A DNA stretch of 63,701 bases, filler included, from Octopus bimaculoides (Eukaryota): assembly GCF_001194135.2 (NCBI RefSeq). It is 3 parts of 3 records of this genome, joined end to end, with 100 filler letters (N's around TTAATTAATTAA, not from the genome) between each part and the next. Parts side by side here need not be neighbours in the genome. Positions count along the whole stretch, not along the records: positions 1 to 27,483 come from NC_068993.1; 2 more parts are not named here. One strand, given 5' to 3'. Each line of letters begins with the position of its first letter. Within the stretch, counting starts at the first letter, position 1. Under the pieces are notes generated by a model, which worked only from the letters and a program-made list of their open reading frames with translations, was not told the DNA's origin and did no database searches. The position numbers and the translations under genes are program-made. Shown piece by piece: positions 1 to 63,701 of the stretch.

Positions 1-13479: not shown

Positions 13480-13820
13480 CTTTTACTCTTTTACTTGTTT
13501 CAGTCATTTGACTGCGGCCATGCTGGAGCACCGCCAGGACTTAATCTTTGTAAGCCTAGTACTTATTCTATCGGTCTCTTTTTGCCGAACCACTAAGTTA
13601 TGGGGACGTAAACCTACCAGCATTGGTTGTCAAGCGATGGTGGTGGTGGGGGGACAAATATAGACACACAAACACACATACATATATATACATATACATA
13701 TGTACGACGGGCTTCTTTCAGTTTCTGTCTACCAAATCCACTCACAAGGCTTTGGTCGGCCCGAGGCTATAGTAGAAGACACTTGCCCAAGGTGCCACCC
13801 AGTGGGAATGAACCCGGAAC
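13480..13820 (-). mobile_element. SINE family B, near full length
   Basis: High similarity to the reverse complement of 16549-16922. Confidence 0.85.
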
Positions 13821-13837
13821 CATATATATATATATAT

Positions 13838-16121
13838 AAGGACTGGAAAGATGGTGGTAGCAAGGAGCTATATCAGGCAGCTATAAGGGAAGTTAGGAAG
13901 CAGATATACTTAGCCAGGGGTGAAGTAGAAAGAAAGAAGTTTGCCAATGTTCTGCAGTGTGAGGACCAGCGGCTTGAAGTGTTTCTGTTTGCAAGACAGT
14001 GTGCCAGGGAAAATTGTGATGTTGTAGGAGAGAAGTGGGTTCCCATGGATGATGGTTCACTTGCAGCTGCAAAGAAAGAGGCTTGGAAGTGCCACTATGA
14101 AAGGCTACCAAATGAAGACAATTCATTGGAGAAAGAGAATCTGCCTAATGTTGATTGAACAGAGGGACCAGCAATCCAAATATGCAGTCACATTGCAGAC
14201 AAATCCATGAAGGATACAGAGATGGGGAAAGCCCCCCCCCCCCAGCCCATCAGGAATAATCATTGTGATGCTTAAAATATCTGGCGGTGTGGGTTATGGT
14301 CTAGTTACCTGTATAGTTAATTAGGTGGTACACAAAGGAGTCATACCCAATGACTGGTGTAGCAGCACTTTAGTTAACTGCCACAAAGGTAAATGTCTTG
14401 CCTTAGATAAAAATAATTACAGTGGTATCAGATTGTTGGATCAGGTGATGAATATCATGGAGAGGGTCATAGCCCAACTAATTAGGGAGAGAGTTTGTCC
14501 AGATGAGATGCAGTTTGGTTTTGTGCCAGGGAGAAGCACTATTGATGCTATTTTTCTGGTAAGACAGTTGCAAGAGAAATACCTAGCCAAAGATAAACCT
14601 CTGTACTTGGCTTTTGTTGACTTGAAGAAAGCCCTTGACAGGGTCCCCTGATCCCTTATCTGGTGGTCAATACAGAAACTAGAGATAGAAGAGTGGTTAG
14701 TGAGATGTTCATCATAGTCTTCCTGAGCAATAACAGGCGAATTTAAGACAAGATGCTCCTGGGAGCTCATCTATGCTGATGACCTTGTTTTTATAGCTGA
14801 ATCACTACCAGAACTAGATAAGAAATTTCAAGTGTGGAAGCAGGGTCTAGAATCAAAGGGCCTTAGAGTTAGCCTAGCAAAAATCAAAGTCTTAGTAAGT
14901 AGGAAAGCAGAAAAATCACAAATGCCTTCAGGTGGATGACCCTGCTCAATCTGTAAGAAAGGCATAGGTAGAAATTCCATAAGATGTACCTGGTGCAAGC
15001 TATGGACACATGAAAGGTGCAGCAATATCAGAGGAAGGTTAACTGGGAAAATAACTTTTGTGTGTGGAACGCGCACAAACACATTAAACTCTAAAAATGT
15101 ACAGAAGACAGACTCCGCCAACTGCCAAGATGGTAAGCTAGAAGTACTTGAGCAATAGAAGTACAACTGCCAGGAGGGTAAGCTAGAAACTTTTGTTATC
15201 TAGGTGACCCAGTCAATAGCAGAGGTAGATGCTCTGAGAGCATAAGAATAGGCTGAGCAAAGTTCAGAGAGCTCCTGCCTCTGTTGACAACAAAGGGCCT
15301 CTTCCTCAGAATGAAAGGCAGATTGTTTGATGCCTGTGTGAAAACAGCCATGCTGCACAGCAGTGAAACATGGGTTGTGACTGCTGAGGACATGCAAAGG
15401 ACTGCAAAAAATGAAGCTAGCATGCTTCATTGGATGTACAATGTTAGTGTGCATGTACAACAGACTGTAAGTGTCTTGAAAGAAAAGTTGGGTATAAGAG
15501 GCATCAGATGTGGTATGTAAGAGAGATGACTATGCTGGTATGGTCATGTGATGCATATGGACGAGGACAGCTGTGTAAAGAAGTACCAGTCTCTAACTGT
15601 GGAGGGAACCTGTGGGAGAGGTAGACATGGTATGGGATGGTGAAGTATGATCTCAAAATGTTGTGACCAAAATCTTTGGTGATATGCTGTACTTGAAAGG
15701 ACCCGTCAAGCCATTTGAAATTGTGGTTGTGGCTGATGTTGGTGTCATATAACTGGCACCCATGCCAGTGGCATGTAAAAAGCACCTTTCAAGCATTGAG
15801 CTTCATGGAAGCAATGTGGCCAATGCCAGTGTTGCATAATTAGCACTTGTGCTGGTGGCACAAAAATTGTACCTCTCAAGCATTGGGCCTCATGGAGGCA
15901 GTGATAAATGACTGAGACCTTCACCAATATGCTGTGCTTGAGTAGCAGACCCATCAAGCCAAGTTAAAGTGTTGTCATGGCAGATACTAATGTCATGCAA
16001 CTGGTGTAAAACTACGCCAAATTAGACATGAGTCTGGTGCAGCCCTTCAGCTTGCCAGCCATGGTCAAACCATCCAACCCATGTCAGCATGGACAATGGA
16101 CGTTAAATGATGATGATGATA

Positions 16122-16167
<46 letters not shown>

Positions 16168-16168
16168 G
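13838..16168 (+). mobile_element. 5'-truncated, decayed RTE-clade LINE (RT domain, Cys-rich insert, 3' UTR, (GAT)n tail)
   Basis: RT motifs QFGFVPGRSTIDAIF, AFVDLKKALDRVP and ELIYADDLVF (~14765-14795); CSICKKGIGRNSIRCTWCKLWTHERC; KTAMLHSSETW; multiple stops, frameshifts and deletions; ends GGACGTTAAATGATGATGAT. Confidence 0.92.
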
Positions 16169-16199
16169 GATATATATATATAAAGAGCGTGATTGTTAC

Positions 16200-16536
16200 T
16201 AGCGTTGCCTTCCTGGCACTTGTGCCGGTGGCATGTGAAAAGACATTCGAGCGAGGTCATTGCCAGTGCCGCTGGACTGGCTCCTGTGCAGGTGGCACGT
16301 AAAATACACCATTTTGAGAGTGACCATTGCCAGTACCGCCTTACTGGCCTTCGTGCCTGTGGCACGTAAAAGCACCCACTACACTCTCGGAGTGGTTGGC
16401 GTTAGGAAGGGCATCCAGCTGTAGAAACTCTGCCAGATCAGATTGGAGCCTGGTGTAGCCATCTAGTTTGCCAGTCAAATCATCCAACCCATGCTAGCAT
16501 GGAAAGCGGATGTTAAACGTTGATGATGATGATGAT
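16200..16536 (+). mobile_element. Second RTE 3' UTR/tail copy (or RTE-mobilised SINE)
   Basis: GTGGCACGTAAAA repeats, GTTGGCGTTAGGAAGGGCATCCAGC and CATCCAACCCATGCTAGCATGG, then (GAT)n. Confidence 0.8.
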
Positions 16537-16548
16537 TGATATATATAT

Positions 16549-16922
16549 AGGAGTGCCTGTGTGGTAAGTAGCTACCAACCACATGGTTCAGGGTTCAGTC
16601 CCACTGCGTCGCACCATGGGCAAGTGTCTTCTACTATAGCCTTGGGCCGACCAAAGTGTTCTAAGTGGATTTGATAGAAGGAAGCTGAAAGAAGCCCGTT
16701 GTGTGTGTGTATTTGTGTATCTGTGTTTATCTCCCCACCACCATCGCTTGACAACTGATGTTGGCATGTCTACCTCCCTGTAACTTAGCGTTTCGGCAAA
16801 AAAGACCGATAGAATAAGTACTAGGCTTACAAAAAATAAGTCCTGGGGTCGATTTCTTCGACTAAAGGCGGTGCTCCAGCATGGCTGCAGTCAAATCACT
16901 GAAACAAATAAAAGAATAAAAG
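16549..16922 (+). mobile_element. SINE family B, full length (tRNA-like head)
   Basis: Head with GTGTGGTAAG (A-box-like) and GGTTCAGTCCC (B-box-like), internal (TG)n, 3' CAGCATGGCTGCAGTCAAAT...GAAACAAATAAAAG. Confidence 0.88.
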
Positions 16923-17329
16923 AATATATATATAGATAGTGAAAAAGAGAGAGAAACACTTACATATATACACGCGCCCGCACACGCACACACAAGCACA
17001 CACATATATGAAGTAGCTGCCAAAGCTGAAGGATTGTCAAGTATAATTCACTGCTACATTTGTTATTGTGTGTACAATAACCATTCCTAAGTTGTAAGTG
17101 GTTTGTCAGGAAGCTGGATGACGGAAAAAACAAAAAGAGAAAAAAACACCCACTCTTCCTCAGAAAACCGTCAGGAGAGACAATATCATAGTCATCATGT
17201 TGTTTACTTTCTGAAACAAGAGTTATCTCCCCTAGAAATGTCAACATAAATCCACTCAGTACGAATTGCAAGATGGAAATGTTGATTTCAATATAATGTA
17301 TTTCTGGTTTCAAATTTTGGCACAAAACC

Positions 17330-17500
17330 GGGGGAGTGTGTAAGTCGATTACGTCGACCTTAGTGTTTAAGTGGTACTTATTTTATCGACCTAGAAAGAA
17401 TAAAAAGCAGAGTTGACGTCGGAGGCATTTGAACTCAGGACGTAAAGTCGGAAGAAATACCCCGAAGCATTATTTTTGAGCCAGTTCGCCGCCTTAAAGT
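17330..17500 (-). mobile_element. SINE family A, degenerate
   Basis: TTTGAACTCAGGACGTAAAG and GCCAGTTCGCCGCC match the reverse consensus. Confidence 0.75.
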
Positions 17501-17523
17501 AAAGTAATATTAAATATTGGGAA

Positions 17524-17742
17524 GGCGGCGAGCTGGCAGAAACGTTAGCACGCTGGGTGAAATGCTTCGCGGTATTTCGTCGGTCTTTACGTTCTGAGTT
17601 CAAATTCCGCTGAGGTCAACTTTGCCTTTCCTCCTTTCGGGGTCGATAAATTAAGTACCAGTTGCGTACTAGGGTCGATCTAATTGACTGGTCCCCTTCC
17701 CCCAATATTTCGTTCCTTGTGCTTAGAGTAGAAAAGAATATT
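17524..17742 (+). mobile_element. SINE family A, full length
   Basis: GGCGGCGAGCTGGCAGAAACGTTAGCACG...GTTCAAATTCC...GGGGTCGATAAATTAAGTACC. Confidence 0.9.
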
Positions 17743-18144
17743 AAACATTGGGGGCTAACGCAGAATCGCACCTCTCCTGGAAAATGCATTTTTAAAAAAC
17801 ATTTTTTCGGATTCCTACGTTTTAGATGTCTGAGATNNNNNNNNNNNNNNNNNNNNNNNNNNNNNNNNNNNNNNNNNNNNNNNNNNNNNNNNNNNNNNNN
17901 NNNNNNNNNNNNNNNNNNNNNNNNNNNNNNNNNNNNNNNNNNNNNNNNNNNNNNNNNNNNNNNNNNNNNNNNNNNNNNNNNNNNNNNNNNNNNNNNNNNN
18001 NNNNNNNNNNNNNNNNNNNNNNNNNNNNNNNNNNNNNNNNNNNNNNNNNNNNNNNNNNNNNNTGCAGCGAGTTCCTGTTTTTGATGAGGGAGATTCTGAA
18101 TATGCAAGAAACCATGCTTTCAAAATTTTAAATTCAATAAGCAT

Positions 18145-18177
<33 letters not shown>

Positions 18178-18188
18178 CGGACGGACGG

Positions 18189-18907
18189 TGTAGCAAAAGA
18201 TGTTGAGGTGGCAGATGAAATAGGCATGGGGACGACATCAAAGTAAAACAATTGGAAAGCATCAGATTGTGGTTTGAATAATTTAATTGACACTTGCATT
18301 TATGTGTTGTATATACCAGAAAATTCAGTACATGACATTACCAACTTGCTTCGAGTTGGCGGAGTAGAAAATGAACAGGAGAAATACTGTGTCGATGTGA
18401 TGAGGTAGAACCGAGCGTGTTTTGTATTTGCGTGTGCATTGGTCATTCGGTCGTGTCTGTTTATGTTCTGCGACTGCTACTGTGTTGGGTCGTTCATGCT
18501 GAATACGTGGTTCTATACTGGCTCCTTGACTTGCGCAAGTTAACTGTTGGCTGTCTGCTTGCTTCTTGACCGTTTGTCTGGTGATGGCTATCTGCCTCTT
18601 GGACGGTTTGCCGGTCGATGGCTATCAGCTTCCTGTCGTATGTCTGACTGTTTTTATAATGGTCATGACAGCTAGAAGGACAGACATACCACAGGAGTAA
18701 TTTTTACCTATGTAAGTAGCCTCCTGTCCACTTGAACCTTAAATGACACAGCTCAGGTCGTAGGTCCAAGGGAAATCCATCCATCACTATTTGACAGGAC
18801 AAAGAAATTTCTTTCGCACTTGTTTGGCCAGTGGTGGATCAGACGAGTGAGAATCCTTAGATTCGGTTTCGAATCTCAGCTCGGAAAAGGAAGTGTTAGT
18901 TTTTACA
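18189..18907 (-). mobile_element. LTR copy A1 (about 720 bp)
   Basis: TG...CA termini; direct repeat of 22046-22736; TATAAA box on the minus strand. Confidence 0.75.
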
Positions 18908-19689
18908 ATAGATATGAATAAACGGATAGGTATGAATAGATAGACAGATGCATAAATAAATGGATGAAAAAGTTCAAACTTTAAAATTGGGAGTGGGGTG
19001 AAACTTGAGCCCCTTATTAAACTTTATAACATTAATCATTAAACATATTAATCTTTGTTTCTCATAAAATGGTGTATATTTAATTTACATTTGATTATTT
19101 ACTATTATTTAAAGCAAACACAAGCAAAACGCAAATTCTTTTCACTTTAATGCATTTGTCTATATTTAATTTCTATTTGGATATGTTCAAAAATACGTTT
19201 TTGGTTATGGAAGATCTGATTCTGACAAAATAATTTCAAAAATTGCATTGAAATTTTGAAAATGCGATTTTTGAAAATTTTGTTTTCAGAATTGGATCCT
19301 CCATAACCAAAAACGTGGGATTCCCAGGTGAAGGTCATTATATTGACCCTATATACTTGCACATGCCACTACTTCCTACTTCCCTCCTAACAACTTGACT
19401 AATTTCCTATCCGCCACATGGTTTATTTCCTTTCCTCTGTGTTCACCATGTGGTATTTCCTGTCCTCCTGTTCACCATGCGGTATTTTCCAACTAACTGT
19501 TACCCATATATCAACATCAAACCACGACAATGTGTGACCTTCCTCAGCCAATTGCAGCCAGAACTTTTTAGCCCTCAACTCTTCTTACATGCTAGTTTAG
19601 TGGTTTCCAAGCTTTTTGACTCTGAGGTACAAGATACATTGTTGGAGTTTTCAGATCTTTTCAAGAAAGATGTTTATTAATTTTGAAGA

Positions 19690-20420
19690 AATACAAAACT
19701 TTATTCTTTAAAGTAAGATCCTCTGACTTCAATACACTTGTAGCACTCCAGCCACTTCATGAAGGCTCCATGGAAATGCTCCAAAGTGGACACTTGTCAC
19801 AGCAGCCTTCATCGTCTCAATATCTTCAAAACAACTGCCCCTAAGGTTCTCCTTCACCTTGAGGAACAACCAAAAGTCACAGGGAGCAAGGACTGGACTG
19901 TTGAGAGGGTGAGCGACAGTTTTGATACCCCTATCTTTTCAGTAATTGGTTACTAGGATGAAATAGTGAACTGGTGTGTTGTCCTAGTGCAGGTACTACC
20001 AACCTGAGTGGAAGAGCTCTGGCCTTTTGTGACAAAATCTCTTCCTGAACTCCCTCAAAACTTTTACAAAGTACTTTTTGTCGACTGTCTGGCCGATGGA
20101 ACCCAGTGACTATAGATGATGCTCTTTCTGTTGAAAAAGGGGATTATCATGAGCTTCCCAGTGGACTTGCTTTGCCTGGCCTCTTGTGCCAGCAAAAAAC
20201 AAGTGTTTGGCTCATACATCTTAATCCCTAATTCTTCTGGAGCATTTAATAAGTTTCTGTCGCATTTTTGTCCAGTTTAACACAAAAATTTTATTGCATA
20301 GCGAGCTTCCAAATTGTCTTCACACCTTAATTGCTTTCTGCAAATGACACATTTCTTCAAGATACCTAAGTATTTGGAACGGATTTTCTAAAGCCAACCT
20401 TAAATTTATTTTAAAAAATT
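19690..20420 (-). pseudogene. Mariner transposase remnant (D,D34D type)
   Basis: Minus-strand reading GKLMIIPFF...HWVP-GQTVDKKYFVKVLREFRKRF...LH*DNTPVH...HPLNSPVLAPCDFWLFLKVKENLRG, with stops and frameshifts. Confidence 0.88.
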
Positions 20421-20610
20421 TATGATGCATTTAGATAGCCCTTGTGAGATGTCATTTAAAAACCACTTATCTAGTCAATATANNNNNNNNNNNNNNNNNN
20501 NNNNNNNNNNNNNNNNNNNNNNNNNNNNNNNNNNNNNNNNNNNNNNNNNNNNNNNNNNNNNNNNNNNNNNNNNNNNNNNNNNNNNNNNNNNNNNNNNNNN
20601 NNNNNNNCAA

Positions 20611-21209
20611 TGTAACGGTTTTTAGGTGTTGTGTAGTCGATGTGTCACCCATTGTAACGATAAGTATTATTTACCGTTACTTTATATGTTGTCATACCAC
20701 GACGGGTAGGCCAGTGTAATAGTATAACAGTTTGTACGTAAAGCATACAATGTTAAGAATTTCGGCCTGTATCTGTATGTACACTTTTTCATAGTAGTAA
20801 TTATATATAGAGAGAGATGGTAGGGTTATAGAGAAATGGATGCGAGCTCGTATGCCTGCTTGTGTCCATGACTCTAGATGTCCAGTCGTCACCGACCAGC
20901 GACCAAGCTGTCGAGGCGTCACCGATTGGTGACTAAAGAGACACTTTTCTTGTGGTCTCCTGTTTTTATAGCTATCAAGGATAGTGAGAACAAAGGATTC
21001 TATTCTAGATTTGATGAAGTAGAAGAGGTCAGAAAAGGGTCAAGTGATGGAGACACCGCTTCGGCCTAGCTAAAGGCGTCTGGGACATATCTAACTGCTG
21101 TCAGAACAAAACCGTTGTTCCACTGCGGGAAAAGTTCTGACGCAGTGTTAATTCAAATTTGTGGCATAGTGGATCGAATCCACTTCACGCCTGCCAGATT
21201 CCTATATCA
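20611..21209. mobile_element. Probable unrelated solo LTR (about 600 bp)
   Basis: Starts TGTAAC and ends TATATCA; internal TATA-like run; no coding capacity; TSD not assessable because of the adjacent gap. Confidence 0.4.
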
Positions 21210-21224
21210 CTCTCCTCAATAGTA

Positions 21225-21420
21225 AGGCAGCGAGCTGACAGAGTTGCTTAGAGGCATTTCGTTTGTCTTTATGTTCTGAGTTCAATTTCTTCCAAGGTCG
21301 ACTTTGCTTTTCATCCCATCATGTTTGACAAAATAAGTACCAGTTGAGCACTGGGGTCAGTCTAATCAACTTACCCCATCTGCCAAACTTGCTGACCTTG
21401 TGCCAAACTTTGAAACCAGT
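21225..21420 (+). mobile_element. SINE family A, degenerate
   Basis: GGCAGCGAGCTGACAGA...GTTCTGAGTTCAA...AAATAAGTACCAG. Confidence 0.75.
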
Positions 21421-21589
21421 ATATATATATTAATAGTAACACGCACGAAGCTGAGAATGGTTGCAGAGAATCAGTTTTAAAAACTGCAATACAGGCCTAA
21501 GTGCAATTCGAAGATGGACTTTAAGCATCAAAATATTTGTCTCTCTCTAGGTTATGAATTAAAATCTTGTCAGGGTCTGCTATATTCCT

Positions 21590-22013
21590 TGAAGACAAAA
21601 ACAGACGACTTTGTGGGTGAGAGCCAGGAACTTCTGTTGCATTAAATTCTTTGGCTGTGTTGTTTCCCGAACAGGATGCTGAAAATTTACGGTGGTACCA
21701 ACAAGTTTCCTGTGAATCCTTTCGGGCTTCATGACCGCCTACCACATCGATGCATTCGGCTGTTACTTTGATGGGGGATACCAGACGATAGGGCTTGTAT
21801 CTGTGATGCCCACTGTGCCACCAATGCATACAAATCAGAAATTTCCGAAGCACTGGACGACGAAAGGAAAGGATTGGTGGAAGGAATCGCTGCCTGGAAT
21901 GCCATGTCAACTATAGATGAGTTCGCTGCTGGGTTGTGTTCCGGTAGAGCCAGAATGTGACGACTAATCGCAGCAATTTTCAAGTTCTGATTTAGTGATG
22001 TGAAGGCTATCAT
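21590..22013 (-). pseudogene. Gypsy gag C-terminus/protease-entry remnant
   Basis: ETCWYHRKF (CWYHxxF gag motif) followed by HPQSRLF, directly downstream of a PBS-like site. Confidence 0.6.
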
Positions 22014-22017
22014 TCTT

Positions 22018-22031
22018 CGTCTGAGTCACCA
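22018..22031 (-). promoter_or_regulatory. Primer-binding site, tRNA-Trp-like
   Basis: TGGTGACTCAGACG lies 2 nt after ...CCCACTACA; 12/14 match to TGGTGACCCCGACG, the complement of the tRNA-Trp 3' end. Confidence 0.6.
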
Positions 22032-22033
22032 AA

Positions 22034-22736
22034 TGTAGTGGGCTGTGTAGCAAAAGGTGTTGTTGATGTTGCAGATGAAGATAGGCGTGTTGACAACATC
22101 AAAGTAAAACAATGAGGAAAGCATCGGATTGTAGTTTAAATAATTTATTTAATCCACACTTGCATTTATGTATTTCACACACAAGGTTTGATTCACAATA
22201 TCAAGGAAGGCCGCTACATGAAGTTACTAACTGCTTCGAGTTGATGAAGTAAAAATGAGCAACAGGAGAAATATTGTGTTGATGTGATGAGGTAGAACCG
22301 GGCATGTTTTGTGTCTGTGTGTGCATTGGTCATGTCTGTTTATGTTCTGCGACTGCTACTGTGTGTGGTGTCGTTCATGCTGAATATGTGGTTCTCTGTT
22401 GGCTGCTTGACTGGCGCAAGCTGTCTGCTGTCTCTCGACCGTTTGGTGGCTGTCTGCCTATTTGTCGTGTGTCTGACTGTATTTATAATGGTCATCCTAG
22501 CTAGAAGAACAGACATACCATAGGAGTAATTTCTACCTATGTAAGTCGCCTGCTGTCCACTTGAACCTTCAGTGACACAGTTTAAGTCGGGGGTCAGATG
22601 GAAATCCAGCCATCATTTTTTGACAGAACAAAGAAATTTCTTTCGCACCTGTTCGGCCAGTGGTTGATCAGGCAAACGAGAATCCTTAGATTCGGTTTCG
22701 AATCTCAGCTCGGGAAATGAAATGTTAGTTTTTACA
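22034..22736 (-). mobile_element. LTR copy A2 (homology to A1 begins at 22046)
   Basis: Direct repeat of 18189-18907 (roughly 80% similar by eye); TG...CA ends; adjoins the PBS. Confidence 0.78.
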
Positions 22737-23108
22737 CTCACCCTTCTTTATCCAGGCCATCACATCGCCTTCCCCGGTGAACGGTCTCAACACATCATTT
22801 CCTATTCTGATTTTCGTGGCCATTACAAACGAAGAACAAGAGCAACAAAAAAGTATAAGATATCTACTTCTCGGACGTATCCTCACAGCTGGTAACAACG
22901 TGGTTTGAAGGTATGTAAACAAAATTGTTCTCCTTCGACTTGCAACCGGGTACCGCAGGCAGATTGATCAATTCTTCACCCGTGTTGTCACGAACTCTCT
23001 ATCTCCACGACTCACGTCCTCCAGAAAAAAACAAAACGCAAGGAAACTTTTCTTCTCATTCGCTGACGTGATGTCATCTCTCGACGCTTCCAGTCTTCCT
23101 TGCACCAC
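22737..23108 (-). mobile_element. Start of a second Gypsy element: LTR/leader-like sequence plus first ~30 gag codons
   Basis: MATKIRIGNDVLRPFTGEGDVMAWIKK resembles invertebrate Gypsy gag N-termini and is cut exactly at the LTR A2 boundary. Confidence 0.55.
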
Positions 23109-24005
23109 AGTTAATCCATATAATACTGACACAGTCAAGAAATTTGTATTGAATGTTTAGTGTAGAGAAAAACCATTATCGTAAAATAAAATAAGGAATA
23201 AAAGAAACTGCGTTATCAATTTACTCATTCATGGAGAAAAAGGGCCAACGTATACAAGCCTAGAGAATTATGCTTTCAAAAGTAAATTACTTGAAAATTA
23301 AAATTTTTTCTATCCCACCTCTAGTATCTTTATTTGTCCTTTATTTATGTCTTGTAGAATATATTGCGTTTTATTTTAATTAGAGGTTTCCAGGAAACTT
23401 TTAAGGATTCATCACAACTAGTATTCAAAACTAAATCACAGACACGACTGCATCGTTTTCTTAGATACACTAAAAAAACATAAGTAAATGAATTAAATTA
23501 AATAAACTTAAGAAAATTCTGTAATTAAACTGGTTTTCCGAGGCTATGAAATATTAAAACTTTCGCCCGACCGATGTTATAAGTTAATCATGTACTAAAG
23601 CTATCTTCATTAGTGTTAGCCTTCCTTTGTGACGTATGAAGTTTATCTATTGAAAGAAGTTGTTAATATCTGTACCGTTCTTGTCTAGCTAGCACCCATA
23701 GCTGAAAAGTAGCCTAACCAACCAACTAAGTATTTGGTTTGGTATAGAGAGAAATGATGATTTTATAGTCACATATTTACTGCAGAAAGCATCATAAAAG
23801 GAAAGTGTTTATGCGGTGAGGAATAAAAAAGGAAAAGCAACAATAATAGTCAAGGACTAATATTGATACTTTGATTCTTTCAGCAGCTTTTTCTTCAATT
23901 ATTGTGGTAGAAGGGTGCCTTTAAACCACAATTATATACTTGTTTTTGTTTTATGAATGTTGTTCGTTAAAAAACCCCTTTAAGGCGCCGAAAACTTATT
24001 CTGCA

Positions 24006-24938
24006 ATGCAAAACAAAAAGACCCAAACGTTAAGTAAAAGTGAACTCATTTACTGGCTCCGAGAAAACATTTCTCCGCATTTGAATTGCATACAAGATCT
24101 TGGAACAGGAGCCGAATTTTGTCTGGGTGTTGAAATTCTCTTTCCTGGATCAATAGATTTAGAGAAAATTAGATTCGGTGAGAAAACAGAAGATGGTAGA
24201 AGGAAAAATTTCCAACAACTTCAAGACGCTCTTACCAAAATGAATGTCAATATTAATATTCCAGTAGAAAATTTGATCAAAGGTAGCTTTAAGTACAATT
24301 TGTATTTTGGACAATGGTTTAAACAGTTTTTCGAAAAACATTATAATTGTAGGTCGTATGATATAATGAAACTCGAAACATTAGAATCTAATAAAAGACA
24401 CCGAGTTAAAAATTCTAAATCAACGAAGAAAATGTATAAAAAAAGATGGCCAGTTGAGATGTCAGGAGATGTTTCTTTAAATAAAGGCATAGTTCGGAAA
24501 GACGAAAATATATCTCCGTTAAATCACGATGTCGTTGACGAACCGAAACTAATAGCCAATAAATTAGCAATCACATATACGGAATATTCGGATAATTTTA
24601 ACAAGAAATCAGATTCAGTAATTTCAAATAGCCGTGACACGAGTTCAAATCCAAACACGCAAACTAGCAACACCAGTATGGACGCAGAATCAGACGACAC
24701 GTTCCTGCCATCTGATATACGTATGCAAGCGGAATATAAGTCATATGTATTTGTTCTGCGTGCATTAGAAAAAAATGTACAACATCTACAACACGAGAAT
24801 AAAATGTTGAGAGAAGAGAATATGCAAATGAAAGAAAAGAACGAGCGCCTGAAGCTGGAGATCGAAACATATCAGAGAATAAAAGCAGAGTGTCGAATGA
24901 TGGCTTGTCTGCTAGAACGATTTAGGGAATATCGTTAA
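24006..24938 (+). CDS. MAPRE-like: Intronless, divergent EB1/MAPRE-family protein (310 aa): N-terminal CH domain, S/T/D/N-rich linker, C-terminal coiled coil
   Basis: LSKSELIYWLREN...IQDLGTGAEFC...ILFPGSIDLEKIRF...KNFQQLQDALTKMNVNINIPVENLIKGSFKYNLYFGQWFKQFFEKHY aligns colinearly with the EB1 CH domain (SRHDMLAWINES...LCSGAAYC...LFPGSIALKKVKF...[47 protein letters not shown]). First in-frame ATG is 24006 (the track start at 23940 is TTG); uninterrupted 933-nt ORF. Confidence 0.88.
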   Translation: MQNKKTQTLSKSELIYWLRENISPHLNCIQDLGTGAEFCLGVEILFPGSIDLEKIRFGEKTEDGRRKNFQQLQDALTKMNVNINIPVENLIKGSFKYNLYFGQWFKQFFEKHYNCRSYDIMKLETLESNKRHRVKNSKSTKKMYKKRWPVEMSGDVSLNKGIVRKDENISPLNHDVVDEPKLIANKLAITYTEYSDNFNKKSDSVISNSRDTSSNPNTQTSNTSMDAESDDTFLPSDIRMQAEYKSYVFVLRALEKNVQHLQHENKMLREENMQMKEKNERLKLEIETYQRIKAECRMMACLLERFREYR

Positions 24939-24985
24939 TATAATTGAGAGGGCTGAGAAATAGACATTTGGCAAAGTTAAATTTG

Positions 24986-24991
24986 AATAAA
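24986..24991 (+). terminator. Candidate polyadenylation signal of the EB1-like gene
   Basis: AATAAA 47 nt after the stop codon. Confidence 0.45.
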
Positions 24992-25331
24992 CAAAATTAT
25001 AAAGACACAACCTACACTGTATATAAATAGTTGAGGGGGAAATGAACTATTCTGCATAGGTTGAAAAACTTCGCTTATGCATGTAATTAGCAAACATTTC
25101 TGGGTACAGAGGTGTCGACTATTTCGAATGGAAATATTGTAAAAACCTTGCAGAAATTCTGAAAAATGGGAGTAAATGATGAATACATAAATACAAATAT
25201 TAATCAGTCGTAGAAATTAGCATAAACCATTATAGCTTTTATTCGTTTATAAGACATACCTTTCACCTCGCTAACTGTTAAACTTCAAAATTAGGAGTAT
25301 GGGGTAAAATTAATTATTCAAAATTAATTAT

Positions 25332-27330
25332 TCACCGTTCCCTCTGTGGCCGCCGTGGGACTTCAGAACTGGCCTCAGTTCTTGTCCATAACTGTTGGCC
25401 CCATCCTCCGTCGCAGTGACGATCCTGTGTACATCCAAAAACATGCTGTGGCATACCATCTACGGACACATTGTTCCTCGAATTTACAAAGGTTATTGTC
25501 CCCTTTCCCAATTGTGATATGCACCGCGCATTTGGGAGTTTAACCCAGACTTCTTCCCCGACCTGCACAAAGGTATGCTCTTTCTCTTCTGCAGGATGCA
25601 GTGATGTAGTACATGGATGTCTCCACTCGTACTTGAATATTGCCCTGTGTGGAACTTACTCTTCAGCCTGTCCCGTCCTGAGCGACATATTATACCAAAA
25701 AAACGGCCTCGACCGATGAGATGTGGCCCCTCTCTGCTATGGTCTTGATGGTGCGATGATGCCTCTCCACAACCCCATTTCCACTTGGCCGGTATGCCGC
25801 TCTGAAGAAACGGCTAACATGCCACTTGTCGAGCATTTCCTCCAGCACCTCCGAGCGAAACGCAGTGCCATTGTCCACAAGCAGCTCATTCACGGGGTCT
25901 CGTTCTAGGAATATCTCATTCAGTATTCTTGTGATTTCCTCCGCGGTCCCCGTCTTCATTTCCCTCCATATGGCCAACCGCCCCGGTCCGCAGTCGACCA
26001 TCGAGAGGTATGTTCCCTGCCGGTAATGCGTCACGTCCACTGCCAGTCGTTTCCAGCTGTGTTGCACTGGAATGCTTCCTGCCTGATGCACACCCGGAGT
26101 GGGGTCAATGGACTGGCACCTGTCGCAGCTCCCAACTACTCTTTGCACACTCTGCTTGGTCACGTCCAAGTCAACTTTCCTGGCTAGGAACAGGGTCCTG
26201 TCCACCCCTATGTGATGCATGGTATGCAGTCTCCTCAGCCCCGAGTCACTCAGTCGACACACTGCAGCCACTCCTTGCTCTAGATCCTCTGGCACCTGCA
26301 ACCAAGCTTTCTTTACTCTGCTCAGGACGTTCGCTCTATTCCTCTCAGAGGACACAAAAACCACACTCAGCTTCAGGTCAAACTGGGCAGCTAGCTCGCC
26401 CAGAATTTCCAAATGGCGTTTTATCAGCATCTCTGCGCTCCCTTTGGTTCGCACTCTCTGCTTGCTGGTGACCACTGATCCCACCCATCTAAGTACAGTG
26501 GCCGAATCGGTCCGGATCTCGATGGTACGCAACCCCCCACCTCAGGGCCAGGTTCAGCCCTTTTAACACGGCATCCAGCTCCACTACGTTGTTGTGGTTG
26601 CAGTCGCCCTTCTTCCTAAACCAGGCTGCATCCTCCACCACGACACCTCCAATTTCCAGGACAACTCCCGTTGCTATGCTGCTGGCATCACACCACACGA
26701 TCCCATTCTTCAATTTAGACACATACCAGTTTCCTCTTAATGGGTCCTCCGCAGTCCCTCTCTCCAAGACTTCTTGCATCACTCCTTCAGCTCGCCTATT
26801 GATGAAGCTGCATGCCGTCCGGATCCATCCTGCTATCGGGTAGTGTCCCAGCAGCATCCCACTCACAGAAAACAGTTCTCGCCTATACGTCTTGGAGCCC
26901 TGTTCCGGAATCTCATTCCCTCTCCGAAATACCAATGCGCCGGCCTTGTCTCTGCGTAGCTTAAGTCCCAGTGCAGCGTCTCCTTCCATCGCCTCCGGCG
27001 GTTTGGCAGTTAGCCCAAAACTCTTCAGGTGGCTTATGACCTCCTTTGCCGACATTATGCTCTCGTCTACCAGGATGTCATCAATATAGGAATTGGTGGC
27101 TTTTTTCACTTTGTCCACCTTTCCCAGGATGGTTTTGAGAATCGTCGCCATAATCTTCGGTGCTGAATTAAGCCCGAATCCCAACCTGGTCAGGCAGTAT
27201 GTCCGGCCCTTATACCTTACTAGCTGATATTTCCACAGTCTCTCAGCCATATGCAGCTGCAGGTATGCCGACTTCAAATCGACGATTGTGGAGGCCCCTG
27301 TCATCTACCTCCATTCTCTCAAGGTTTCGC
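25332..27330 (-). mobile_element. Ty3/Gypsy pol remnant (RT-RNase H-integrase), frameshifted
   Basis: VDLKSAYLQL, LGFGLNSAP, SYIDDILV (RT); WCDASS...VELDA...RTDSATV (RNase H); HTMHHIG...CDRC, LAVDVTH, LVDNGTAF, NGVVERHHRTIK (HHCC plus D,D35E integrase). RT-RH-IN order. Frameshift near 26530 and in-frame stop before 27304. Confidence 0.95.
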
Positions 27331-27483
27331 TGCAAATATCCGTAGCTGATGTGAAGGAGGAAAAAGACGGAAGCAAAGAGAGAACTGCGGTAGTCTTACC
27401 TGTCGGTCCGGAAAAGGGTCGCTTTCAACGTCCACGTGCGCTACTCGTCGCTGTACAGTCTAACACGTCTGCTGTGGTGCGCT

Positions 27484-27583
27484 NNNNNNNNNNNNNNNNN
27501 NNNNNNNNNNNNNNNNNNNNNNNNNNNTTAATTAATTAANNNNNNNNNNNNNNNNNNNNNNNNNNNNNNNNNNNNNNNNNNNN
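27484..27583. other. Artificial scaffold join (44N + TTAATTAATTAA + 44N)
   Basis: Exactly 100 bp; six-frame stop linker; identical structure at 52927-53026. Confidence 0.92.
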
Positions 27584-27731
27584 TATACATATAGGTATGA
27601 GAGGAATGGTGTCAAGAAGACCCAAAGGTGTCAGGTAATGCTGAGTAAGTGCTATGGACAGACTATAGTTAAGCTCCAGGTTCGGTGATTATAAGAATGA
27701 GGAGTCCAACGTTGGTTATATATCAGCATGC

Positions 27732-27773
<42 letters not shown>

Positions 27774-27774
27774 T

Positions 27775-28165
27775 TTTATCTTTTTATTTGTTTCAGTCAT
27801 AAGACTACGGCCATGCTGGGGCATCGCATTGAAGAATTTTTAGTCGAATGAATCGACTTCAGTGCTTATTTTTTTTTATTAAACCTTGGTACTTATTCTA
27901 TCGGCTTTTTTCTCGAACCGCTAAGTTACGGAGACGTAAAGACACCAACACCGTTGTCAAGTGGTGGTGCTGGGGACAACACACTCACTCACACATACAG
28001 ACACTCACACGACAGGCTTCTTTCAGTTTCATCTACCAAATCCACTCACAAGGATTTGATCGGACCGAGGCTATAGTGGAAGACAGTTCCCCAAGGTGCC
28101 ACGCAGTGGGACTGATCCCGGGATCATGAGGTTGGGAAGCAAGCTTCTTACCACACAGCCACGCC
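27775..28165 (-). mobile_element. SINE family B
   Basis: Reverse complement of the family B consensus. Confidence 0.85.
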
Positions 28166-28379
28166 ATATATGTATATCATTGTCATAACCACCATCATCA
28201 TCACGCTCACAAACACAACACGCTCAAATTCACTGTCCACTCATTATCGCAAACGAAACCGAATAACTGACTCTTTGACTAGCAAACAGCATTAACTAAC
28301 TCAACAAAACAAATAAACAAACAGACAGATAAATAAATGAATGTAAATACATAAAAGACACCTGACATTGATTGATTAC

Positions 28380-28452
28380 CAATTCCGTGGTGCTGTTAGC
28401 TGGTGGTATAGTTGATCCTTCTCGATTTAATATTTCCATTGTCGACTGATGG
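28380..28452 (-). CDS. Candidate exon (HQSTMEILNREGSTIPPANSTTEL), unknown protein
   Basis: T-rich tract plus AAG acceptor, GTAATC donor, open frame with an ATG at 28439. Confidence 0.28.
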
Positions 28453-29430
28453 CTTCAACAACGAAACAATTTAGAAAATCAGAATGAGCGATTTACCATT
28501 TACAAGCGAAGGAACTATTCCTTGCTAGTCGATCAGTTTATTACAACACTTGATGCAGATTTATTGTTCATTCTTAGCTTTGGTCCTTTTCCTTTTTCTT
28601 TTTTATTACAACTTTTCTTTCGGATTAAACGCCAACCATTTTGGCTCGCATGCACGCACGCACACTCACAGACACACGTACTCACAAACGCGCGCGCGCA
28701 TATGAATATCGAATATACATAATATATACATCGAATATTTACATATATATGTCGTATATACACTGTATAGGTATATGGTGTATATACTTCCTCTTTCATA
28801 CGTTAACCAAGAGCACGTGTGTTTGAAAAGCTTAATCGAAAGCGCTTGCATATTCTAGGAAAAGAAAACTTCTTCCAAAAAGTTTAGTAAGATCCTGATA
28901 AAAGATGTTACAACTTATTTTTAAAAACAATAATTTTAAAAAAATCTCCTTTATATTTAAAAACTGTATTAAGTAATTTTCAAATGTGTGTGTGTGTGTG
29001 TGTATACGTGCACGCGCACACACACATTTGAAATACACACACACATGTACATAACGTGTGTAGTAACAAAAGAAGTACTCGTTAATATCATTGAAATAGA
29101 GAATATATTAATCATATACAAATATGACTTTGTAGTTATCCGGTCCTTTCAATCGGATAACATCTTATCCGAGGCTTGCCATGAAACTCCAAGTACTGTT
29201 TGTGGCTGTTCCATGCTTGTATAATATATGCATATGTGTACTTTTATGTACTACACAATGTAAATCAAGAAAACCGGAGTAAATTTAGTTATTTATAAAA
29301 TCTCACAGTGACGAATCGTTTCACTGTTGACTGCTCCCTGTCGAACACGTACTTATTTTCTTCCAGTCCATTAAATAGATCATCTGCTTACAGAGTAATC
29401 ATAATTTAAGCTAGCATATTAGTAGTTAGC

Positions 29431-29640
29431 CTAAGGTGGTGAGCTGACAGAATCATTACCACCCCAGACAAAATGCTTAACGGCGTTCCTTCTGGCTCTT
29501 ACATTTCAGAGTTCAAATTCTGCCGAGGTAGAATTTGCTTTTCATCCTTTCGGGGTCGATAAAATAAGTAACTGGAGTCGATCTAATCGACTTCCCTTCC
29601 CCCGAAAAACTACTGGTCCTGTGCCAAAAAGGTGAAACCA
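29431..29640 (+). mobile_element. SINE family A, degenerate
   Basis: GGTGGTGAGCTGACAGAA...GAGTTCAAATTCTGCCGAGG...CCTTTCGGGGTCGAT. Confidence 0.78.
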
Positions 29641-29751
29641 TGCTAGTAGCCAACCTAATTTTTTTTTATATATTTATGCGTGTGTGTATGTATGTGTATA
29701 CACACATGTATGTGAGTAAATATACGTATAAGTATGCTTTTATAAATTTAT

Positions 29752-29975
29752 TATTTCTTTATTGCCCACAAGGGGCTAAACATAGAGGGGACAAACAAGG
29801 ACAGACAAAAGGATTAAGTCAATTACATCGACTCCAGTGCGTAACTGGTACTTAATTTATCGACCCCGAAAGGATGAAAGCCAAAGTCGACCTCGGCGGA
29901 ATTTGAACTCAGAACGTAACGGCAGACGAAATACCGTTAAGCATTTCGACCGGCGTGCTAACATTTCTGCCAGTC
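29752..29975 (-). mobile_element. SINE family A, full length
   Basis: Reverse complement of the consensus; little divergence. Confidence 0.9.
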
Positions 29976-30379
29976 ATTTATATTAATGACTCCCCTTTCT
30001 CTGCATCAGTAAATGATATTTTAATCTTTATTTTGCTTTAAAATAATAACGTTTTTAAATTTTACACGTGCGCGCACACACATGCACGTGTGTCTGTTTA
30101 TGTATGCATGTACGTGTGTGTNNNNNNNNNNNNNNNNNNNNNNNNNNNNNNNNNNNNNNNNNNNNNNNNNNNNNNNNNNNNNNNNNNNNNNNNNNNNNNN
30201 NNNNNNNNNNNNNNNNNNNNNNNNNNNNNNNNNNNNNNNNNNNNNNNNNNNNNNNNNNNNNNNNNNNNNNNNNNNNNNNNNNNNNNNNNNNNNNNNNNNN
30301 NNNNNNNNNNNNNNNNNNNNNNNNNNNNNNNNNNNNNNNNNNNNNNNNNNNNNNNNNNNNNNNNNNNNNNNNNNNNNNN

Positions 30380-30431
<52 letters not shown>

Positions 30432-31287
30432 AGTGTGTGTGTATGTATGTATGTACTATGTATGTACTATATATGTATGTGTGTATGGTGTGTGTGTTTT
30501 TGCGTGTGTTCATGTGTGTGTATGTGTGTGAGAGAGAAAGAGGGAGAGAGAGAGCGAATTGAAGCATCCAAGAGATCAATAAAAACAAAACAAAACAATA
30601 AATAGTGGCCTGATAGAAGAAGGAATTAACAGCGCTCAAGTTGGCGTTGGAGAGAACAGAACTTGATCTTTCTGAAACAATCAAGGAGCTAATTCCATCA
30701 ACAATGTTGGCACTAGGCTTAAAAATCACTTCTACAAAAATCGAATTAATTACTACTTTATGAAAGTATGTATGCGCATACTTTTCCCCATCGTTGAATT
30801 CAGTCGCTAACCGTTGTTATGGAAGTTCATGGCATTGGACTTGTACTTGCTGAGAGAATGAGTAAGAAGTTTATCATATAAAGGAGTTTTTTTTTACGAG
30901 AAAACCTCGAGAATTGATTCCGAAAACATACTGGGGATGAGAAGTAAGAAATTGTCGTACGCACTTTATCATGAAAAATGAAAGAAGCTTCTCATGTTCA
31001 TGTTAACATGTTTATTTAGCAGTGCTGTTTTGTGTTTGTATTTTATACATCAACGCTTACAAAAAAAAAAAAAAGGACCATTTCAATCTAACGGTTCTGC
31101 TCCCGTTATGCAAGATCGTTAAAAAAGTTATATCTTCAAAAAGAATTCGCTAGTAAAGACATTTTTCGTTTTCTTCGAGGTAAAGAATACAATTACTACT
31201 TATTTTAAAAAAAAGTTTTTTTTTAATATTTACTAAGACTACTTTACTTCTTTTCCTTATCCCTTCCTATTTTTTGTTAACATTAAG

Positions 31288-31401
31288 GATAGTGAATTCC
31301 CTGAACTTAGATCCAGCAACTTAATTGATGTGAAAGAACATATCTTTATTTCTACTGACCACACTAAGCTAATTTTATCTAGCCTCGGTCTTCCATACAT
31401 T
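31288..31401 (+). CDS. Candidate internal exon (DSEFPELRSSNLIDVKEHIFISTDHTKLILSSLGLPYI), unknown protein
   Basis: Long polypyrimidine tract plus AG, 114 nt (38 codons, phase 0-0, no stop), GTATGT donor. Confidence 0.4.
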
Positions 31402-31837
31402 GTATGTATAAAGATAATTTTTTATGTATACTTAGAATTGAACCATCAGTATAACCATATTGTTCTGATGATCTGATGAGCTAGCTTTCTTTATCTGCAT
31501 TGATTTGTGAATATACAGTAGTTATTGTCTGCACTAATGTGTATGCTACGCATTAAACTTTAGTGCAGACATTTAAACATAGTTTATTATACACTGTAAT
31601 TATTATTACATGTAGGCTGCGAAACGGCCGTAAGCCTAAGAATGACAAATGGTTAAATGAATATATTCACCTCTCATACCTCCTGATTTTTTTATGGATT
31701 ATATACTCCTCATAAAATAATCTCATCGATCGGATCACCTAAATTTTCAACTGCATGGAACTCTGCATTATATCCCCCTGTACTAGGTTACTACGTGGAC
31801 TACTAGCCACACGATTCTATCAATCCATATATTACAC

Positions 31838-32061
31838 AAATATATATATATATGTATATATATATGTATGTGTGTATATGTGTGTTTGTGTGTGTGCGCG
31901 CGTGTACGTGTGTGTGTGTATATATACACACATACATATATATATATACATATATACATACATATATTTATGTATATATATATACATATATATATTTATA
32001 TATACACACACATATATACATATATATATACTATTTATTATATATACATACATACACACAC

Positions 32062-32121
<60 letters not shown>

Positions 32122-32130
32122 GGATAGATG

Positions 32131-32175
<45 letters not shown>

Positions 32176-32195
32176 CTAGATAGATACACACAGAC
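31838..32195. repeat. (TA)/(TG)/(GATA)n microsatellites
   Basis: Directly visible. Confidence 0.95.
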
Positions 32196-32692
32196 ATGCT
32201 CAAATAACATGTGTATTATGTGTAAGTATTTTGAAGCTGGTAACGGTGCACCACTTAAATATTAATTATTAATCTTTTCACTTTTCAATCACCTTTAATC
32301 TATTATTGATAATTGATTCAACAAAACATTACAAGATGGTGTCTGAGAACAAATCATTGCATATTTTATTGAAATTACTCACAAACTAAGCTGGTGTTTA
32401 TTTAATTATATTTGATAAGGTTACTCTTAAATGAATAAGAGAAGAATTGCCTCGTGTATTGGGCGCCATTTTGTCTGAGGTGTAACACTTCCTGTTAATA
32501 TGGCTCCTATTCTCTAATTAGGTGAACCGAGGCGACCAACAGTAAATATGCTACTAAAACAACGCAAAGAAATGTCGATGCGATGACGAATCCTCTCTGT
32601 AGTTGTCCCACTTGCGAAAAGTAGTAAAGTTTCTCTCAATCAAATACTCTGCCGTGTTAACAACGGAAGAACAAATTGAATAACGTGTTCCC

Positions 32693-32764
<72 letters not shown>

Positions 32765-32789
32765 GCTTGTCATTCTGTCTGTTGACAGG

Positions 32790-34190
32790 GGAGACGGAGG
32801 AGAAGGCATCGAAGAACCGCAACCAAGACTATTGACAGCACCGGAGCCCAAAGATTTTCAAGCCAGCAACGGATAGTTTGGCTGTTTCCAGAAACGGTTT
32901 AAAATAAAGTGTGTTTCCCTGCATGGAGAGACAGCATCAGCCGACAAAGAAGCCGCCGAGAAGTACCTTGAGACCTTCAAGGAGATCATCGAGGATAAAG
33001 GATACACCCGGAACAGGTTTTCAGTATGAACGAGACTGGCTTGTTCTGGAAAATGCTTTCCAGAACGTACATCATGAAGGACGATGCCAGAGCCCCACGA
33101 TTTAAGGCATGGAAGGATAGTGTGATACTAATTATGTGTGGCAATGCTGCTGGCTTCATGATGAAATAGGGACTTATCTACAAGTCCGCGAACCCGAGGG
33201 TCTTCAAAAATAAGAATAAAAACCTGCTGCCTGTCCACTGGATGCACAACTACAAGGCCTGGATTACCAGAAGTCTAACTTTGAATTGGTTCCACCAATG
33301 CTTCCTCCCTCAAGCCAATGAATACATCCAAAATGTATGCATGGAATTCAAGGTGTTGCTTATTATGGATAATGCTGGTGGTCACTCTTTGGATTTGAAT
33401 CACGAAGGAGTCCAATTCGGGTTCCTCCCTGCTAACACCACCTCCCTCATCCAACCTATGGATCAAGGCGTGATCCGTGCCTTCAAGGCACTTTACACTC
33501 GAAACTCTCTCCAACATCTTGTGGATGCAATAGATTCGGACGAGAATTTCAAGTTAAAGTAGTACTGGGGTAACTTCACGATCGCAACGTACCTGCCAGT
33601 CATCCACGTTGCCCTTAAAGACATGAAAAAAGAAACCCTCAACGCATGCTGGAAAAGGTGTAGCCAGAGTGTGTCCAAGACTACGAGGGCTTTTCTCTTG
33701 AAGATATTCAGCACATGGCTGTCAACAATGTGGTGAAACTGGCAAAGGTACTTGGAGGCGAAGGTTTTAACGACATCACGCAAGAGGAGGTCAACAATCT
33801 CATCGATGTTCACTCTGAAAACCCTGAGAGACGAAGATTTGTTGGAGTTAACTAAGTCTGCCAGCAAAGAGGAGGAGGAAGCGCCAGATCCCGAGGACGA
33901 GGAGGATGAGGTGGGTCTGAAAATAGAACGTGTGTCCGATTTTTAAGGACAGCAAAGGAATTGCAAGAGAAGGCGGAAGCATGGGATCCCTATATGGTTC
34001 GGTCTTTCCAATTTGAAAATGCCATTGATGCTGCCATGCAGACATATAAAACTCTCCTCACCACCATGAAGAAACAATGACAGCAACTTCTCATCACAAT
34101 ATTCCTCAAGCCCACCAAGAAAGCATTGCATGAAGATACGACATCCCCTAAAACACTCGAAAAAGAGGCGTCACCTGAAGAGATTTAAAT
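32790..34190 (+). pseudogene. Tigger/pogo (TIGD1-like, DDE_1) transposase remnant
   Basis: FQASNG*FGCFQKRF, LHGETASAD, VFSMNETGLFWK, KVLLIMDNAGGH, FLPANTTSLIQPMDQGVIRAFKALY, with stops and frameshifts. Confidence 0.92.
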
Positions 34191-34294
34191 CTTCTTTGCT
34201 GTGCAGTCATTACCTTCATTATTTTTATCATCATCGTCTTAGTTGTATGCTGTCATCTTAATGTGACAGTCCCCTGAAAGGAATAATACTACTG

Positions 34295-34440
34295 TCGGCA
34301 ACACTCAACGAACTGAGGGCAGCCATTGAATGAAAATGCGTACAAATACAGATCAAAGTGTTTCTCGGTGTTTGCTATTTCATTGCTTCGCATTATGGGC
34401 AGCGCCGGGCGAGAACGGTCATTAGTTTGAAAACAGGCAT
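34295..34440 (+). pseudogene. Tc1-like transposase C-terminal remnant
   Basis: TLNELRAAIE*KCVQIQIKVFLGVCYFIASHY resembles Tc1/Tc3 C-termini. Confidence 0.45.
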
Positions 34441-34582
34441 TCATAAAAATTTTAATTCTCTCTGTAGATTCCATTAAATTTTCAAAATGAAGTATATTTT
34501 AATAAACATTGACTTTATAATCATTCAATGTGCTTATACATTTTTGTGGGGATTACCTGTGTATATATATTTACACACTGTG

Positions 34583-34931
34583 CAGGTGCAATGGCCCCGT
34601 GGTTAGGACAGCGGACTCGCGGTCGTAGAATCGCGGTTTCGATTCCCAGACCGTGTGTTGTGAGTATTTATTGAGCGAAAACACCTAAAACTCCGGCAGG
34701 GGGTTGTGGCGAACCCTGCTGTACTCTTTCACCACAACTTTCTCTCACTCTTTCTTCTTGTTTCTATTATACCTGTATTTCAAAGGGCCAGGCTTGTCAT
34801 ACTCTGTGTCACGCTGAATCTCCCCGAGAACTACGTTAAGGGTATACGTGTCTGTGGAGTGCTCAGCCACTTGCACGTTAATTTCACGAGCAGGCTGTTC
34901 CGATGATCGGATCAACTGGAACCGTCGTCGT
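34583..34931 (+). mobile_element. tRNA-derived SINE family C
   Basis: A-box TGGCCCCGTGG, B-box GGTTTCGATTCC; body shared with 53108-53395. Confidence 0.85.
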
Positions 34932-35871
34932 NNNNNNNNNNNNNNNNNNNNNNNNNNNNNNNNNNNNNNNNNNNNNNNNNNNNNNNNNNNNNNNNNNNNN
35001 NNNNNNNNNNNNNNNNNNNNNNNNNNNNNNNNNNNNNNNNNNNNNNNNNNNNNNNNNNNNNNNNNNNNNNNNNNNNNNNNNNNNNNNNNNNNNNNNNNNN
35101 NNNNNNNNNNNNNNNNNNNNNNNNNNNNNNNNNNNNNNNNNNNNNNNNNNNNNNNNNNNNNNNNNNNNNNNNNNNNNNNNNNNNNNNNNNNNNNNNNNNN
35201 NNNNNNNNNNNNNNNNNNNNNNNNNNNNNNNNNNNNNNNNNNNNNNNNNNNNNNNNNNNNNNNNNNNNNNNNNNNNNNNNNNNNNNNNNNNNNNNNNNNN
35301 NNNNNNNNNNNNNNNNNNNNNNNNNNNNNNNNNNNNNNNNNNNNNNNNNNNNNNNNNNNNNNNNNNNNNNNNNNNNNNNNNNNNNNNNNNNNNNNNNNNN
35401 NNNNNNNNNNNNNNNNNNNNNNNNNNNNNNNNNNNNNNNNNNNNNNNNNNNNNNNNNNNNNNNNNNNNNNNNNNNNNNNNNNNNNNNNNNNNNNNNNNNN
35501 NNNNNNNNNNNNNNNNNNNNNNNNNNNNNNNNNNNNNNNNNNNNNNNNNNNNNNNNNNNNNNNNNNNNNNNNNNNNNNNNNNNNNNNNNNNNNNNNNNNN
35601 NNNNNNNNNNNNNNNNNNNNNNNNNNNNNNNNNNNNNNNNNNNNNNNNNNNNNNNNNNNNNNNNNNNNNNNNNNNNNNNNNNNNNNNNNNNNNNNNNNNN
35701 NNNNNNNNNNNNNNNNNNNNNNNNNNNNNNNNNNNNNNNNNNNNNNNNNNNNNNNNNNNNNNNNNNNNNNNNNNNNNNNNNNNNNNNNNNNNNNNNNNNN
35801 NNNNNNNNNNNNNNNNNNNNNNNNNNNNNNNNNNNNNNNNNNNNNNNAAATATAATAAACACATGTATATA

Positions 35872-36215
35872 GACGCAGGAGTGGCTGTGTGGTAAGTAGC
35901 TTGCTTCCCAACCACATGATTCCGGGTTCAGTCCCACTGCGTGGCGCTTTGGGCAAGTGTCTTCTACTATAGCCTCAGGCCGATCAAAGCCTTGTGAGTG
36001 GATTTGGGAGACGGAAACTGAAAGAAGCCCGTTGTATATATGTGTGTGCGTGTGTCTCTGTGAGTGTATTTGTGTCTGTGTTTGTCCCCCCATCACTTCG
36101 GCAAAAACGAATGATAGAATAAGTACTCGGCTTACAAAGAATAAGTCCTGGGGTCGATTTTTTGACTAAAGGTGATGCTCCAGCATGGCTGCAGTCAAAT
36201 GACTGAAACAAATAA
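35872..36215 (+). mobile_element. SINE family B, full length
   Basis: GCAGGAGTGGCTGTGTGGTAAGTAGC...GCAGTCAAATGACTGAAAC. Confidence 0.88.
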
Positions 36216-37044
36216 AATAATATATATATATATACATGTATATACATGCTTGTATGTATGTATGTATGTATGTATGTACGCATGTATGTATGTATTCACC
36301 GGGAAGTCACAAATTACTGAAAAAAAATGTAGAATATTCTCTAACATAATATAACTGAATGCCTCACAATTTTCACTGCCCCTGGGTTTAACATTTAACA
36401 TTAACGGCTTTTTCAGTTGGTGATCTGTGTCCGTTTTCTTTTGTTTGAATATATTTTGACTGTCGTATCATATTTCGTGAAAAGGCATTAGTTAATATAA
36501 TAAATTTAATTGCTCATAAAACCCAATACAACTAAGTCGATTACTAATTTAATTTGGTCATCCGAAATAGTTTTAGTAATAATCGTTCTTGTTACGTAAG
36601 GGTCACAAAGTTCAGCAGGTCACCGAATCGGAATAAACTTCACAGCAACCATGTTAACGGATAATAGTAGTATGTAACACGATGAGAAATATCACTCGAG
36701 GGATCAAAGTTTGAAAGGACAATAAACCGCGTTGTAAATAAGCAGAGAGAAATTTGACATAAATATGACAGACGAAACTATATAAATATATGTGGGCATG
36801 TATTTATTCTTGTTTTTTTTTCTGTTACTTGTTTCAGTCATTTGGCTGCGGTCATACTGGAGCACCGCCTTTAATCGAACAAATCAACCCAAGGCTTATT
36901 CTTTGTAAGACTAGTACTTATTCTATCCCTACCTTTTACCGAACCGCTAAGTTACGGAGACGTAAAGAAATGGTGGGGCGAAAAACACAGACACATACAT
37001 ACATGCATACATACATGCATACATACATACATACATACATATAT

Positions 37045-37098
<54 letters not shown>

Positions 37099-38026
37099 NN
37101 NNNNNNNNNNNNNNNNNNNNNNNNNNNNNNNNNNNNNNNNNNNNNNNNNNNNNNNNNNNNNNNNNNNNNNNNNNNNNNNNNNNNNNNNNNNNNNNNNNNN
37201 NNNNNNNNNNNNNNNNNNNNNNNNNNNNNNNNNNNNNNNNNNNNNNNNNNNNNNNNNNNNNNNNNNNNNNNNNNNNNNNNNNNNNNNNNNNNNNNNNNNN
37301 NNNNNNNNNNNNNNNNNNNNNNNNNNNNNNNNNNNNNNNNNNNNNNNNNNNNNNNNNNNNNNNNNNNNNNNNNNNNNNNNNNNNNNNNNNNNNNNNNNNN
37401 NNNNNNNNNNNNNNNNNNNNNNNNNNNNNNNNNNNNNNNNNNNNNNNNNNNNNNNNNNNNNNNNNNNNNNNNNNNNNNNNNNNNNNNNNNNNNNNNNNNN
37501 NNNNNNNNNNNNNNNNNNNNNNNNNNNNNNNNNNNNNNNNNNNNNNNNNNNNNNNNNNNNNNNNNNNNNNNNNNNNNNNNNNNNNNNNNNNNNNNNNNNN
37601 NNNNNNNNNNNNNNNNNNNNNNNNNNNNNNNNNNNNNNNNNNNNNNNNNNNNNNNNNNNNNNNNNNNNNNNNNNNNNNNNNNNNNNNNNNNNNNNNNNNN
37701 NNNNNNNNNNNNNNNNNNNNNNNNNNNNNNNNNNNNNNNNNNNNNNNNNNNNNNNNNNNNNNNNNNNNNNNNNNNNNNNNNNNNNNNNNNNNNNNNNNNN
37801 NNNNNNNNNNNNNNNNNNNNNNNNNNNNNNNNNNNNNNNNNNNNNNNNNNNNNNNNNNNNNNNNNNNNNNNNNNNNNNNNNNNNNNNNNNNNNNNNNNNN
37901 NNNNNNNNNNNNNNNNNNNNNNNNNNNNNNNNNNNNNNNNNNNGTAGGTGTCATTGGTGGCGACAAGAAGGAAAAGAGAAAGAGAAAAGGGGAGGAGAGT
38001 GGAAATAAAACAGAAGATAGGGAGAA

Positions 38027-38260
38027 GGACGGCGAGCTGGCAGAAACGTTAGCACACCGGGCGAAATGCTTAGCGGTATTTCGTCTGCCGTTACGTTCTG
38101 AGTTCAAATTCCGCCGAGGTCGACTTTGCCTTTCATCCTTTCGGGGTCGATTAAATAAGTACCAGTTACGCACTGGGGTCGATATAATCAACTTAATCCC
38201 TTTGTCTGTCCTTGTTAGTCCCCTCTATGTTTAGCTCCTCGTGGGCAATAAAGAAATAAG
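38027..38260 (+). mobile_element. SINE family A, full length
   Basis: Near-consensus copy. Confidence 0.92.
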
Positions 38261-38269
38261 AAGATAGGT

Positions 38270-38960
38270 AGAAGGACGAGAATTTTGCCAATGGTGTATG
38301 TTTTGATTTCAAGTTTATTAATGGGAAAGTACCGAATCAAATCCCTTTGAGCAACTTATCAATATCGAGCGAATTTGATGGAAAAAGTGACGAAGAGTTA
38401 CATAGTTACATAGTTGCCCTATCGAAATAAATTCCACAGCAAGCACGTACTACTCTCATTTAGAGAATACATTTTCACAAGCACGAAAGCTTTCAACATA
38501 TAACACATGAAATATCATTCTCGAAAGACCAATATATATATATAGTGAAACATTTGTATTTCAAATGAAATATGAATAGAGATTTGTTAGAGGTGAATAT
38601 TCCAGGTTGGGTTGTAGATCCATTTGAAGCAAAAAGCAGCTGATGTTGACAATAAACTCTTGGAAGTAGGGTCTCATTGAGTTTCAAAATGAGGAAGCAG
38701 CGAAAGCGAGATTCAAATCCGACAAACAAAATTCATAGTAAAATACAAAAATTGCTAGAAGTTTCCATATCTCTGGAAGAAAGTTAATATATATTTTATT
38801 GTATTTTATCTTGTTGAATCTGGCTTTAGCTGTTTGACTGTCAAAAGCTTGAAACTGCCTTGATAATATAAGAGGAGGTGATCTTTAGCAGTAACAACGA
38901 TTGCAGCTTGATGATGATAAACATGTGACATGGTATCATCAACAGAGCTGATTCTGAATA
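38270..38960 (+). pseudogene. hAT (Buster/Charlie-like) transposase C-terminal remnant
   Basis: Fragments GREFCQ, YYSHLEN, RDLLEVNIPGWVVDPFEA, FPYLWKKV, YLVESGFS, GGDL match the order of hAT dimerisation-domain motifs; heavily frameshifted. Confidence 0.62.
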
Positions 38961-39424
38961 AAGCGACAGTTTTGTCAGAACGTGGAACAAATATTGTGCA
39001 TTAATTTTTATCGATCACTACGTCAATCTTAGTTCAAATCCTGCCGAGGTCACCATTAACTTTTTATCCTTTCATAGTTGATAACATAGAATAAGAAAAC
39101 AGTTGAGAGTAGTGACTAGTAAAACTATCTGTTGCTACTGCTGTCTCATTTTCATTCCGTCCCTTACTCTTTATTTCTTTGTCACTTGTCTATTGTCTCT
39201 CTCTTCCGCTTTCTTTCTTGTCTCCTTCTGATTTCTTCGTTCATCTGTCCTGATCTATTAGCTTTCTTTCCCCTTTCAGTATGCCCAGCGACTGCATAGA
39301 TTTCCCATCTTTCCACTATTATTCACATATGCTCAGTGGTATCGTCTTAAAAGTGTCGAAACTATGAAAAGCCTTAGGTAGACAGCTGAAGGAGGTGACA
39401 TTTTGTTTGGTGTATGTTCTCATA

Positions 39425-39820
<396 letters not shown>

Positions 39821-40049
39821 TGCAAATCAAATAGCTATTGATGTATTCATTGTAACAACTGAGAACCTTGTTTTATATCTCCCCGAATATATGACTGGTA
39901 CTTAAATGTTTCGTGCCTACGAAAGACGAAAGGAAATTTTCAAAACCATCGATATAGCTTGAACTCGACACACAGCGAGCAAAATTAAAACATCTGCGCC
40001 CCGAGCTATTGGCTTTCTACCGGTCATGCTTCCACCACCAGTAGCCGCA

Positions 40050-40135
40050 GTACCAGTAATACAATAGCGTCTTGGTACCAGTAATACAATACCGTCTTGG
40101 TACCAGTAATACAATACCGTCTTGGTACCAGTAAT
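40050..40135. repeat. 25-bp minisatellite, about 3.4 copies
   Basis: Unit GTACCAGTAATACAATACCGTCTTG. Confidence 0.9.
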
Positions 40136-40229
40136 ATATTCTCATTACGTCAATTAGAGTTTATATGTTAAATAGTCTCTTCGTCAATCATTTCAATCGC
40201 TGACAATGGAAAGACATTGATATTAATCC

Positions 40230-40262
40230 ACAATAGTAGTAGTAGTAGTAGTAGTAGTAGTT

Positions 40263-40293
<31 letters not shown>

Positions 40294-40402
40294 CAGTAGT
40301 AGTAGTAGTTGTTGTTATAGTTCCTGTTATCATTGTGCTGACGGTAGTAGTAGTAGTAGTAGTAGCAGCAGCAGCATCATCATCATCATCAGCAGCAGCA
40401 GC

Positions 40403-40460
<58 letters not shown>

Positions 40461-41710
40461 ATTGTTTCTGTTATCGTTGTTGATGTGGTGGTGGTGATGG
40501 CAGAAGTTGTGCTGGTTGTTGTAGTGGTAGTGGTTGTAGTGGTAGTGGTTGTAGTGGTACTGGTTGTAGTGGTAGTGGTTGTAAATAGCAGCAGCAGTAG
40601 CAGCAGCAGTAGCAGTAGTAGCAGTAGTAGTAGTAGTAGTGGTAGTAGTAGTAGTAGTATAGCATTAAATGATGGTGATGCTGGGTAGGGGAGAGGACGC
40701 GCTCGTGCAGTAACATCAACAGCAGCAACAGTAGCAACACCAGTTGCAACAGCAGCATTATCAGTATGCAAATCTGCAGCAACAGCAATACCATCAGGAA
40801 GAGAAGCAGGAGCATTATCAACAAAACCAACAGCAACAGCAGCAGCAACAGTAGTTTTGTTTATAAAGCAGTGGTGAAATTAATTCATAAATTCATAAAA
40901 ATCTGCTGCTGCTGCCGTTATTGTTGTTGATNNNNNNNNNNNNNNNNNNNNNNNNNNNNNNNNNNNNNNNNNNNNNNNNNNNNNNNNNNNNNNNNNNNNN
41001 NNNNNNNNNNNNNNNNNNNNNNNNNNNNNNNNNNNNNNNNNNNNNNNNNNNNNNNNNNNNNNNNNNNNNNNNNNNNNNNNNNNNNNNNNNNNNNNNNNNN
41101 NNNNNNNNNNNNNNNNNNNNNNNNNNNNNNNNNNNNNNNNNNNNNNNNNNNNNNNNNNNNNNNNNNNNNNNNNNNNNNNNNNNNNNNNNNNNNNNNNNNN
41201 NNNNNNNNNNNNNNNNNNNNNNNNNNNNNNNNNNNNNNNNNNNNNNNNNNNNNNNNNNNNNNNNNNNNNNNNNNNNNNNNNNNNNNNNNNNNNNNNNNNN
41301 NNNNNNNNNNNNNNNNNNNNNNNNNNNNNNNNNNNNNNNNNNNNNNNNNNNNNNNNNNNNNNNNNNNNNNNNNNNNNNNNNNNNNNNNNNNNNNNNNNNN
41401 NNNNNNNNNNNNNNNNNNNTGGTGTTGATGGTGGTGTTGATGGTGGTAATGGTGGTAATGGTGGTAATGGTGGTGGAAGTGGTAGCGGAGGCGGTGGTGA
41501 CGGCGATACAAAGCAATGATGGCGGCAGCGGCACCAGTGTTGGTGACACTAACTATAGTTGCTGCAACAGTTGCTATAGTTGCAGCAACTAGTGGTGCTG
41601 CTACTATTGCTGCTGCTGTTGCAGCTGCTACCGTTGCTGTTATTTAGTTGCTCCTCCAGTCACTGCTGCGGCTGCTGCTGCTGCTGATGATGATGGTGAT
41701 GATGTTTAAC
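40230..41710. repeat. (GTA)/(GCA)/(GTG)/(GCT) trinucleotide arrays with gap
   Basis: Directly visible. Confidence 0.92.
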
Positions 41711-41924
41711 TTCAGACTATTATATCTGATCCGGGAGACGATCTGCAATGAAAGATATTCCATCTCCAAGGCCGTCGAGTTTTTAATGTTTCAGAAACAA
41801 TGTTTACCTAGGACTACATTAACCAACAAGTGCTACTATATATATTTTAAAGGCGGAATTGTGCGATTAGATGGAGATTTGGCTGCTATTTCTACCAGGC
41901 TTTCTCATATTCTTTTCTACTCTA

Positions 41925-42345
41925 GGCACAAGGCCCGAAATTTTTGGGGCGGGAGGCCAGTCGATCAGATCGACCCCAGTACGCAAATGGTACTTAATTT
42001 ATCGACCCCGAAAGGATGAAAGGCAAAATTGACCTCGGTGGAATTTGAACTTAGAACGTAACGACAGACGAAACACCGCTAAGCATTTCGCCCGGCGTGC
42101 TAACGTTTCTTATTTGTTTATTGCCCACAAGGGTCTAAACATAGGTGGGGACAAACAAGGACAGACAAAGGGATTAAGTCGATTACATCAACCCCAGTGC
42201 GTAACTGGTACTTACTTAATCGACTCCGAATGGATGAAAGGCAAAGTCGACCTCAGCGGAATTTGAACTCAGAACGAAACGACAGACGAAATATTGCTAA
42301 GCATTTCGCCCGGCGTGCTAACGTTTCTGCCAGATCGCCGCCTCA
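41925..42345 (-). mobile_element. Two tandem SINE family A copies
   Basis: ATCGACCCCGAAAGGATGAAAGGCAAA...GCATTTCGCCCGGCGTGCTAACG occurs twice in the same orientation. Confidence 0.88.
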
Positions 42346-42619
42346 GGCTCTCTCATATTTGTTTATTAGCATTTCATAGTAATTATTAATGGCTGCTGTT
42401 AATACCGCTTCTGTTGTTATTGTTGTTATTGTTTAATTTCAGGTTAGCTCTGATCGCTCCACCATCGTATCTTCTTGATATAGCTTGGACTATTGATATT
42501 GTAAGAAATGCATATTTTCATTTTGTTTTTAAAGACTGCCCATTGGCTGATAGAGTTCGATAAGAGGAAGAAGTGGCTGCTATTTCGGGAAGATCGAAGG
42601 ATCACATACAGGGGCTCTC

Positions 42620-44540
42620 GTTGGACTTGCTTCCTCGTTATTCTGGTTGCTAGTCTTGCTGTCGCAGTTGCTGCTGATGTTGCTAGTGATGCTGTCGCAA
42701 TTGCTACTGATGTTGCTGCTGTGCTGTTGATATCATTTGCAATTGTTGCTGCTGATGCACGTGTCATTATTTCCGTTACTGTTGCTGATCCTGCAATTAT
42801 TGCTGCTGTCACCTATGAACGTTGCTGTATCACTGAAGCAGTTTCCGTTCCGCGTGTTGCTGCTGTTTCCTACGTTACTGCTGTAGTTGCTGTTGCAGAC
42901 GTTGCTGATGTTGCCTACATTGCTGCTGTAGTTTCTGCTCCGCGTGTTGCTGCGTTTGTTGCTGCTGTTGCCTATATTACTGCTGTTCTTGCTGCACATG
43001 TTTCTGCTGTTTCCTATGTTACTGCTACTGTTGCAGTTGTTGATGCTGTTGATGTTGCTGTTGTTGATGCACATGTTGCTGCTGTTGACGCTGCACATGT
43101 TGCTGCTGCTGACGCTGCACATGTTGCTGCCGTTGCTTATATTACTGCTGTTATTGCTGCTGTTGATGCTGCACTTGTTGGNNNNNNNNNNNNNNNNNNN
43201 NNNNNNNNNNNNNNNNNNNNNNNNNNNNNNNNNNNNNNNNNNNNNNNNNNNNNNNNNNNNNNNNNNNNNNNNNNNNNNNNNATGCTGCACTTGTTGGTGT
43301 TGTTGCTGATGTTGCCTATATTACTGCTGTTGTTGCTGCTGGTGTTTATATTACTGTTGTTGCTGCTGCTGTTGACGCTGCGTATGTTGGTGCTGCACAT
43401 GTTGCTGCTGTTGCCTATATTACTGCTGTTCTTTCTGCACATGTTGCTGCTGCTGCTGCTTATATTACTGCTGTTATTGCTGCTGTTGATACTGCACTTG
43501 TTGGTGTTGTTGCTGATGTTGTCTATATTACTGCTGCTGTTGATGCTGCTGTTCTTCCTGCTGCACTTGTTGGTGTTGTTGCTGCTGTTTCCTATATTAC
43601 TGCTGTTGTTGCTGCTGTTGCTTATATTACTGCCTGTTATTGCTGCTGCTCTTCCTGCTGCACTTGTTAGTGCTGTCGCCTATCTTACTGCTGTTGTTGC
43701 TGCTGTTGCTTATGTTGTTGTTGTTGTTGCTGCTGTTGTTGACGCTGCACATGTTGCTGCTGCACATATTGCTGATGTTGCTTATATTACTGCTGTTATT
43801 GCTGCTGTTGATGCTGCACTTGTTGGTGTTGTTGCTGATGTTTCCTATATTACTGCTGTTGTTGCTGCTGTTGCTTATATTACTGTTGCTGCTGCTGCTG
43901 TTGATGCTGCACTTATTATTGTTGCTTATTTTACTGCTTCTGCAACCGTTGACGATACTGTTGCTGATGCTGCTACAGTTAGTCTTGTTGCAGCGATTTC
44001 CTTCGTACTTACTGCTACTATCATCACCATTACTGCTGCTGTTCTTCCTGTTGCGCATCTTACCGCTACACATGCCATTGTCGCTACAACAGTTAATATT
44101 ACTGTTTCTGATGTTGTTACTGATGCGCTGGTTGCAGTACTTCTTTCCTACCCTTAACGCTGCTGCACAAATTGCTGCTGCTGTTGCTACAATTATTGCT
44201 GCTGTAGTCACATTAGCAAGTCCACTTGTTGCTGCTTCTGATGCTGCTGCTGTTGCTGCTGTTGCCTATATTACTGCTGCCGCCACCGTCGACGTTACTG
44301 CTGCTGCTGCTGCCGCTGCTGCTGCCGCTGCCGCTGCCGCTGCTGCTGCTGCTGCTGCTGGAGTTCATCCTGTTGCAGCAGTTTCTCCTGTTCTTATTGC
44401 TGTTGCACAAATTACTGCTGCTGTCATAATTGTTGCTGATGCAGTTTCTGCTGCACTCGTTACTGCGTGCTGTTGACGTTACAATCTGCTTTGCTGCAGT
44501 CGTCTTTTTACTTTTATTGCTGCTGCACGAATTACTGCTG
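42620..44540 (+). repeat. Cryptic (GCT/GTT/GAT)-based minisatellite with higher-order units; reads as an Ala/Val-rich peptide
   Basis: Recurrent GTTGCCTATATTACTGCTGTT and GATGCTGCACATGTTGCTGCT units. Confidence 0.85.
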
Positions 44541-44573
44541 CGGTGCATTTTTGTTGTAGCATCTACGGCTCAT

Positions 44574-44793
44574 ACGAGAGGGTATTGAAAAGTTCCTGGC
44601 TTTAAGGCTAACATGAAGGGCCTACTTGGAGGCCCAACCTTCCGAGCTCTTTTACAGGGCTTAAGAAAACCGAAGGACCAATACAATAAATGTGTGAATC
44701 TGAGAGGGGTATATGTTGAATAAAATCATAATTAACTGATCCTCTTATATTTTCTTTTACCCAAAGACAGGAACTTTTCAGCACCCTCTTGTA
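44574..44793 (+). mobile_element. Mariner-derived MITE (copy 2)
   Basis: TACGAGAGGGTATTGAAAAGTTCCTG...CAGGAACTTTTCAGCACCCTCTTGTA terminal inverted repeats with TA ends. Confidence 0.8.
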
Positions 44794-44904
44794 TTACTTT
44801 TTCAGTAATATGCGAAAGGACTGAACACTCTTATGATCAAAACAGCAGAATGTGCATTGAGGGAGTTTGGCTGCTATATCTAACAATATTCACGCAATCA
44901 TATC

Positions 44905-45490
44905 TTGTTTTATCCTAACTTGCTTCAGTCATTGGGCAGCGGCTATACAGGAGCACCACTTGGAAGGGTTTTAGTTGAACAAATCGACCCCAGTGCATAA
45001 TTTCTTTTTAAGCCTGGTACTTATTCTATCCGTCAATTTGCTGCACCGCTAAGTTACTGCAACGTAAACAAACCAACATCAGTTGTTAAACATGTGTGTA
45101 TGTGTATGTGTACGACGGGCTTCCACACAGTTTCTTATTTCTTTATTGCCCATAAGGGGCTAAACATAGAGGGGACAAACAAGGACAGACAAAGGGATTA
45201 AGTCGATTACATCGACCCCAGTGCGTAACTGGTACTTATTTAATCGACCCCGAAAGGATGAAAGGTAAAGTCGACCTCGGCGGAATTTGAACTCAGAACG
45301 TAGCAGCAGACGAAATACCGCTAAGCATTTCGCCCGACTTGCTAACGTGTCTACCAAATTCACTTACAATGCGTTGGTCGGCTCGGGACTACAGTAGAAG
45401 ACACTGGCCCAAGATGTCACACAGTTGGCCAGAACTAGAAACCGCGCGGTTGGAAAGCGAGCCTCTTAACCACATCGCCATGCTTGCGAT
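44905..45490 (-). mobile_element. SINE family B interrupted by a SINE family A copy (about 45133-45350)
   Basis: B sequence ACGACGGGCTTCCACACAGTTTC resumes as TCTACCAAATTCACT after a complete A copy. Confidence 0.8.
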
Positions 45491-45799
45491 TATAGCATAT
45501 GGGTGTTAATGCTAATGTTAGAATTTGTTTTGTGCTGTTTTATATTTTAATCGGGAAGGAAAAACAGCGCCCATAACCCTGAGACTGGTAGAAAAGAATG
45601 AAGAAGGTATCGTGAAACAGGAGGCCCGACACAAATGCTTACATCAGATCAACAATCGCTAAAGTTACCCAAGGTGCCGGATAATGGTGTCAAACCGAAG
45701 GGACGGGTTAAATCTATCGCCCACCTTGTTGCTGTTGTTAATTGCAGCTACAGCTGATGCTTCATTGTTGCTGCTAATTATTACTGCCTTTATTGTTAT

Positions 45800-46262
45800 T
45801 AAGGTGAGTGGGAGTTCGGCTCATGATCATAAAGCCGTGGGTTCGATTCATGGGCATGGTATGGGAGGTGCGTTGTGCTTTTGAGCAAAGCTCATTATTT
45901 CACGTTGTTTCAGTCTACTCAACTGAAAATGAGTAGCAGCCTTAGTGCTGGTTCAGCCCTCTCTCACCTTCCCAGATGTCACACCTTCGATGTTCCCCCA
46001 TGTCAAAGGTTAGAGAGCCGGCCGTGTTCCCATGTCTATTCACAACTACACAGGTGGAATGGCGTGACTTAGTGGTTAGAGTGTTCCACTCATGATCATG
46101 AGACTGTGGTTTCGATTCCTGAACCGGGCGACGCGTTGTGTTCTTGAGCAAAGCACTTCATTTCACGTTGCTCCAGTCCACTCAGCTGGCAGACATGAGT
46201 AATTCTACGACGGACCGGCGTCCCGTCCAAGTGGGGAATTTATACGCCATGAAACCGGGAAT
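45800..46262 (+). mobile_element. tRNA-derived SINE family D, two copies (about 45800-45955 and 46058-46262)
   Basis: TTAGTGGTTAG A-box, GGTTTCGATTCC B-box, TTGAGCAAAGCACTTCATTTCACGTTG core; another copy at about 51755-51990. Confidence 0.75.
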
Positions 46263-46464
46263 GACTCGAGAATGTAACTTTACCTTTTTTTTACCACAAG
46301 TACACAGGCACTAAGACAATTAGTGAAAGCACAGGACAAGCCACCAACTCATTCTCGCTTGCGAGTGACGGCTAAGATTCTTGTTCATATTGTTTTAGTG
46401 TTGTTGTTGCTAACGCTAGAGCTGCTGTTGCTTTTGCTTTTGCTATTGTTGCTATTGCTTCTGC

Positions 46465-47085
46465 AGCTTAGGGCGATGAATTGACAGAATTGTTAGAGTG
46501 ACTGATTTTATACTTTGCAGTATTTGTTCCCACCGTCGACGTTCTAAGTTCAAATCCCACCGAAGCAACTTTACATTTCATCCTTTCAGGATCGATAAAA
46601 TAAAGTACCAATCCAGTACTGGCTCCAATGGTATCGACTAATACCCTTCCTAAATCGCTGGCCTTTTGCCTACATTAAAATTTATTATTGTTGTTGGTTA
46701 ATCCACCTGTATGTTCTGGGTTCGAATTCTTATTTTTTTATTGCCCACAAGGGGCTAAACATAGAGGGGACAAACAAGGACAGACAAAGGGATTAAGTCG
46801 ATTACATCGACCCCAGTGCGTAACTGGTACTTAATTTATCGACCCCGAATGGATGAAAGGCAAAGTCGACCTCGGCGGAATTTGAACTCAGAACATAAGG
46901 GCAGACGAAATACCGCTAAGCATTTCGCCCGGCGTGCTAACGTTTCTGCCAGCTCGCCGCTCTAAGTAATTCTGGGTTCGAATTCTGCTGAGGTCGACTT
47001 TACTTTTCATCCTCTCAGGAAGTCGATGTAAGAGATTAGTCCCCTCCCTCAAAATTTCAGGCCTTGTGCCTATGGTAGAAAGGAT
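46465..47085. mobile_element. Cluster of three SINE family A copies (+, -, +)
   Basis: About 46465-46680 (+, degenerate), 46733-46960 (-, near consensus), 46970-47085 (+, partial). Confidence 0.8.
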
Positions 47086-47581
47086 TATTAGTGTTGTTGT
47101 TGTTGTTGTTGTTCTTACTCTTTCTGTTGTAGATATTTCTGCTTCTACTGTTGCTGTTACTGGTATTGTCACCGCTGTTGCTACAGTTATTGCTAACGTT
47201 GCTAATTGTTGCCGTTCTTGCTATTGCCGATGCTAACGTTGCTGCTACTGCTGTTGTTTTTATTATTGTTGTTACTGTTGTTGCTCTCGTTGTTGCTAAC
47301 ATCTGTTGTTGCTGTTGCTGTTGTGGTTTCTGCTGCTGCTAACGCTGTTGCTACTACTGTTGCTATTTTGTTACTGCAGCTGTCGTTGTTGTTGTTGCTA
47401 TTGTTGTTGATACTGATTTCATTGCTATTTTCTGTTGTTGCGATTAAGACAGTGGATCCTTTCGATGTTGCTACTGTTGTTGCTGTGAAAACAGCTATCG
47501 TTGCGAACGCTGCTGATATTGCTACTGCCGTTGTTGCTTCTGTTCTTGCAACAGTTAATAATAGTGACAGTGATGATAATA

Positions 47582-47621
<40 letters not shown>

Positions 47622-48135
47622 CGACCACCACAATGACGACAATGCTACAAGAAAAAGAGGATAGTGTCGATGATGATGGTGGTGGTGGCGACGATGGTTG
47701 GTGGTGCTGCTGCTGATGGTGATGGTAATGGTAATAGTGGTGGTGGTGGTGGCGGCGGCGATGATGATGATGATGGTGGTTGTTGGTGGCGGTGATGATG
47801 GCGGCGGTGGTGGTGGTACTTAATGAAAAGAAGGAGGATGGCCCTACAGCTGATGATGATGATGATAGTGATGGTGATTGTGATAGTGCTTATTATGTGT
47901 AATATAAAAAAAAAAGAATTATCGATACTTTTGTCCTTCCTTTTTTTTTTTTTTTTTGAAAGACCGTAGTTTGGTTTGAGGAAGATTTCGCTACTCTTTC
48001 TAGAAACAAGGTGACCAAGCAGTTTCCTCATTGTTTGGCTTGCTGCTGTTATCGTAGTAAATTCTGCTGCAGCTGCTCTTTGTTGTTCTTGTTGCTATTG
48101 TTACAGCTATTTCTGCCACTGTTGTTGTTATTGTT
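47085..48135. repeat. (GTT)/(GCT)/(GAT)/(GGT) trinucleotide field
   Basis: Directly visible. Confidence 0.9.
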
Positions 48136-48844
48136 GTTGTTGTTTAAGCGCAGATCGGCTTTGATCGGACAGACATGTTATGAAAGACATTCCAGCCGTG
48201 ACCATTTCATCTTTTTGTCTTCATGTATGTCAAGGACTTTATTATTCGGTGTATGTGCTTTACTTAAGATGATAGGATACGATTTGGCTGCTATTTCTAG
48301 TTTGCAGATCGACCATGTAGATGACCCACTGTGTAGCTACACTTGTTTATAATGTAAATGTAACTTACGGTAGTTGTTGTCGATGTTGTTAAAATTCCAG
48401 TCGTTGATGCTGCAACCAATGTTGTTTTGCTCCAAATGAACCCTAATGAATCAGACGCTCCAGCCGTGATCATCCTGTCTTTTTTTCTATATTAAGACTA
48501 CGTTGTCGAATGTGTTTTTTGTTTCATTTTTCATAAAAAGCCATCTGCTATGATGATAGTGATGTTTGTTGTGGGGTATTTAGTAGTAGATATGTTAATA
48601 GATATGTTATGATTTGAGGAATATTGCACTCCTATTTCAAGTAAATCAAACAATCACGAAAAGGCTTCGTCATTACCTTACTGCTGACGCTGCAACTGTA
48701 GCTATGGTCGCTGTTGTTACAGATGTTGTTATTACAACTATAACTATTTTTGCTGTTATTACTTATGATGTTTATTGTGCTTTTAGAAACTACATTTACT
48801 ATTGTTGCCGCTACTAGTTCTGTTGTTGTTGTTATTCTGTGCTG

Positions 48845-62907: not shown

Positions 62908-63571
62908 GTATCTTCAAATTTACAGAACCCCTACCACCCAGAAATACTAAGTTTTTCGAAGAAAGAGCAACAGAAACTGAGGCGCATTCGACTAATCTTA
63001 CCTCTTAACGGCACAGAAAATTTGTAAAACTTTCCAAAGATTCTCCATCCGAGATTCTTCAGCGGAATCGATGCACACATTTGGGGGTGGTTATCGACAG
63101 CTCAACCAACACACTAATTCAACCACATATTTACGAAAGTGAATGCAAGACATTCACTTTCGTTTTTATAAATTTACTCAACTGATTTAAATATTTAGTC
63201 TAAAATTTTATAGATTTTATGGATTACAAATTTTCTCTTGGATTTTTTATATTTTTAAACTAGATTTTTGTATAGTACGCTTTTCTTGAAGGTGTCTGAT
63301 CTCCTTCGTCGTTTGAGTTGCACCATGGTAGTTCTACTCTACATTATTAATAAGGGATCAGCATGAGTTGCCTCACCAACATACTGAAAATTTAGAAATA
63401 GCAGTCAAAGAACTACTAATTCTAACTACAATTTTTTTCCCTAACGGATGGCGATATTTATGGCACACATAGAACAAAATAGAAGAGAAAAAACAAAAAC
63501 AAAACTTGCCGTTAGTTAATCATGTACGACGTTTCGTGATTAGAATATAAAAATTCTTTTCCACTCATCAG

Positions 63572-63683
63572 CATGATATACAAAATAAATCTGAAAATGC
63601 TAAATTCACCCATGTATATGTGACCATGCGACATCACATATCACATGAGAAGAAGAAATCAGCATCCACAAATTCATCGACCA
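63572..63683 (+). CDS. Candidate internal exon (HDIQNKSENAKFTHVYVTMRHHISHEKKKSASTNSST), unknown protein
   Basis: TTCTTTTCCACTCATCAG acceptor, 112 nt open in one frame only, perfect GTAAGT donor. Confidence 0.42.
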
Positions 63684-63701
63684 GTAAGTTCCGTATCCCT
63701 C

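What the first reader, a model, noticed from the sequence alone, without database searches (positions are those of the whole stretch)
24006..24938. Intact, intronless, highly divergent EB1/MAPRE paralogue in a transposon graveyard
Seen: a 310-codon uninterrupted ORF with a colinear EB1-type CH domain, while every neighbouring transposon ORF is broken. Known: animal EB1 genes are usually multi-exon and very conserved. Inference: this is a lineage-specific retrogene or paralogue kept open by selection and evolving fast, possibly one of an expanded cephalopod EB-like family (for example germline or neuronal microtubule regulation).
Basis: partly seen in the sequence, partly recalled or inferred. 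Interest (0 to 1): 0.75.

Follow-up and report, generated by a model that had tools for sequence, protein, structure and literature searches.

The report
Divergent single-exon octopus EB1-like gene
This is a real, selectively maintained octopus gene for a strongly diverged relative of the microtubule-end protein EB1 that has lost EB1's partner-docking end; it belongs to a so far undescribed cephalopod family of mostly intron-free EB-like genes, which is moderately interesting rather than a new kind of thing.

Summary
Window 24006-24938 (+) is an uninterrupted 310-codon ORF, and residues 7-120 are an EB1/EB3-type CH domain (PDB phmmer E 1.7e-24; model superposes on EB1 at about 1 Å). Intact, intron-free orthologues exist in Octopus sinensis (86% identity), an unnamed octopod (77%) and Argonauta hians (56%). 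dN/dS is 0.30-0.47 overall, 0.14-0.32 in the CH domain and about 1 only in the disordered linker. The gene is therefore under purifying selection and is neither a pseudogene nor the ordinary EB1.

It belongs to a distinct clade of about 14 EB-like clusters. Every named member is an octopod, and seven of eight coding sequences examined are uninterrupted.

The protein has a CH domain, a basic-then-acidic disordered linker and a conserved nine-heptad leucine zipper. It ends 14 residues after the conserved EBH cysteine, so it lacks EBH helix 2, the FYF pocket and the EEY tail. EB1 K89 and Q102 are replaced by Ile and Lys.

My best reading is a dimeric microtubule-associated protein uncoupled from the +TIP network, analogous to the Drosophila retrogene Mst27D. 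Expression, microtubule binding and the canonical parent gene could not be tested. I class it as a new member of a known kind.

The parts
24006..24938 (+). Complete single-exon coding sequence of the EB-like protein (310 aa plus stop)
   Evidence: ORF scan. The orthologues are colinear and start at the same Met. dN/dS is 0.30-0.47.
24024..24365 (+). EB-type calponin-homology (CH) domain, residues about 7-120
   Evidence: PDB phmmer to EB1/EB3 CH gives E 1.7e-24. AlphaFold pLDDT is about 95. Foldseek finds EB1/EB3 at RMSD 1.0-1.5 Å. dN/dS is 0.14-0.32. EB1 K89 is Ile83 and EB1 Q102 is Lys96, both invariant in the four orthologues.
24366..24500 (+). Basic part of the disordered linker, residues 121-165 (14 K/R against 4 D/E)
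   Evidence: Composition. pLDDT falls from about 70 (residues 121-130, where the model has a short helix 120-128) to 40-51 beyond residue 130. This is the fastest-evolving part together with the next segment (linker dN/dS 0.44-1.09).
24501..24716 (+). Acidic, Ser/Thr-rich part of the disordered linker, residues 166-237, ending in the conserved ESDDTFLPSD patch
   Evidence: Composition is 5 K/R against 14 D/E. The invariant residues E228, S229, D231, P235 and D237 are seen in the alignment.
24717..24932 (+). C-terminal leucine-zipper coiled coil, residues 238-309, derived from the EB coiled coil plus the first EBH helix; it ends 14 residues after the conserved Cys296
   Evidence: AlphaFold predicts a single helix 238-309 with pLDDT 90-97. 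The d positions are Y247/L254/L261/L268/M275/L282/Y289/C296/L303, and Asn occupies a positions 265/272/279; all are conserved. BLASTP to paralogue P0008 aligns up to this end, and P0008 continues into an EBH helix-2-like ...IVDIL... segment. hhalign places it in the EBH register.
24986..24991 (+). AATAAA, a candidate polyadenylation signal 48 nt after the stop
   Evidence: Read directly from the sequence. It lies within the 3' flank that is 92% conserved with O. sinensis. Its function is inferred, not shown.
23251..24005 (+). Upstream flank conserved with O. sinensis (92%), presumed to hold the 5'UTR and promoter; a pyrimidine tract followed by AG at about 23940-23984 could be a splice acceptor for a 5'UTR intron
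   Evidence: blastn: window 23251-25178 aligns with L001 9260-11179 at 92.1%. The sequence was read. The splice acceptor is an inference only.

Best explanation
The ORF is a functional protein-coding gene. It is a lineage-specific, fast-evolving member of the EB (MAPRE) family and one of a cephalopod group of EB-like genes whose coding regions lie in a single exon. The group most probably descends from one old retrocopy of canonical EB1 that then multiplied by DNA duplication.

The protein keeps an EB-type CH domain and a basic linker segment. It also keeps a nine-heptad parallel leucine zipper that corresponds to the EB1 coiled coil plus the first EBH helix. It has lost EBH helix 2, the FYF hydrophobic pocket and the acidic EEY tail.

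The most likely mechanism has two steps. The zipper makes a homodimer that presents two CH domains to microtubules. Because the SxIP- and CAP-Gly-docking surfaces are absent, the protein cannot recruit the +TIP network. It would then act as a tissue-specific microtubule binder, bundler or adaptor, or as a competitor for EB sites, as Drosophila Mst27D does.

Shown here: gene integrity, orthology, purifying selection, the CH fold, the heptad pattern, loss of EBH and EEY, and family membership. Inferred: dimerisation, microtubule binding (weakened or altered by K89I and Q102K), the retro-origin and any tissue specificity.
For: - Intact orthologues in three other octopods, each with an uninterrupted coding sequence.
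- dN/dS of 0.30-0.47, with Fisher p 8e-6 to 2.5e-4. The CH domain and C-terminal coil are more constrained than the linker.
- Conserved synteny with O. sinensis, including the downstream retroelement.
- CH domain equivalent to EB1/EB3.
- Conserved heptad a/d pattern with Asn at a positions, and a confident long helix.
- No Pfam EB1 motif at E<=1, and the protein ends 14 aa after the conserved Cys.
- The C-termini of the other family members match canonical EBH in hhalign at 96.7% probability, E 3e-10. The orthogroup aligns to the family in the same register at E 6e-4.
- A family clade of about 14 clusters, with orthogroup bootstrap 199/200 and family bootstrap 113/200.
- Single-exon coding sequences in P0005, P0010, P0012, P0013 and P0029.
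- Tandem pair P0010/P0027 and the internal CH duplication in P0005, which point to DNA-level duplication.
[quoted passage not shown] It arose by retroposition, binds along microtubules as a dimer, and its C-terminus binds a cargo (PMC10359004).
Against: - Of 38 CH positions that are at least 80% conserved in 133 canonical EB domains, 15 are changed. One is K89 to Ile, specific to this orthogroup, and K89E abolishes tubulin binding by EB1 (PMC7240100). Microtubule binding may therefore be weak or lost.
- I obtained no expression evidence. The Logan contigs are colinear with the genome and cannot be told apart from genomic assemblies.
- Family monophyly has only 56% NJ bootstrap support, on a 125-column alignment.
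- Direct hhalign of the orthogroup C-terminus against canonical EBH is not significant (9% probability).
- No poly(A) remnant or target-site duplication is visible.
- The canonical intron-containing octopus EB1 was not retrieved.
Confidence: 0.62

Rival explanations
1. The gene is functional, but the CH domain has been repurposed. With K89I, Q102K, D103Y and other surface changes it no longer binds microtubules, and the protein works as a coiled-coil adaptor for some other partner.
For: The orthogroup-specific K89 to Ile change sits at a residue whose mutation abolishes tubulin binding in EB1. Fifteen of 38 conserved EB positions are changed yet invariant among the four orthologues, which suggests selection for a new surface.
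Against: Much of the EB CH core and several basic residues are kept, including K92 (EB1 K98), N98, the F101/W104/F105 block and K/R56. A basic linker segment follows the CH domain, as in EBs. The similarly diverged Mst27D CH domain still binds microtubules when dimerised.
Confidence: 0.25
2. It acts mainly as a negative regulator of canonical EB1. It would either occupy EB binding sites at growing ends without bringing +TIPs, or form zipper heterodimers with EB1 that have only half an EBH.
For: It keeps the CH domain and the coiled coil in the EB register, but has no EBH helix 2 and no EEY. This is the architecture expected of a dominant-negative EB.
Against: The zipper sequence is very different from canonical EB coiled coils (hhalign 9% probability). 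Mst27D did not co-precipitate Eb1. The Q102K and K89I changes argue against normal end recognition.
Confidence: 0.1
3. It is a decaying retropseudogene or a chance ORF that merely happens to be open in this genome.
For: It sits among degraded retroelements and has no introns. I have no expression data.
Against: The chance expectation for such an ORF is about 6e-8. It is open in four species, across a split with dS of about 1. dN/dS is significantly below 1, and constraint follows the domain structure.
Confidence: 0.02
4. It is the ordinary, single EB1 orthologue of octopus.
For: NCBI pipelines name the orthologues 'RP/EB family member 1-like'. I could not retrieve a canonical octopus EB1 with the capped searches.
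Against: Its CH domain is 36-41% identical to human EB1, against 57-99% for the closest canonical EB domains recovered. It has no EBH motif and no EEY tail. At least five distinct family genes exist in A. hians alone, and one of them, P0029, keeps the EB1 motif above Pfam's cutoff.
Confidence: 0.01

Closest known systems
Canonical EB1/EB3 (MAPRE1/3; Mal3, Bim1)
   Same: It has an N-terminal EB-type CH domain (41% identity to human EB1, about 1 Å RMSD), a disordered linker that starts basic, and a C-terminal parallel coiled coil in the same register as the EB1 coiled coil and first EBH helix.
   Different: It has no EBH helix 2, no FYF pocket and no acidic EEY/F tail, ending in ...RFREYR. K89 is Ile, Q102 is Lys and D103 is Tyr. 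The coding sequence is a single exon, and it evolves far faster than canonical EBs.
Drosophila Mst27D and the testis-specific EB1-family genes CG15306, CG32371 and CG2955 (PMC10359004)
   Same: They are lineage-specific, strongly diverged EB paralogues. [quoted passage not shown] Mst27D itself arose by retroposition. It dimerises through its C-terminal region and decorates the microtubule lattice rather than tracking ends.
   Different: The origin is independent, in insects rather than cephalopods, and no sequence relationship beyond the EB CH domain was tested. Mst27D's C-terminus binds Nup358, and no partner is known here. Testis expression is documented for Mst27D and untested for the octopus gene.
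Other members of the octopod EB-like clade (P0005/P0006 with tandem CH domains, P0008, P0010, P0012, P0027, P0029)
   Same: They share derived CH residues: N25 to R, A43 to D/E, Y44 to F/L, L28 to I and R17 to K. Their coding sequences are single-exon and their linkers are divergent.
   Different: P0029, and weakly P0014 and P0032, still carry the Pfam EB1 motif. P0008 keeps an EBH helix-2-like end. P0005 has two CH domains, and P0010 has a coiled coil of about 400 aa. Most keep Lys at EB1 K89, whereas the window orthogroup has Ile.

Membership tests
EB (MAPRE, RP/EB) family | N-terminal EB-type CH domain | tested here: met
   PDB phmmer E 1.7e-24 to EB1 CH. Foldseek top 15 hits are all EB1/EB3/Bim1/Mal3 at RMSD 1.0-1.9 Å. 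The generic Pfam CH model scores only 23.3 bits, below its 26-bit cutoff.
EB (MAPRE, RP/EB) family | Coiled-coil dimerisation region after a flexible linker | tested here: met
   This is a prediction only. AlphaFold gives a helix 238-309 with pLDDT 90-97. Nine conserved heptads carry L/M/Y/C at d positions and V/N/N/N/I at a positions. The oligomeric state was not measured.
EB (MAPRE, RP/EB) family | EB-homology (EBH) domain: FYF pocket plus second helix forming the four-helix bundle (Pfam PF03271) | tested here: not met
   No PF03271 hit at E<=1. The protein stops 14 residues after the conserved Cys, and the FYF positions read EIE/TY. Only a remnant of EBH helix 1 is detectable, through family intermediates.
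EB (MAPRE, RP/EB) family | Acidic C-terminal tail ending in EEY/F (CAP-Gly docking) | tested here: not met
   The C-termini are ...RFREYR...RFRDYR and ...RFREYT in the four orthologues.
EB (MAPRE, RP/EB) family | Conserved microtubule-contact residues (EB1 K89, Q102) | tested here: not met
   K89 is Ile83 and Q102 is Lys96, both invariant in the orthogroup. In the 133 canonical domains K89 is 89% conserved and Q102 is 86% conserved. K89E abolishes tubulin binding (PMC7240100).
EB (MAPRE, RP/EB) family | Autonomous tracking of growing microtubule plus ends | not testable with these tools
   This needs live imaging or TIRF reconstitution.
EB (MAPRE, RP/EB) family | Common descent with canonical EBs over both the CH domain and the C-terminus | tested here: met
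   CH homology is shown. The C-termini of the other family members match canonical EBH in hhalign at 96.7% probability, E 3e-10. The orthogroup aligns to the family at E 6e-4 in the same register, and end to end with P0008 in BLASTP at E 2e-45.
Retrogene (processed copy of a multi-exon parent) | Coding sequence without introns where the parent has introns | tested here: inconclusive
   The coding sequence is uninterrupted here and in seven other family loci. The multi-exon structure of canonical EB1 is taken from general knowledge, because the octopus parent was not retrieved. A 5'UTR intron cannot be excluded.
Retrogene (processed copy of a multi-exon parent) | Poly(A) remnant and target-site duplications at the insertion | tested here: not met
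   No A-run follows the AATAAA at 24986-24991, and no flanking direct repeat was noticed on reading the flanks; no repeat search was run on them. This is expected to be erased at this age (dS about 1 to Argonauta), and it is uninformative if the gene arose by DNA duplication of an older retrocopy.
Mst27D-like testis EB paralogues (functional analogy only) | Male-germline-specific expression and lattice binding or bundling | not testable with these tools
   I found no usable expression data. The run accessions could not be traced in the literature.

The most novel reading that the evidence does not exclude
Coleoid cephalopods carry an old, retro-derived radiation of a dozen or more EB-like genes that have progressively shed the +TIP-recruiting EBH/EEY module, convergent with the testis-specific EB1 paralogues of Drosophila. 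Within that radiation the window gene's lineage (K89I, Q102K, truncated EBH) has acquired a new binding specificity. That could be a different microtubule lattice or nucleotide state, or a non-tubulin ligand, serving a cephalopod-specific cell type such as the elongated sperm manchette or giant axons.
Probability: 0.2. Interest if true: 0.6.

Novelty: new member of a known kind. Interest (0 to 1): 0.4.

Why it matters
EB proteins are the hub of the microtubule plus-end network and are normally among the most conserved cytoskeletal proteins. A clade of single-exon EB-like genes that keeps the CH domain and the dimerising coil while discarding the partner-docking module is a natural separation-of-function series. 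It shows which parts of EB1 can evolve independently. It also offers natural variants at K89 and Q102 for studying nucleotide-state recognition.

The family would be a second, independent case, after the Drosophila testis paralogues and Mst27D, of EB duplication and retroposition producing specialised microtubule linkers. For cephalopod genomics, it adds a lineage-specific cytoskeletal gene family that automated annotation currently labels only as 'RP/EB family member 1-like' or 'uncharacterized'.

Tried and rejected
- The profile search of the 90%-clustered database with the 20-member family alignment re-found only six proteins, all seen before, so it did not enumerate named paralogues.
- The last protein search was meant to retrieve the canonical octopus EB1. 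Its query, P0105, turned out to be a tunicate protein. It gave 3346 hits, and the 120 listed included one bivalve and no cephalopod.
- Literature searches for the SRA, ENA and ERZ accessions of the unnamed relatives found nothing relevant. Their species and library type therefore remain unknown.
- The Logan contigs carrying the 77% orthologue are colinear with the genome and end at the same points in five runs. Other family contigs begin inside a (TA)n microsatellite followed by TTTTTAG. None of them can be used as expression evidence.
- The first AlphaFold run, with a four-sequence alignment, was useless (pLDDT 48). A 55-sequence alignment fixed this.
- Direct hhalign of the orthogroup C-terminus against canonical EBH was not significant. 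Only the route through family intermediates worked.
- The 'TFLP' motif at residues 232-235 resembles SxIP. It is not conserved (TFMP, TLLP, LFLP in the orthologues) and lies in an acidic context, so I did not treat it as a real SxIP motif.
- Transposon-mediated gene capture was considered. The paralogous loci share only coding-sequence similarity and generic interspersed repeats, and the flanks are syntenic between species.
- No Rfam family or tRNA was found in the piece.

Full report
**Observation.** The ORF scan lists one long open frame at 23940-24938 (+). Its first ATG is at 24006, which gives 310 codons and a stop at 24936-24938. With the local composition (33% GC, stop probability 0.08 per codon), a 332-codon open frame is expected about 6e-8 times in the piece. 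Every other ORF of 90 aa or more in the piece is either a low-complexity translation of microsatellites or a fragment of a retroelement.

The retroelement fragments are these. A partial reverse transcriptase lies at 14325-14651 (+). On the minus strand immediately downstream of the gene lie an RT/DUF7047 ORF (26489-27304) and an integrase-core ORF (25690-26532). The two are in different frames, and the element has 52-56% GC against 33% for the gene.

**What the protein is.** Residues 7-120 match the CH domains of human EB1 and EB3 with no gaps. PDB phmmer gives E 1.7e-24 to 2e-22.

A four-sequence AlphaFold run failed (pLDDT 48). With a 55-sequence alignment the model is confident:
- The CH domain has pLDDT of about 95.
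- Beyond a short predicted helix (120-128), the linker from about residue 130 to 230 is disordered (pLDDT 40-51).
- Residues 238-309 form one long helix with pLDDT 90-97.

Foldseek places the CH domain on EB1, EB3, Bim1 and Mal3 structures at RMSD 1.0-1.9 Å, well ahead of actin-binding CH domains. Pfam's generic CH model scores just below its cutoff (23.3 against 26 bits), and no EB1 C-terminal motif (PF03271) is found even at E<=1.

**Orthologues and selection.** The word-indexed search found four relatives besides the window's own protein:
- an O. sinensis protein (312 aa, 86% identity, named 'RP/EB family member 1-like');
- an unnamed protein from five SRA-run assemblies (313 aa, 77%);
- an Argonauta hians protein (310 aa, 56%);
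- an O. bimaculoides paralogue (441 aa).

The O. sinensis and A. hians coding sequences occupy exactly 939 and 933 nt, so they are uninterrupted.

The window aligns with the O. sinensis locus at 92% from 755 nt upstream of the ATG to 240 nt beyond the stop. It aligns again at 89% across the downstream retroelement, so that insertion predates the species split. Repeats in the window are up to 98% identical to an O. bimaculoides locus, which suggests the window comes from that species.

Nei-Gojobori dN/dS, by region:

| Region | dN/dS |
|---|---|
| Whole gene | 0.30-0.47 |
| CH domain | 0.14-0.32 |
| C-terminal helix | 0.15-0.44 |
| Linker | 0.44-1.09 |

The excess of synonymous change is significant. 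Fisher p is 8e-6 for window against O. sinensis, and 1.4e-11 for the CH domain against Argonauta, where dS is already about 1.

**Family.** A profile of the four orthologues was searched against 1.84 billion representatives and gave 1579 hits. The top hits are not canonical EBs. They form a distinct set of about 14 clusters at 50% identity: P0004, 6-14, 27, 29, 32 and 52. Their CH domains are 28-59% identical to one another between clusters and 28-42% identical to human EB1. By contrast, the 70 canonical EB domains closest to human EB1 among those recovered are 57-99% identical to it.

In an NJ tree these clusters form one clade. Bootstrap support is 113/200 for the clade, 199/200 for the window orthogroup and 176/200 for a basal subgroup. 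The clade shares derived residues at otherwise conserved EB positions: N25 to R, A43 to D/E, Y44 to F/L, L28 to I and R17 to K.

All named members are octopod: five distinct A. hians genes, one from O. vulgaris and one from O. bimaculoides. One unnamed paralogue, P0008, comes from the same run series as the 77% orthologue, so the two coexist in one species. Three unnamed members match octopod genes only at 67-71% nucleotide identity within the CH-coding region. One of them, an 11-kb locus, also lacks octopod repeats. They may be decapodiform orthologues, but their species could not be established.

Seven of the eight family coding sequences whose loci I could read are uninterrupted: the window gene, its O. 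sinensis and A. hians orthologues, P0005, P0010, P0012, P0013 and P0029. P0027 is almost so. P0010 and P0027 lie 5.5 kb apart in tandem, and P0005/P0006 carry two CH domains.

The simplest history is one ancient retrocopy of EB1 followed by DNA-level duplications. This is an inference. No poly(A) or target-site relic is visible at the window gene, and I could not retrieve the canonical octopus EB1.

**The C-terminus.** The basal members of the clade still carry the Pfam EB1 motif. P0029 scores 28.1 bits against a 27-bit cutoff, and P0014 and P0032 score weakly. The pooled C-termini of the other family members match canonical EBH in hhalign at 96.7% probability, E 3e-10. The window orthogroup aligns to those family C-termini at E 6e-4 in the same register, with YQRIKAEC aligned to KLRNIELIC of EB1. 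Its direct match to canonical EBH is not significant.

BLASTP aligns the window protein end to end with paralogue P0008 at E 2e-45. P0008 then continues for 32 residues into an EBH helix-2-like '...EEIVDILKD...' segment, which the window protein lacks. The window protein ends 14 residues after the conserved Cys296. It has EIE/TY where EB1 has the FYF pocket, and it terminates in RFREYR rather than an acidic EEY.

What remains is a regular zipper. The d positions are Y247, L254, L261, L268, M275, L282, Y289, C296 and L303. The a positions are L251, V258, N265, N272, N279 and I286. Nearly all are invariant in the four species. Three Asn residues at a positions are the classic signature of an in-register parallel dimer; this is established coiled-coil knowledge and was not measured here.

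**The microtubule-binding surface.** Of 38 alignment positions that are at least 80% conserved in 133 canonical EB CH domains, the orthogroup differs at 15. These include K89 to Ile (most other family members keep Lys), Q102 to Lys and D103 to Tyr. All three are invariant among the four orthologues. K89E abolishes tubulin binding by the EB1 CH domain (Hayashi and Ikura 2003, as reported in PMC7240100). Basic residues equivalent to EB1 K62, K66 and K98 are kept, and the first 45 residues of the linker carry 14 K/R against 4 D/E.

**Mechanism.** I commit to a homodimer formed by the zipper. The dimer presents two EB-type CH domains, backed by a basic linker segment, to microtubules. Because the SxIP and CAP-Gly docking surfaces are gone, it would bind without recruiting the +TIP network. 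The K89I and Q102K changes make normal GTP-cap recognition unlikely and favour lattice binding, bundling, or a role as an adaptor. In the adaptor role the conserved acidic ESDDTFLPSD patch and the zipper surface would hold a cargo.

The closest characterised precedent is Drosophila Mst27D. Its similarity to EB1 is largely restricted to an EB-like CH domain, which is followed by a coiled coil, and it arose by retroposition from the testis-specific EB paralogue CG15306. It dimerises through its C-terminal region, decorates microtubules along their length and bundles them, and links them to Nup358 in spermatids (PMC10359004).

The main rival reading is that the CH domain no longer binds microtubules at all. 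A dominant-negative role towards EB1 is a lesser rival. The pseudogene, chance-ORF and 'ordinary EB1' readings are excluded by the data above.

**Novelty.** The orthologues are already predicted by NCBI pipelines as 'RP/EB family member 1-like'. In the searchable literature I found no description of a cephalopod EB-like family. The only trace is a 'MAPRE1' gene drawn inside the giant-squid Hox cluster (PMC6962438). The architecture has a precedent in Drosophila. I therefore rate this as a new member of a known kind, of moderate interest. Its value lies in the family-wide pattern of single-exon genes with stepwise loss of the EBH/EEY module, more than in this one gene.

**Not resolved.** Four things remain open: expression and tissue, the actual oligomeric state and microtubule binding, the taxonomic depth of the family beyond octopods, and the location and structure of the canonical parent gene.

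Noticed in passing
L001 11191-11422 (O. sinensis), corresponding to window 24225-24444: About 250 nt after its stop codon, the O. sinensis orthologue carries a roughly 230-bp second copy of the CH-coding segment. It is 93% identical and has in-frame stops. The window has unrelated sequence at that place (25179-25379).
   Followed up: partly
L002 and L003 (A. hians BAAFZT010000020.1, 47.64 Mb and 33.10 Mb): The whole A. hians locus, at least 20 kb, is present twice at 98.5-99.7% identity in opposite orientation, 14.5 Mb apart on one contig. The coding sequences are identical. This is either a very recent segmental duplication or an assembly artefact.
   Followed up: partly
window 25380-27483 (-): A degraded LTR-type retroelement fragment holds an RT/DUF7047 ORF and an integrase-core ORF in different frames, and is cut by the edge of the piece. 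Its GC content is 52-56%, against 33% around the gene. The same insertion is present at the orthologous site in O. sinensis at 89% identity, so it is old.
   Followed up: partly
window about 7073-7694, 10142-10297, 12525-12951, 13479-13823, 16549-16923: Copies of an interspersed repeat of about 400 bp lie in both orientations. The same repeat recurs many times in the O. sinensis, O. bimaculoides and A. hians loci at 65-96% identity. ARAGORN finds no tRNA-like part in the window.
   Followed up: no
L009 10001-11326 (O. bimaculoides LOC128247397, P0005); A. hians P0006: A paralogue carries two EB-type CH domains in tandem in one single-exon ORF of 441 aa. The two domains are about 50% identical to each other, and the arrangement is conserved between Octopus and Argonauta. 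A double-CH EB protein is unusual.
   Followed up: partly
L010 10001-12088 and 17559-19342 (A. hians): Two family members lie in tandem 5.5 kb apart. P0010 is 695 aa with a coiled coil of about 400 residues, and P0027 is 355 aa. P0027 is the only family gene examined whose annotated coding sequence is not fully uninterrupted.
   Followed up: partly
window 13700-14651 (+): A LINE-like fragment consists of two separate ORFs. The second matches only the N-terminal third of the RVT_1 reverse-transcriptase model.
   Followed up: no
window 1-2700, 8900-9300 and 16100-16300; N runs near 1900, 17800-18080 and 20480-20640: Long microsatellite and low-complexity tracts produce spurious ORFs rich in Y/I/H/T/C. 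The piece also contains several assembly gaps.
   Followed up: no
window 24699-24710 (residues 232-235, TFLP): An SxIP-like tetrapeptide sits inside the conserved acidic patch ESDDTFLPSD. The first and third positions vary among the orthologues (TFMP, TLLP, LFLP) and the context is acidic, so it is probably not an EB-binding motif. The patch itself is conserved and unexplained.
   Followed up: partly
literature: PMC6962438, Fig. legend on the Architeuthis dux Hox cluster: A gene annotated MAPRE1 is drawn among the non-Hox genes inside the giant-squid Hox cluster. It might be a decapodiform member of this EB-like family. I did not check this.
   Followed up: no
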